Shown here: positions 1 through 64,000 of the stretch, in pieces
Position numbering within the stretch: position 1 is the first letter of the stretch
Layout: the number at the start of each line of letters is the position of its first letter
Assembly (NCBI GenBank): GCA_963715335.1
Contig: CAVQRZ010000009.1
Span: forward strand, 117,861-181,860
Source of the DNA: an uncultured delta proteobacterium
GTDB taxonomy: Bacteria > Desulfobacterota > Desulfuromonadia > Desulfuromonadales > BM103
Reading direction: 5' to 3'
Length of the DNA: 64,000 nucleotides
Translations under genes and position numbers: made by a program
Notes under the pieces: generated by a model
The model's input: only the letters and a program-made list of their open reading frames with translations
What the model was told of the DNA's origin: nothing
The model's database searches: none

Positions 1-45
1 CGTGACCAGTTTATCGACCGGGTCTGGGGGAAGGACGAGACATAA
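1..45 (+). CDS. 3' end of a gene entering from the left (RDQFIDRVWGKDET*), product unknown
   Basis: Open frame 1 ending at TAA 43-45, followed by hairpin ctccggca-N-tgccgggg at about 77-100. Confidence 0.4.
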   Translation, partial: RDQFIDRVWGKDET

Positions 46-103
46 ACGAACCTATTCCTCAAGGCAGCCAAACACGCTCCGGCACTTGAATATGCCGGGG
101 CTC

Positions 104-640
104 CAGGCTGCTGACAAAGTTCAGCCTGACTTCATTATAGAGAGGGCAACAGAGAGATAATCTGTTGCCCTTTTCCATTGGACTTTGGAATTCAAAGACA
201 AAAGCAAACCCCGGGGGTTGCGCCCCCCGACTGCGCCTTACTCTTTTATTGGCCTAAAAGAGTAAGCAGAAAAGGGCCTGCGCTGCGCTGGGCATGTCTG
301 GCGCGGCAGGGCGGCAACCTCAATCCGGATCGTTTTAAACGATCAGGAGTCTACGCTTCCCCCGCAGGAATCGAGGCTCTTGAGAGCCTCTCCATTCGTG
401 GAGAGTTGCATCGGTTGTGATGTTTTTACGCTTTTCCCTGGTAAATCACACGGCAAGGTCAGGCCCTTTGACACAGGGCCGGATTCCCATCACAGCAGGT
501 TCTTGAAGTCACAGAAACCCGGCAGAGGAGATGCCCTCCGCAAGGAGCAGGCACTTTTGCATACTTTTGTTGCCGGACAAAAGTATGGCGTCCGGCGGGA
601 CGCGACCCGCCGGTTTTTGTCTTTCAAGAAAAAGCACAAG
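104..640. repeat. ~535-bp multi-hairpin non-coding repeat, copy 1
   Basis: Collinear, clearly homologous copy at 35126-35659; imperfect inverted modules at about 195-280 and 550-626; many internal hairpins. Confidence 0.9.
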
Positions 641-760
641 GGATGCCCCGTTGCGGAAACCAAACATGCCCGCCTCACAGGTAAAACGGCATGACCGCAA
701 GTCACAATATAGCCGCTTGCAGCGGGGCTGCCTACCTGGTGGCGAATTGGCCGGCTGTGA

Positions 761-1162
761 TTATGGCAGCGTCAGATCCGGAGTGCCGCTGCCAATCAGG
801 TCAAGGGCCTGCTCTATTGCAAAGTAGACGAGAAATTTTGGCCCTTTTGAAGAGTCTTCTTCGGGCGTCAGGCAACGCCTGGTCAGCTGCTGAAGCAACG
901 CGGCGTCCTGGTCCTCCCTGACTTTTTTCAGATGCAGCCGTATCCCCTTGTAGCCGCGCTCTGCGGCGATGAACAGGTAGCAGGCATAGGGATTCTTCTC
1001 CAGGTTTTTATGGGTAAGCCGGTCGCGCATGATAAAAGCAAGGGTCCCGTCAGCCATGACGTGCGGCCGGGCATAGATGGCGGCATTGACCTTGCCTTGA
1101 CTGTCGGCACTTGAGAAAACCCCTGTGCCGCTCGCCTTTTCGAAATATTCTTTCAATTGCAT
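761..1162 (-). CDS. Pyridoxamine 5'-phosphate oxidase-like FMN-binding (split barrel) protein
   Basis: 133 aa; G-V-F-S-S-A-D-x-x-G-x-V-N and T-x-x-N-L-x-x-N-P-x-A motifs typical of the family; GGAG RBS upstream. Confidence 0.8.
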   Translation of the reverse strand: MQLKEYFEKASGTGVFSSADSQGKVNAAIYARPHVMADGTLAFIMRDRLTHKNLEKNPYACYLFIAAERGYKGIRLHLKKVREDQDAALLQQLTRRCLTPEEDSSKGPKFLVYFAIEQALDLIGSGTPDLTLP

Positions 1163-1431
1163 GATTATTCTCCTTGGCAGGTTTTGTCTGCTCCTCTAAG
1201 GGTACCCGAAAAAACCCCTGGCACAATTCGGAGCCTGACGATTTCCGCGCCTGAGAGGCCACTGGCCCTCCTCCCGCCCCCTGACAGACCATCCGCTGCC
1301 AAAACACCCAGGATCCCGGCACCGCTAGGGGCTGTAGCCTTTGTTGATATGGCGCACCGCGGAAGATCCGGGCTCCCGGACCGCTGCCCTCCTGTCAGCG
1401 GTTTTGCCACGTCTCACCTGTAGCGGGGAGA

Positions 1432-1453
1432 GGTGACACTCTAGAGTGTCACC
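1432..1453. repeat. Perfect 22-bp palindrome GGTGACACTCTAGAGTGTCACC
   Basis: Read directly; shares GGTGACAC...GTGTCACC arms with 26472-26508. Confidence 0.85.
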
Positions 1454-1460
1454 GTTTCAG

Positions 1461-1497
1461 AAAGAAAAAGGGAGCCAGACAAATTGTCTGGCTCCCT
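1461..1497 (-). terminator. Intrinsic terminator downstream of the outermost tRNA-Arg 3' fragment (likely the original chromosomal tRNA terminator)
   Basis: 12-bp stem agggagccagac/gtctggctccct followed by a T-rich tract on the minus strand. Confidence 0.8.
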
Positions 1498-1506
1498 AAT
1501 CTGAAA

Positions 1507-1551
1507 TGGCGCGCCACGAGAGATTCGAACTCCCGGCCTTCTGATCCGTAG
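1507..1551 (-). repeat. att-like duplicate of tRNA-Arg(ACG) 3' half (outer copy)
   Basis: 45 bp identical to 6319-6363 and 2258-2302, from the anticodon loop to CCA. Confidence 0.95.
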
Positions 1552-1563
1552 AAAATGCGCAGG

Positions 1564-2067
1564 TTACCTCTTGAACGCTGAGAGCATCAATTCAAAGTCT
1601 TCTAAAAGGGCCTGCAGATCCTCTTCGTGTTCTACTTCTTGTTCGATAATCTGCAGAGCCATGTTGTAAGTTACCGGATCCTTATCCTTGGTCATGTCCA
1701 TTAACCTCTTGTAGACACTGATGGCACACTGTTCACCAGCAATGTTCTGCTCCAGAAGTGTTTTCACAAAAGGGTCATCCGGCGGTTCGTACGCGCAGTT
1801 CGTCAGCTTGAACCAGTCGCGCGGATCGGTCACAGGATCACCTCCCAACTGGATGATGCGGTTGGTCACCATCAGAGCATGATTAAGCTCCTCTGTTGCA
1901 TGTAGTTCAAGTTCGGCAATAACCGCTTCCTTCATCGGCCCTTTAGCCACCTTTGCACCCGTCCAATACTGGTAGTATGCAAGCCATTCGTCGGCATAGG
2001 CCTTACGCAGCACTGAGATCAGTTCATCAACATCCAACCCGACTATTTCACGTCCCCTGCTTCCCAT
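1564..2067 (-). CDS. DPS-like (DpsL/thioferritin) ferritin-superfamily protein
   Basis: DEWLAYYQYW, EELNHA, RIIQLGG, EQCAI and EVEHEEDL motifs plus a Cys pair, as in Bacteroides/archaeal DPSL; AGGAGG RBS. Confidence 0.85.
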   Translation of the reverse strand: MGSRGREIVGLDVDELISVLRKAYADEWLAYYQYWTGAKVAKGPMKEAVIAELELHATEELNHALMVTNRIIQLGGDPVTDPRDWFKLTNCAYEPPDDPFVKTLLEQNIAGEQCAISVYKRLMDMTKDKDPVTYNMALQIIEQEVEHEEDLQALLEDFELMLSAFKR

Positions 2068-2210
2068 AAATACCTCCTGATTTATTGATGATTGTCTACA
2101 TCAGTCAGTAAACATACTACATTGTTTGTTTTGAGTTTCCAGTAACGTCAGGCATTTCGGATAAACCTTGTTGCCTAATAAACAGGTAGGTCGCAGTTCT
2201 GTAGAAAATT

Positions 2211-2256
2211 AAAACAAAGGCCTCAACACCGATGAAGTGTTGAGGCCTTTGTTTTT
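2211..2256 (-). terminator. Terminator hairpin following the middle att copy
   Basis: Long stem aaaacaaaggcctcaacac/gtgttgaggcctttgtttt. Confidence 0.8.
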
Positions 2257-2257
2257 A

Positions 2258-2302
2258 TGGCGCGCCACGAGAGATTCGAACTCCCGGCCTTCTGATCCGT
2301 AG
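2258..2302 (-). repeat. att-like duplicate of tRNA-Arg(ACG) 3' half (middle copy)
   Basis: 45 bp identical to the tRNA 3' half. Confidence 0.95.
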
Positions 2303-2602
2303 GCAGCTGGCTCTTTGGCGCAACGGGAGCCCTAACCTAATGAAATACAGTGTTTTTTCTTTTGGTTTTGCTCAACATCCTTTTAGCTCAAAATCGAGCG
2401 TAAAATGGGCTAAAAGCCCATAAAACCTGAAGAGTACAGCGCAACACAGGTGAAACATTTACCACCATGGGACCACCCAAAACAATGGCTTTAACCAAGC
2501 GCGACAATCTTCATTGGCCGCTGCCAAGTTCAGCCTTCTCGCAAGAGACAGGATGTTTACACCATACTTTTAGTCCTTTTTCATATCTGATATATTGCGC
2601 CT

Positions 2603-5011
2603 ATGGAAGAGAATGACAAAGCTGCTATGGGGGAGACTCCCTCGCATGAGACCGCAGATCAATACCAAAAATTACAGGAAGAGAACTCCCGTCTTAAAGC
2701 ATTGCTGAAACAGCATGGAATCTCGTGGGATGAAGAACAAATTAATGCTTCCCGTGTGCCATTGACAAACGACCTGCCGGTATACCTTTCTACCGATCAA
2801 AAAGTTACACTTTTCCGACGTCTTTTTCGCGGGCGAGTGGACATTTATCCAACACGCTGGAAATCAGCAAAAGGGAGGTCCGGTTACTCCCCTGCCTGTG
2901 GCAATGAATGGAAGACAGGTCTGTGTAATAAACCAAAAATAAAATGTGCTGATTGCAACTATCGTCTCTTTCTTCCAGTCACAGATCAGGTTATTTACGA
3001 CCATTTGTCAGGCAAGAATATCGTCGGAGTCTACCCGCTTCTTGAGGATGACACTTGCTATTTTCTTGCTGTTGATTTCGATAAATCCGAATGGAAAGAA
3101 GACTCCAAGTCTTTTATACAATCGTGCATTGAACTAGATATCCCTGCAGCATTGGAGATCTCACGTTCTGGAAAAGGTGCTCATGTTTGGGTCTTCTTCT
3201 CCCATTCTGTGCCTGCCCGTGAGGCCAGGCAGTTGGGTGCTGCACTGATCAGCTATACCTGTGATAAAACCCGCCAACTTTCCCTTGCCAGCTACGACCG
3301 GTTCTTCCCGAATCAAGATATTATGCCCAAGGGTGGCTTCGGCAACTTGATTGCTCTGCCATTGCAGAAACAACCCCGTGAAAACGGCTGTAGCGTCTTT
3401 GTTGACCACGACCTAACCCCATACTCAGACCAATGGCAATACCTGTTGTCACTGAAGCCAATGGCCCCGTCTGAACTTGAGGGTGCGCTGCTCCGTGCAT
3501 GTGATGGCAAGCATCCCCTTGATGTGGCTTTTCTGTCTGAAGAAAATGATTACAAGCCGTGGCAAAGGCCGTTAGCTGCTCAGAACCAAATTTCCGGGTC
3601 GCTCCCAGAGGAATTAAACCTGGTCGTAGCCAATCAGGTTTTCATTGCAAAAAATGATCTCCCCCAAACCTTGGCAAATCGACTGATTCGCATAGCGGCG
3701 TTTCAGAATCCTGAGTTCTACAAGGCTCAAGCAATGCGCTTGCCCGTTTGGGATAAGCCACGCATCATCGGATGCGCTGAAAACTTCCCACATCATATCG
3801 GTCTGCCAAGTGGTTGTCTGGAACCTGTGCTTGAATTGTTGGCGCAGAATAACGTCCGGGCGGTAATTCAGAATGAGCAAGTATCAGGCAAGAAGATTAC
3901 AACCAAGTTTACCGGTCAGTTGCGTAACGACCAAAAGACTTCAGTCAGAAATATGATGAAGCACAACATGGGTGTGCTTTGCGCCCCAACAGCTTTTGGA
4001 AAGACTGTTACGGCTGCCGCGATGATTGCACGCCGTAAGGTGAGTACCTTGATTTTAGTTCATCGAACGGAACTTCTGACTCAATGGAAGGAAAGAATGG
4101 CGACATTCCTTGATCTTCCCAAGGGGCTACCTGGTGCCCTTGGAGGGGGCAAAAACAAACTCTCTGGGGAAATTGATATTGCCGTTATGCAGTCACTATC
4201 TAAGCGGGAAGATATACATGAGATTCTTGATTCTTATGGCCAAATCATTATCGATGAATGTCATCATATCTCAGCTTTTTCTTTTGAGACGATCCTTAAG
4301 CAGGCAAAAGCCAAATTTATTCTTGGCCTGACAGCAACACCCGTAAGACGTGATGGTCATCATCCCATAATTTTCATGCAATGCGGTCCCATTAGGCACA
4401 CTGCTGCCCAACCAAAGAACCTGCCAACGGAACTTAAGGTATGGCCACAATATGTTCCTGCACCGAGTTGTCCACATGATGCAGAAATCCAGGAGGTCTT
4501 TAAAGCACTTGTCAACGATGTTAAGCGAACAGAGAAAATTGCCAGTGATATTGTCAATGCGTATCAAGAAGGAAGAAAAGTCTTGGTTCTGACCGAGCGA
4601 ACTGAACATTTGAGCCTGCTGCAGACTTGTTTGGCTGAAGCTGTCCCAACCTGCTATGTTCTTCATGGTCGTCTGTCAAAAAAACAGCGGGCAGCAACAT
4701 TCGACTCACTTAGCGAACTCGATGAAAAGGCCCCCAGAGTTCTTCTGGCAACAGGCCGTTTCATAGGTGAAGGCTTTGATCATCCACCTCTTGACACGTT
4801 GGTGCTCGCCATGCCCATTTCATGGAAAGGAACACTGCAGCAGTATGCTGGCCGGTTACACCGTGAGCATTCGGAGAAAAAGGACGTTCGAATCTATGAC
4901 TACATTGAGCGCGACCAGCCAAAACTCGCTAGGATGTGGGATAAACGTGAACGAGGTTATCGTGCAATGGGGTACAAGGTTTGCTCACAGCAAATTAAGT
5001 CTGACGGTTGA
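2603..5011 (+). CDS. AEP primase-like (TOTE-type) domain fused to SF2 DEAD/DEAH (ResIII-like) helicase
   Basis: N-terminal LFRGRxD, AVDFD, SRSGKGAHVW and FGNLIALPLQ motifs; C-terminal APTAFGKT, IIDECHH, GLTATP, GEGFD and QYAGRLHR motifs. Confidence 0.85.
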   Translation: MEENDKAAMGETPSHETADQYQKLQEENSRLKALLKQHGISWDEEQINASRVPLTNDLPVYLSTDQKVTLFRRLFRGRVDIYPTRWKSAKGRSGYSPACGNEWKTGLCNKPKIKCADCNYRLFLPVTDQVIYDHLSGKNIVGVYPLLEDDTCYFLAVDFDKSEWKEDSKSFIQSCIELDIPAALEISRSGKGAHVWVFFSHSVPAREARQLGAALISYTCDKTRQLSLASYDRFFPNQDIMPKGGFGNLIALPLQKQPRENGCSVFVDHDLTPYSDQWQYLLSLKPMAPSELEGALLRACDGKHPLDVAFLSEENDYKPWQRPLAAQNQISGSLPEELNLVVANQVFIAKNDLPQTLANRLIRIAAFQNPEFYKAQAMRLPVWDKPRIIGCAENFPHHIGLPSGCLEPVLELLAQNNVRAVIQNEQVSGKKITTKFTGQLRNDQKTSVRNMMKHNMGVLCAPTAFGKTVTAAAMIARRKVSTLILVHRTELLTQWKERMATFLDLPKGLPGALGGGKNKLSGEIDIAVMQSLSKREDIHEILDSYGQIIIDECHHISAFSFETILKQAKAKFILGLTATPVRRDGHHPIIFMQCGPIRHTAAQPKNLPTELKVWPQYVPAPSCPHDAEIQEVFKALVNDVKRTEKIASDIVNAYQEGRKVLVLTERTEHLSLLQTCLAEAVPTCYVLHGRLSKKQRAATFDSLSELDEKAPRVLLATGRFIGEGFDHPPLDTLVLAMPISWKGTLQQYAGRLHREHSEKKDVRIYDYIERDQPKLARMWDKRERGYRAMGYKVCSQQIKSDG

Positions 5012-5134
5012 TTTTTGAGACAGGTCGAACTTTGACGTTTCAGGTCAATAAACGTATATTACCGAGTGTGACAGTTGCTTGGTCACGACACGCTGCTCGC
5101 AACTGACTATTTTGCAGATAAAAGAAAAGACCTA

Positions 5135-6109
5135 ATGAGTGATATTGTTATTTATCAGGCTGATGACGGACATCCGGGACTACAAGTCCAGTTGGACCAA
5201 GAAACGGTCTGGTTGACCCAGAAACAGATGGCTGAGCTGTTTGACAAAGACATTAGAACGGTCAATGAACATCTGAAAAATATTTTTAAAGAGGATGAGT
5301 TGGAGGAGGATTCAGTTGTCCGGAAATTCCGGATAACTGCCGCTGATGGGAAATCCTATAATGTGGGCCACTACAATCTCGATGTCATTATCTCCGTAGG
5401 GTATCGAGTAAAGTCTGTTCAGGGGACCCGTTTTCGTCAGTGGGCCACCCATACCCTCCGCAGTCACATTGTCGAAGGCTATACAGTCAACCAGCAACGC
5501 TTGGAAGAACAGGCTCAAAAATTTGTTGAGCTGCAAAAAGTGGTTGATCTCTTTTCCCGCACCCTGGATCAGCAGCAACTGATCAGCGATACTGGACGAG
5601 ATGTGTTACAGGTCATCACCGACTACTCCTACGCCCTGGACACTCTCGACCGTTTTGACCACGGAAGCTTGTCTGTAGAGGCAACCAGTGGTCCTGCAAG
5701 TTTCGTACTGCAATATAATGAGGCAATTTCAATCGTTCAGTCTATGAAAAAAGATTTCGATGGGCTCTTCGGTCAAGAAAAGGACCAAGGTTTCAAGAGC
5801 GCTCTCGGCGCCATCTCTCAGACCTTTGATGGCAAGGATGTCTATGTTAGCATTGAGGAGAAAGCCGCCCATCTACTTTACTTCATCGTCAAGAACCACG
5901 CTTTTACCGATGGAAACAAGCGCATTGCCGCTGCTGTTTTTATCTATTTTTTGGCGCGGAACGGAATCCTCTACCGTCCCGACGGAAGCAAGCGTCTGGC
6001 CGACAATGCCCTGGTGGCGCTCACATTACTGATTGCCGAAAGTCGACCGGAAGAGAAGGACACCATCATTAAGGTTATTGTTAATCTAATTAACCAAAGC
6101 AACGATTGA
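5135..6109 (+). CDS. RhuM-like/Fic-DOC family protein
   Basis: ETVWLTQKQMAELF and YNLDVIISVGYRVKS (RhuM) plus the Fic motif HAFTDGNKR. Confidence 0.9.
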   Translation: MSDIVIYQADDGHPGLQVQLDQETVWLTQKQMAELFDKDIRTVNEHLKNIFKEDELEEDSVVRKFRITAADGKSYNVGHYNLDVIISVGYRVKSVQGTRFRQWATHTLRSHIVEGYTVNQQRLEEQAQKFVELQKVVDLFSRTLDQQQLISDTGRDVLQVITDYSYALDTLDRFDHGSLSVEATSGPASFVLQYNEAISIVQSMKKDFDGLFGQEKDQGFKSALGAISQTFDGKDVYVSIEEKAAHLLYFIVKNHAFTDGNKRIAAAVFIYFLARNGILYRPDGSKRLADNALVALTLLIAESRPEEKDTIIKVIVNLINQSND

Positions 6110-6274
6110 CAAGAGTGAGTGCCAGTCGCACGGTCCTGACAGATCTCTTTTCAAGTCAAGCCATCACATCACCATCCTGTTTCGCAAGTCTGCAAACTTC
6201 CTATAAACCTAGCCCCTACGACGAACCACTAAAATAGTCACCGGAACCTCCACAGACCACACAGCACTAAAATT

Positions 6275-6310
6275 AAAAAATGACTTAGCCTTATAATGGG
6301 CTAAGTCATT
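6275..6310 (-). terminator. Islet-supplied terminator behind the intact tRNA-Arg
   Basis: Stem aatgacttagcc/ggctaagtcatt with a T-run on the minus strand. Confidence 0.75.
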
Positions 6311-6318
6311 GATTTAAT

Positions 6319-6395
<77 letters not shown>

Positions 6396-6407
6396 AAAGG
6401 AACGAGG

Positions 6408-6436
6408 TTTATCGCTTAATGGTAACCGAATGTCAA
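6408..6436 (-). promoter_or_regulatory. Probable sigma70 promoter of tRNA-Arg
   Basis: TTGACA-N17-GATAAA just upstream of the tRNA. Confidence 0.55.
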
Positions 6437-6454
6437 GCCTTTTCAAGCCGGACG

Positions 6455-6614
6455 GTTAAACTGGCGGAGAGGGGGGGATTCGCCCACTCCCTCGCCAACT
6501 CGCGTTGGCTCCTGCGTAGGCTCCCCTACACTCACTGCCGCGAACCTCTCGGTTCGCTCTTCTGTCACTGGCAGCGTTCGCTCCGCTTCGAATCCCCGGA
6601 AGCGTTACAAGTAA
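6455..6614 (-). repeat. tRNA-linked structured repeat behind tRNA-Ser(GCT)
   Basis: 28-bp duplicate of the tRNA 3' end and trailer (6455-6482 = 6615-6642); body homologous to 6773-6933. Confidence 0.9.
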
Positions 6615-6621
6615 GTTAAAC

Positions 6622-6711
<90 letters not shown>

Positions 6712-6737
6712 GCTAACCACAAGTTTCGCGGACGCAC

Positions 6738-6766
6738 AGTGTAGTGCCGTCGTCCGCAATTTTCAA
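6738..6766 (-). promoter_or_regulatory. Probable sigma70 promoter of tRNA-Ser(GCT)
   Basis: TTGAAA-N17-TACACT. Confidence 0.55.
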
Positions 6767-6772
6767 TCCTTA

Positions 6773-6933
6773 AATTTGGCGGAGGAGGTAGGATTCGCCC
6801 ACTACGTCACCAGCTTCGCTGGTTCCTGCGTCGGCTCCCCTACGCTCACTGCCGCGGACGTGCCGTCCGCTCTTCTGCCACTGGCAGCGTTCGCTCCGCT
6901 TCGAATCCTACAGAATCCTGCGAAGCAAACTTG
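6773..6933 (-). repeat. tRNA-linked structured repeat behind tRNA-Ser(TGA)
   Basis: 25-bp duplicate of the tRNA 3' end (6773-6797 = 6934-6958); body homologous to 6455-6614. Confidence 0.9.
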
Positions 6934-6937
6934 AATT

Positions 6938-7023
6938 TGGCGGAGGAGGTAGGATTCGAACCCACGGAACTTTCGTTCAACGGTTTTCAAGACCGCCGCC
7001 TTAAGCCACTCGGCCACTCCTCC
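6938..7023 (-). tRNA. tRNA-Ser(TGA)
   Basis: 86 nt, anticodon arm gcggt-ctTGAaa-accgt, variable arm, CCA. Confidence 0.98.
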
Positions 7024-7058
7024 GTGCTGATACCTTTTATACGAAGCGGCGCTCCGTA

Positions 7059-8327
7059 TCAACCGATTTTTTCCAAACCGCCCATATAGGGGCGCAAAAC
7101 CGCCGGGACGACGACCGATCCGTCTTCCTGCTGGTAGTTTTCCAGAACCGCCACCAGGGTGCGACCGACAGCCAGCCCCGAACCGTTCAGGGTGTGCACG
7201 AACTCCGGTTTGCTGCCCGCCTCGCGGCGGAAGCGGATGCCGGCGCGGCGCGCCTGGAAGTCGCGGAAATTCGAGCAGGACGAAATCTCGCGGTAGGCCT
7301 GCTGGCCCGGCAGCCAGACTTCGATATCGAAAGTCCGGGCGGCGGAGAAGCCGATGTCGGCGGTACACAGATCGACCACCCGGTAGGGCAGCTCGAGCGC
7401 CTGCAGGATCCCTTCGGCATCGGCAAGCAGTCTGGCCAGTTCGGCGTCGGAGTCTTCCGGCCGGGTGAACTTGACCAGTTCAACCTTGTTGAACTGGTGC
7501 TGGCGGATCAGACCCCGCGTATCGCGGCCGTGCGCACCGGCCTCCTTGCGGAAGCAGGGTGTGTACGCTGCAAAACAGATCGGCAGCAGGGCGCCGTCAA
7601 GGATCTCTTCGCGAAAGACGTTGGTCACCGGCACTTCGGCGGTCGGAATCAGGAAGTAATCGGGGTCGTCAAGGTGGAAGAGATCTGACTCGAATTTCGG
7701 CAGCTGGCCGGTGCCGGTCATGGCATCGCGGTTAACCATGAAGGGCGGCAGCATCTCGGTATACCTGTCGCCAGCGGTATGGGTGTCGAGCATGAAATTG
7801 ATCAGGGCGCGCTCGAGCCGGGCACCGGCGCCCTTGGAGAGGGCGAAGCGGGCACCGGTAATCTTGGTCGCACGTTCGAAATCGATAATGTCCAGATCCT
7901 CGCCGATATCCCAATGGGCCTTCGGTTCGAAACTGAACTCGCGTGGCGTCCCCCAGCGGCTGCGCTCCGGGTTGTCCTCTTCCGAAGCGCCGATCGGGCA
8001 TTCCGGATCGGGCAGGTTCGGCAGGGTCAACAGCAGGCCGTTGAGGTTGTCTTCAACCTGGCGCAGCGCCTCGTCAAGCTCCTTGATCGCCGCCGAGACC
8101 TCCTTCATCCGGGCAATCTCGCCCTGGACCTGGCCCTTGTCTTTAGTCTTGCCGATCAGCGCAGAGACCTGGTTGCGTTCGGCCTTGAGGGTTTCCGCTT
8201 CGCCGAGCAATTCACGGCGGCGCCCGTCGAGTTGACGAAAGCTGCCGAGATCGACGACTCCACCACGGGTGGTCAGGCGATGTTCGATATCGTGCAGATT
8301 GTCGCGCAGAAATTTGAGATCGAGCAT
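7059..8327 (-). CDS. serS: Serine--tRNA ligase
   Basis: MLDLKFLR start; [28 protein letters not shown] and [12 protein letters not shown] motifs. Confidence 0.98.
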
Positions 8328-8462
8328 TGGAATTGCTCCGCAATTCAGATAAGCGTTGAAGGTGAAAAGTAAAAGGGAACCGCTGTACAGCATTCCCGAG
8401 TCAAGAGAGGGAGTTCTAACACCTCTTGTTGGTCGCGTCAAGCCTCCGCCAGCCCCCAGCCC

Positions 8463-9035
8463 CTAGCCCCCGCCTTTAACCCACCAGTCGATATCGTCAT
8501 CGAACCACCAGCGCGTCGAATCGGTTTCCCAGATCGTTTCTGCCAGGGTCCTCGCGTTCTCGGTCTGCAGCCGTTTAACGGTGGCCGGATACCATTCATC
8601 GGCGTAGCGATTGCCGAGGTCCTTATACTCCTTGAGCGCCAGGATCATCTCCAACTGGTCTGCGTCGTGGGCCAGGCACGCTTCACGGGTCAGGTTCGCC
8701 GCGAATTCTTCATGCAGGCTGCGGTAGTCGTCGCCGAAGGGCAGGGTGCGGGCCAGGTCCTCGACGGCCTTGCGTTCATCAACCTTGACGTACTTCTTGT
8801 TGACATAGTTGAGATCGCCGGTGCGCGCTTCGGGAATATCATGGAACAGGCAGAGCAATACCACCCGGCCGGCATCGGCTTCGGCATCAAGCTGGGCCAA
8901 GGTGTAGCCGATCAGGCTGGTGCGAAAGATATGCTCGGCAACCGATTCGGCACCGGAACCGAGGAACTGGAAACCGGTGCGTGGCGTACGCTTGAGCATG
9001 CCTGCTTCGAAGAGAAAGTTGGCGATGTTTTTCAT
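8463..9035 (-). CDS. HD-domain hydrolase (YfbR/HDDC2-like 5'-deoxynucleotidase family)
   Basis: LKRTPRTG, ESVAEH, LFHD and DADQLE motifs. Confidence 0.88.
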   Translation of the reverse strand: MKNIANFLFEAGMLKRTPRTGFQFLGSGAESVAEHIFRTSLIGYTLAQLDAEADAGRVVLLCLFHDIPEARTGDLNYVNKKYVKVDERKAVEDLARTLPFGDDYRSLHEEFAANLTREACLAHDADQLEMILALKEYKDLGNRYADEWYPATVKRLQTENARTLAETIWETDSTRWWFDDDIDWWVKGGG

Positions 9036-9204
9036 AGCATGTCCATGGTTCGGGAGGATGGGTACAGGTAAGTTTTAACGCAAAGGCGCAGAGGACGCAA
9101 AGAAATATCGGGACGAGCAAGGCTGGCGACAAACCAAAGCATGTCAATCGACTTTTACTTTTGATTTTCCGCGTTCCTCGTACCGCGTACCGCGTCCCTG
9201 GCTT

Positions 9205-10074
9205 TTAACCAAGTCTTATCAGCGCCGCCCCGCAGACAATCAGAACGGCTGCGGTGAAGCGAATCCGACCGGAGGTCTCGCCGAGGAACAGTACGCCGAT
9301 CAGGACACCGATCAGCAGGCTGACCTGACGCACCGGCACCGCGTAGCTCATCGGCGCCAGCTGCAGACCGTAACGGAAACTGAGGAAAGACGCCATGATC
9401 ACCGGCCCCGCAGCGAGCACCAGGAACCGGTGGCTGCGGTACTCGGCCATGATCCGCCCGCGGTACTTGGGCCGCATGATATTTATGGTCATGAACTGCA
9501 GCATGAAAAAAATCAGCAGGAAGGTGAAATGGAAGGGCGGGTAGAGCATCACGCCGGTCTTGTCGATAACCGCGCCGATCGAGTAGATGAAGCCCGCAGC
9601 GAGGGCAGCCAGTACGGCCGGGTCACGCAAACTGCGAAACGGCCGGACGACTTCGCTCCAGGCCAACGCCTTGAGCTGGATCGAGTAGGCGCCGAACAGG
9701 ATCAAAAGAATCCCCGCGATGCCGAGCCCGGAAACCTTTTCGCCGAGCAACAGGATGCCCCAGATCGGCGCCCAGAACATCGCCGTCTGCGCCAGCGGAT
9801 AAATGATCGAAAGGTCGCCGTCACGATAGGCGCGGCCGGAGAAGAGGTGATAGAGCATGAAGCAGAGCGCCCCGACCGCGGCGAGGCCGATGACGCGCCA
9901 GGAAAGGGCAGGGAACGGCCCGACCAGCGGTAGCGCCAGGGTCATCAGGCCGCATGAAGAGGCAAACATCCACCAGATGAAGACGGTCTTGTCCCCGCTG
10001 CGTTTGACCAGCAGATTCCAGATAGCGTGCATCAGCGCGGAAAACAGAATTAATGTGAAAGCGTATGACGACAT
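9205..10074 (-). CDS. EamA/DMT family transporter
   Basis: About 10 hydrophobic segments; SALMHAIWN, GDLSIIYP and LLGE repeats. Confidence 0.88.
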   Translation of the reverse strand: MSSYAFTLILFSALMHAIWNLLVKRSGDKTVFIWWMFASSCGLMTLALPLVGPFPALSWRVIGLAAVGALCFMLYHLFSGRAYRDGDLSIIYPLAQTAMFWAPIWGILLLGEKVSGLGIAGILLILFGAYSIQLKALAWSEVVRPFRSLRDPAVLAALAAGFIYSIGAVIDKTGVMLYPPFHFTFLLIFFMLQFMTINIMRPKYRGRIMAEYRSHRFLVLAAGPVIMASFLSFRYGLQLAPMSYAVPVRQVSLLIGVLIGVLFLGETSGRIRFTAAVLIVCGAALIRLG

Positions 10075-10274
10075 GAGGGAGCCATCATAGCGGAGACAAA
10101 ACTTTAGCGAAACTAAAATTATTTCGAGAGCCTAAACATGCATCGGAAAGATTGACAGCGGTACTCCTGCTGATATGCTGAACTAAGAAAAACTGCTAAT
10201 GATTTCAGGAAGATGTCAAAAGATAATGGCCTATAACACTTAACCGCCTCCGTAGCTGGGAAGGAGACTGATTT

Positions 10275-11682
10275 ATGTCCGCAACCCGTACCGAACAGGA
10301 TTCCATGGGCGCCATGACCGTGCCTGCTGACGCTCTTTACGGCGCCCAGACCGCCCGGGCCCGTGACAACTTCACGATTTCCGGAATCGGCTTTCCGCGC
10401 CCCTTCCTGCGTGCGCTCGGCATGGTCAAGGAGCATGCCGCCAGGGTCAATCGCGAGCTTGGCCTGCTCGACGAGCGCATCGCCCTGGCAGTCATGGATG
10501 CCGCCGATGAAGTGATTATTGGTGACCTTGACGACCATTTTCCCCTGGATATTTTCCAAACCGGTTCCGGCACCAGCACCAACATGAACGCCAACGAAGT
10601 GATTGCCAACCGGGCCTGCCAGCTGCTCGGCGAGAACCTCGGCAGTCGCACCGTGCACCCCAACGACCATGTCAATTACGGCCAGTCGAGCAACGACGTC
10701 ATCCCCACGGTCATGCATCTTGCGGCAGCGGTGGAGATCCGGGAGAGCCTGCAGCCGGCACTCATCGATCTGGGCAAAACCCTGGGCGCCAAAGCCCTTG
10801 AGTTCGACGACATCGTCACCATTGCCAGGACCCACCTGCAGGACGCCACACCGATCCGCCTTGGTCAGATCTTCGGCGGCTACTTCCGTCAGGTGACCAC
10901 GGTCACCGCCGAACTGGACCGGGCTCTGGACGGTCTCTGCGAATTACCGCTCGGCGGTACGGCGGTCGGGACCGGGCTCAACACCCACCCCGAATTCGCC
11001 CAGCGGGTGATTGCCGGGCTGGCCGAGGTGACCGGGTTGCCGCTGCGCGAGGCCAAGGACCACTTTGCGGCACAGGCCGGCAAGGAACAGGTGGTGGCTG
11101 CCAGCGGCGCCTCTAAAGACCACGGCTGTCGCACTCTTCAAGATCGCCAACGACATTCGTTTTCTGGCCAGCGGTCCGCGCTGCGGTCTCGGCGAGCTGC
11201 AGCTGCCGGCAGTGCAACCCGGCAGTTCAATCATGCCCGGCAAGGTCAACCCGGTCATGGCGGAGAGCCTCATGCAGGTCTGTGCCCAGGTGGTTGGCAA
11301 CGATGCGGCCATCACCCTTGGCGGCTTGTCGGGGAATTTTGAGCTGAACGTGATGATGCCGATGATGGCGCACAACCTGCTGCAATCGATCGACCTGCTG
11401 ACCAATGCGATCGACCAGTTTGACGAGCGCTGCCTGCAGGGACTGACCGCCAACCGGGAGCGTTGCGAAGGCTTGATTGAGGAGAGCCTGGCCATGTGTA
11501 CGGCCCTGGCCCCGGTGATCGGCTACGACCGTGCCGCGGCAATTGCCAAGCAGGCCCACGCAACCGGCAAGACCGTGCGCGAGATCGCCCTGGCGGAGAA
11601 GGTGCTGCCAGATTACGAAGTGGAGCGCCTGCTCGACCCGCGGCCGATGACCGAAGCGGGGATTCCGGGGAAAACCAGATGA
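10275..11682 (+). pseudogene. fumC: Class II fumarate hydratase, split by a one-base frameshift near 11111-11118 (pseudogene or assembly error)
   Basis: QTGSGTSTNMN and RTHLQDATP in frame 10275; KIANDIR and GSSIMPGKVNP continue in frame 11065. Confidence 0.88.
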
Positions 11683-11822
11683 ACGTGGCGCGTGGCGCGA
11701 AGAAGCTCTTAAAACCAGAACCTTGTCTCAGCAATTGGTTCTGCTTGACGAGAATATGTAGATCGTTGATTAACAAGAAGGTTGCTTTGTCGCGCTACTC
11801 GCCACGCGCTACGCACCACGTT
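11682..11822. repeat. Inverted heptamer arrays (CGTGGCG)n ... (CGCYACG)n flanking an AT-richer core
   Basis: aacgtggcg-cgtggcg at left; cgctact-cgccacg-cgctacg-caccacgtt at right. Confidence 0.65.
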
Positions 11823-11827
11823 TAACA

Positions 11828-12364
11828 ATGACTCGAAAAGAATCCTACCGGCAGTTGCTGCTACGATACAACAAGGAGCGCCAGCGCAACCTGCTGGCCA
11901 GGCCGGGAGCGCATGAGTTCGTGCTGGTGCTCGACCGGCTCAAGCCCGGCTTCAATGTCGGCAAGATCTTTCGCAGCGCCGAAGCCTTCGGCGCCAGCGC
12001 CGTACACCTGGTCAATATCGGACCCTTTGACCCGTCTCCCGCCAGGGGCTCGTTCCGCAAGGTCCCGGCACTTTTCCATGACTGCTTCGCAGATTGTCAT
12101 GCCGACCTGGCCAAACAGGGCTACAGCTTCTTCTTGCTCGACCCGGCGGGGGCGGTCTCACTTTGTGCGACAGAACTGCCGCTCAGGAGCGCTTTCGTGC
12201 TGGGCCATGAGGAGTTCGGCTGCAGTTTCGAGCCGCAGGATTATCCGGAACTGCAGAAGTTGATCATTCCGCAGTTCGGCAGCGTGCAGAGCCTAAACGT
12301 CAGCATCGCCGCTTCGGTGGTTATGTATGAATACGTTCGGCAAAGGATCGTAGCAGGAGCATAA
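11828..12364 (+). CDS. TrmH/SpoU family RNA methyltransferase
   Basis: NVGKIFRSAEAFG, VLGHEEFG and IPQFGSVQSLNVS motifs. Confidence 0.9.
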   Translation: MTRKESYRQLLLRYNKERQRNLLARPGAHEFVLVLDRLKPGFNVGKIFRSAEAFGASAVHLVNIGPFDPSPARGSFRKVPALFHDCFADCHADLAKQGYSFFLLDPAGAVSLCATELPLRSAFVLGHEEFGCSFEPQDYPELQKLIIPQFGSVQSLNVSIAASVVMYEYVRQRIVAGA

Positions 12365-12482
12365 AGCATTGCTCTAATTCATCCCCTCCATCCCTGTTAA
12401 TTCAGATCAAGTTTTAAATCAGATTCGATCAGATGTGATCAGTGGCCAACGGCTGTTCAGCTTTCTCGTCCCGTGTTCCGCG

Positions 12483-12800
12483 TCACACGTCCCGGGCTTT
12501 TCCACACTTCCAGCAGGAGCCGAACTGCCCTTCCAACTCCTCCCCGCATGACGGACAGGCCCATGGAGCAGAGGTGACATCTGTTTTCAGCCAGCTGTCG
12601 AGCAGTGATTTGGCCCGCGGCCAGACTTCATCGTCAACCACCCAGAGTTCCGGGTAACATTCGAGAAAAGGGATTTCGCCGAGCGCGGCGAAGAGTTGTT
12701 CGTTGCGGATCAGGCAGTCGACACCCTCACGCTCCAGGATTTCCTTGAGCAGGCCGGCTTCGGCACGATCAGCGAGGGAAAAGGTGTGCAGCCTCTTCAT
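12483..12800 (-). CDS. DUF2007-type (PII-like) protein with C-terminal zinc ribbon
   Basis: EAGLLKEILEREGV, PELWV and WxCPSCGE...CWKCG; ATGA overlap with the rnd stop. Confidence 0.8.
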   Translation of the reverse strand: MKRLHTFSLADRAEAGLLKEILEREGVDCLIRNEQLFAALGEIPFLECYPELWVVDDEVWPRAKSLLDSWLKTDVTSAPWACPSCGEELEGQFGSCWKCGKARDV

Positions 12801-13933
12801 CCTTGCAATCTTCCGCTCAGGGCGCCGAGCAGACCGTCGCCGAGCGCTGCCTTCTGCCACTGCTTCAAACCGACGATTTTATCCAGTTCGGCTGCCGACT
12901 GCGGATTCGCCTGGGCCAGTGCGTCGAGCGCAAAATTGTTGATCAGGACACCGGGATCCAGGGCATACTTTACCGCCTCTTTCTCGCGCCATTTCCGCAG
13001 CACTTTGAAGCGGTCCTCGCGGGCCGGGTCTCTCGGTTTGCGCGGAAGTCGCGGGAAGCTCGGCAGTTGTTCCTCCGGGATGTTCCTGCCTTTGGCAACG
13101 GCGGCCAGCAGCGCACTGCCAAGCCGCTCAATCAGCCGGGGGGGCAAGCCCTCAATGCCGCGCAGGCCACTTTTCTCCTGCGGCATGCGCTGAGCCAGTT
13201 CAAGCAGGGACTTGTTGCCGAGGACCTTGTAAACCGGCCTGTCCAGCCTTGCGCCTTCGCCCTCCCGCCATTGCAGGAGGCATTCGAGCACTCCGAGCTC
13301 GCGACGCGACAAGGTCCCGGCGCCCTTGGCCCGCACACAGAGCGGGCCGCTGTTGTCGGCAAACCGCACCTCTTCGAGCAGGGCGCATTCTTCGGCAACC
13401 CAGCTTGTCCGCCCAAGGGTCTCCAGGCGTTCAACGAAAAGGTCCATCAGTCGATGCAGGTAATTGGTGTCGGCGGCAGCGTAGCGAATCATCTCGGCTG
13501 GCAGGGGGCGCTGCGACCAGTCGGCTTTCTGGTATTTCTTGTCCAGCTCGACGCCGAAGTACCTGTTCAGCAGGTCCGCCAGCCCAACCCGCTCTTCACC
13601 GAGCAGCTGAGCGCTGATCATGGTGTCGAAGAGGCCGTGCACGTTCAGGTCGAAATCGCGCTTCAGGCTGCGCAGGTCGTAATCGGCGGCGTGGAAGATC
13701 TTGCGAATCGCCGGATCGGCAAAGACCGGCCGCAACGGCCCGAGGTTGGTCGCCGCGAGAGGATCGATCAGCACGGTTCGCTGCGTGGTCGAAATCTGGA
13801 TCAGGCAGATCTTTTCCTGGTAATTGTGCAGCGAATCCGCTTCCAGGTCGACGGCTATCGCCGTCTCCGCTGCGAGTTGCCCGGCCAGCTCGGCAACTTT
13901 GGCATCGGTAGTCAGTAATTCGATATGTTTCAT
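12797..13933 (-). CDS. rnd: Ribonuclease D (3'-5' exonuclease plus two HRDC domains)
   Basis: IAVDLEAD, KIFHAADYD, LFDT, DWSQRPL and YAAAD motifs. Confidence 0.9.
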   Translation of the reverse strand: MKHIELLTTDAKVAELAGQLAAETAIAVDLEADSLHNYQEKICLIQISTTQRTVLIDPLAATNLGPLRPVFADPAIRKIFHAADYDLRSLKRDFDLNVHGLFDTMISAQLLGEERVGLADLLNRYFGVELDKKYQKADWSQRPLPAEMIRYAAADTNYLHRLMDLFVERLETLGRTSWVAEECALLEEVRFADNSGPLCVRAKGAGTLSRRELGVLECLLQWREGEGARLDRPVYKVLGNKSLLELAQRMPQEKSGLRGIEGLPPRLIERLGSALLAAVAKGRNIPEEQLPSFPRLPRKPRDPAREDRFKVLRKWREKEAVKYALDPGVLINNFALDALAQANPQSAAELDKIVGLKQWQKAALGDGLLGALSGRLQG

Positions 13934-14040
13934 TGCAACCCTTGTTCATTGGAAAAGGTAAAAAGTTAAACGTGACCCGTAATTAGAGGAAAGACCTTGT
14001 CGGTGGAGCTGAACCTTTTTACCTTTTACTTTTTACGTGT

Positions 14041-16422
14041 CTAGACCATCTCCTGCAAAAAATTGAATGTCGAGGTCTCGGGCAGGCTCACATCCCTCCT
14101 GAATGCCGACAACACCTGTCCGCATTCTGGCGTGGACGCTCCCAGGTGGGAGAGGTCGACGACAAAACGGCGGCAGCCCATCCGCTGCAGCTCAGCGAGA
14201 TGACCAAGCAGAGAGAAGTCCTGTTCCGGACGCACGATCGTGAGGCCGGTTCGGTTGTCGACCCGGTATGCCTCACCGCGGTCGGAAACGACCGGCCGGT
14301 CGGCCTTGACGCCGGGCAGGGGAATCCGTGAAATCATCATCGGCAGGTTGGCGTAAACCGTCACGGCCAGCGACAGGCCGGTCTGACGGTTGAGCACAGC
14401 AGCAAAGTTGTCGCGATCATCCTCGACGTAGAGCGTCGCCGCCGCAAGCCCCAGTTCACGCCATGCGCTGGCAGCCTGGCTGTTGGTAGTGAAGAGCCGG
14501 TAACCGCTCTCCAGAAGCAGGTCCTGCCGGTCTCCAAACAGCATGAACTGGCCGATATTCTGCAGGCGGAAACGCCGGAACCCCAGGTCGATCAGCTGTT
14601 CGACTTCAGTCTGGAACCCGGGCCAGTCAGCATCGAAGATCGCCAGCGGCAGGTCCCAGACAACCCGTTCCGGATGCTTCAGGGCGGCACGGTTGCCGGA
14701 CAAAAGCTTGCCGGAGACACCCGTCGACAGCGGCAGGATCAGTTCATCAACCTCGCCCTGCTTAAGCAGAGCAAGGTCCCGGATGTTGCTGATGGCAACG
14801 GCCAGACGAACGGCTTCATTGCAGCCAGTCCCGGCCGGGACCAGGTCGGCCATCGCCTGGCGACGGTGGTCGGTGCGGGCCTGGTGCTGACGGTCCTGCA
14901 GCAGGCCGGACAGCTCCTGGTAGAATTCGCGACGGATGGCATTGAGCCTGCTTAACGGCAGAACTACTGCGGGCAAGTCGCCGCAAACCAGCTGTCCCAG
15001 GGTCAGGGGGAGTTGCCCGGTCTTGCCGAACACCTTGGCCAGCACCTCTGCGGAGAGCGGCCGGTCCTTGGCCGGGAAGGCTTCGACCTCGTAGGCTCTG
15101 GCCAATGACAAGCCGTGACAGGTGGCGCCCAGTTCGATTCTCCCAGCGGTCGGCATGGCGATGGCGAGATCGACCACCGCTTCGCCGGGGGTGATACTTT
15201 CCAGCCGTTTGCGACAGGCGGATTGGCTTAAGGAGAAGGCCTGCCCGGAGGACACCTTGTAGACGAGGTCGCCGCTCTTAAAGTTTTTGTCCGGCGGCGA
15301 GCCGACCGAGAGCCGCTCGTTTCTGCCGACGCGATTGACCGGTTTGCCGGCCTGACGCAGGTCGCGGATCGTGAACGCCGAACCAGGCTTGTCGGATGCC
15401 GGCTGGATGCGCAGGCGGTCGCCGAGATGCAGCGGGTCGCGTGTCGAAAAGGTCAGCTGCCCTCCCTGGCAACGTTCGACATTGCCGATCAGGCGGCCGG
15501 TGGCGCCGTGCACCCCGGGATTGACCATGTCGGTCGGTGTGCTCCCCGGCAGGAAGCCGCGGGTCGGCTGACGGCCGAACGATTCCTTGAGCAACACCTT
15601 GGCTTCACCGATTGCCGCAGACCTGGTCCGCTCTGAGGCATCGATGACCATGCGGTAGGCCTGTACGACATTGGCTACGTACTCGGCGCTCTTCATCCGG
15701 CCCTCGATCTTGAAGCTCATGATCCCGGCCTCGGCCAGCTCCGGCAGCAGGTCGATTGCGGAGAGGTCGTTGGGCGAGAAGTAGTAACCATCCTTGCCCT
15801 TGTGGTGGTAGCGGCGCCGGCAGGGCTGGGCACAGCGCCCGCGGTTGCCACTCATCCCGCCAAGCCAGGAGGAGAAGCTGCACTGGCCGGACAGAGAGAA
15901 ACAGTGGGCACCGTGAATAAAGTGCTCGAGGTCGAGTGCCGTTTCACTCCTGATTGCGGTGATTTCATCGAGGCTCAGCTCACGGGCCAGGACAACGCGG
16001 GAGAACCCGAGCTGTTCGGCCATCTGCACCCCGGCGCTGTTGTGAATGGTCAGTTGCGTCGAGGAGTGCAGCTCCAGACCGGGAAAGTGCCGCCGCGCCA
16101 GGCGCCAGATCCCCAGGTCCTGAAGGATGATCGCATCGATCCCGATCGCCTCGACGGCGGCCAGGACATCGATCAGGTGAGACAGCTCCTTCTCTTTGAC
16201 CAGGGTGTTGAGGGTGAGAAAGACTTTCTTCTGGCGGCCATGAGCATAGCCGACCATGCGCTCCAGCTCATCGCGGGTGACGTTCTTGGCCTTGGCCCGC
16301 GCGGAGAAATCCTTGAGCCCCACATACACGGCATCGGCGCCGAATTCCATGGCGGCAAAAAATGCCTCCAGGCTGCCGGCCGGAGCGAGCAGCTCCGGTT
16401 TATGTAACGGTTTTCTCGTCAT
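14041..16422 (-). CDS. Peptidase U32 family protein (long, RlhA-like RNA hydroxylation type)
   Basis: PELLAPAGS, GADAVY, NRGRCAQPCR and KIEGRMKS motifs. Confidence 0.88.
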   Translation of the reverse strand: MTRKPLHKPELLAPAGSLEAFFAAMEFGADAVYVGLKDFSARAKAKNVTRDELERMVGYAHGRQKKVFLTLNTLVKEKELSHLIDVLAAVEAIGIDAIILQDLGIWRLARRHFPGLELHSSTQLTIHNSAGVQMAEQLGFSRVVLARELSLDEITAIRSETALDLEHFIHGAHCFSLSGQCSFSSWLGGMSGNRGRCAQPCRRRYHHKGKDGYYFSPNDLSAIDLLPELAEAGIMSFKIEGRMKSAEYVANVVQAYRMVIDASERTRSAAIGEAKVLLKESFGRQPTRGFLPGSTPTDMVNPGVHGATGRLIGNVERCQGGQLTFSTRDPLHLGDRLRIQPASDKPGSAFTIRDLRQAGKPVNRVGRNERLSVGSPPDKNFKSGDLVYKVSSGQAFSLSQSACRKRLESITPGEAVVDLAIAMPTAGRIELGATCHGLSLARAYEVEAFPAKDRPLSAEVLAKVFGKTGQLPLTLGQLVCGDLPAVVLPLSRLNAIRREFYQELSGLLQDRQHQARTDHRRQAMADLVPAGTGCNEAVRLAVAISNIRDLALLKQGEVDELILPLSTGVSGKLLSGNRAALKHPERVVWDLPLAIFDADWPGFQTEVEQLIDLGFRRFRLQNIGQFMLFGDRQDLLLESGYRLFTTNSQAASAWRELGLAAATLYVEDDRDNFAAVLNRQTGLSLAVTVYANLPMMISRIPLPGVKADRPVVSDRGEAYRVDNRTGLTIVRPEQDFSLLGHLAELQRMGCRRFVVDLSHLGASTPECGQVLSAFRRDVSLPETSTFNFLQEMV

Positions 16423-16676
16423 GTCGTCTCTACGTTAGAGAATAGCGTGTTTTCAGGGTTGCGCTGAAAGAAAAAGCCGGGAGGAACCCGGCCTGTCCGA
16501 CGTCCGGGGACTCTATCATGCGAACATACGGGCTGGCAAGCGGCAGATGCGGGCGACGTCGCAGCCCTCTCTCTCTCGCTTCTTGCCTGTTTTTTTGAGA
16601 GAGGCTCTGAAGACGGTGATGTCCGCGATGCGCAGCGCGCACCTTGGCCAATCCAGGAGGCAAAAGCAAAGACCCC

Positions 16677-16713
16677 TTCCTCAAAAGCGCAATCCGATTC
16701 CTCATATGAGGAA
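16677..16713. promoter_or_regulatory. Tandem enhancer-like sites: TTCCTCAAAAGCGCAA and perfect palindrome TTCCTCATATGAGGAA
   Basis: Two related 16-mers 21 bp apart, about 50-90 bp upstream of a sigma54-like promoter. Confidence 0.6.
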
Positions 16714-16765
16714 TATTTTTTCTTTGGCACGGACAAAAACCCTTAAAAATCAGCCGGTTAAGTTT

Positions 16766-16781
16766 TGGCTCGGACTTTGCT
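16766..16781 (+). promoter_or_regulatory. Sigma54 (-24/-12) promoter
   Basis: TGGCTCG-GACT-TTGCT matches TGGCACG-N4-TTGCW; the operon ends in a sigma54 activator. Confidence 0.7.
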
Positions 16782-16844
16782 AAACAAATAGACAGCACCA
16801 TGACGGTGCGCACAAACGCGTTTCCCCTCAAGGAGAAGAAGAAC

Positions 16845-17201
16845 ATGAAGAAGGCCATTAAATTGCTGTTGGTATCGCTCGCGGTAATGACCCTTTTAAC
16901 TGCGTGCAAAAGTGAACCGCCAACCGCGCAAATGAGCGAGGCAAGGCAGTTAATCGATGCGGTGATCGCTGCTGGCGGACAAGAGTTTTCTCCGGACAAG
17001 ATCGTATCGCTCAACAAACGCTACGAGGAGGCTTTGGCCGATATCAAAGCCCAAGAGGATTACTTCTTCAAGAATTACTCGGTTGCGCAATTCACCCTGA
17101 ACCGGGTCATGGACGACTGCGACGCTCTGAAAGTCTCGCTGGCAGCCAGTAAGGGTATCGTTGTCGCTGCCGCGCCCAAGCGTGTCAAGTACGCGGAATA
17201 A
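16845..17201 (+). CDS. Small helical lipoprotein (DUF4398-like)
   Basis: MKK... signal with LTAC lipobox; AAGGAG RBS; paralogous to 17405-18007. Confidence 0.8.
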   Translation: MKKAIKLLLVSLAVMTLLTACKSEPPTAQMSEARQLIDAVIAAGGQEFSPDKIVSLNKRYEEALADIKAQEDYFFKNYSVAQFTLNRVMDDCDALKVSLAASKGIVVAAAPKRVKYAE

Positions 17202-17404
17202 TAAAGGCAAGGTCTGCTCCCGGAGGGTCTGAAACGTCCGCAGCGAGTGACAAAAATACCATCATAAGCAACAGGGACACTCGATGACTCGGGTGTCCCT
17301 GTCGTCCGACAGGTTCCCGATTGTGCGGACACAGGCAAACACTGATCACAACAGTCGCTACCATGGCGGTAGCCATAAACCATGCTTCATAAGGAGATTT
17401 CACA

Positions 17405-18007
17405 ATGCAAAGCAACTTCAAAAATTTAGTGGTATCCATGATGGCCGTCGTGCTACTGACAGCATGTGCCGAAGCCCCGAACAATGAGCTGGCCTCGGCG
17501 CAGAGCTCAATTGACACAATTGTCAGCGAAGGAGCTGAGATTTACACCCCCGAACAGCTGAAGTCGATCAACAACAAGCTCGAGGAGGCCAAAGCCGAAC
17601 TCAAAGTCCAGGACGGCAACTTTTTCAAAAACTACGATTTAGCGAAACACACCCTTGCACAAGTCAAATCTGACGCCGACGCATTGAAAGGCCAGATCGC
17701 CCAGCGCAAGGAAGAGTTGAAAGTTGCTGCCACTACGGCCCTCTCAGAAGCTGTGGCCGCGCTTACCGAAGCCAAGGCGATGCTCGAAGTCGCACCGCAG
17801 GGCAAGGGCTCGCTGGCTGACCTCCAGGCAATGAAGAGCGATGTCGTCGGTCTTGAAGCAGAACTGGAAGGGATCCAGCCGCAGATTGATTCCGGCGAAT
17901 ACATCGCTGCCGCCGAAAAGGCCAATGCCGTTGCCGCCCGGGCGATGACGATCAACAGCGATATCAGCCAGGCCCGTGAAAAAATAGCGGCGGCAAAGAA
18001 GAAGTAA
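17405..18007 (+). CDS. Ala-rich coiled-coil lipoprotein (DUF4398-like) ending in KKK
   Basis: LTAC lipobox, AAGGAG RBS, helical composition. Confidence 0.85.
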   Translation: MQSNFKNLVVSMMAVVLLTACAEAPNNELASAQSSIDTIVSEGAEIYTPEQLKSINNKLEEAKAELKVQDGNFFKNYDLAKHTLAQVKSDADALKGQIAQRKEELKVAATTALSEAVAALTEAKAMLEVAPQGKGSLADLQAMKSDVVGLEAELEGIQPQIDSGEYIAAAEKANAVAARAMTINSDISQAREKIAAAKKK

Positions 18008-18050
18008 ACTATTTCCTGCACAGCGCAGCAACGGGAGGTCCTGCCGGTCG

Positions 18051-19145
18051 ATGAGAATGTTTTTTGCCGCTTGGCTGGTTCTTCTGCTGTTCTTGCAGAC
18101 AGGTTGCAGTGAACCGCCGGTCCCACCGGAGGTCCAACAGGCGATTGCCCTGGAACAGGACCTTTGGCGGGCCGGCGCGCCTGTTTATGCAGCGGACCTT
18201 TACGCCGATTTCAAAGTGGAGCTGCAGATCGGGCGTGATCGCCTCGCTGTGGAACAGTCCCGCTTCACCTGGCTCCGTGATTACGAAGGGGTGTCGAATA
18301 TTTTTCGGGCGGTCCTGGCTCGCGGAGCGCAGGTCCATGCGGTCCTGATCGAGAATCGCAGAGAGCAAACCCGGGAGCTGGCCAGCCGCAGCTATCGGGT
18401 CACCGAGCAACTGTTGGCCCTGCGCGACCTCGCCGAGGCGATCAAGGACAGTCGCCTCAATACCGGCAACTTGTCCCGTGTCGAGGTCCTCATGGACGAG
18501 GTAAAAAGATTTATTGCCACCGATCAGCCGGATCAGGCCTTTGCCCGATTGACCAAGGCCGAGGCCTTGCTCGACAAGACAATTACCCGGGTCCGGCCGA
18601 TCCTGGCGCAGTTCGCCGACCGGGCCAATATCGTCCGCTGGCAATCGATGGTCGATGCTGCCATCCAGGAAAGCCGGCAAGGCCAAGGGCTTGCCCTGGT
18701 GATCAACAAATTGCGCCGCCAGCTTTTCGTCTATTCGCATGGCAAGCTTAAAGCCAGCTATCCGGTTGGCCTCGGTTTCAACCCGATCGGCGACAAGCTG
18801 TATGCGGGCGACCGGGCAACCCCCGAAGGCCGCTACGAGGTGGTCCGCAAGGTGCCGAACAGCAAGTATTATAAGGCCCTCCTCCTCAACTATCCAAATG
18901 CCGAAGATCAGAAGCGGTTTGCAGAAGCCAAACGGCGCAAGCAGATTCCGGCCAATGCCAAGATCGGTGGCTTGATCGAAATTCACGGTGGCGGCAAAAA
19001 CGCTGCGACACTCGGCTGCATTGGCCTGGACGATAACCAAATGCTCGAATTATTCAAGCGCGTCGAGATCGGCACGCCGGTCGTAATCGTCGCGACAGTC
19101 AGCACAGAGAACCTGGTCAGCCTGGCCCTGGAACGGCTGCGATGA
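18051..19145 (+). CDS. L,D-transpeptidase (YkuD) lipoprotein with helical N-terminal domain
   Basis: QTGC lipobox; GDRATPEGRY, LNYPN and IEIHGG...TLGCIGL motifs. Confidence 0.9.
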   Translation: MRMFFAAWLVLLLFLQTGCSEPPVPPEVQQAIALEQDLWRAGAPVYAADLYADFKVELQIGRDRLAVEQSRFTWLRDYEGVSNIFRAVLARGAQVHAVLIENRREQTRELASRSYRVTEQLLALRDLAEAIKDSRLNTGNLSRVEVLMDEVKRFIATDQPDQAFARLTKAEALLDKTITRVRPILAQFADRANIVRWQSMVDAAIQESRQGQGLALVINKLRRQLFVYSHGKLKASYPVGLGFNPIGDKLYAGDRATPEGRYEVVRKVPNSKYYKALLLNYPNAEDQKRFAEAKRRKQIPANAKIGGLIEIHGGGKNAATLGCIGLDDNQMLELFKRVEIGTPVVIVATVSTENLVSLALERLR

Positions 19146-19843
19146 ACCCTTGGTGGAAATATTTCGCAAGCGCAGCAAGCTGGTTTAAAAAGATCAGCGG
19201 CGGTCGGCCTTGGCCTGCAAGGCGTACGCTGGTATGCAGCTTGATAACCGGCCTGGTACTGGTTGAACTTGCCGGTTTTTACCTGGCCTACCGGACCGTC
19301 AAGCCGACGGTCGTCGAAGCCGTGGCACGCGAGCCGAAATCGGCAGAACAGTGGCGGATGGCCAATGACCGCCTGAGGCAAAAGATTGCCAGTCAACGGC
19401 CCAAAGCAGAATATCTGGTCATCGACACGGCCAGGAACCGGGTCACGTTGCGCAAAGGCGAGAGCGTTCTGCGCGACATGCTTGCCTCATGTGGCAGTGG
19501 CAGCGTGCTTGAGGACCCGGCCAGCAGCCGACGCTGGGTTTTCGACACCCCACGTGGACTGCATCGCGTTCAATCCAAGGTGAAAAATCCGCTCTGGATC
19601 AAACCGGACTGGGCCTTTCTCGAGGCCGGACTGCCGGTGCCGACGAATCCTTCCCAGCGTGCCGAGGCAGGCGTGATGGGCGACTATGCCCTCGGCCTCG
19701 GCAAAGGCTATTTCATTCATGGTACGCTCTACAAGCGCATGCTCGGCCGCAATGTGTCGCATGGCTGTGTGCGCCTTGGCGACGAGGACCTTGCTTATCT
19801 CTATCGTTCGATCCCGCTCGGGACGAAGGTTATTGTGTTTTGA
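19142..19843 (+). CDS. L,D-transpeptidase (YkuD) with N-terminal membrane anchor
   Basis: TPRG, PLWIKPDW and FIHGT...SHGCVRL motifs. Confidence 0.92.
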   Translation: MNPWWKYFASAASWFKKISGGRPWPARRTLVCSLITGLVLVELAGFYLAYRTVKPTVVEAVAREPKSAEQWRMANDRLRQKIASQRPKAEYLVIDTARNRVTLRKGESVLRDMLASCGSGSVLEDPASSRRWVFDTPRGLHRVQSKVKNPLWIKPDWAFLEAGLPVPTNPSQRAEAGVMGDYALGLGKGYFIHGTLYKRMLGRNVSHGCVRLGDEDLAYLYRSIPLGTKVIVF

Positions 19844-20519
19844 TGCGCTCCCTGCTGCTGACTGCGCTCCTGCTGCTCTGCGTCGGTTCCCCGCTCTCTG
19901 CTGAAGACGGCCGCACACTCGCCGACCTGCGGCAGGCCCATGCCCTGCTGCAGTCGGAATACACGCTGGTCAAAAGCGGCAACTCTTTTTGCTCTTCGAT
20001 CTCCAGGAGCAGCAGGTCCAGTTAAGGGGCAGCGGCCTGGTCCTCGAGTCCTGGCCGATCGAAGGCTTTCGGACCTGGGGGGGAACCTTTCTCACCTCTG
20101 CTGTTTCCCTGTTGCGTAAAACCAGCTTTAACGACCCCGAACGCGACGTGCAGGTGGCGGAGATCGCTACGCCCGCGGCCAGCATCAAACCGCCGAAAGC
20201 CCTGGAAATTGGTGATATGCCGACCCGTTATCGTCTGCACCTGGAGAACGGCATCGTGATCAGCGTGCGCCCGACCGCGGCTGATTGGCTTGCCCGGGTG
20301 CGGAGCCTTGGGGCCGTACCGGCCTGGTACCTGAGCCGGCCATTGATTTCCAGCTGGAATTCAGTGCGTGGCTCGACCTATAATGAAGTGGCCCTGTCCA
20401 TGACGGCACAGGATGCACGCATGCTGTACTGGGCCTTCCGCGAAAACACTCCTTGCCTGATTCGTTTTCCGGCGGAAGTGGCCGCCAAGGCCCCTCTCTC
20501 CGCCGGAGCGCAACGGTGA
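19843..20519 (+). pseudogene. Exported hypothetical protein (possible inactive YkuD-like), frameshifted near 19981-19990
   Basis: Signal-peptide ORF from ATG 19843 joins ORF 19989-20519 if one base is restored (KSGKLFLLFDLQ); translationally coupled on both sides. Confidence 0.65.
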
Positions 20520-21979
20520 CAACCGCCCAAAACAGCCGCCGACCCAAAGATTGGGGACGTTTTTTCGGCTTACACAGCCTGTGGGTCCGCCTGGCGCTTC
20601 TGATGCTGCTGACCAGCCTAAGCCTGGTTATGATCCTGGTGATTTTTTACCACCAGACCGAAGCCCGCTTCTATAATGAATTCTCGCGTCAGACCACGGA
20701 GCTTTCCAAGGCCATGCAGATCGGCATGGAAGGATCGGCCGGCGGCAGCTCGGACGAGCCGATGAATCTTGATGGCTACCTGGCCGGTATTAACGCCAAA
20801 GGGGTCAAGGAAGTTTCAGTCATCGGCAGTTCCAACCGAATCGTCGCCAGCACCAACCGGGAGAATGTCGGCAAGTGGATTACCCAGCAGCGCAAGGAGC
20901 TGATCTTCAAAGCCGACCTCGGTGAACCCGTCACCGGGGAAGGACAACTCTTCAACGTGATTGTGCCGCTCGTTGCGAGTGGCAAACCCGCCGGCTACAT
21001 TCACCTGAAATTGAACACCGAGGACTTCTCGATCCTCCTGCGGCTCAGCGCCATCCGCCGGATTCTTGCCGCCCTGTGCGTGCTCAGCATTGGCACGGCG
21101 GTCGCTGTGGTGCTGGCCCGTTACTATACCCGGCCAATCGCAGCCATGGCTGCAGCCGCGGAACACGTTGCCGCCGGCAACCTGGATCAAACCCTGCCGA
21201 CCCAGCGCCGTGATGAAATCGGCCAACTGGCACGCAGCTTCAACGCCTTGATTGTTCGTTTGCGAGAAGATCGCCAGTTACGCAAGCGGCTCCGCACAGC
21301 CGAACACCTGGCAAGCGCAGGGCAGTTTGCCCGCCACATCGCCCACGAAATCAAGAACCCGCTGAACTTCATCAGCCTGTCAATCGATCACATCGGCGAC
21401 ACCTATCGCCCACCCGATCACGAAACGGCCAGGCGCTTCGACGCCCTTATGCTCAACCTCAAGGGAGAGATCGGGCGGATCGGCCGGTTTGCCGAAAGCT
21501 TTCTCGAATACGGTCGACCTTTCGAGCTGCAGATCGAAGATTGCGATATTGAACAGGTCATCACCGAGGTCCTGGACCTGGTTTCGGCGCGGGCCAGGAG
21601 TGCCGGCATCAGCATTGTCCGTGAGACGGTGCCGTTGCCCCAGATAAAAGCAGACCACGCATTCCTGCGCACCTGCCTGCTCAATATTGTCAAGAATGCC
21701 TTCGAGGCGATGCCGGATGGCGGCACCTTCACGGTGAGCGGCACTCACAATGATAGCCAGCTGACCATGGTACTGCAGGACACCGGCATCGGGGTCGCTG
21801 CGGAAAATCTTGATAAACTGTTTACTCCGTTGTTTTCAACCAAGCAGAACGGCTTGGGGCTCGGCCTTGCTCTGACCCGGCGAGTCATTGAAGAGCATGG
21901 CGGCAAAGTCCAGTTCGAGAGCGAGCCGGGGCGGGGGAGCAGCGTATCCTTCAGCCTGCCGCTGGACAAGGAGAAATGA
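20516..21979 (+). CDS. HAMP-domain sensor histidine kinase
   Basis: Two TM segments; HAMP (RRDEIGQLARSFN), H-box AHEIKNPL, DTGIG and GLGLGL; GTG start inferred from overlap. Confidence 0.92.
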   Translation: MTTAQNSRRPKDWGRFFGLHSLWVRLALLMLLTSLSLVMILVIFYHQTEARFYNEFSRQTTELSKAMQIGMEGSAGGSSDEPMNLDGYLAGINAKGVKEVSVIGSSNRIVASTNRENVGKWITQQRKELIFKADLGEPVTGEGQLFNVIVPLVASGKPAGYIHLKLNTEDFSILLRLSAIRRILAALCVLSIGTAVAVVLARYYTRPIAAMAAAAEHVAAGNLDQTLPTQRRDEIGQLARSFNALIVRLREDRQLRKRLRTAEHLASAGQFARHIAHEIKNPLNFISLSIDHIGDTYRPPDHETARRFDALMLNLKGEIGRIGRFAESFLEYGRPFELQIEDCDIEQVITEVLDLVSARARSAGISIVRETVPLPQIKADHAFLRTCLLNIVKNAFEAMPDGGTFTVSGTHNDSQLTMVLQDTGIGVAAENLDKLFTPLFSTKQNGLGLGLALTRRVIEEHGGKVQFESEPGRGSSVSFSLPLDKEK

Positions 21980-23358
21980 TGAAACCGGTTATCCTGGTGG
22001 TTGACGACGAGCCTCTGCAGCGCGATATCATGAGAACCATTCTCGAAGGCGAGGGCTACCCTGTCGAGACGGCCGCGTCGGGGATCGAAGCGTTGACGAT
22101 CATGAAAAAAACTCCGGCCGACCTGGTTTTAACCGACCTGAGGATGACCGGCATGGATGGCCTTGAACTGCTGGCGGCAATGCCGCGCGGCGCGGTGCCG
22201 CCGCCGGTGATCATCGTCACAGCGCACGGCACTATCGACTCGGCGGTGGAGGCGGTTCGCAAAGGCGCCTTTGACTACCTGACCAAGCCACTCGACAAAA
22301 CCAGGCTTCTGCTGACGGTCAACAAGGCGAGCGAGCGCATCGCAATTCTGAAAGAGAATACCCGTCTCAAGCAGGAGCTCTACGGCCGTTTTCGGCTCGA
22401 CGGGATCATCGCTCATTCATCGGCCATGCACCGGGTCATCAATCTGCTGCAGAAAGTCGCTGAGTCTTCCAGCACTGTTTTGTTGCTCGGCGAAAGCGGC
22501 AGCGGCAAGGAGCTTGCGGCACGCGCCATTCACTACAACAGCCCAAGGCGCAGTCGTCCCTTTACAGCGCTCAACTGCGCGGCGATTCCGGACGCCTTGT
22601 TCGAGAACGAGCTGTTCGGTCACGAAGCTGGCGCCTACACCGGTGCGCTCGGGCGGCGCCAGGGGCTCTTCGAGGTCAGCGATGGCGGCACCCTGTTCCT
22701 TGATGAGATCGGCGACCTGCCGATGTCGATGCAATCGAAACTGCTGCGCGTCCTGCAGGATCGTGAAGTACGCAGGATCGGTGGTAAAGAACCGATCCTC
22801 ATTGACGTCCGCATCATTGCGGCGACCAACAAGGACCTGGAAACCGCGGTGGAAAAAGGCACCTTCCGCGAGGATCTGTTCTACCGTCTCAACGTCGTCA
22901 GCATAGAACTGCCGCCACTTCGCGAACGCCGCGAGGATCTCGTCCCGCTGGTCGAGCATTACCTGCAAAAGTTCAGCACCGAGTTCGGTCGAGCGGTATG
23001 TGAAATCGCGCCAGACGCCATGCGTCTGCTGGTCGAGCATCGCTGGCCGGGCAATGTGCGGCAACTCGCGGCAGTGATGGAGCGTGCCGTGCTGCTCAGC
23101 GACGGCCCGGTTCTGACCAGGGAGGACATCGCCAATCGCCTGCAGCCCCGCAAAACCGCCGACCCGAACCGACTTGAACTCCCCGAGGAAGGCCTCGACC
23201 TCGAAGCCTTCGAAAAGGAGATGATCCGCAAGGCCCTCGTGCGCACCGGCGGGATGGCGACGCGCGCGGCAAAACTGCTGAATATGAGCTACAAAACCTT
23301 TCTCTATCGCGTGGAGAAATACGGCATCACCAATGATCGCCAAGACGAGAGCCGGTAG
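21976..23358 (+). CDS. Sigma54-dependent response regulator (NtrC family)
   Basis: Receiver domain, GESGSGKE, GAYTGA, FLDEIG, WPGNVR and Fis-type HTH. Confidence 0.95.
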   Translation: MMKPVILVVDDEPLQRDIMRTILEGEGYPVETAASGIEALTIMKKTPADLVLTDLRMTGMDGLELLAAMPRGAVPPPVIIVTAHGTIDSAVEAVRKGAFDYLTKPLDKTRLLLTVNKASERIAILKENTRLKQELYGRFRLDGIIAHSSAMHRVINLLQKVAESSSTVLLLGESGSGKELAARAIHYNSPRRSRPFTALNCAAIPDALFENELFGHEAGAYTGALGRRQGLFEVSDGGTLFLDEIGDLPMSMQSKLLRVLQDREVRRIGGKEPILIDVRIIAATNKDLETAVEKGTFREDLFYRLNVVSIELPPLRERREDLVPLVEHYLQKFSTEFGRAVCEIAPDAMRLLVEHRWPGNVRQLAAVMERAVLLSDGPVLTREDIANRLQPRKTADPNRLELPEEGLDLEAFEKEMIRKALVRTGGMATRAAKLLNMSYKTFLYRVEKYGITNDRQDESR

Positions 23359-23490
23359 GAGTTTACCGCTCTATGCCGCCTGCGCCTTATCCTCCTCCTG
23401 AAACCGCCGTAAAAACCATGGTTGACTTGCGACGAATGACCCCTCTATCATTGGAGGATAAGGAATGTTTTCACTCGTTAAGGATTGTTT

Positions 23491-24009
23491 ATGGCCTTAC
23501 TCAAGATACGTCACTACCCGGACCCGGTCCTGAAAAAGGTGGCCACTCCGGTCACCGAGTTTGACGACTCACTGCGTCAGTTGGCCCACGACATGGCCGA
23601 GACGATGTACGCCGCCCCCGGTGTCGGCCTGGCCGCGCCGCAGGTCGGCATCAGCAAACGGTTGGCGGTGATCGACTGCTCGGCCCGCGATGAGGGCGCC
23701 CAGCTGCTGGTGCTGGTCAACCCGGAAATCATCGACCGGGAAGGCGACGCCTGTGAAGAAGAAGGCTGCCTGTCGGTCCCGGAGTACTATGCCAAGGTCA
23801 GCCGCAGCGCCAGAGTCAAGGTGCGGTTCCAGGACCTCGACGAACGGCCCCACACCATTGAGGCGGCGGGGCTGACGGCGATCGCCTGCCAGCATGAGAT
23901 CGACCACCTCGACGGCATCCTCTTCGTCGATCACCTCTCACCGCTCAAGCGCAGCATTTTCCGTAAGAAGTGGCAAAAGATCCAGGACCACCTCGCGGAG
24001 CAGATGTGA
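23491..24009 (+). CDS. def: Peptide deformylase
   Basis: GVGLAAPQ, EGCLS and QHEIDHL motifs. Confidence 0.97.
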   Translation: MALLKIRHYPDPVLKKVATPVTEFDDSLRQLAHDMAETMYAAPGVGLAAPQVGISKRLAVIDCSARDEGAQLLVLVNPEIIDREGDACEEEGCLSVPEYYAKVSRSARVKVRFQDLDERPHTIEAAGLTAIACQHEIDHLDGILFVDHLSPLKRSIFRKKWQKIQDHLAEQM

Positions 24010-24950
24010 TGCGACCGCAGGACTTACGGACCGTTTTCATGGGAACCCCCGACTTCGCCCTGCAGACTCTGCAGGGCTTAATCGATGCGGGCTGCAACCT
24101 GGTCGGCGTCTACACCCAGCCGGACCGGCCCAAAGGTCGAGGCAAACAGCTGGCGGCGCCGCCGGTCAAGGCGCTTGCCCTGCAGCACAAAATCCCGGTC
24201 TTCCAGCCACAAAAACTGCGCCAGCCCGAGGTGGTCAGCGAACTCAGGGCACTGGCCCCCGACCTGATTGTGGTTGTGGCATATGGACAGATTCTGCCGA
24301 AGAGCGTGCTCGACATCCCGGCACACGGCTGCATCAACGTGCATGCCTCACTGCTGCCCAGATACCGCGGCGCGGCGCCGATCAACAAGGCGATCATTGA
24401 CGGCGAGACGGCAACCGGCATCACCACCATGTTCATGGACGTCGGCCTCGATACCGGCGACATGCTGGTGAAAAGGGCCTTGCCGATCGGCCCGGAAGAA
24501 ACCGCCGGTGAACTGCACGACCGCCTGGCCGTGCTTGGTCGCGAAACGATGGAGGAAACCCTGCGGCAGCTCTGTGCCGGCACCCTGCGCAGAGAAGTCC
24601 AGGATGATGCTCAGAGCACCTATGCCCCGATGATGAAAAAGGAGGACGGCCGTATCGACTGGGGCCGCTCCGCGACCGAAGTGCACAATCAGGTGCGCGG
24701 GCTCGACCCCTGGCCCGGCGCTTACACCAGCCTGAACGGCGAGCTGCTGAAACTCGCCCGCACCCGCCCGGAGGCAGACGGTGACGCATCGCCCGGTACG
24801 GTCATCGCCGCCGACCGCGAGGGCGTGCGCATCGCCTGCGGCAATGGCTCGCTGCTGGTCAGGGAGCTTCAGCTGGCAGGCCGCAAACGCCTCGGGGCCG
24901 CCGATTTCCTGCGCGGCTGTGCGCTGGAGCCCGGGATGGTTCTTGAATAG
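24009..24950 (+). CDS. fmt: Methionyl-tRNA formyltransferase
   Basis: FMGTPDF and [16 protein letters not shown] motifs; follows def. Confidence 0.97.
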
Positions 24951-25042
24951 ACTGCGCCATTGATTTTTCAAAAAGAGTGGTTACATTTTACGCCGCAGAT
25001 TTTCGCAAACACCCTGATCAACAAAGAAGGCTTTGGCAGATT

Positions 25043-25879
25043 ATGAATACCTTGCGCACTGTTGTCCTGCTGACCGTTTTAACCCTTGGCCTGGTTTTCA
25101 TCGGCGGCCTGATTGGCGGCCAGCAGGGCGCGCTGATCGCCCTGATCCTGGCCGGCGCCATGAACATGGGCTCCTACTGGTTTTCCGACAAGATCGTCAT
25201 CAAGATGTATCGCGGCAGCGAGGTAACCAGCGGCCAACTGTTCGACGTGGTCGCCGAAATCTGCCAGGCCAACCGGCTGCCGATGCCGAAGGTTTACACC
25301 CTGCCGCAATCGACCCCGAATGCCTTCGCGACCGGCCGCAACCCTGACCATGCCGTGGTCGCCGCAACCGAGGGGATCACGCAGATTCTGACCCGCGACG
25401 AACTGAAAGGGGTCATGGCTCACGAAATGAGCCACGTCATGCATCGTGACATCCTGATCGGCTCGATCGCCGCAACGATCGCCGGCGCCATCGCCTATCT
25501 GGCGCACATGGCCCAGTGGTCAGCGATGTTCGGTGGTTTCGGCCGCGACGACGAAGACAGCAACCCGCTCGCTTTGATCGCCCTGGCGATTATTGCGCCG
25601 CTGGCAGCGATGCTGATCCAAATGGCGATTTCCCGCTCCCGTGAATTCGAAGCGGACAAGGGTGGGGCGCAGCTGTGCGGCAACCCGCTTTCCCTGGCCA
25701 GCGCCTTGCGCAAGCTGGAAAACGCCAACCAGACCATGCCGATGCCCCGGGTCAACGAAGCCACCGCACACATGTTCATCGTCAATCCCCTGAGAGGGAG
25801 CGGGATCAAGGCCCTGTTTACCACTCATCCGCCGATGGCGGAACGCATCCGGCGGCTCGAGGAGATGGCCGGAAGATAA
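25043..25879 (+). CDS. htpX: Zinc metalloprotease HtpX
   Basis: [21 protein letters not shown] and THPP motifs. Confidence 0.95.
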
Positions 25880-25895
25880 GTTGTGTACACTTTGC

Positions 25896-25931
25896 AAAAG
25901 GACGGCTCCATTCGGAAGCCGTCCTTTTTTA
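25896..25931 (+). terminator. htpX terminator
   Basis: aaaaggacggct/agccgtcctttt stem plus T-run. Confidence 0.85.
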
Positions 25932-25989
25932 TTAGTCTTAAAAGTTTCACTGCTTTTGGTGTTACTGCTTTGCTTTTTTACTGTGCCTT

Positions 25990-26450
25990 TCCCTCCCTTT
26001 GAGTGCCGCCGAACAGAATGAAATTAATCCGGATAACCGAAGAAAAACTGTCTGAGGCGTTAGCCGAGTTTTTTTCTTCGCCGGATTGATTTTATGGCGT
26101 GAGGGAACCTGCCATAGTGCAAAGCGCTATGGCGGGCAAACGGAGGGCGGCCTTCTTTTGCCTACTTTTCTTGGCCGGCAAGAAAAGTAGGGCGCCTGCC
26201 GGGCGCAACCGGCAAACCATCAATCAATGCAAGTAGATACAGGGGTTGCGGCCCCTGACGCCGCCTTACTTTCTTTGCTTGTGCAAAAGAAAGTAAGCAA
26301 AGAAACACACCCAATGCCTTGCCCGCTGCGCGGGTTCCCGGTGCCGAAAAGATGAACGTCGGCAGGGCGAAAACTCGGCTTGCGCCTCAAACAGTTCGCC
26401 CTGCTGATCGACGTTAATCCATTCGTCACCGGCTGCAGCAACAGGGGAGG
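25990..26450. repeat. Two related ~220-bp structured repeats in inverted (back-to-back) arrangement
   Basis: actgtctgaggcgttagccgagtttt / gggaacctgc / ctacttttcttg..caagaaaagtag in the left unit recur reverse-complemented in the right unit. Confidence 0.8.
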
Positions 26451-26471
26451 AGAAGCATAAACGGATACTGA

Positions 26472-26508
26472 AATTATGGTGACACAATGCTATTGTGTCA
26501 CCATAATT
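26472..26508. repeat. 37-bp palindrome AATTATGGTGACACAAT-GCT-ATTGTGTCACCATAATT
   Basis: Perfect 17-bp arms just upstream of rsmB. Confidence 0.85.
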
Positions 26509-26535
26509 GGATTATCACATAACGATCAGGTCCAG

Positions 26536-27922
26536 ATGCCCACTCAACAAACAGTTAAAGAAATCAACGCCCGCTCCGGCGCCTACGAAATCCTGCAGCG
26601 CGTCGAACAGGGCGGCTACGCCGATCGGTTGCTCGACAGCTACCTGCAGCGCCACCCGACGCTGGAGGCTCGCGAGAAAGGGTCTGCTGACTGAGCTGGT
26701 CTACGGCATCCTGCGCCTGCGCGGACGGCTCGACTTCGCCCTCGGTCTGTTTTCCCGCCAGCCGCTGCAGAAGCTGGAAACCGATGCCTTGCTGCTGTTG
26801 CGCCTCGGCGCCTACCAGCTCCTCCAGCTCGACCGGGTTCCGGCCCATGCCGCAGTGCATGCCACTGTCGAACTGGCCCACCAGGTCGGCATGGGGCGGG
26901 TGGCCGGCCTGGTCAACGGCACGCTGCGCACGCTGGAAAGACAAAAGACGACGATCGCCTGGCCGACACCGGACAACCTGAGCGCTTACCTGCAGCACGT
27001 CTGCAGTCTGCCGAAATGGCTGGCGAAAGCCTTGCTGCACCAGTTTCCCAACGCAGAATCCCGGGCGCTGGCTGAAGCCCTGGCCCTGGCGGCACCACAG
27101 GCCTTGCGGGTCAATACCCTGAAGACCGATCGGCAGAGCTACCTTGCGGCACTGGCTGAGGCAGGTCATTCGGCCCGGCCATGCCATTATGCGCCGGAGG
27201 GAATCCTTCTCGAGCAGCGTGCCGCGCAGCCGTTGCCGGGCGACCACGAAGGCTGGTACCAGGTCCAGGACGAGGCGAGCATGCTGGTTTCCCATCTGCT
27301 CGAGGCAAAGCCCGGCGACCGGATCCTTGACGCCTGCGCGGCGCCGGGCGGCAAAACCACCCACCTGGCAGCCCTGACCGGCAACCAGGCCAAAATCATG
27401 GCCCTGGACAAATATCCACAGAGGGTCGAACTGATCGAGCAGGGCGCAAGCCGGCTTGGCTGCCGGGGGATCGAAACCCGGTGCTGGGATCTCACCGAAG
27501 CCCCTGCCAGCCTCGAACCGGAATCGTTTGACCGGATTCTCGTCGACGCACCCTGCAGCGGACTCGGGGTGTTGCGCCGCAACCCGGAAAGTCGCTGGAG
27601 ACGGAAACCGGCGGACATGACCACGCTCTCTGCGCTGCAGTCGACGATCCTCAATCACGTCGCACCGTTGCTGCGTCCCGGCGGTCTTCTGCTCTATTCT
27701 GTCTGCACCTTCGGCGAAGCAGAGACCGATGCCGTGGTCAGGCAGTTTCTGGCGGCTCATCCCGATATGACCCTCGAGAACTTGCGCAGCGCCCTGCCCC
27801 CAGAATGGCTCGGGCTGACAACCGACACCGGCTGTCTGCGCACCCTGCCGCATCGTCACGACAGCATGGATGCCTTCTTCGCAGCAAGGTTTGTTAAAGG
27901 ACAGGGAAAAGAAAAGAGGTAA
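26536..27922 (+). pseudogene. rsmB: 16S rRNA m5C967 methyltransferase RsmB, frameshifted at aaaggg 26677-26682 (likely assembly error)
   Basis: NusB-like N-terminus in frame 26476 continues as GLLTELVYG in frame 26507; QDEAS, DACAAPGGKT, DAPCSG and YSVCT motifs. Confidence 0.9.
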
Positions 27923-28053
27923 CAGGAAAGCGGGCCCCTCACCTCCCTTTCAACTGGCCAAACCATTTTCATATAGGTTATAAAGAGCCAGTAACTTAAT
28001 CTTTTGCATGGCCGGTGCACCATAACCGGCGGTTCATGCAGCGGAGATTCATC

Positions 28054-28719
28054 ATGATCAAAATTGCCCCATCAATCCTGTCCGCCGATTTTTCGCGTTT
28101 GGGGGAAGAGGTCCGGGCTATTGACCGGGCCGGTGCCGACTACATCCATGTTGATGTCATGGACGGCCACTTCGTGCCGAACATCACGATCGGGCCGCTG
28201 GTGGTCGACGCCCTGCGCAAGGTCACCGCCAAACCGCTCGACGTTCACCTGATGATCGAGAACCCGGACCGGTATATTGCCGACTTCGCCAGGGCCGGTG
28301 CTGATATTATCACCATCCACCAGGAGGCGGTTGCGCACCTGCACCGTAGCGTGCAACTGATCAAAAGCCTCGGCAAACAGGCCGGAGTTTCGCTTAACCC
28401 GGCGACCCCGGTGGAGACGCTCGATGTGATCCTCGATGAACTCGACCTGGTGCTGGTCATGTCGGTCAACCCGGGCTTTGGCGGGCAGGCGTTCATTCCC
28501 TCGGCTCTCGACAAGATTCGTGCCCTGCGCCAGCGCATCACGCAACGCGGCCTCGCCACGGAACTGCAGGTCGATGGCGGCATCAAGGTCGACAATATTC
28601 GTGCTGTGGTGGCCGCCGGGGCCGATGTCCTGGTGGCAGGCAGCGCTGTATTCTCTTCCGACGACTATGCCGCGACCATCACGGCCTTGCGGGAGAGTGC
28701 TCTCAGTACAGCCGTCTGA
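28054..28719 (+). CDS. rpe: Ribulose-phosphate 3-epimerase
   Basis: [32 protein letters not shown] and VDGG motifs. Confidence 0.97.
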
Positions 28720-29285
28720 TGCTCGATCGCAAACGCCTGGCCAGCCACTTTCAGGCTTTCCCGCGCCAGACCATCCCGGTCGGCTCCTTGCGTCCGGCCG
28801 CGGTCCTGGTCCCCCTCTTTAATCGCAACGGCGATGATCACCTGCTCTTTACCGAGCGGACGGCCCACCTCGAACACCATGCCGGGGAAATTTCCTTTCC
28901 GGGCGGCGGCCACGATGCCAGGGACCAAGATCTGACGGTCACGGCGCTGCGTGAAACCGAAGAGGAACTCGGCATCCCGAGGAGCCAGGTCGATGTCCTC
29001 GGTCGCCTGGATGATTTCTATTCGATCCACGGCTACCACGTGATCCCCTACGTTGGCGTGATTCCAAGTCCGGATAATCTGCAGCACGACCCCTTTGAAA
29101 TTGCCGGCACCTTCGAAGCGCCGCTCGATTATTTCCGCAATCCGGCAATCCATCGGATCGAAGACTGGCGGCACCGAGAGCGCACCCATCTGGTGGACTT
29201 CTACCAGTTCGGGGAGCATGTCATCTGGGGGCTGACCGCCGCGATCCTGCGCCAGTTTCTTGAAGAAACGGCAGGCCTGCGTTGA
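28719..29285 (+). CDS. CoA pyrophosphatase (Nudix, NudL-like)
   Basis: AAVLVP, HAGEISFPGG, ALRETEEELG and IWGLTA motifs. Confidence 0.92.
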   Translation: MLDRKRLASHFQAFPRQTIPVGSLRPAAVLVPLFNRNGDDHLLFTERTAHLEHHAGEISFPGGGHDARDQDLTVTALRETEEELGIPRSQVDVLGRLDDFYSIHGYHVIPYVGVIPSPDNLQHDPFEIAGTFEAPLDYFRNPAIHRIEDWRHRERTHLVDFYQFGEHVIWGLTAAILRQFLEETAGLR

Positions 29286-29332
29286 ACGGGAGACTCTGGG
29301 CAAGGGGCTCTCAGACGGGGTGAAACAGGTAA

Positions 29333-29623
29333 TCAAGCGGGTTGACAGGTCATGCCAGGAGGAAAGTCGAGACCGAGCATGCGGTCGAGAACGCCCCGTT
29401 CATCGAGGTCGAAAAGCTCTGGGCAGCCGCCGACCAGAGCGTCGTTGACGAAAATTTCCGGGACGCTCTGGCGTTGACTGCGTTGCTGCATTTCTGCTGC
29501 CTTGAGGAGGTCGTTGGTGATATCATGCTCAACAAAATCCACCCCCTTGATGCGCAGGAGGTCCTTGGCACGTTGGCAGTAAGCGCAGTTGCGCTTGGTA
29601 TAGATTTCTACACTGATTCCCAT
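29333..29623 (-). CDS. grxC: Glutaredoxin (Grx3-like)
   Basis: IYTKRNCAYC, SVPEIF and VGGC motifs. Confidence 0.85.
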   Translation of the reverse strand: MGISVEIYTKRNCAYCQRAKDLLRIKGVDFVEHDITNDLLKAAEMQQRSQRQSVPEIFVNDALVGGCPELFDLDERGVLDRMLGLDFPPGMTCQPA

Positions 29624-29713
29624 TGCACCCTGTTCCGGGATGGTTTTCCACTAAAGGATAAGATACCCCAGACCACCGAGGATGCAAGCAACGGAAAGGA
29701 AAATTCTGTGAAG

Positions 29714-30133
29714 ATGACGGGCTGGAAATTTTTATGCGGATTTTTCATGGTGCTGACCCTGGTTGGCTGCAACTATCATGACAAACAGGTCGCCGAGGTC
29801 GGTGACAATAGCCTGGAAGACTTCGTCTCTGCCATGCGCTGGAAGCAATACCAGGTCGCGGCCAGTCTCATGCAGCCGGAATTCCGCCAGGAATTCATCA
29901 AGACCTTCACCGCGTTCAAAGATGATCTGCATATCTCCGATGTCAGGCAGGTGGATATGCAAATTTTCGAAGAGGGCCGACGCATAGAAACCGTTATTGA
30001 GATGGATTACACCCTGCTGCCTTCCATCACGCTCAAGACCTTTACCTTCGACCAGATCTGGATCTATACCGAGGAGAGCGATGCGGCGCAGGGGGGGTTT
30101 TTGATCGTCACCCCGTTTCCTGAATTCCCCTGA
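29714..30133 (+). CDS. Hypothetical lipoprotein
   Basis: LVGC lipobox after a hydrophobic stretch; the upstream part of the ORF overlaps grxC antisense and is excluded. Confidence 0.7.
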   Translation: MTGWKFLCGFFMVLTLVGCNYHDKQVAEVGDNSLEDFVSAMRWKQYQVAASLMQPEFRQEFIKTFTAFKDDLHISDVRQVDMQIFEEGRRIETVIEMDYTLLPSITLKTFTFDQIWIYTEESDAAQGGFLIVTPFPEFP

Positions 30134-30300
30134 GTTTGTGATCACGCCCCGCAAACCACTAATTAAACAAAAACGTGGCAGGCCGCTGCGCCTGCCTGCG
30201 GCGTGGCGGGTCGTGTCCGTGGTGCTGAAAAGCCTTGACTGCGGCGTCCCACTACGCTCAATTTTCCCTTGATTTACCCGTTATCCCTGTGGTATTTAGC

Positions 30301-30315
30301 TGCATACTGTATACA
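30301..30315. promoter_or_regulatory. Operator TGCATAC-T-GTATACA upstream of sfrB
   Basis: One mismatch to the palindrome at 53793-53807. Confidence 0.7.
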
Positions 30316-30426
30316 ATCATGAATAGAATGAAACATTCAGGCACATACCGCTACAAATAAGCGCTGAGGCGCTTTTTTTGCTGTGGTTCTGTGTGCTGAA
30401 AACCTGACCTGAATGGGAGGTTCAAC

Positions 30427-32376
30427 TTGGCTGAAGTCGTTTTTTCCAGCTGGGGCGGCAAGGTGATCGACAATCGGCAGGGCAAGGAACCGCAAGCTGC
30501 GGTTTTCAAGCTGCCGGAAAACTACCTTGATGAAGGCAAGATAGCAGCCTTCATGGGCTGGGACGGCGTGATCGTCCTGGACAAGGAGGTCGATGTTGTG
30601 ACCATGGCCGCCGAGTACATGCAGACTGTCCAGGAGAAGTACTGTTGTGCCAAATGCACCCCCGGGAAGCGCGGCACACGAGTCATGATGGACACTCTGT
30701 CCCGCATCCTTGCCGGCCATGGTGATGAAGGCGACCTGGACACCCTGTCCGGGCTGGCCGACCTGCTCGACAACTGCAAGTGCACACTCTGCATGACGGC
30801 CGCCAAACCGGTCCTCGATACCGTCATACATTTTCGTGAAGACTACCTGGCCTACCTGCGTGGCGAACGCAAGGCGAAAAAGGCCAAAGCCTATCACTCC
30901 AAGCTGACGGCACCCTGCATGGACCGTTGCCCGGCCCATATTGACATCCCGACCTACGTCGAGGAGATCAAGGACTATCGCCACGATGAATCGCTGGCGA
31001 CGATCCGCGATTACATGCCGATAGCAGCGGTCTGCGGCCGCGTCTGCCCGCACCCCTGCGAGTCAGCCTGCCGTCGTGCCCTGGTTGACGAACCGGTCAG
31101 TATCATGGTCCTCAAGCGCGTTGCCTCGGACCACGAGTGGCTGCACAATCACACCCCACCGATGCAGCCAAAGCCCTCGACCGGCAAAAAAGTCATGGTC
31201 GTCGGCGCCGGGCCTGCGGGCCTGACTACGGCCTACTACCTGGCCCTCGAAGGCCATCAGGTCAAGATCATCGACATGCTCAACGAACCGGGTGGTACGG
31301 TTGCTGTCGGGATTCCTGACTACCGCATGCCCCGCGACCTTCTGCAGCGTGAAGCCGACGTCATTGCCGCTCTCGGCGTCGAGATCGAATACGGCGTCAA
31401 GCTCGGTCGCGATCTCTCGTTGCGCGAGCTGAAAGAACAGTATGACGCGGTCTTTCTCGGCACCGGCGCATTCAAGTCAAAGCCTATGGGTGTTGAAGGC
31501 GAAGACCAGGGCTATGACGGCTTCTCCGAAGGCGGGATCCATTACCTGCGCAAGGTGGCGCTCGGTGAGCCGATCGTGACACCGCCACGCGTGGTGGTGG
31601 TCGGCGGCGGCAACACCGCCATCGACTGCGTGCGGGTTGCGCTACGCGAAGGGGCAAAGGAATCGATCCTGCTCTACCGCCGAACCCGCAAGGAGATGCC
31701 GGCCGAACCCTACGAGGTCGATGATGCCGAAGAAGAAAACGTCAAGTTCTTCTTTTTGGCGCTGCCGACCAAGCTGATCACCGTGGACAACAAGATCGTC
31801 GGCATTGAAGTGCAAAAGATGGAGCTGGGTGAGCCGGATGATTCCGGGCGTCGCCGCCCGGTGCCGGTCCCCGGCAGCGAATATATCCTCGACTGCGACC
31901 TGGTTATTCCGGCGATCGGTCAGGACCCCGACCTCTCTTATCTGGAGGATGGCGACTACGGCATCAAGCAGACCCGCTGGAACAGTATCGTCACCCACGG
32001 CGGCACCATGATGACGGACAACGAAGGGATCTTTGCCGGCGGCGACTGTGAATACGGCGCCATGACCGTCGTCCTGGCTGTCGGCCACGGCCGGCGCGCA
32101 GCCCGCGTCATGCACCGTTACCTGATGGAAGGCAAAGCGTACCTTGACGAAGAGGATGCCATGGAGGATATCATCAACGGCCTCGGCACCTTCGACAAGG
32201 AAGAGAATGTCGGTATCTGCGGCGGTCTGCATCGCGAGCACCAGCCGAAGGTGAGCGGTGCCGAACGGGCTCAGAATTACGAAGAAATCGAGCTCGCCAT
32301 GCCGGAGAGCCAGGCGGTACGCGAGGCGGAACGCTGCCTGCGCTGTTATCGGGTCGGCATGCTGGCAGTTAACTGA
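30427..32376 (+). CDS. sfrB: NADPH oxidoreductase beta subunit (SfrB-like; GltD-type flavoprotein with Fe-S clusters)
   Basis: VVFSSWG start typical of Geobacter SfrB; CGRVCPHPCE, GAGPAG and GGGNTAID motifs; TTG start with GGAGG. Confidence 0.88.
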   Translation: MAEVVFSSWGGKVIDNRQGKEPQAAVFKLPENYLDEGKIAAFMGWDGVIVLDKEVDVVTMAAEYMQTVQEKYCCAKCTPGKRGTRVMMDTLSRILAGHGDEGDLDTLSGLADLLDNCKCTLCMTAAKPVLDTVIHFREDYLAYLRGERKAKKAKAYHSKLTAPCMDRCPAHIDIPTYVEEIKDYRHDESLATIRDYMPIAAVCGRVCPHPCESACRRALVDEPVSIMVLKRVASDHEWLHNHTPPMQPKPSTGKKVMVVGAGPAGLTTAYYLALEGHQVKIIDMLNEPGGTVAVGIPDYRMPRDLLQREADVIAALGVEIEYGVKLGRDLSLRELKEQYDAVFLGTGAFKSKPMGVEGEDQGYDGFSEGGIHYLRKVALGEPIVTPPRVVVVGGGNTAIDCVRVALREGAKESILLYRRTRKEMPAEPYEVDDAEEENVKFFFLALPTKLITVDNKIVGIEVQKMELGEPDDSGRRRPVPVPGSEYILDCDLVIPAIGQDPDLSYLEDGDYGIKQTRWNSIVTHGGTMMTDNEGIFAGGDCEYGAMTVVLAVGHGRRAARVMHRYLMEGKAYLDEEDAMEDIINGLGTFDKEENVGICGGLHREHQPKVSGAERAQNYEEIELAMPESQAVREAERCLRCYRVGMLAVN

Positions 32377-32534
32377 GCTGTTTATGAAAAGACTTCAGAA
32401 CCCGGGGGAAACCCTTGAGGCTTCTGAACGTCGGATACCTGATTTCTCGCGAAACCTGGTCTCGACCTTACGACAGCTGTCGTAAGGAAGGAACCGCAAT
32501 ACTTCACTAGATTAACCATAAAAGGGCAGATTCG

Positions 32535-35087
32535 ATGATCAACCTCAAGATCGACGGCAAGGATGTTCAGATTGCACCGGGAGCGACTATTCTCGATGCA
32601 GCGGAGCAGCTGGGCATCAAGATTCCGACCCTCTGTTACCTGAAAAAAGTGTCGCCAACCGGCGCCTGCCGCATCTGCGCGGTGGAAGTCGATGGCGCGG
32701 ACAAGACCATGACCGCCTGCAACACCCGGGCGGTCAACGGCATGATCGTCACGACCCAGTCGGAACGCCTGAGCAGGATTCGACGCCAGATCGTCGAACT
32801 GCTGCTGGTCAATCACCCCCTTGATTGCCCGGTCTGCGACGCCGGCGGCGAATGCGACCTGCAGGATGTCTGCTACTCGCAGGATGTCGTTCGTCAGCCT
32901 TTCGAAGCTGATGACGTCAACGCCGGAACGATCGACCATTGGCCATTGATTCAGCAGGTCCCGAACCGCTGCATCATGTGCGAGAAGTGCGTCAAGACCT
33001 GCCACGAAACGATCGGTTCGAGCGCCCTGTTCGTCAACGAAAAAGGCGACAAGGCGTTTATCGACAAGGATGTCGACAAGTGTGACTTTTGCGGCAACTG
33101 CATACAGGTCTGCCCGACCGGCACGATGATTTCCAAGCCGTTCAAATTCAAGGCCCGCCCCTGGGAGCTGCGCAAGACTGCTTCTGTCTGCACCCTCTGC
33201 TCGGCGCAGTGCCAGGTCGACATGCACAGCAAGCAGGGCAAGGTCTTGCGGGTCACTGCCGAGGACGGCGTCACCGTCAACGACGGCAACCTGTGCGTCG
33301 GCGGGTTCTTCGGCCACGACTACCTGGCCAGCGACCAGAGGCTGACGACCCCCATGATTGAGGGACAAGCGGCATCCTGGGAGGACGCTCTTGACAAGGT
33401 GAGCGCGGCATTCTCCGGCTTGCGTGATGAACAAGGTGGCCGGGTTCTGGCCGGACTGGCCTCGCCGCACCTGACCAACGAAGAGAACTATCTCTTTCAG
33501 AAACTTTTCCGCGTCGCCCTCGACAGCAACAACATCGACTCCGAGGCACGCTTCAGCAGTCTGCGAGCGGCCAAGATTCTCAATGCCCAGCTCGGGCTGA
33601 GCGGTGCAAGCAACCCCCTCAACCGGGTTGGCAAAGCCGAGGCCGTGCTGGTCTTCGGTGCCGACCTGCGCTCCGAATCGCCGGCTCTCAACTGGCAGGC
33701 ACAGTTAGCTGCGCGCAAGAATGATGCAAAGCTGATCGTCGCCAACCCGCGCCGGGTCAAGCTGGTTCGCCAGGCCGAAAGCTTCCTGCAGTACCGGCCC
33801 GGCAGTGAAGCACATCTCGCCGGCGCACTGGCCAAGCTGCTGGTCGATAAAGGCCTCGCCGACAACGACTTCCTGAACCGTTGCGTCGGCAACCGCGATG
33901 AGCTCGACGCGTACCTGAGCAATTTCGACGTCGATGCTGCCTGCACGGCAACCGGCATCAGCCGCGAACGAATCGAAACCGCTGCCGACTATCTTGGTTC
34001 CGCTGCCTCTGTCGCCATCGTCTTCGGCCGCGACGTGATGGGCGCGGCCCAGGCCGAATCGGCGATTGCCGCGATTGCCAACCTGGCGCTGGTCACAGGT
34101 GCCTTGCACGGCGACCAGGGCGGTCTCTTTCCGGTGGCTCCCAAGGGCAACACCCAGGGCCTCATTGATGCCGGTGTGGCTCCTGAATTTCTCCCCGGAC
34201 TGCAAGACTACACGGCTGGCCAGGAGACCTTCGCCAAGGCCTGGCACTGCACGCTGCCGGAAGCCGGTGCCGACGCCGTCGGTATCCTGGAAGGCATCGA
34301 GCAGGGCCAGATCAAAGCCCTCTATCTCGCCGGAGCCAACCCCCTGGTTGCTTTTCCGGAAAATGCTCGCTGGCGCAAGGCCCTCGACAAGCTCGACATT
34401 CTGGTCGTCCAGGATATCCTGGCTAACGATCTGACCGCACTGGCAACCGTGGTCCTGCCAGGCGCGGCCTCTTCAGAAAAGCGCGGCAGCGTGACAGCCA
34501 TGGACCAGCGCGTCAGCAAACTGAGAATTGCCGTCGCAGCGCCGGGAGAAGCACGCCCCGATCTCGCCATATTGAGCGACCTGTTCGCCCGCCTGACCGG
34601 CAAACCGGAACCAAGCGAGAGCGCCCTCCGCCAGGAGATGATGAAGCTCAGCGGCAGCTACACCGATGTCTGCCAGGCTCTCGAGCAGAGCAACTTCTGC
34701 TGGAAGCAGCCCTACTCTCCAAAAGACCGGGCTCTGCTCGCGGCAGCACCTGAACTGGTCGCTCCGGAAGCTGCCGACATGAAGCTTATGGTCAGTAAAT
34801 GCCCCTTCCAGTTCGGCACCACAACGACTTACTCGGCAGCCAACAATGAACTGGCCCCGGAAGGGGTGATTATCGTCAACCCGGAAGACGCCGGCAAACT
34901 CGGCGTTACCGATGGCGGCAAGCTCAAGGTCACCGGCCCTGCGGGTTCCGCAAGCGGCAAGGTAATGATCCACGCAATGATGCCTGCCGGACTGCTCGCC
35001 GCATCGGACAACTTTGCCGGAATGAATATCCAGCAGATTATGCCGAGTGGCAGTAATTGCGTTCCCGTCACTGCCGCCAAAGCATAA
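32535..35087 (+). CDS. sfrA: NADPH oxidoreductase alpha subunit (SfrA-like; NuoG/FdhA-like)
   Basis: IPTLC, GACRIC, HPLDCPVCDAGGECDLQ, further 4Fe-4S motifs and molybdopterin-oxidoreductase fold. Confidence 0.88.
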   Translation: MINLKIDGKDVQIAPGATILDAAEQLGIKIPTLCYLKKVSPTGACRICAVEVDGADKTMTACNTRAVNGMIVTTQSERLSRIRRQIVELLLVNHPLDCPVCDAGGECDLQDVCYSQDVVRQPFEADDVNAGTIDHWPLIQQVPNRCIMCEKCVKTCHETIGSSALFVNEKGDKAFIDKDVDKCDFCGNCIQVCPTGTMISKPFKFKARPWELRKTASVCTLCSAQCQVDMHSKQGKVLRVTAEDGVTVNDGNLCVGGFFGHDYLASDQRLTTPMIEGQAASWEDALDKVSAAFSGLRDEQGGRVLAGLASPHLTNEENYLFQKLFRVALDSNNIDSEARFSSLRAAKILNAQLGLSGASNPLNRVGKAEAVLVFGADLRSESPALNWQAQLAARKNDAKLIVANPRRVKLVRQAESFLQYRPGSEAHLAGALAKLLVDKGLADNDFLNRCVGNRDELDAYLSNFDVDAACTATGISRERIETAADYLGSAASVAIVFGRDVMGAAQAESAIAAIANLALVTGALHGDQGGLFPVAPKGNTQGLIDAGVAPEFLPGLQDYTAGQETFAKAWHCTLPEAGADAVGILEGIEQGQIKALYLAGANPLVAFPENARWRKALDKLDILVVQDILANDLTALATVVLPGAASSEKRGSVTAMDQRVSKLRIAVAAPGEARPDLAILSDLFARLTGKPEPSESALRQEMMKLSGSYTDVCQALEQSNFCWKQPYSPKDRALLAAAPELVAPEAADMKLMVSKCPFQFGTTTTYSAANNELAPEGVIIVNPEDAGKLGVTDGGKLKVTGPAGSASGKVMIHAMMPAGLLAASDNFAGMNIQQIMPSGSNCVPVTAAKA

Positions 35088-35125
35088 GGCGGAACACAAC
35101 GCCCCGCAACAACGGGGCATTGTTT

Positions 35126-35659
35126 CAGGCTGCTGGATACGTTCAACCAGACTTCACGATAGAGAGGGCAACAGATTAAGCGTCTGTTGCCCTTTTCCAT
35201 TGGACGTTGGAAATCAAAGACAAAGGCAAAACCCGGGGGTCGCGCCCCCCGACTGCGCCTTACTCTTTTGTTGGCCCAAAAGAGTAAGCAGAAAAGGGCC
35301 TGCGCTGCGCTGGGCATGTCTGGTGCGTCAAGGCGGCAACCTCAATTCAGGCCATATTAACCGACTAAATGTTTACGCTTCCCCCGCAGGAGCCGAGGCT
35401 CTTGAGAGCCTCTCCTGCTGTGGAGACTTGCGTCGGTAGAGGTTCTTTTGGCTTTCCCCTTTTAAATCACAGAGAAAGGTCAGGCCCTTTGACACAGGGC
35501 CGGATCCCCATCAGTAAAGGTTTTTGAAGTCACAGAAATCAGGCCTAGGGGATGCCCTCCGCAAGGAGAAGGCACTTTTGCATACTTTTGTTGCCGGGCA
35601 AAAGTATGGCGTCGGGCGGGACGCGACCCGCCGGTTTTGTCTTTCAAAAAATGCTCAAG
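35126..35659. repeat. ~535-bp multi-hairpin non-coding repeat, copy 2
   Basis: Homologous and same orientation as 104-640. Confidence 0.9.
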
Positions 35660-35688
35660 ACAACAACTCAACCTTTTGATGATAGCCC

Positions 35689-35717
35689 TTGCAAAAAACA
35701 TGAGGTTTCTATATATT
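35689..35717 (+). promoter_or_regulatory. Probable sigma70 promoter of the small ORF
   Basis: TTGCAA-N17-TATATT. Confidence 0.55.
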
Positions 35718-35746
35718 GAATATACAATCAATCTACGAGGGAACAA

Positions 35747-35899
35747 ATGAAATCTTTACTGGTTCTTTTGGCCGTCATTGCCGCCTGGTACATCCTCAAC
35801 CGCTGGATTCTACCGCATTTTGGGGTTGAGACCTGACTCTCCGGAGCCTGTGAACTCCCCGTGCGGGAGGAAGACAAGGATGATGAAGGAAAAAGCTGA
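35747..35899 (+). CDS. Small membrane protein with in-frame TGA (codon 30), candidate selenoprotein
   Basis: GAGGGA RBS; MKSLLVLLAVIAAWYILNRWILPHFGVET-U-LSGACELPVREEDKDDEGKS*; terminator follows the second TGA. Confidence 0.65.
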
Positions 35900-35902
35900 C
35901 AT

Positions 35903-35937
35903 AAAAAAGCCCCGGCCGTAAAGGTCGGGGCTTTCTG
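35903..35937. terminator. Bidirectional terminator
   Basis: aaaaaagccccggcc-gtaa-aggtcggggctttct between convergent genes. Confidence 0.85.
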
Positions 35938-35952
35938 TTTCAATACCAGCCT

Positions 35953-36282
35953 CTAACGCAGGCTCGTGGCGCAGCGCGGGCAAGTGAACATGCTGGTGGA
36001 CGGCACCTTGTGACCGCAGGTCGGACAGTTGAACCAGTATCGGCAGTACTTGCATTGCGGGTCTGAAAGTCCCTGTTTTTTCTTGCACTTGGGGCATTGG
36101 CGGTACATCTTGCGATGGGTGATGTATTCTGCAAAGATCAGCCCGCACTTTGCGCAGACCTTGGCGTCCCGACGATGATTCGTGGCCTCGCAGCGCGGCG
36201 CCGGACAGACATAGACAGTATGACAGTTGTCACACCAGTTCTTGCCGCGCGTCATCTCTTTACATACCGAGCATTTTTCCAT
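35953..36282 (-). CDS. Cys-rich multi-zinc-ribbon hypothetical protein
   Basis: Eight Cys pairs in 109 aa; GAGG RBS. Confidence 0.8.
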   Translation of the reverse strand: MEKCSVCKEMTRGKNWCDNCHTVYVCPAPRCEATNHRRDAKVCAKCGLIFAEYITHRKMYRQCPKCKKKQGLSDPQCKYCRYWFNCPTCGHKVPSTSMFTCPRCATSLR

Positions 36283-36467
36283 CAGAACACCTCAAGCGCT
36301 TCTCGTCCGATATTAATTTCTGCCCCTACAACATAATCAATTGACCAACAAATTGCCAGTATGTTATCGGCAAGTTACTGATAAAACAGGGAATCATAGA
36401 CAGATAAAGCGCAAAATCAAAAAGCCGGACCGCTCGGCCCGGCTTTCAACTCCTGCGGGATGAAGAT

Positions 36468-36977
36468 CTAGTTGACCTTGAAAAACGCAACCGGGCCGGC
36501 CTGACAGATCGGGCAGGGGCCGTGCGGCTCTCCCTCCAGGGTGTTGCCACAGACCTTGCAGACATAGTAGTCAACATCCTGATTGTTGCCCAGATTGTCG
36601 AAAGCCTTCTGGTAAAGATCTGCATGGACCTTCTCAACCGCGTTGGCGAAGGTGAAGCTCCGCACCGCGGCATCGAACCCTGCGGCCTTGGCTGTTTTGA
36701 TCATCTCCGGATACATGCTTGTAAATTCATGGGTTTCACCATTGATCGCTTCCTTCAGGTTGGCCTTGGTACTGCTTATGCCGCCTGCCGTGCGCAAATG
36801 GGCGTGAGCATGGATCGTCTCGGCAGCAGCCGCGGCACGGAACAGCTTGGCGATCTGCTGGTGTCCTTCTGCGTCAGCCTTTTCTGCAAAAGCCAGGTAT
36901 TTGCGGTTGGCCTGGGACTCTCCGGCAAAAGCCTCCATCAGATGATCCTCAGTTTTACTCCCCTTCAATTCAGCCAT
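36468..36977 (-). CDS. Rubrerythrin family protein
   Basis: AFAGESQA, ETIHA, GETHE, EKVHA and C-terminal CKVCG...CPIC. Confidence 0.95.
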   Translation of the reverse strand: MAELKGSKTEDHLMEAFAGESQANRKYLAFAEKADAEGHQQIAKLFRAAAAAETIHAHAHLRTAGGISSTKANLKEAINGETHEFTSMYPEMIKTAKAAGFDAAVRSFTFANAVEKVHADLYQKAFDNLGNNQDVDYYVCKVCGNTLEGEPHGPCPICQAGPVAFFKVN

Positions 36978-37095
36978 GATTCTCTCCTTTCAATGAAAAT
37001 AATTTGACAAACATAAAAGCAGATCAATATTATCGATTTCGCTGGGCATGTCAACCACGTGTATTTTTTCTGTAATGACTATGGAGTAACGCCTA

Positions 37096-37554
37096 ATGTC
37101 AATCTACCGAGTAGAAAAAACCGAGCTCCCGGTCGTGGTTTTCCAGGCTGATGGCTCGGTCATGAAGGGCGTCGTGTTCCTGAGTGCTGCAACTTATCGC
37201 CCCGTGAGCAAACAGACTCTGCACGAACTGATGAAGGAGGCCGGCGACTTTTTCCCGTTCCGAAGCGATGCGGGGAAATTCTGCATCGCCAACAAGCAGA
37301 CCATCACCCATATCCGCTATGAACCCCGGCAAAACAACCCGGAGCAGCACCCGCTGGGACACAGGGAAGATGTGGACGTCAAGTTTGTCGGCGGTGAACA
37401 GCTGACCGGTACCGTGACTATTGAAATGCCGGCAGGGAAAAGCCGCCTGTTTGATTTTATCAACGCGCTGGAGGGCTTTTTCATGCTGCAGAACCAGGAG
37501 GCGCATTACCTGGTCAACGTCCGGCAAATCCGCGATATCAATCCAAGACCTTGA
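37096..37554 (+). CDS. Conserved hypothetical protein (two internal repeats, DUF6812-like)
   Basis: GGAG RBS; repeated G-x-V-x-L/I ... L-x-E/D-x-x-N/K ... FF pattern. Confidence 0.7.
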   Translation: MSIYRVEKTELPVVVFQADGSVMKGVVFLSAATYRPVSKQTLHELMKEAGDFFPFRSDAGKFCIANKQTITHIRYEPRQNNPEQHPLGHREDVDVKFVGGEQLTGTVTIEMPAGKSRLFDFINALEGFFMLQNQEAHYLVNVRQIRDINPRP

Positions 37555-37620
37555 ACGGCCGGCCGGGATCCCCGTCGGCTTTTTTTGACCGCAAAGCTCT
37601 GCCGTCAAGCGATATCTGGT

Positions 37621-40434
37621 TTATAGCGACAGGTAGGAGCGCAGATAACGGCCGGTATAGGACCTGGCGCAACGGGCCACGTCTTCGGGGGTACCGCAGA
37701 CAACGACCTCCCCGCCGCGACTGCCGCCCTCAGGACCGAGATCGATGATATGGTCGGCGGTCTTGATGACGTCCAGGTTGTGCTCGATAATCACCACACT
37801 GTTCCCCGACTCGACCAGGCGTTGCAAGACGCTGAGCAGCCGGCTGATATCGTCAAAATGCAAGCCGGTGGTCGGCTCATCGAGGATATAGATGGTTCTG
37901 CCAGTTGAACGCTTGCTGAGTTCCTTGGCCAGCTTGACGCGCTGCGCTTCGCCCCCGGACAGGGTCGTGGCGCTCTGGCCAAGCTTGATATAACCGAGCC
38001 CGACCTCGCGCAAAGTCTCCAGCTTGCGCTTGATGCGCGGGATATTGGCAAGGAACTCCGTGGCCTGATTGGCGGTCATGTCGAGGACATCGGCGATCGT
38101 CTTGCCCTTGTATTTGACCTGCAGGGTTTCCCGGTTGTAACGGGCCCCGTGGCAGGCCTCGCACTGGATATAGACATCGGGCAGAAAGTGCATTTCGATG
38201 CGCAGGATACCGTCCCCCTGGCAAGCCTCGCAGCGCCCCCCTTTGACGTTGAACGAAAACCGGCCAGGCTTGTAACCACGCATTTTGGCTTCCGGCAACC
38301 GGGCAAAGATGTCGCGAATATCGGTAAATAACCCGGAGTAGGTCGCCGGATTGGATCTAGGCGTGCGACCGATCGGTGACTGGTCTATATCGATGACCTT
38401 GTCGAGTTGCTCAAGGCCCTCGACGGCGCGCACCGGGCCGGATCGCTCGCGCGAGCGGTAAAGGCGTTGGGCCAGGGCCTTTTGCAGGGTGTCGAGAACC
38501 AGTGAAGATTTGCCGGAACCGGAGACTCCGGTAACACAGGTCATCACGCCAAGCGGGATGTCCACGTCGACGGAGTTGAGATTGTTGGCCGTAGCGCCCC
38601 TGATGCCCAGGGTCCCGGTGGCCTTGCGCCGCTTCTGCGGCACAGGGATCTCCAGACGTCCGGAGAGGTAGGCACCGGTCAATGACTCGGGATGATTGAG
38701 AACCTCCTGCGGGGTGCCCTGGGCCACCACCTGACCGCCATGGCGGCCGGCCCGCGGCCCCATGTCAATCACATGATCCGCTTCGAGAATGGTCTCCTCG
38801 TCATGTTCCACCACCAGCACGGTGTTGCCGAGATCACGCAGGCGCTTCAGCGTTTCCAGCAGGCGGCGATTATCGCGCTGGTGCAGCCCGATCGACGGTT
38901 CATCAAGGATGTACAGGACACCGACCAGCGAGGACCCGATCTGGGTTGCCAGGCGGATCCGCTGGCTCTCCCCACCCGAAAGCGTGCCGGACGTCCGGTC
39001 CAAAGCCAGGTAATCGAGACCGACATTGACCAGGAACGACAGGCGTTCGCGAATTTCCTTGAGCACCCGCCGGGCAATCTCGGCTTCTTTGGCCGGCAGC
39101 ACGAGATCGGCAAAAAAGGCCTCGGCATCGCTGACACTTAACGAACAAACCTCCTGGATATTGCGCCCGGCAATCCTCACACAGAGGGTCTCCGGCTTCA
39201 GCCGCGCCCCCTGGCAGCTTGGGCAGGGCATGATGTTCATGAACTCCTCGAGTTTTTCGCGCGTCGCGTCGGAATCGGTTTCGCGCAGACGCCGTTCGAG
39301 ATTCGGGATCACGCCTTCAAAAGGTTTGTGATAAAAGTGCCGGTGGTTGGCCTGGTCATAGAAGAACTTGACCTGCTCCTTGCCGGAACCATACAGCAGG
39401 ACCTGCTGGATACGCTCCGGAAGTTCGGCGAAAGGGGTGCGGATCTCAAACTCGTAAAAATCGGCCAGGGCTTCCAGGACCTGCAGGTAATAGTAGCCGG
39501 TCCGGGTCGACCAGGGTGCGATGGCGCCTTCGCGCAGGGAGAGCTGCCGGTTCGGCACAACCTGCTCCGGGTCAAAGTACATGCGCGTGCCGAGACCGGA
39601 ACAGTCGGCGCAGGCACCATACGGATTGTTGAAAGAGAACATCCGCGGGGTCATTTCTGGAATCGAGATGCCGCATTCCGCGCAGGCGTGCCACTCCGAG
39701 AAGAGCTGGCTCGCGCCGCCGATCGTCTCGACTCTGACCAGACCTTCACCAAGCCGCAGCGAGGTCTCCAGGGAGTCGGCCAGCCGGCTGGCAATCCCCG
39801 GTTTGACCACGAGCCGGTCGACCACGACCTCGATGGTATGTTTTTTGTTCTTGTCGAGAACGATCTCCTCGCCCAGCTCAAACATCGCGCCGTCAATCCG
39901 TACCCGGACAAAGCCATCAGCCTGGAGCTGGCGCAACTCCTTGCGGTATTCGCCTTTGCGTCCGCGCACAACCGGAGCCAGCAGCAGGAGTTTGCTCTTC
40001 TCCGGCAGGGCCAGAACCTGTTCAACCATCTGTTCGACTGTCTGCGAGGCGATCTCCTTGTCGCACGAAGGACAGTGCACCCTGCCGATACGGGCGTAAA
40101 GCAAGCGCAGGTAATCGTAAATCTCTGTGACCGTGCCGACCGTTGAACGCGGGTTTTTCGAGGAGGATTTCTGTTCGATGGAGATTGCCGGGCTCAGCCC
40201 CTCGATGCTCTCGACATCCGGCTTGTCCATTTGCTCAAGAAACTGCCGGGCATAGGTGGAAAGGCTTTCCACATAACGGCGCTGCCCCTCGGCGTAAATC
40301 GTGTCGAAAGCCAGGGTGCTTTTGCCGGAGCCGGAGACCCCGGTGATGACCACCAGCTGGTCACGCGGGATGTCGACGTCGATGCACTTCAGGTTGTGCT
40401 CGCAGGCACCTTTGATGATTATTTTATCTACCAT
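37621..40434 (-). CDS. uvrA: Excinuclease ABC subunit A
   Basis: Two ABC cassettes ([17 protein letters not shown]) and zinc fingers. Confidence 0.98.
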
Positions 40435-40557
40435 GGTTTTTGTCTATAGGATTGTGGGCGTTAATAAAGCGCAGCTTTTGCCGGTAATTTGAGGCGCGAG
40501 ACGGGAAGCGCGAGAAACTCTACGCACTGCTTTGCTTTCTGGCCTTTCCCTTACCCC

Positions 40558-41580
40558 TCACCTCTTGTCCCGTTCCTGTTTGTCCGCCATTTCAGCGGCC
40601 ATTTTAACGGCCGCGATCAGGCTGGCCGGACTGGCCTTGCCGGCCCCCGCCAGATCATAGGCGGTACCGTGGTCCACCGAGGTACGGACCACCGGCAGGC
40701 CGAGGGTGACGTTCACACCGTCGTCAAAATGCAGGAGCTTGAGAGGGATCAGTCCCTGGTCGTGATACATGCAGATTACCGCGTCGTAGTGCCCCTGAGC
40801 GGCAAACCAGAAGAGCGTGTCAGCGCTGTGCGGGCCACTTGCCTTGATCCCTTGCTTGCGGGCCGCCTCTATGGCCGGGACAATCGTTCGTTTCTCTTCA
40901 TCGCCAAACAGGCCGCCCTCTCCCGCATGCGGGTTGAGGGCAAGGACGGCAAGGCGTGGCTGGAGAACACCGAACTGCTGCCGTAAACTCTCTGCAGCGA
41001 TCCGGATCGTCGACAGGACACGCTCGACAGTCAACTTTTGCGGGACATCGCGCAGAGCGCAATGGGTTGTAACCAGGCAGACCTTGAGGCGCTCGCCGGC
41101 CAGCATCATAACCACTTCGTCAACTCCACAGCGCGACGCGAGGAGTTCCGTATGCCCGGGGAAGTTGGCGCCGGCCAGCTGCAGGGCCTGCTTGTTGATC
41201 GGCGCGGTCACCATGCCGGCCGCTTCGTCGGCAAGGCAGCGATCACAGGCCCAGGAAATATAGTCGGCCATGGCACGGCCGGAGCAGGCACTGGGTTGCC
41301 CATATTTCTGCTCTGCAGGATCGAGACGAGACCCTTCGCGAAGCGGCAAGCTCTGGCCGGAAACAACCAGTTCGCCCGAAGCCAGGGGGGTTCGCGAATC
41401 CGGCTGCCAGGCAAGCTCATAACCACAGACCTGCGCCGCGCGCTGCATGATCGCCAGATCACCGACAACCACAACCGGGCGCGACAGACCGGCAAAGGCT
41501 CCCCGGCCAGCCGCCTGGATAATAATTTCCGGACCGACCCCGGTCGGGTCACCCATGGTGAGGAGAAGTGGTTTTTCCAT
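40558..41580 (-). CDS. pdxA: 4-hydroxythreonine-4-phosphate dehydrogenase
   Basis: MGDPTGVGPE, GHTE, LNPHAGE, MYHDQG and RTSVDHGTA motifs. Confidence 0.96.
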   Translation of the reverse strand: MEKPLLLTMGDPTGVGPEIIIQAAGRGAFAGLSRPVVVVGDLAIMQRAAQVCGYELAWQPDSRTPLASGELVVSGQSLPLREGSRLDPAEQKYGQPSACSGRAMADYISWACDRCLADEAAGMVTAPINKQALQLAGANFPGHTELLASRCGVDEVVMMLAGERLKVCLVTTHCALRDVPQKLTVERVLSTIRIAAESLRQQFGVLQPRLAVLALNPHAGEGGLFGDEEKRTIVPAIEAARKQGIKASGPHSADTLFWFAAQGHYDAVICMYHDQGLIPLKLLHFDDGVNVTLGLPVVRTSVDHGTAYDLAGAGKASPASLIAAVKMAAEMADKQERDKR

Positions 41581-41758
41581 AAATGCCCTTCGCTGGTTAT
41601 GCGCCAAAGAAACAGTATAGCCCAGCCACGAAAGAGTCCTCAACCTGATTTGCAAATTACGTTTTCTGTTCCGGACAGGGAAAGCGGTTTTCAAACCTGA
41701 CAGAAGCGGCTATACTCTGGATTATCTCAACGTGTCATGTGCAACTGGAGATTCCCGG

Positions 41759-42118
41759 ATGAGTGATGAACTGTTCGAACGTCGTAAAACAGAGCGTCGT
41801 TACGCCCTGAATTTTCTCGATTATGAAATCCTTGGTGACTCCGGTGAGGTGTCTGGCCGCGGCCTCGCCCGCACCCTCAACGTCAGCGAGGACGGCCTGC
41901 GTCTGGAAACCGGTTTATTCTTTGAACCAGGCCAGCAGCTGCGGATTACCTTGGGGCTTGACAACGACCTGGTTCAGGTCACGGGCCGGGTTGTTAACTC
42001 GCAACCTGAAAACGACGAGCTGTGCAGCAGCGGCATCCTGTTTGTCGAGCTTGCAGATCAGGATCGGCAAACCTACCAGAAGCATTTCGAGAATTTGAAA
42101 GCAGCGCTTGGCGAATAG
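41759..42118 (+). CDS. PilZ domain protein
   Basis: ERRKTER (RxxxR) and NVSEDG (D/NxSxxG) motifs. Confidence 0.88.
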   Translation: MSDELFERRKTERRYALNFLDYEILGDSGEVSGRGLARTLNVSEDGLRLETGLFFEPGQQLRITLGLDNDLVQVTGRVVNSQPENDELCSSGILFVELADQDRQTYQKHFENLKAALGE

Positions 42119-42138
42119 GGCCAGCCGGAGATAAACCC

Positions 42139-42165
42139 AAAAGCCCACCTGAAAGGTGGGCTTTT
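42139..42165. terminator. Bidirectional terminator
   Basis: aaaagcccacct-gaa-aggtgggctttt. Confidence 0.85.
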
Positions 42166-42225
42166 GCATGGCTCGAGAAACGCTTTTGTTACCGGTCAGT
42201 GCCGGCAACCGTTCAGCAGGACAGA

Positions 42226-43173
42226 TCACAGGCGAATATCGATAAACGCTTTCGCCTTGAGTGACTTGGTCCATTCCTTGACCCGGGTATCGGTCTTCAG
42301 ATCCATAATCGTCTGGTAGATGTCGAATTTCACGTCGTCGAACTGCCGCAAGCCGCCGAACAACCTCTCATCAACCCGCAGCAGGTAAATCGCGCCTTTC
42401 GTTTCGACCGGTTCACTATACCTGCCAGCCTCCAAATTTTCGATCGCGGCAACAAAGTCAGGGTTCAAATCACCAAGCGGAACGCTGCCCATATCACTGC
42501 CCGTGGCGCCATAGGTCAAGTTGTAGCTTTCAGCCACCAGGTCGAAGCCTTCATGGTTTCGCAACCGCTCCAACGCCTCACGGACGACCGTCTTGATCTT
42601 CTGTCGCTCCTGCTCCGAAGCCTTTTCCGAGACCGGGAAGGAGAGCGCGCTGAGACGGACTTCGGGAGCCAGGCGATAATCATCCAGGTGGGCGCGATAG
42701 TATTCAACAATTTCCCGTTCGGGCACGTCGACCTGGCTACGCACCTCTTCTCCGATCAGCTTGTAACGCATGATCTGCTCACTCAAGTTGTCACGATAGG
42801 CCTGAAAATCCATGCCCTGTATGGTGACGGCGTCCTCAAGCTCCTCCCGCGTCAGCTGGTTTTTTTGCTGCACATCAAGCAGGGCGGTTTCTATCTCGTC
42901 TTCAGAGACACTCAGCTTGAGCGCCTTGACTCGCTGCTGAACCAGAGTTTCCTCGATCATCCGCGACAGGAGCTCCTGGCGAAGCGCCCCGAGTTGCGCC
43001 GGCGACGGCTGCTTGTCCCGCTTCGCCAGCTGCTCCTGAAGCTTCTGGTCCAACTGGTAGGTGGTGATGATATCCGTATTGACGACTGCGGCAATCCGGC
43101 TGACAACAGCAGCTGGCACCGGATTCAAGCCGATGCTAAGCAACAACAACAGGGCGACTCCGAACTGTCTCAT
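42226..43173 (-). CDS. surA: SurA-like chaperone/PPIase
   Basis: Signal peptide, RIAAVVNTDIIT SurA N-domain, rotamase-like domain. Confidence 0.8.
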   Translation of the reverse strand: MRQFGVALLLLLSIGLNPVPAAVVSRIAAVVNTDIITTYQLDQKLQEQLAKRDKQPSPAQLGALRQELLSRMIEETLVQQRVKALKLSVSEDEIETALLDVQQKNQLTREELEDAVTIQGMDFQAYRDNLSEQIMRYKLIGEEVRSQVDVPEREIVEYYRAHLDDYRLAPEVRLSALSFPVSEKASEQERQKIKTVVREALERLRNHEGFDLVAESYNLTYGATGSDMGSVPLGDLNPDFVAAIENLEAGRYSEPVETKGAIYLLRVDERLFGGLRQFDDVKFDIYQTIMDLKTDTRVKEWTKSLKAKAFIDIRL

Positions 43174-43190
43174 GCCATCCTCTTTCTTAA

Positions 43191-44147
43191 TCAGTTTTTA
43201 TTTTTGTTTTCTTCGAGCTGGGTCCAGTCGACGGTGATCACGGCCCGGGCCCTCATTTCCTGCAGCCAGTCGAGATAAACAACCTCTTTTTTCTGACTTT
43301 CCAGAATTGCGCGAATTTCGTCTGCGACTTCCGTTTTCTTCAGCCTGACCGCCTTGCGTTTCTCTTCGACCAGGAAGATATGGTAGCCGTACTCGCTCTT
43401 GACCAGGTCGCTCAGACGCTTGACCGGCAGGTCAAACACAACTTCGTCAAATTCCGGGGGCATCTCCCCCCGGGCGAAAAAACCGAGGTCTCCGCCCTGC
43501 TCGGCATCCGGCGACAGAGAATATTCTTTAGCGACCTCGGCAAAGGGCCGGCCCTGGCGCAACAGGCCGAGCACCTCCTGTCCCACGGCTTCATCGGCCA
43601 CGACGATCTGTCGGGCCCTGACCTGGGCAGGACGGTCAAACTCTTCGCGATTGGCTTCATAGTAGGCGGCAACTTCCGTATCGGTCACATCAACCGTGGA
43701 ATAAACCGCCTCTTCAAGGAGTTTCTCCATGATCAGACTTTCCTTGAGTTCCTTACGCCATCCCTGCAGGGTCACCCCTCGCTCCTGGAGCATCGTTTCG
43801 AAGCTGGCGCCGGTATAGTCCTGGCGATATGCCTTTAGTGCCGCATCAATGTCAGCTTCCGTGATCTCGATATTGAGGCGTCGGGCTTCGCCATGAATCA
43901 GTTCACGGTCAATCAGCTGAACCAGGAAGGACCGCTGCAGCTCTTCACGTTCAATCCCTGTCAAGGGTTGGTCCTTCTGCAGGCTCTTCTCGAATTCGAC
44001 AAGAAACTCGTCCTTGCTGATTTCATAGTCATTGATGACGATCAGCGGCGACAGAGGCTTCTCTTCCTGCTCCGCCCCACATCCGACCAAAAACGGGAGG
44101 CTGCCGAGGAGGAGAAGCGGCCAGAAGGTTATGCGCGAGAAAAACAT
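43191..44147 (-). CDS. Parvulin-type peptidyl-prolyl isomerase lipoprotein
   Basis: LVGC lipobox; FAEVAKEYS, GGDLG and SEYGYHI motifs. Confidence 0.9.
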   Translation of the reverse strand: MFFSRITFWPLLLLGSLPFLVGCGAEQEEKPLSPLIVINDYEISKDEFLVEFEKSLQKDQPLTGIEREELQRSFLVQLIDRELIHGEARRLNIEITEADIDAALKAYRQDYTGASFETMLQERGVTLQGWRKELKESLIMEKLLEEAVYSTVDVTDTEVAAYYEANREEFDRPAQVRARQIVVADEAVGQEVLGLLRQGRPFAEVAKEYSLSPDAEQGGDLGFFARGEMPPEFDEVVFDLPVKRLSDLVKSEYGYHIFLVEEKRKAVRLKKTEVADEIRAILESQKKEVVYLDWLQEMRARAVITVDWTQLEENKNKN

Positions 44148-44188
44148 GGCGTTTATCCTTAGTAAGTTGGAATCCGGTTGCCAAACTA

Positions 44189-47100
44189 TCATAGCCGACA
44201 AAACCCTTGCAATTCCTTTTTGGCGGTCGCCAGCGCCTCTTCACGAGGGATTCGGCCGACCCGGACCGTCAGCCGGTAGTCCGGACTGAAGCGGTATTTT
44301 TTGCTGTCCTCGAGGAGTGCCAGGACCTGTTCCGGGGTCACCTTGGTCGATGCCGGAAAACTGAAGACCAGGTTGTGCCCGTCATACTCCACAAGTTCGA
44401 CATGCAGTTGCTTCATGAGTACGCGCAGCTTCATCACCTCCATCAGCAGCTCGGCCTCTTCGGGCAATTCACCATAACGGTCGCGCAATTCATCACCGGC
44501 CTGGTAGATCTCGACATCTTCCCGGGCTGAAGCCAGTTTGCGGTAAAGTACAAGCCGCTGATTGGGGTCAGCAACATACCGCTCCGGCAGGAACGCCGAA
44601 AGCCCCAGGCGAATCTCGGGGTCGATCCGTTCTTCACGGGCCTGCCCCTGCAATTCCTTAACTGTTTCCTCGAGCAGGTCGGTATACATCTCGAAGCCGA
44701 TTGCCGCAACCTGCCCGGCCTGACGGGCCCCGAGCAGGTCTCCGGCGCCGCGCAGTTCGAGATCGTGACGGGCAATACGGAAGCCGGCACCCAGTTCGGC
44801 CTGCTCCTGCAGGATCTTGAGCCGTTCCCGGGCGTCCCTGGTCAGAACACCCTCGCCCGGAATCAGCAGGTAGGCGTAAGCTCGCTGGTGCGAGCGCCCG
44901 ACTCGGCCGCGCAACTGGTAGAGCTGAGCCAGGCCGAAACAATCGGCCCGATTGATAATTATGGTATTCGCTGCAGGGATGTCGATACCGTTCTCAATGA
45001 TCGCCGAACAGACCAGCAGGTTGGTTTCGCCTTCGATGAAACCAAGCATGGCTTTTTCCAGTTCTTTTTCCTGCATCTGGCCGTGACCAACACCGATTTT
45101 CGCCTGGGGAACGAGCCGGCGCAGGAAATCGGCCATGGCCTCGATCGATTGCACCCGGTTGTGAACAAAATAAACCTGGCCACCGCGACGCAGTTCGCGC
45201 AGGATCGCATCACGGATCAGGTCATCGTCAAACCGGGTGACGTAGGTTCGAATCGCCTGGCGATCAACCGGTGGCGTGTCGATAATCGACAGGCTGCGCA
45301 AACCGGCCAGACTCAGGTGCAGGGTACGCGGTATCGGGGTCGCGGTAAGGGTCAACACGTCGACCTCGGCACGCATCTTCTTCAGTCGCTCCTTGTGAGT
45401 CACGCCGAAGCGTTGCTCCTCGTCGATCACAATCAGGCCCAGGTTTTTAAAATGCAGGTCACGTTGCAGCAGGCGGTGGGTACCGATCAGGATATCCACC
45501 TGACCCTTTACGGTGCGCTCAATAATCCGTTTCTGCTCGGCCGGGGTCCGGAAGCGCGAGAGCATTTCAACGACAACCGGGTAATCGGCAAAACGCTGCC
45601 TGAACGTCTCGAGGTGCTGCCGTGCCAGCACCGTGGTCGGGACCAAAACCGCCACCTGGCGGCTGTCGAGCACCGCCTTGAACGCGGCACGAATCGCGAC
45701 CTCGGTTTTGCCGTAGCCGACGTCACCGCAAATAAGGCGATCGACGGGGCGCTCCGAAACCATGTCCTCGATTACCGACTCAATCGCTTCCAGCTGATCG
45801 GGGGTCTCTTCGTGGGGGAAAGAGGCTTCAAATTCACGGAACAGCCGGTCCGGGGGGGTGTAGCTGAAACCCTTCGCCAGCTGCCGGCGAGCCTGGATTT
45901 GCAGGAGATCACGGGCCAGCTCCTCTATCGCCGCCCGCGCTTTCAGCTTGGCCTTTTCCCAGGCGCCGCCGCCCATCTTGTCCAGCCGCGGCGAGCTGCC
46001 GTCGGACAGGTATTTCTGCACCTTCTCGATGCGCTCTACCGGCAGATAAAGCCGGTCGTCCCCGGCATACTCAAGATGCAGGAAATCTCCGGCGACATCA
46101 CCGGTCTGCAGGTGGATCAGGCCAAGGTAGCGCCCGATACCGTAATCGGTGTGCACAACCAGATCATCGAGTTTCAGGTCGGCCAGCGACGATTCGAAAA
46201 CCCTTTGCCGGCGACGCACCCGGCGATGGGTTCGTGGGCCGAAGATTTCATCGTCGCAGATGATGGCCAGCTTTTCCTCGACGAGCCGGAAACCATTATC
46301 CAGGCTTCCGGTCGTCACGGTCAGTCCCACCGGCACCCGGCGTCCCGGCACAAGCTCCGGCACCCAGTTCACCGGCAGCTCGCTTGGCCCCAGCAGGTCA
46401 AGCAGGCGCTCCGCCTGACCACGTTGATGGCAGACCACGAGAATCCGCCATTCCTCGCTCAACCAACCCTGCAGACGCTGGACCAGGGGCGCGAGACTAC
46501 CGTCATGTTCTGCATGGTTCGGCCGTAAATCGGCATTCCCCATCACCGGCACGCGGTAGACCGGGTACTCCCCTTCGAGCTGGTAGACATGCAAGGAGGC
46601 CAGGTCGATGCGCGGGCCCTTCCCCAGAGCCTCTTCCAGTTCCCGGTTGGCGAGATAAAAGTCCTCGACCAAAGCAAACGGCTCCCCGCTGCGATCGGCC
46701 CGCTCTGCGCCAGAACGGATGGCGGCGCTGAACTCGTCAGCGGCGGCGGTAATCGCAGGAGGATCGAGCAGCAGCCAGGTGAAACGGTCGAGATAGGCGA
46801 AGACGCTGTCCAGTTGTTCATAATTAAGCGGCAAAAGGTTTTCCCGGCCGGGAGCCAGCAACCCTTCACGGACTTCCTCGAGGATCAGCTCCCGCTGGCG
46901 GCGTGGGATTTCCAGATCGTCACAGCGTTTTTTGAACCGCCGGGTAAAGGTGTCCAGGTGTGTTCCGGCAAGGATCATTTCCCGGGCCGGGACCAGGTCA
47001 AGCCTGACCATGTGGCTGTCCAGAGAACGCTGAGTGACGGGATCGAAGGCGCGGATTTCTTCGAGTTCATCGCCAAAGAAGGCCAGTCGCACCGGCAGCT

Positions 47101-47677
47101 CAAGCATCGGCGGGAAAAGGTCAACCAGGTCACCGCGCGCAGCGTAACAGCCGCGGTCCTCGACCAGGGAAAGCCGCCGGTAACCGAGGGCGGTCAGCCC
47201 TTTGAGAAGATCGTCGCGGGCAATCTCCTGGCCGACTTCAAGCTGCAGGGCCAAGGCATCGAGAGCACGGCGCGGCAGAACTTTTTGCTGCAACGCCCTG
47301 ACCGTGGTGACAACGGCTTTGCCGCGACCGGCAGCGAGGGCCGCCAGGGTGGAGAGTCTTGTCGCTTCGATTTCAGGGTGGGGGCTAAGCGGTGCGTAAG
47401 GTTCGGTTTCCCAGTGGGGAAAGAAGAGAATGTCGGCTGCAACCCCGTGATAAAAAACCAGGGCCCGGTGGAAGCGCTGGGCCGTCGCCTGGTCGGCTGC
47501 CACAACCAGAAGGGTCGAACCGGAAGCCTCCCGCGCCAGCAGCCCGGCGCTGAACCAGGCATCGCTGCTGCCATTCAGACCAAGGACTTCTATACGACCG
47601 GAAGAGCCTGTTGAAAAGGGCTCCAGCAGGCCGGACAGGGTAGAATGCTGAATGCGTGGTTCTGTTGTTTCGGACAT
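44189..47677 (-). CDS. mfd: Transcription-repair coupling factor
   Basis: CarD-like domain, CGDVGYGKTEV, DEEQRFGV, QLRGRVGR and TRCF C-terminus. Confidence 0.98.
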   Translation of the reverse strand: MSETTEPRIQHSTLSGLLEPFSTGSSGRIEVLGLNGSSDAWFSAGLLAREASGSTLLVVAADQATAQRFHRALVFYHGVAADILFFPHWETEPYAPLSPHPEIEATRLSTLAALAAGRGKAVVTTVRALQQKVLPRRALDALALQLEVGQEIARDDLLKGLTALGYRRLSLVEDRGCYAARGDLVDLFPPMLELPVRLAFFGDELEEIRAFDPVTQRSLDSHMVRLDLVPAREMILAGTHLDTFTRRFKKRCDDLEIPRRQRELILEEVREGLLAPGRENLLPLNYEQLDSVFAYLDRFTWLLLDPPAITAAADEFSAAIRSGAERADRSGEPFALVEDFYLANRELEEALGKGPRIDLASLHVYQLEGEYPVYRVPVMGNADLRPNHAEHDGSLAPLVQRLQGWLSEEWRILVVCHQRGQAERLLDLLGPSELPVNWVPELVPGRRVPVGLTVTTGSLDNGFRLVEEKLAIICDDEIFGPRTHRRVRRRQRVFESSLADLKLDDLVVHTDYGIGRYLGLIHLQTGDVAGDFLHLEYAGDDRLYLPVERIEKVQKYLSDGSSPRLDKMGGGAWEKAKLKARAAIEELARDLLQIQARRQLAKGFSYTPPDRLFREFEASFPHEETPDQLEAIESVIEDMVSERPVDRLICGDVGYGKTEVAIRAAFKAVLDSRQVAVLVPTTVLARQHLETFRQRFADYPVVVEMLSRFRTPAEQKRIIERTVKGQVDILIGTHRLLQRDLHFKNLGLIVIDEEQRFGVTHKERLKKMRAEVDVLTLTATPIPRTLHLSLAGLRSLSIIDTPPVDRQAIRTYVTRFDDDLIRDAILRELRRGGQVYFVHNRVQSIEAMADFLRRLVPQAKIGVGHGQMQEKELEKAMLGFIEGETNLLVCSAIIENGIDIPAANTIIINRADCFGLAQLYQLRGRVGRSHQRAYAYLLIPGEGVLTRDARERLKILQEQAELGAGFRIARHDLELRGAGDLLGARQAGQVAAIGFEMYTDLLEETVKELQGQAREERIDPEIRLGLSAFLPERYVADPNQRLVLYRKLASAREDVEIYQAGDELRDRYGELPEEAELLMEVMKLRVLMKQLHVELVEYDGHNLVFSFPASTKVTPEQVLALLEDSKKYRFSPDYRLTVRVGRIPREEALATAKKELQGFCRL

Positions 47678-47771
47678 GCAGGGACCCGCTTATCGCCCCG
47701 GTTCTGCGATCAGGGCGGCAGCTTTCTTGATTATGAAACGACCGATGCCAACCGCAGGGCTGGCTGGAAGA

Positions 47772-48686
47772 TCAGTCGCGCGGGACGGCCAGCATGCGAT
47801 CAAGGGCGACCTTGGCCGGAATCCGGACATCTTCGGGCACCGTCACCTGCGGACTCATGTTCTGCAGGGACTGCAGAACATCTTCGAGCGAAGTCAACTT
47901 CATGTTCGGGCAGATCAGCCGGGTGGTCGGTAGGATGAACTCCTTGTCAGGATTGTCCTTGCGCAAACGATAAAGAATGCCCGCTTCCGTACCGACGATG
48001 AACCGCTGCGCCGGATTTTCCTTGGCAAAGGTGTACATGCCACTGGTCGAGCAGATATGGTCCGCCATGTTCAGGACTTCCGGAGGACACTCCGGGTGGG
48101 CCATGAACAAGGCGTCAGGATAATCGGCCTGGGCGTCTTTGACGTCCTCGACGGTAAAGCGTTCATGGGTCGGACAGTAGCCATCCCAAAAATGACAGGT
48201 CTTATCAACCTGGGCCGCAATGTATTGCCCCAGGTTACGGTCGGGGGCCAGAATCACCTCCGGCGCATCAAGTGAGGCGACCACCTTGACAGCGTTGGCA
48301 CTGGTACAGCAGATATCGCTTTCGGCTTTGACGGCAGCGCTGGAATTGACATACATCACCACCGGTACGCCGGGATGGCGGCTTTTCATCTCCCGCAACC
48401 CTTCCGCGGTGACCATATCGGCCATCGGGCAGCCGGCATCCAGGCGAGGCAGCAGAACCGTTTTGCCCGGAGCAAGGATCGCAGCGCTTTCCGCCATGAA
48501 GTGTACGCCGCAGAAAACGATCACCGACTTCCCGGTTCGCGCCGCCTCCATCGACAGCGCGAGGGAGTCCCCGGTGATATGGGCCATGGCCTGGACTTCG
48601 TCACGCTGGTAATTATGCGCCAGGATCAGGGCATCGCGCTCTTCTGCCAGCCGGTGAATTTCACTGATGATCTCGTTCTGATTCAT
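47772..48686 (-). CDS. nadA: Quinolinate synthase
   Basis: [29 protein letters not shown] and CPNMK motifs. Confidence 0.97.
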
Positions 48687-49005
48687 GATCCAACCGTTTT
48701 CCAGGAGCCGGTCCGGCGATCCCGAACCTGGCGATAAAAATGGCGGTTTGAGAACCGGTTGCAGTCCGTGTGCAGGCTCATGGCCAGAGCGATGGTGCTG
48801 GAAGGATTATGGGCCAACCTATTGAATTTGCAGACGGCTCATGGGCAGACGGCCGGTTCACAGCCTGAAAGATTGCCGTATACTAGAGTAAAAACCCTGA
48901 TATGTCAAATGCTTATACCCTAAGCGAGCAGTCTTGACAGGGCCCGTTTTTGCCGGTATTCTCAGCACACTTTAAAGTCTTTTAACTCTAGCAGGGTGAA
49001 CTCCT

Positions 49006-49371
49006 ATGTTTGGCATCGGCTTTCCTGAACTGCTCCTGATTATGGCGATCGCCCTGATCGTCCTCGGCCCGAAACGCCTGCCTGACCTGGCCCGGGCCCT
49101 TGGCCGCGGCTTTTCGGAATTCAAGCGCGCCACCGATGAACTGAAGCAAACCTTTGAAGCAGAAACCCGCGCCAACGATTTCAGGCGCCCGGATGGCGCC
49201 CCTGCCAAATTGACCCCGCCTGGCGCCATGCAGGAGGACTCTCCCGAAGAGGCCAAGCCTGTCGAAACAGGGCCTGTTGCCGAGGGCGCTGCTGCCGACG
49301 TGGACGACAACAACCCTCTGGGGGCTGACCGCGGAACCCCGACTAAAACTGAAGGGCCCCCGAATGAGTGA
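49006..49371 (+). CDS. tatB: Twin-arginine translocase TatB (TatA/B family)
   Basis: MFGIGFPEL...LGPKRLP; precedes tatC. Confidence 0.85.
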
Positions 49372-50134
49372 TGAGCGGATGCCCCTGACCTCGCACCTCG
49401 AGGAACTGCGGCGCAAACTGATCATCGCCGGAGTCTCCTGGCTGGTGGCTTTTCTCGCCTGTTACGCCTTCGCCGGACCGCTGTTCGACCTGATTGCCGC
49501 ACCGGTTCGTGCCGCCTTGCCGAAAGGCACCTCGCTGGTTTTCATCACCGCAACAGAGCCCTTCTTTACCTATTTGAAAATCAGCGCCCTGGCCGGCCTG
49601 CTGGTATCAATGCCGGTGATCTTCTGGCAGATCTGGTCATTTGTCGCTCCCGGTCTGTATCAGCACGAAAAACACTACATCGTTCCCTTTGTGCTGGCCA
49701 GTTCCCTCTGTTTCGCAAGCGGCGCGTTTTTCGGCTATCAATTCGTTTTTCCCATGGCCTTCAAGGTCCTGATCGAGTTCGGGACCGGCAGCGGCGAACT
49801 CAGCGCCATGCTTTCCATGGGTTCTTATCTGTCTCTCTCCAGCAAATTACTGCTCGCCTTCGGCTTGGTTTTTGAGCTTCCGGTGGTCATCTTCTTTCTC
49901 GCCCGCATGGGGATCGTCGACCACAAAATGCTCGCCCGCAACCGCAAGTTCGCACTGCTCGCGGCCTTTGTGACCGGTGCGATACTGACCCCTCCGGACG
50001 TCTTCTCGCAAACGGCCCTGGCAATACCCTTTGTCATCCTCTATGAGATTGGCATTGTTGTCGCCCGACTGTTTGGCAAGCAGCGAGGAGCCGCCGAGGA
50101 CAAAAGTGCTGGCGACACCTCGCCTGCCGATTAG
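49364..50134 (+). CDS. tatC: Twin-arginine translocase TatC
   Basis: HLEELR, FVAPGLY, FELP and LTPPD motifs. Confidence 0.96.
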
Positions 50135-50255
50135 CAGCCGCCCTTAAGCGCCCTCCAGGCCGTGAAATCCCCGGGATTGCCGTACCGGCCAAACCTCACG
50201 TTGTTTCGCAACACGGAGAGGTTCTGCCTGTCACCGGTCCCGTCGCCAAGACAGG

Positions 50256-51104
50256 CTATTTGGCCGGGGGCTGCTTCAGTTCCGCGTCGATCGCCCTCCG
50301 GAAGCCCCCGAGACTGCTGTCCTTGAGTTGTGCACCGTTGATGTAAACAGACGGCGTACCCCGGACACCGGAAGCCGTGCCCAATTGCAAATCGGCGGCA
50401 ATCTCCTTTTGCAGTGCCGGGTCTGCGATATCCTTGTCGAATCGATTCATATCGAGGCCGACGCTTTCCGCCAGTTCACGGATCTTGCCACCGTCCAACG
50501 CGTTATAGTTGGCAAACAGCTGATCATGCAGCGGCCAGAACTTGCCCTGGTTGCGCGCCGCGATGCTGGCAATCGCAGCCTGCCTGGCAGACTTGTGCAT
50601 GTTCAGAGGAAAATGTTTGTAGACAATTCGAACCTGGGTCGGGTAGGCGGCCAGCACCTGATTCAGCGTCGGCACCAGGCGAGCACAGTAGGGGCACTCG
50701 AAATCATCGAAAACCGTAATGGTCACCGGCGCATTCTCCGGTCCCTTGGTTGCAGAATTATTCACCGGCAGGACATAAACCATCGAGATGTCGATAAACT
50801 GCAGCTCGTTGCTCTTGGCATTGCCAAGGTAGAGCCGTTGACCATCGGGTGATACTTCCAGAGAGGTCGTATCCTCGTCAGCCTGGAAACGCTCCAGGAG
50901 TTGGCCTTCGGCAGAAAGGATTTGTACCGTCCCGCCTTCGAGCAGGACAAACAGCCGACCATCGCTGACACTCTGGGCAATATCCAGTGGTGTCTTGCCC
51001 AAGGGTTGGCGTGCAGACAGTTCAATCCGCATTTCCGCGCAAACAGATACCGCGGCCAGGATTAAACCAAGGATCAGCAAGGGAACACGAACTCTTCTTG
51101 TCAT
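50256..51104 (-). CDS. DsbA-family thioredoxin with N-terminal beta-propeller-like segment
   Basis: Signal peptide; DFECPYC, KHFPL and GVRGTP motifs. Confidence 0.88.
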   Translation of the reverse strand: MTRRVRVPLLILGLILAAVSVCAEMRIELSARQPLGKTPLDIAQSVSDGRLFVLLEGGTVQILSAEGQLLERFQADEDTTSLEVSPDGQRLYLGNAKSNELQFIDISMVYVLPVNNSATKGPENAPVTITVFDDFECPYCARLVPTLNQVLAAYPTQVRIVYKHFPLNMHKSARQAAIASIAARNQGKFWPLHDQLFANYNALDGGKIRELAESVGLDMNRFDKDIADPALQKEIAADLQLGTASGVRGTPSVYINGAQLKDSSLGGFRRAIDAELKQPPAK

Positions 51105-51260
51105 TTCAGCTACCTCTCGCGTTAGGGTATGATCTATTGTCGAAATCGGTTTCATGCTTTTTTACCATCTCTATAATGTCCCGCAGCAAGATCTGATGTC
51201 AATCTCTACGCACGTCATCTCTTGACATTCACCCCGCACAGCGGCATAACTTGAAGCGCT

Positions 51261-52187
51261 ATGACAACTCCGGCCCTGGCTATACACAACCTGTCAAAAG
51301 AATATGACGGCACCCCCGCGGTAAACGATCTCTCTTTCAGCATCGCATCGGGTGAGATCTTCGGCCTGCTTGGTCCCAACGGTGCGGGCAAGAGCACGAC
51401 GATCAACATGATTGGCGGGGTGACCCACATTGGCACCGGCTCGATTGAAATCTTCGGCCATGACAACCGCAGGGATTATCGCATCGCCCGGCGCATGGTC
51501 GGGGTCATGCACCAGGAAATTGTGATTGACAATTTCTTCACCATTGACCAGGCGCTGCGCTTCCACGCCGGCTATTACGGTGTGCCCGATGATGCGGAAT
51601 GGCGGCAGAACCTGATCGATCGCCTCGGCCTTAAACCCCACCTGCACAAGGTCATGATCAAGCTGTCCGGGGGGCTCAAACGCCGCTTCATGATCGCAAA
51701 AGCCCTGATACATAAACCGAAACTGCTGATTCTCGATGAACCAACCGCGGGGGTCGATGTCGAACTGCGGCATACCCTCTGGGATTTCGTTCGCGAAATC
51801 AACCGGCAGGGGACCACCATCCTGTTGACCACGCATTACCTGGAAGAAGCCGAACAGATGTGCGACCGAATCGCCATTATGCACCATGGCAACCTGATCG
51901 CCCTGCAATCGACCGCCAGCCTGCTGCAAGAGCTTGGCACCCGCAGCATCCTGGTTCACCTTGAGAAACCGATCAAACAGATTCCCGCAAACCTCTGCTG
52001 TCAGAGCGCGGAGCTAGACGATCAAGGGACAACCCTGCAACTGACCTTGTCGGCCAATCAGCCGACCGGTGAACTGTTGAAAAACCTCTGCGATCTTGGT
52101 CTGCCTATTGTCGATCTCGAGACCCAGAGGGCCGGGCTCGAAGAGATCTTCTTACAGATCACTCAAACCGGCCGGTACACGCCATGA
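51261..52187 (+). CDS. ABC transporter ATP-binding protein (YadG-like)
   Basis: GPNGAGKST, LSGG and LDEPTAGVD motifs. Confidence 0.93.
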   Translation: MTTPALAIHNLSKEYDGTPAVNDLSFSIASGEIFGLLGPNGAGKSTTINMIGGVTHIGTGSIEIFGHDNRRDYRIARRMVGVMHQEIVIDNFFTIDQALRFHAGYYGVPDDAEWRQNLIDRLGLKPHLHKVMIKLSGGLKRRFMIAKALIHKPKLLILDEPTAGVDVELRHTLWDFVREINRQGTTILLTTHYLEEAEQMCDRIAIMHHGNLIALQSTASLLQELGTRSILVHLEKPIKQIPANLCCQSAELDDQGTTLQLTLSANQPTGELLKNLCDLGLPIVDLETQRAGLEEIFLQITQTGRYTP

Positions 52188-52972
52188 ATCAGCATCGCGA
52201 ACCAATATTCATCAGCTGGCTGCCTTTCTATACTCTGTTGCAGAAGGAAATCCGCCGTTTCTTAAGGGTTGCATCCCAGACCCTGGTGACGCCGGTGATT
52301 ACCGCATCTCTGTACCTCTTTATCTTCGGCGCAACCCTGGGGGAACGCATCAGCGTTCTGGAAGGTTTCAGCTACGCCCAATTCGTCATTCCGGGCCTGA
52401 TTCTGATGGGTGTCATCAACAATTCCTTTTCCAACGTCGCTTCTTCCTTATTCATGTCGCGCTATCTCGGCAACATCGTTGACCTGCTGGTTACACCGAT
52501 CACACCGGCCCAGTTTATCCTGGCCTATACCCTTGCCGCCATGCTTCGTGGCCTTGCCGTCGGCACGATCGTCTGGATAATTTCCTGCCTGTTTGCCACG
52601 CTCCCCTGGGCACACCCCCTGGCTGCGCTCAGCATGGCCTGCCTGGCCAGCGTCCTGTTTGCCCAGTTCGGCATCATTGCGGCGATTCACGCTGACAACT
52701 TTGATTCCCTGTCGATGTATACCAACTTCATCATCCTGCCGCTGATCTATCTCGGCGGGGTCTTTTACCCGATCTCCATCCTGCCTCCGCTCTGGGCGAA
52801 ACTGTCTCACTTGAACCCGCTTTTTTATCTGATCGACGGGTTCCGGCATGCCTTGCTCGGAGTCGGAGACCTGCCTCTTGCTGTTTCTTTCGGTGTTGTC
52901 ACGACGATGACACTCGTCCTTTTCTGCTGGGCGGCAACCCTGATCACACGCAGCTACCGGTTACGAAACTGA
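52184..52972 (+). CDS. ABC-2 permease (YadH-like)
   Basis: KEIRRF, FVIPGL, GGVFYP and NPLFY motifs. Confidence 0.92.
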   Translation: MNQHREPIFISWLPFYTLLQKEIRRFLRVASQTLVTPVITASLYLFIFGATLGERISVLEGFSYAQFVIPGLILMGVINNSFSNVASSLFMSRYLGNIVDLLVTPITPAQFILAYTLAAMLRGLAVGTIVWIISCLFATLPWAHPLAALSMACLASVLFAQFGIIAAIHADNFDSLSMYTNFIILPLIYLGGVFYPISILPPLWAKLSHLNPLFYLIDGFRHALLGVGDLPLAVSFGVVTTMTLVLFCWAATLITRSYRLRN

Positions 52973-53061
52973 GCCTCTTTCGGCAGTCGAACAAAAAAGC
53001 CCGCTCAATAAATTGAACGGGCCGGCGTGTAGATTGACAAGCTTTGGTTAGCGCGTGCGGG

Positions 53062-53760
53062 TCATTCCCGTACTGTGGAGACCGTTTCACCCGCTTTATC
53101 CGACTGCACCATGCTCTGGATCAGGACTTCGGCGCCGATGGTTGCCGCATGCCGCACCAAACTGTCGGCTCTCTCGCCATCGTGCTCCTTGAACGCCCGG
53201 ATCATGTTTCGATGTTCTTCCACGGAAATTTCCATGCGCCCCGGTTGGGACAATGACGCCAGGCGCAGACGCTTGAACCTCAGGACCAACTGGGTGATCA
53301 TATCGTAAAGCTTTTCATTGCCAGCAGCCTTGATGAACACTTCATGAAACTCGTTGTGCACACGGAAGAAGCTTTTGACATCGCCGTCCTTGGCAATTTG
53401 TGCCAGCCGCTGATTGATTGTTTCGAGACGTTCGATATCCTTATCGGTCAACTTTTCCGCTGCCATTTTTGCGGCAAACCCTTCAAGGATAATCTTGATC
53501 GCGTAAAACTCTTCGATATCCCGCTCTGACAACGAGGCAACCACCGCACCTTTACGCGGGACCACTAACAGGTACCCCTCGGACTCTAGTTGCCGAAAAG
53601 CCTCCCGGATCGGTGTGCGACTGATACCGAAGCGTTCTGCCAGCTCCGGTTCGGAAACCCGCTCACCCGGCCTCAGGGACCCTTTCAGGATGGCATCCCG
53701 GATCGTCTCCAGGATTCTTTCACGCAACGTCTGGTGTCTTTCAATCTGTTTTCTGCGCAC
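53062..53760 (-). CDS. GntR (FadR/FCD) transcriptional regulator
   Basis: SEPELAERFGISRTPIREA HTH and FCD domain; GTG start with GGAG RBS. Confidence 0.93.
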   Translation of the reverse strand: MRRKQIERHQTLRERILETIRDAILKGSLRPGERVSEPELAERFGISRTPIREAFRQLESEGYLLVVPRKGAVVASLSERDIEEFYAIKIILEGFAAKMAAEKLTDKDIERLETINQRLAQIAKDGDVKSFFRVHNEFHEVFIKAAGNEKLYDMITQLVLRFKRLRLASLSQPGRMEISVEEHRNMIRAFKEHDGERADSLVRHAATIGAEVLIQSMVQSDKAGETVSTVRE

Positions 53761-53790
53761 GGGAAACTCCGTTCTACTGGGATCTTGGGA

Positions 53791-53818
53791 ATTGTATACT
53801 GTATACATTGAATGTCAA
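53791..53818 (-). promoter_or_regulatory. gntR promoter TTGACA-N16-TACAAT overlapped by palindromic operator TGTATAC-N-GTATACA (53793-53807)
   Basis: Read directly. Confidence 0.75.
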
Positions 53819-53914
53819 GCCATTTCTCTTTGCAAAGCGAGGCTAACCCGCTTAACTGCTTGCCTTTTACTGCACCCGTGATTATCATCGTTGCAATTAA
53901 TATAAGGATGTTTC

Positions 53915-54922
53915 ATGGACCCTGTTCGCCATCTTCGGTTCTCGATTCTTGCCCTCGCCCTGATTATAGCCCTCGGCACCTTTGGCTATGCCATGATCGA
54001 GGACTGGCAAGCTTTTGATGCCCTGTATATGACCGTCATTACCCTGGCCACCGTTGGCTTCAAGGAAGTCCACGAACTCAGCCCCGAAGGCAAGATTTTT
54101 ACCATCTTTCTGATCATCAGCGGGACGGGCATTATCGCCTACACCCTCAGCAGCCTGATTCAATTCACGCTCGAAGGGCAGTTGCGCAAAATCCTTGGGA
54201 GGAAAAAATTGGAAAGCCGCATCAGTAAACTCAGGAATCATTACATCATCTGCGGTTATGGCCGTATCGGCCATCTGATCTGTCGCGAATTCCAATCGCG
54301 TCCGACACCCTTCGTGGTCGTGGAAAAGAATCCGCACCATATCGAGCGGCTGGAACGGGAGGGGCACATGTATGTTGAAGGCGATGCGACGGATGATGAA
54401 ACCTTGCAGGCTGCCGGGATCGAGCATGCCAAGGGCCTGATCACAGCGGTCACTTCCGATACGGACAACGTCTACATCACCCTCACGGCCCGTGGCCTCA
54501 ACCCCAAGCTTTTCATCCTTGCCCGCGCTGGGGAAGAGGGCGCAGAAAAGAAACTGATGCGGGCCGGGGCCAGCAAGGTGATTTCGCCTTACACGATCGG
54601 CGCCAGCCGCATGGCCCAGGCAATCCTGCGCCCTTCAGTCGTTGATTTCATTGAGCTGGCCACAGCCAGCGAACATCTCGAACTGCAGATCGAGGAAATC
54701 CGCATTGCCGCGGATTCGGTCCTTGCCGGGAAAACCCTGGTCAACTCCGGCATCCGCCAGAGCATGGGGATAATTATTGTTGGCATCAAGGCAACGGACG
54801 GCAAGATGACTTTCAACCCTCCGCCGGATAAAAATATCGAACCGAACGCGGTGCTGATTATTCTCGGTGAACGCCCGTCAATCAGCCAACTTGAAAAAAT
54901 CGCCGGAGGAAGCCAATCATGA
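53915..54922 (+). CDS. Potassium channel protein with TrkA-N/TrkA-C (RCK) domains
   Basis: TLATVGF pore loop and ICGYGRIG motif. Confidence 0.93.
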   Translation: MDPVRHLRFSILALALIIALGTFGYAMIEDWQAFDALYMTVITLATVGFKEVHELSPEGKIFTIFLIISGTGIIAYTLSSLIQFTLEGQLRKILGRKKLESRISKLRNHYIICGYGRIGHLICREFQSRPTPFVVVEKNPHHIERLEREGHMYVEGDATDDETLQAAGIEHAKGLITAVTSDTDNVYITLTARGLNPKLFILARAGEEGAEKKLMRAGASKVISPYTIGASRMAQAILRPSVVDFIELATASEHLELQIEEIRIAADSVLAGKTLVNSGIRQSMGIIIVGIKATDGKMTFNPPPDKNIEPNAVLIILGERPSISQLEKIAGGSQS

Positions 54923-55692
54923 TGGCTCCAGGCCTTGGAGCACATATTCCCTGGGCACAGATCGACACGTGCCTCGCAGCAATCCTCGACCTCGGCCTGG
55001 CGCCGGAAATCGCCATCAAGGGCCCGGAGTTGGACGTCATCGACGAACGCCTGGTCCTGAACACGACAAAAGCCCTGCAGGACGCCGGCCTCCGACCCAG
55101 AATTCACGCACCCTTTTTTGATCTCAACCCCGGAGCCCTGGACCCGCTGATCCGGCAGGCAACCCGCCGGCGGCTGGAACAGACCCTCCAGGTTGCCGGT
55201 CAGCTGCAAGCCGACCTGATGATTGTTCACCCGGGTGTGGACAAATGGCGTTATCCGAGGCTCGAGCACACCTGGTTGGGCCTGGCGCGGGAATTCTTTC
55301 CTTCTCTTGTGGAACAGGCGGAGCAGATTGATTGTCGTCTGGCAATCGAAAACATTTATGAGGAATCACCGGACATCCTGGTCCAGCTGGTAGACGGTAT
55401 AGCTTCGAACTTTTTCGGACACTGTTTCGATGCCGGGCACTGGCACCTGTTTGGCAGGAGACCCATGGACGAGTGGCTCAAGTCGGTCAGCTCCAAACTC
55501 TTTCATCTGCACCTGCATGACAATCATGGCCGGGCCGATGAGCACCTGCCGGTCGGCGATGGAACGATCGATTTCAGCCCTCTGCAGAAGCATCTCAGGC
55601 AGATGCCTGTCTCGCCGAGCGTGACCCTCGAAGCGCACAGCCTGGAGCATTTACTGCGCTCTCTGCAACAGGTCAGGACCCTGTTCGCATGA
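54919..55692 (+). CDS. Sugar-phosphate isomerase/epimerase (xylose isomerase-like TIM barrel)
   Basis: HAPF, IEN, CFDAGH, HLHDN and DEHL motifs. Confidence 0.88.
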   Translation: MMAPGLGAHIPWAQIDTCLAAILDLGLAPEIAIKGPELDVIDERLVLNTTKALQDAGLRPRIHAPFFDLNPGALDPLIRQATRRRLEQTLQVAGQLQADLMIVHPGVDKWRYPRLEHTWLGLAREFFPSLVEQAEQIDCRLAIENIYEESPDILVQLVDGIASNFFGHCFDAGHWHLFGRRPMDEWLKSVSSKLFHLHLHDNHGRADEHLPVGDGTIDFSPLQKHLRQMPVSPSVTLEAHSLEHLLRSLQQVRTLFA

Positions 55693-55735
55693 GCTTCGTC
55701 AGGCCCTCAGCACTCGATCGCGACTTTTGCAACGC

Positions 55736-56491
55736 ATGTCAAAGCGCCGGATCAATCGTTTAAAGCTGCTTTTCTGCAGCCTCTGGCTCGGCCTGTTTCT
55801 CCTGGCCATGACGCTCTGGTGGGGTTCCGGCGTCGCCTTGACCGAGATCCCGATCCTGCTCGGACAATGGCTGGAGAATGTTGGCTTGTTCCAAGCGGCC
55901 CTGGTCTACATTGTCTTCTATGCCGTGCGCCCGCTGGTCCTGTTTCCCGCCACCTTGTTAACCGTCGCATCGGGATTGATTTTTGGCCCCTGGCTCGGCA
56001 CACTCTTCACGATCATCGGCGAAAACGCCAGCGCCAATTTCGGGTTCATCCTGTCGCGCTGGTTGGGCCGAAAAACGGTGGAAAGCCGCCTGTCCGAACC
56101 ATTAAGCCACTGGGATGAACGTTTGCAGGACAATGGCCTTGTCGCTGTCTTGTCCATGCGTCTGATCATGCTGCCCTTCGATGCGGTCAACTTTGCTTGC
56201 GGCCTGACCGCCGTCCGACATCGCGACTATGCGGTCGGCACCTTTGTCGGCATTCTTCCGTCACTGATCGGTTTTGTGCTGCTCGGCGGGGTTGTCGCTC
56301 CCGGCGTGCAAAACCGGTCCCTGGTCGTGACCCTGTCAATCCTGTTTATGCTGTTCGGTTTCGGCATAGCGAACATCCTCAAGCGCAAGGACATGGCCAG
56401 ACTGGCGATTGAAAAAGCGTCCGGGCAGACTTGCGCCACAAAGCCTCCTGAAGACGCCGACAAACCGCAGGATTCGACTGGACTGGTATAA
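55736..56491 (+). CDS. TVP38/TMEM64 (DedA superfamily) membrane protein
   Basis: LFPATLLTVASGLIFG and RLIMLPFDAVNF motifs. Confidence 0.88.
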   Translation: MSKRRINRLKLLFCSLWLGLFLLAMTLWWGSGVALTEIPILLGQWLENVGLFQAALVYIVFYAVRPLVLFPATLLTVASGLIFGPWLGTLFTIIGENASANFGFILSRWLGRKTVESRLSEPLSHWDERLQDNGLVAVLSMRLIMLPFDAVNFACGLTAVRHRDYAVGTFVGILPSLIGFVLLGGVVAPGVQNRSLVVTLSILFMLFGFGIANILKRKDMARLAIEKASGQTCATKPPEDADKPQDSTGLV

Positions 56492-56536
56492 TTCGCTGGT
56501 GGACTGGCAAGAACCGTCAAAAAAAGGCTCTCAAAC

Positions 56537-57160
56537 ATGCAGGAGATAATAACCTACGTCGCTCTCTCGATGGGTGTTGCCTGGGCAAGCGGCCTTAATC
56601 TCTACGCCGCGATACTGGTTCTGGGGCTACTCGGTGCGACAGGGAACATGTCTCTCCCTGAAACCCTGCAGGTCCTGCAGAACCCCCTGGTGCTCGGTGC
56701 GGCCGCGCTGATGTATTGCGTTGAGTTCTTTGCTGACAAGTTTCCGGGAGTGGACAATGCCTGGGACGCCCTGCACACATTTATTCGGATTCCGGCCGGG
56801 GCGATACTGGCCGCCTCGGCGGTTGCCGAAGTTGAGCCTTCCCTCGCCCTTGCCGCCGCACTGGTCGGCGGGACTCTCTCCGCCGGAGCACACCTGACCA
56901 AGGCCGGTACGCGGCTCCTCGTAAGCAGCTCGCCGGAGCCTTTCAGCAATATCGGTGCGTCTCTGGCTGAAGACACCATGGTTGTTGCCGGATTGTGGAC
57001 AGCGGTCTATTTCCCCCTGCTGTTCCTGGTCTTTCTGGCAGGGTTCCTGGTCCTGATGATCTGGTGGCTACCGGTCCTCTGGCGGGGACTTAAAGGCATG
57101 TACGAGACGCTGCGGAGCTTCTTCGCACCGACAAAGACGAAATCTCTGCCTGAGCCATGA
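56537..57160 (+). CDS. DUF4126 membrane protein
   Basis: SGLNLY, EFFADKFPGVDNAWD and SPEPFSN motifs. Confidence 0.85.
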   Translation: MQEIITYVALSMGVAWASGLNLYAAILVLGLLGATGNMSLPETLQVLQNPLVLGAAALMYCVEFFADKFPGVDNAWDALHTFIRIPAGAILAASAVAEVEPSLALAAALVGGTLSAGAHLTKAGTRLLVSSSPEPFSNIGASLAEDTMVVAGLWTAVYFPLLFLVFLAGFLVLMIWWLPVLWRGLKGMYETLRSFFAPTKTKSLPEP

Positions 57161-57166
57161 CCGGTC

Positions 57167-57982
57167 TCACCCCAGGGCCACATCCAGCAACATCATTAGC
57201 GAGAAACCGACCATTGTTGACATGGTTACCATGTCGATATTCGCTGTGACCCGTTGTGATTCCGGAATCAGTTCTTCGACAACCACAAAGATCATCGCTC
57301 CGGCGGCAAAACAGAGGGCATAAGGTAAAACCGATTGCATACTCAGAACAAAATACGCCCCGCAGACACCCGCAATGGGTTCCACAATCCCGGAGGCCTG
57401 CCCCATTAGAAAGCTTTTCCTCCGACTCATTCCTTCCCGGCGCAACGGCATTGAAACGGCCGTCCCTTCTGGAAAATTTTGGATGCCGATGCCGATTGCC
57501 AGAGCTATGGCGCCGCCAATCGTGGCAGACGGCAGTCCGGCAGCGACGGCGCCGAAAGCGACGCCAACGGCCAGCCCTTCAGGAATATTGTGCATCGTTA
57601 TGGCCAGCACCAGCAAGGTGCTGCGTTGCCATGACGTTTTAACGCCCTCGCTCTGATTCATCTTCAGTCCCGGATGCAGATGCGGTAAAAACTTATCGGT
57701 CATGCGCATAAAAATACCGCCGCCCATGAAACCGATTACCGCTGTGAGCCAGGGGATCTGGCCCATCTGTTCAGCCATTTCAATGCCGGGATTGAGCAGC
57801 GACCAGAAACTTGCCGCAATCATGACTCCGGCAGCAAAGCCAAGCATGCCATCCAGCATTTTCGGATTGACGGTTTTTTTCAGGAAGACCAGTGCGGCGC
57901 CGGCCGCCGTCACGCCCCAGGTAAAGAGTGTGGCCAGAAATGCCTGCGTAACCGGGCCTAATTCCAGAAACGATTCGTACAT
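57167..57982 (-). CDS. ZIP family metal transporter (GufA-like)
   Basis: GFAAGVM, HNIPEG and QNFPEG motifs. Confidence 0.93.
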
Positions 57983-58138
57983 GGGTTTCCCTTCGCATTG
58001 ATTGCGGATATTATAGACTCCCTGCGGTTATTAGCAAACGGATGATTTAGCGTATCAGGGCCTTTTTACAATTAGATCCGCGGGCATTTGATCTTCAACT
58101 CATGGCAAGCATGGTCGTTTTCGGTCCTCACGATCAAT

Positions 58139-58169
58139 AAAAAAGGGCGGCTCACACGAGCCGCCCTTT
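58139..58169 (-). terminator. atp operon terminator
   Basis: aaagggcggctc-acac-gagccgcccttt with A-run. Confidence 0.85.
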
Positions 58170-58192
58170 GCACTTTGTCCTGATACAACCGA

Positions 58193-58606
58193 TCAGTGAA
58201 CCTTCTTGCCCGCCACCTGGATACGAATCAGGGCACGTTGAAGAGCGGCTTCCATGATCTTAAAGTTCCTGTCCTCGCTGGAGAGTTTCTTAAGCGCCTC
58301 TTCAGCACGACCAAGGGCCGCCCTGGCACGTTCCACATCGATCTGATCAGCGGGCTCAGCTGTTTCAACCAGAACGGTCATGACATTATCTTCAACTTCC
58401 ACATATCCCCAGTTTACGGCCACGTGAAAGATCCGTCCAGCCTGCTTGTAGGTCAATTCACCAACCTTCAGAGTGGTCAGCAACGAGGTATGGTCTGGCA
58501 ACACGCCAAACTCGCCAACAGTGCCAGGGGCGGTGACTTCGTCAACGTCCTCCGACAAGACCCGCTTGTAAGGTGTGACCAGTTCCAGTTTGAGCTTTTC
58601 TGCCAT
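58193..58606 (-). CDS. atpC: ATP synthase epsilon
   Basis: LELVTP and GEFGVLPDH motifs. Confidence 0.96.
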   Translation of the reverse strand: MAEKLKLELVTPYKRVLSEDVDEVTAPGTVGEFGVLPDHTSLLTTLKVGELTYKQAGRIFHVAVNWGYVEVEDNVMTVLVETAEPADQIDVERARAALGRAEEALKKLSSEDRNFKIMEAALQRALIRIQVAGKKVH

Positions 58607-58639
58607 GCCTATTTATTCCTTTATGCCGGAATCGTCTGA

Positions 58640-60115
<1,476 letters not shown>

Positions 60116-60991
60116 TTAAGCTTTAATTGACTCAGCGCCGGAGATAATCTCCAACAATTCTTTGGTGATGGCTGCCTGACGTGCACGATTGTACTGCAGG
60201 GTCAGTTTACCAATCATTTCTGAAGCATTCTTGCTGGCACTATCCATAGCCGTCATTCTGGCACCGTGCTCCGAAGCAGCGGATTCGAGCATTGAACGGA
60301 AAATCTGCACTTCAATGTGCTTTGGCAGAATCTCATTCAAAACCTCAGTGGCATTCGGCTCATAGATGTAATCGGTCACTTGCGCGCCTTCATCCGCCTG
60401 CTTTGGCACGACCGGTAACAGCTGGGTGACCGTCTGAATCTGGGTCATGGCACTCTGGAAGGCGTTGTAAATCAGAAAAACCCCATCGTAGTCCCCGGTG
60501 CGATAAAGATCGATGACTTCCTGGCCAAGCAAAGCGCCGGTGGCATACGTCACCTGGCCTGTACCGATCAGGTTCTCATGAACCTTATGGATCTTCATTC
60601 CGGAGCGGCGCTTGAGGTAATCGTTGCCCTTGCGGCCGACAATGAATAGCTCGTAGCTCTCAAAGCCTTCGGTGTTGCCACGGATAAAGCGTTCGGCGGC
60701 CTTCGAGATATTGGTATTGAAGCCGCCACAGAGCCCTCGATCGCCAGTGATCAACACGACCAGAGCCTTGCCCTTGCCGCGTTCAGCCAGCAGCGGGTGG
60801 CTCTCGGCGTCTTCACGCAAAGCCAGGCTGGAAAGGACGTCCGCCATCTTGTTTGCGTATGGGCGGGCGGCTGTCACTGCGTCCTGAGCACGCCGTAGTT
60901 TGGCCGCCGAAACCATTTTCATGGCTTTGGTGATCTGCTGCGTGTTCTTGACCGTGCCGATTCGTTTTTTTATGTCTTTAAGACTTGCCAT
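60116..60991 (-). CDS. atpG: ATP synthase gamma
   Basis: [14 protein letters not shown] and RQAAITKE motifs. Confidence 0.98.
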
Positions 60992-61018
60992 CTCTTAAAT
61001 TACCCGATCGTTGCGCGA

Positions 61019-62527
61019 TTAAGCGACAAACTGGTTCTTGAATTCATCGAGAGCTGCCTTGATCTTGCCTTCCAGTTCGGCGTCGATGGCTTTCTTTTCA
61101 GCAAGCGTAGACAGCAGGCCGGCGTGGCTGCTTTCCATAAAGGTAATCATCTCGCGCTCGTAGCGCTGGATATCGGTTGTCGGATACTGATCTACATAGC
61201 CGTTGTTAACAGCGAAAATCGCGATAACCTGCTTTTCGACCGGCAGAGGCACATACTGGCCTTGCTTGAGGATCTCAACCAGGCGAGCACCACGATTCAG
61301 CTGGCCCTGTGTGGCAGCATCAAGGTCGGAGCCGAACTGCGCAAAGGCCGCCATCTCACGATAGGAGGCAAGGGCGAGGCGCAGAGTGCCTGCAACCTGC
61401 TTCATGGCCTTGATCTGGGCAGAACCGCCAACACGGGAAACCGAGAGACCGACGTTGATTGCCGGACGCACACCGGAGAAGAACAGATCGGTTTCCAGGA
61501 AAATCTGACCGTCCGTAATCGAGATAACGTTGGTCGGGATATACGCCGAGACGTCGCCAGCCTGTGTCTCAATGATCGGCAAAGCGGTCAGAGAGCCAGC
61601 GCCTTCTGCATCGTTGAGCTTGCAAGCGCGCTCGAGCAGACGACTGTGGAGATAGAAAACGTCACCGGGGTATGCTTCACGGCCCGGCGGACGGCGCAAC
61701 AGCAGCGAAAGCTGACGGTAAGCAACCGCCTGCTTGGAAAGGTCATCGTAGATGATCAGGGCATGTCTGCCGCTATCGCGGAAAAATTCGCCCATCGTAA
61801 CGCCAGTGTAAGGGGAGATGAACTGCATTGGCGCAGGCTCTGAGGCAGACGCAGAGACAACAATCGTGTAGTCCATGGCGCCAGTCTTGTTGAGCCTGTC
61901 AACCACCTGGGCCACCGTCGAGCGTTTCTGGCCGATGGCGACATAGATGCAGATCATGTTCTGACCTTTTTGGTTGATGATGGCATCGACCGCAACGGCT
62001 GTCTTGCCGGTCTGACGGTCACCGATGATCAACTCGCGCTGGCCTCGGCCAATCGGAACCATGGAATCGATCGCCTTGAGACCGGTCTGCATTGGCTCAT
62101 GTACCGACTTGCGTGCAACAATGCCCGGCGCCTTGATTTCAACCTTGCTGTAAGTATCGGTTTCAATCGGACCCTTGCCATCGATTGGAATGCCGATACC
62201 GTTGACGACCCGGCCGATCAGCGCTTCGCCTACCGGAACCTGAACGATCCGTTCGGTTCGCTTGACCGTGTCGCCTTCCTTGATGTGCTCGGCATCACCA
62301 AGGATCGCGGCGCCAACATTGTCCTCCTCGAGATTGAGGACCATTCCCATGGTATTGCCTGGAAACTCCAGCAACTCACCGGCCATCGCCTTGTCCAGGC
62401 CATGGATGCGGGCGATACCGTCACTGGCGGAAATGATGGTTCCTGTTTCACTGACCTCGACTTCACGGCCGAAGCTCTCAATCTGCTTCTTGATTATTGC
62501 ACTGATTTCTTCTGCTCTGATTTGCAT
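61019..62527 (-). CDS. atpA: ATP synthase alpha
   Basis: GDRQTGKT and [12 protein letters not shown] motifs. Confidence 0.99.
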
Positions 62528-62540
62528 TGTGACGACCTCA

Positions 62541-63083
62541 TCACCCTTTCGTTAAGGATTCTTCGATTCGTTTAAGTTGAGTTTTGACACAGCCATCAAA
62601 GAGACGGCCAGCGATTTCAGCCTGAAGCCCGCCGATCAGTTCGGGATCAAGCTCGACACTGAGCGCGATCTGTTTGCCGGTCTGTTTTTCCAGGCTGGCG
62701 GCAATCGCCTGCTGCTGGACATCGTCCAGTTCAACGGCTGAGGTAATTTTGGCACTCAGAATACCGGCCAGTTCGTCCGACAAAAGGCGATACTTGTCGG
62801 CAATCTGCCCAAGATAACCGATACGACCTTTGCTCAGGAGCAAGCCGAGGAACTTGACCATTCCTTCGGAAAGTTCCATTGCCTTGCATAAATCGGCCAG
62901 CATGGCCTCTTTCTTGCCAAGGTCGAGGGTGGGGCTATCAAGCAGCTGGCGGAACAGGACCTCCTGGGCCAGGACATCCTTGACCTGGGCCAGCTCGTCG
63001 CCGTAGGTCTCTACGGCTTTTTGTTCCACGCCGAGTTCAACCAGAGCCTTGGCGTACCTTCGGGTAAGGGCACTGACGCTCAA
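62541..63083 (-). CDS. atpH: ATP synthase delta
   Basis: RRYAKAL and DPELIGG motifs. Confidence 0.95.
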
Positions 63084-63667
63084 TGGAGTTCTCCCATTTT
63101 CTGCATATATTCTTCGACCAGACGCTTCTGGTCATCGGCTGAAACCTGCTTTTTCAGCAAGTCCTCCGCCAGTTCCACGGCCAGCCGCGACGCCTCTTCA
63201 CGCAACTCGGTGCGCGCCTTGGCGACCACACCGGCGGCCTTGTTGTCGGCCTCTCGCTCTATCTTGACCGCCAACTCTTTGGAAGCGGCAATAATCTTGT
63301 CACGCTCCAGTTCGCCTTCACGGCGAATTGCGGCGGTGATGCCTGCGATTTCTTCGGTCGCCTTGGCCAGCTTCTCACTGTATTCACGATGCTTGGCTTC
63401 GGCCGCCTGCTTGGCCGCTTCGGCTTCGGCCAGGGTTTTTTCGATCTCCGCGCTGCGTTCTTTAAGGCCCTTGCGGACCGGCTTGGTCACAAAGTAAACC
63501 AGCAGTCCGGCCATTAGGGCGAAGTTGAAGCAACGGTAGAGGAAATCCTTGAGAAGGACGCCACTGCCGGCATGGCCGCCATCACCGGCAGCAAACGCTG
63601 CGATCGGGGCCAATACCAATGCCGCGAAAAGAAATCCTTTAATGAGCTGAGTTTTGCGCTTTGCCAT
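63080..63667 (-). CDS. atpF: ATP synthase F0 subunit b
   Basis: NFALMAGLL TM segment followed by coiled coil; operon position. Confidence 0.92.
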   Translation of the reverse strand: MAKRKTQLIKGFLFAALVLAPIAAFAAGDGGHAGSGVLLKDFLYRCFNFALMAGLLVYFVTKPVRKGLKERSAEIEKTLAEAEAAKQAAEAKHREYSEKLAKATEEIAGITAAIRREGELERDKIIAASKELAVKIEREADNKAAGVVAKARTELREEASRLAVELAEDLLKKQVSADDQKRLVEEYMQKMGELH

Positions 63668-64000
63668 CAGACAGCCCTCCCCAGAACCTTGCGGACAATC
63701 TCCTTGGCGAGAACATCGGTCTCGTTGCGCAGGGCCCGGCGAGCAGCGTCGGCCTCATGCTGAATCTGTTCCTTGATGGTCTGCAGTTTTTCCGCCGCGG
63801 TCCGGTTCGCTTCACCAAGGATACGGGCTTCTTCTTCCTGTCCAGCCTTGCGCAGGGTTGAACGCTCCTGGGCCCCTTGCAGGCGAGCTTCCTGAAGTTG
63901 GGCTTCGTAGCGGGCAATTTGCGCCTGCACCTGTTCGTCTATGTCATGAACCTTGGCCCTGGAGCCCTCTATCGTCTCCCGGCGTGCCTGCAGAGCAGCC
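63667..64000 (-). CDS. ATP synthase F0 subunit b' (5'-truncated by the window edge)
   Basis: Coiled coil ending IVRKVLGRAV; frame open to the window end. Confidence 0.85.
   Translation of the reverse strand, partial: AALQARRETIEGSRAKVHDIDEQVQAQIARYEAQLQEARLQGAQERSTLRKAGQEEEARILGEANRTAAEKLQTIKEQIQHEADAARRALRNETDVLAKEIVRKVLGRAV

Follow-up and report, generated by a model that had tools for sequence, protein, structure and literature searches.

A probable 50-residue membrane selenoprotein with a Sec-x4-Cys pair is widespread in Desulfobacterota

Does the short open reading frame that begins at position 35747 of the window (the whole 64,000-nucleotide stretch of DNA analysed here) end at its in-frame TGA after 29 codons, or is that TGA read as selenocysteine (Sec) in a small membrane protein, and what might such a protein do? 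An earlier note, made from the letters alone, had proposed a 50-residue membrane-anchored selenoprotein at this locus, and the promoter, ribosome-binding site, ATG (35747-35749), TGA at codon 30, Cys35 codon and second in-frame TGA (35897-35899) that it described are all present. The features of the locus are:

35689..35717, + strand: sigma-70-type promoter, -35 at 35689-35694 and -10 at 35712-35717 (-10 core in 30 of 34 order-level loci)
35710..35731, + strand: operator-like motif overlapping the -10 box, candidate site of a presumed ArsR-family regulator (top genome-wide matrix match)
35737..35742, + strand: ribosome-binding site GAGGGA (sequence; purine-rich counterparts in relatives)
35747..35899, + strand: 50-codon open reading frame with TGA30 putatively read as selenocysteine, encoding protein P0001 (comparison of homologs)
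35750..35818, + strand: single hydrophobic helix, residues 2-24, predicted N-out/C-in anchor (AlphaFold; charge bias)
35834..35836, + strand: in-frame TGA, codon 30, predicted Sec30 (TGA in 73 of 73 phylum loci; TGC or TGT in 68 Cys loci)
35849..35851, + strand: Cys35 codon, partner in the U-x4-C pair (Cys at +5 in 56 of 58 TGA loci)
35855..35869, + strand: SECIS-type hairpin with 5-bp stem, 5-nt loop and G at loop position 2 (fold, cross-genome comparison, PMC13188914 model)
35903..35945, no strand assigned: intrinsic terminator-like hairpin, probably bidirectional, before the convergent zinc-ribbon gene (fold of -25.1 kcal/mol)

A pattern scan of 35400-36300 found no promoter besides that at 35689-35717 (0.4 expected). 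The upstream neighbours are GltD-like and NuoG/Fdh-like genes, which we take to be sfrBA, and the downstream neighbours encode a zinc-ribbon protein and a rubrerythrin; because the latter two are convergent, the small gene forms its own transcription unit. The earlier note had set it between sfrBA and a redox cluster, and these flanks are confirmed, but the downstream genes lie on the opposite strand and the synteny is limited to the family. A functional link to sfrBA or rubrerythrin was rejected because of that narrow synteny and because the rubrerythrin promoter motif differs (0 of 25). The terminator expected after the second TGA does fold, with an A-run ahead of the stem and a U-rich run behind it, though the pattern scan did not list it; similar stems are also found in family loci. 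Three other elements of the region were recorded. On the minus strand at 29333-29623, upstream of the sfrBA-like genes, lies an ORF labelled glutaredoxin-like from its CAYC motif. Between the sfrA-like gene and the small gene (35100-35660) is a non-coding element that is met again on contig C31, beside an octaheme cytochrome. Many partial RNA-library contigs, with joints inside them, align to the element, which could be a MITE-like repeat present in several copies or else a structured RNA; an Rfam search over 35090-36000 gave nothing reaching gathering score. A different conserved AT-rich box, presumably resembling a Fur/PerR site, precedes rubrerythrin (window ~36980-37060) in 25 family loci.

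AlphaFold models the small protein as one helix (residues 2-24, pLDDT ~90 over residues 1-20) followed by a low-confidence tail. Helix and hinge residues W14, N18, W/Y20, P23 and G26 are conserved. Net charge is higher on the C-side than on the N-side of the helix in 195 of 232 family sequences, equal in 32 and lower in 5; by the positive-inside rule the Sec/Cys pair should therefore face the cytoplasm, a predicted N-out/C-in topology. A lipobox has G, A or S at -1 of a Cys that follows an uninterrupted signal peptide; position 30 is preceded by an invariant Thr, with charged residues and a Pro ahead, and a lipoprotein was ruled out.

A strong match to the small gene is present in 40 of the 44 genomes of the family (41 matches in all, every one with a single TGA), and two further family genomes gave weak, chance-level matches only. 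In an even sample of 401 Desulfobacterota genomes, 176 carry a match (E<=0.01). Named relatives are Desulfuromonadales and delta-proteobacterial MAGs. A paralog search of the own genome found no second copy, a search of viral contigs and plasmids gave no match, and four genomes (G011, G113, G255, G329) have two matches each. Among the matches listed, 73 loci were read at the DNA level, 58 in full and 15 picked as weak, short or unparsed; near-duplicates of family loci (L053-L057) were excluded from the counts, and L082, missed by the motif parser used for the first 58 loci, is counted in the later-read set. All 73 loci have TGA at the equivalent codon and none has TAA or TAG, and the sequence is conserved past this point, in keeping with the proposed read-through. 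The frame stays open for 15 codons beyond the TGA in 58 of 58 loci, versus 44 and 17 in the other two frames, and runs to mixed terminal stops (TGA 24, TAA 22, TAG 12), giving a tail of 16-37 aa after Sec. Ser stands at +2 (Ser32) in 55 of the 58, with TCN and AGY codons both in use; Cys is found at +5 in 56 (TGC 31, TGT 25) and at +6 in the remaining two. The U-x4-C pair described earlier is thus usual, but it is not invariant: the second Cys is absent from 5 of the 15 weak TGA matches and 9-15 residues away in 3, and because it is lost or far displaced in these 8, the U-x4-C ring is not obligatory. Five TGA forms without a second Cys (L229, L232, L235, L236, L240) make up a Sec-only subfamily, in which a qualifying SECIS-type hairpin is kept in L229, L232, L235 and L240 (L236 unscored). 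In 3 runs that come from 2 studies, RNA-library contigs from relatives read across the TGA; they are no proof of expression because they are low-depth, ~85-90% identical, unstranded and possibly DNA.

The bacterial SECIS model in the Fig. 2 legend of PMC13188914 has a loop of 3-9 nt lying 16-37 nt after the UGA, a stem of 4-16 bp, G at loop position 1-2 and an energy of <= -7.5 kcal/mol. The hairpin claimed for this locus is found at 35855-35869 (stem 35855-35859/35865-35869, loop 35860-35864), its stem beginning 18 nt and its loop 23 nt after the TGA, with a pairing probability of 0.99 for two stem pairs. The SECIS prediction stands as to geometry (5-nt loop, 5 bp, G at position 2, 23-nt spacing); the isolated 5-bp hairpin folds at -6.5 kcal/mol versus the model limit of -7.5. 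The 57-nt region including the lower stem folds at -15.2 kcal/mol (z -0.42), an energy no better than chance, and on the sequences compared the significance of the hairpin comes from cross-genome comparison and not from energy. A scan with the model of that legend and our own floor of -3 kcal/mol detected a qualifying hairpin in 55 of 58 TGA loci, the loop lying 21-24 nt from the UGA in 52 of them, against 16 of 66 Cys loci, where the spacing is scattered and 3 are at 21-24 nt. Over 20 diverse rows, 79% of cells are paired in the commoner register of the hairpin and 27 changes are double-sided; 0 of 500 shuffles did as well, and this register stands out as a clear peak against slid controls. 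It was chosen from the tested sequences themselves, among rows whose kin are not independent. In these rows the register of the own gene (5-nt loop) reaches 46% of cells, since the majority of distant homologs adopt one that is displaced by two columns.

A profile of 31 TGA members retrieved 1171 proteins, and the best 120 of these have Cys30 in 57, an end at Thr29 in 57 and Trp30 in 6; the Trp30 entries are most simply putative TGA=W gene calls. The truncation at 29 aa that the earlier note had foreseen for annotation pipelines is thus seen in 57 of the best 120 database matches, and the family stands in databases in shortened or unnamed form although it is common among sulfur-cycling bacteria. 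An exhaustive protein search gave 1368 representatives at 50% identity, of which the best 150 show Cys (116), Trp (15), truncation (10), Arg (3), Leu (2), Gly (1) or Lys (1) at position 30, two of these other residues being parsing slips, and two unparsed entries show Thr-Cys. At 68 distinct metagenome Cys loci codon 30 is TGC (55) or TGT (13). Since these loci were fetched with one restrictive Cys-specific pattern and some of them are related, counts made over them, those of neighbouring genes included, are not independent. The Cys carriers with a name are an Obscuribacterales MAG and a Myxococcales MAG, and the tails of many Cys forms hold extra Cys. In the ESM Atlas the sole match is a 'hypothetical protein' cluster at 0.85, whose commonest phylum is Planctomycetota (known for 5 members).

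These homologs bear on the plainest alternative, that translation simply ends at TGA30 to give a membrane peptide of 29 aa, the conservation downstream being that of an RNA element or a restarted tiny ORF. Gene callers do give the 29-aa form, and a truncated product arises whenever selenium is short, as Sec genes in general yield a shortened product when it is scarce. The codon right after the TGA is ATG, CTG or TTG in 36 of 58 loci, which would suit a restart; in the other 22, including the own gene (CTC), it is not a usual start. TAA and TAG are absent from 73 loci despite the mixed terminal stops, the Cys homologs are continuous ORFs, Ser32 and Cys35 vary synonymously, and the hairpin is specific to TGA forms, all of which leaves an ordinary stop very improbable. 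Stop and restart into a second peptide was rejected.

The decoding machinery is in place. Besides selB and tRNA-Sec, the own genome (G000) carries selD, which has an in-frame TGA of its own, and selA in two copies: that on contig C40 is intact, whereas a frameshift and a TGA interrupt that on C6. The genes on which the earlier proposal depended, selA, selB, selC and selD, are all accounted for. The stretch C40:1-8112 duplicates the region before selB at C6:143086-151177 with 89-98% identity, and the selA of C6 differs by small indels and by a TGA that lies close to the 5' end; the duplication is probably a strain mixture or an assembly error (6.87% contamination). Across the phylum, selB was found in 372 of 401 genomes. 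Seven of the 29 genomes lacking a full selB match carry the TGA gene; selA exceeds the cut-off in 6 of these, selB is present as split pieces in 2, and the one without selA has tRNA-Sec. A Cys-based profile found no match in the 22 remaining selB-negative genomes (positive control 5 of 5). Because selB is near-universal in the phylum, this co-occurrence is a consistency check and not a strong test. As judged from sequence comparison, the small gene very probably encodes a true selenoprotein, in which SelB, acting on the hairpin that starts 18 nt downstream, would recode UGA30 as Sec. A leader peptide that senses selenium and governs the genes after it through read-through would likewise be a short ORF with a recodable codon, and downstream genes are co-directional in some distant loci. 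Here and in most family loci, however, a terminator and a convergent gene follow, and the Cys forms keep the same protein motif without any recoding; we consider a leader peptide scarcely credible, and it was rejected.

The gene is alike to those of known SelB/bSECIS selenoproteins of bacteria in its in-frame UGA, downstream hairpin, Sec machinery and Cys homologs, and differs from the catalogued ones in that its product lacks any folded domain. The earlier note had recognised no selenoprotein family here, and the searches agree. Compared by motif and name, none of the 119 families in Table 1 of PMC13188914 has a U-x4-C motif or a fitting name, and none of the Haft families given there with NCBIfam or Pfam identifiers was matched; the TsoB UxxxxU motif is assigned there to a rhodanese/DsbD fusion. 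NCBIfam 20.0 had no significant match for 31 TGA and 37 Cys members, and Pfam no fitting model, giving weak TM-helix matches only, such as ATP synthase b (E>=0.027 for b/b'). The nine new deep-Sep families, so far as PMC12013277 sets them out, have other domains or NCBIfam models that gave no match. Foldseek against the PDB gave no match, and with one helix, a disordered tail and x4 spacing, a thioredoxin-fold UxxC/CxxU selenoprotein was ruled out. Literature listings and abstracts do not describe the family, with an earlier mention possible in Haft and Tolstoy 2025, Deng et al. 2026 or BSepDB. Our verdict is a new, widespread family: the gene is of a known kind, but its product is built in an unusual and minimal way.

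What the protein does was approached through its gene neighbours. Two Cys-family proteins (P0229 and P0250, both single-contig records) are fused N-terminally to thioredoxin, and a search of longer proteins found one further match. Within 700 bp of 40 dereplicated Cys loci lie a YgaP-like TM gene (22), whose start codon often overlaps the stop of the Cys form, zf-HC2 anti-sigma genes (20), thioredoxin (8), ArsR (2) and DUF302 (2). A nearest-ORF scan of 40 Cys loci added bd-I-like genes (5), RND parts (4), TauE (3), MBL-rhodanese (2), Pyr_redox (2) and peroxiredoxin (1), and the wider flanks hold ECF sigma factors and further RND, rhodanese and thioredoxin genes. TauE, MBL-rhodanese and SQR are markers of persulfide-handling operons, and the gene listings agree with this. 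In Escherichia coli, YgaP is a membrane sulfurtransferase, as reported in PMC4730233, and stands under YgaV, a sulfide-responsive ArsR, as reported in PMC9774250. A complex prediction for a Cys-form member with its YgaP-like neighbour scored 0.02, the mark being 0.32, and counts neither for nor against contact between the two. A bd-I-like protein lies just downstream of the Cys form and YgaP-like gene in L089, L092, L102, L114, L125, L134, L140, L147, L155 and L156, and one of these recurrent proteins carries a C-terminal cytochrome c domain.

The TGA forms mostly stand alone, and no YgaP-like gene was found near them in 58 loci. Among 28 distant TGA loci, none has zf-HC2 nearby, and adjacent genes include ArsR (5), thioredoxin (2-3), thioredoxin-reductase-like (1), AhpC/TSA (1), convergent CcdA (2) and an ArsR-gene-DUF302 layout (1). 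Most distant TGA loci have unrelated neighbours, and the sulfur-operon context is mostly that of Cys forms. An operon of ArsR, small selenoprotein, Cys-rich ORF, zinc-ribbon and thioredoxin was seen in L073 and L080 (also L066, L067, L071 and L076), with a CcdA-like gene after the thioredoxin in L066. Its zinc-ribbon protein, presumably FmdB-like, is encoded by an ORF that closes with Phe-Thr-TGA and has 1-2 sense codons beyond, which could mean a Sec at the C-terminus.

Promoter comparison adds unlinked genes to this picture. A conserved element, here the imperfect inverted repeat ATTG-N6-CAAT, covers the -10 box in 30 of 34 order-level loci and was absent from the 22 loci searched outside the order. 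With a matrix built from 30 relatives, the own gene left out, the own promoter ranks first of 63 genome matches >14 bits, followed in second place by a site upstream of an octaheme tetrathionate-reductase-family cytochrome; the third match is the TolC-HlyD-AcrB-YgaP operon promoter, and RND and YgaP-like gene types also flank Cys homologs. A match of >=14 bits to this matrix, which is AT-rich and includes the -10 hexamer, lies upstream of the octaheme cytochrome in 19 of 23 family genomes (L197, a window artefact, and L193, too short, excluded), of the RND-YgaP operon in 10 of 14 and of an ArsR gene in 10 of 20, versus 0 of 25 for rubrerythrin and 18 of 533 for AT-richer control windows. L077 was too short for the promoter scan. 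Column-shuffled matrices equalled the observed median in 0 of 30 (cytochrome), 1 of 30 (RND) and 1 of 30 (ArsR) trials. Judged by these motif matches, the small gene, the octaheme cytochrome and the TolC-HlyD-AcrB-YgaP operon appear to share one regulon. Its regulator is probably a conserved Cys-containing ArsR repressor (C5:93181-93480 in G000), whose gene occurs in 42 of the 44 genomes of the family; it shares 56% identity with the ArsR encoded next to one Cys-form gene. At C31:63135-67128 (L168) a monoheme cytochrome, a porin-like gene (frameshifted in the assembly) and the octaheme tetrathionate-reductase-family cytochrome lie together, and in genus g11 the octaheme cytochrome is near the TolC-HlyD-AcrB-YgaP operon.

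The arrangement recalls the YgaV-YgaP and BigR/SqrR regulons, which likewise have an ArsR-family repressor (a predicted one here) over the promoter, a YgaP TM domain and rhodanese-type partners. The YgaP-like TM protein here stands alone without a rhodanese domain, unlike E. coli YgaP. The SqrR site is ATTC-N8-GAAT as given in PMC9774250; the motif here has a 6-nt spacer versus N8, and the local ArsR scores 59.8 bits versus the BigR model cut-off of 155, both outside what defines SqrR, BigR or YgaV.

With about even confidence, we propose that the protein, tethered to the membrane with its Sec/Cys pair towards the cytoplasm, works as a redox or sulfane-sulfur relay that thioredoxin recycles. 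In this order the gene is transcribed alone, probably under the Cys-containing ArsR repressor, both regulator and signal being putative. The helix would anchor the protein N-out/C-in, so that Sec30 and Cys35 lie on the cytoplasmic face of the membrane, before the disordered, charged tail. Sec30 (Cys30 in non-selenium forms) would act as the reactive nucleophile, taking sulfane sulfur or oxidising equivalents from membrane-side sulfur chemistry and closing a selenenylsulfide or polysulfide bridge with Cys35, an optional resolving residue; cytoplasmic thioredoxin would then recycle Sec30.

The earlier note had left the pair as redox or metal, and the neighbours and fusions of the Cys homologs lean towards thiol/sulfur redox, with metal as a lower-rated rival. 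A Sec/Cys pair holding a soft metal (Cu, Hg, Zn) at the membrane, either to buffer it or to pass it on to an efflux pump, would suit the ArsR/SmtB-family, CusB/HlyD-type and AcrB-type neighbours, the MerR neighbour in one locus and the extra tail Cys of many Cys forms. It fits poorly with neighbours that are thiol and sulfur enzymes, with the absence of CopA, CopZ, MerA/T/P and CDF from the 109, 90 and 99 neighbour ORFs scanned (the 99 out of 183 wider-flank ORFs), and with the loss of Cys35 in some TGA forms, which leaves a single ligand; we hold metal binding to be improbable. The same three sets of ORFs lack MNIO, DUF2063 and DoxX, and an MNIO-modified CxxxxC RiPP precursor was ruled out: such precursors share a hydrophobic N-terminus and the CxxxxC motif with the small protein and, as described in PMC12452194, have signal peptides and adjacent MNIO, DUF2063 and DoxX genes.

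The main rival, somewhat less improbable than metal binding, is a small accessory subunit of a membrane complex. Its helix would dock on the RND pump, the YgaP-like or the bd-I-like protein, and its Sec/Cys pair would gate that partner as a redox switch; this reading does not exclude the relay. Its models, AcrZ and CydX, are ~40-50 aa with one helix and were overlooked by annotation, and AcrZ is co-regulated with an unlinked RND pump; we know of no Sec/Cys redox pair in either, and Pfam and Foldseek gave no match to proteins of this type by sequence or fold. Small size, a single helix with conserved W14, N18, W/Y20, P23 and G26, the promoter motif common with the unlinked TolC-HlyD-AcrB-YgaP operon, and Cys forms that overlap the YgaP-like start or precede bd-I-like (5 of 40) or RND genes (4 of 40) all speak for such a subunit. 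The first gene of the RND operon, though, occurs in 14 of 44 family genomes (E<=1e-30) versus 40 of 44 for the small gene, tblastn of the bd-I-like and zf-HC2 neighbours in the own genome gave no match, and the thioredoxin fusions suit a relay better; an accessory subunit thus seems rather unlikely.

By analogy only, the proposed relay resembles the eukaryotic proteins SELENOK and SELENOS, which are also small single-pass membrane selenoproteins with a disordered cytosolic tail. The Sec-Cys bond of SELENOS is reduced by the thioredoxin system; in both proteins Sec lies within the last few residues, and the SECIS is in the 3'-UTR. In the present protein Sec is residue 30 of 50, 6 residues past the helix, and Pfam shows no similarity. 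More tentatively than the relay itself, we suggest that this widespread Desulfobacterota selenoprotein is a domain-less Sec-x4-Cys sulfur relay, an architectural analogue of SELENOK/SELENOS, and that with the YgaP-like protein, RND pump, thioredoxin and octaheme reductase it might form a new ArsR-controlled sulfane-sulfur transport or detoxification system (ECF/anti-sigma-linked in Cys-form lineages).

Decoding here is of the ordinary kind. An uncatalogued and very common family enlarges the bacterial selenoproteome, and current pipelines miss selenoproteins of ~50 aa; this one, if true, was overlooked owing to its small size. A bare membrane anchor carrying Sec and Cys is without counterpart among the bacterial families checked. 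How polysulfide moves across the envelope of sulfur-respiring Desulfuromonadia is called open in PMC13510729, and the small gene, its operator motif and its candidate regulon bear directly on that question. The small protein probably helps cells handle reactive sulfur and, if the reading is true, ranks among the most widespread selenoproteins that Desulfobacterota have (matches in 176 of the 401 genomes sampled).
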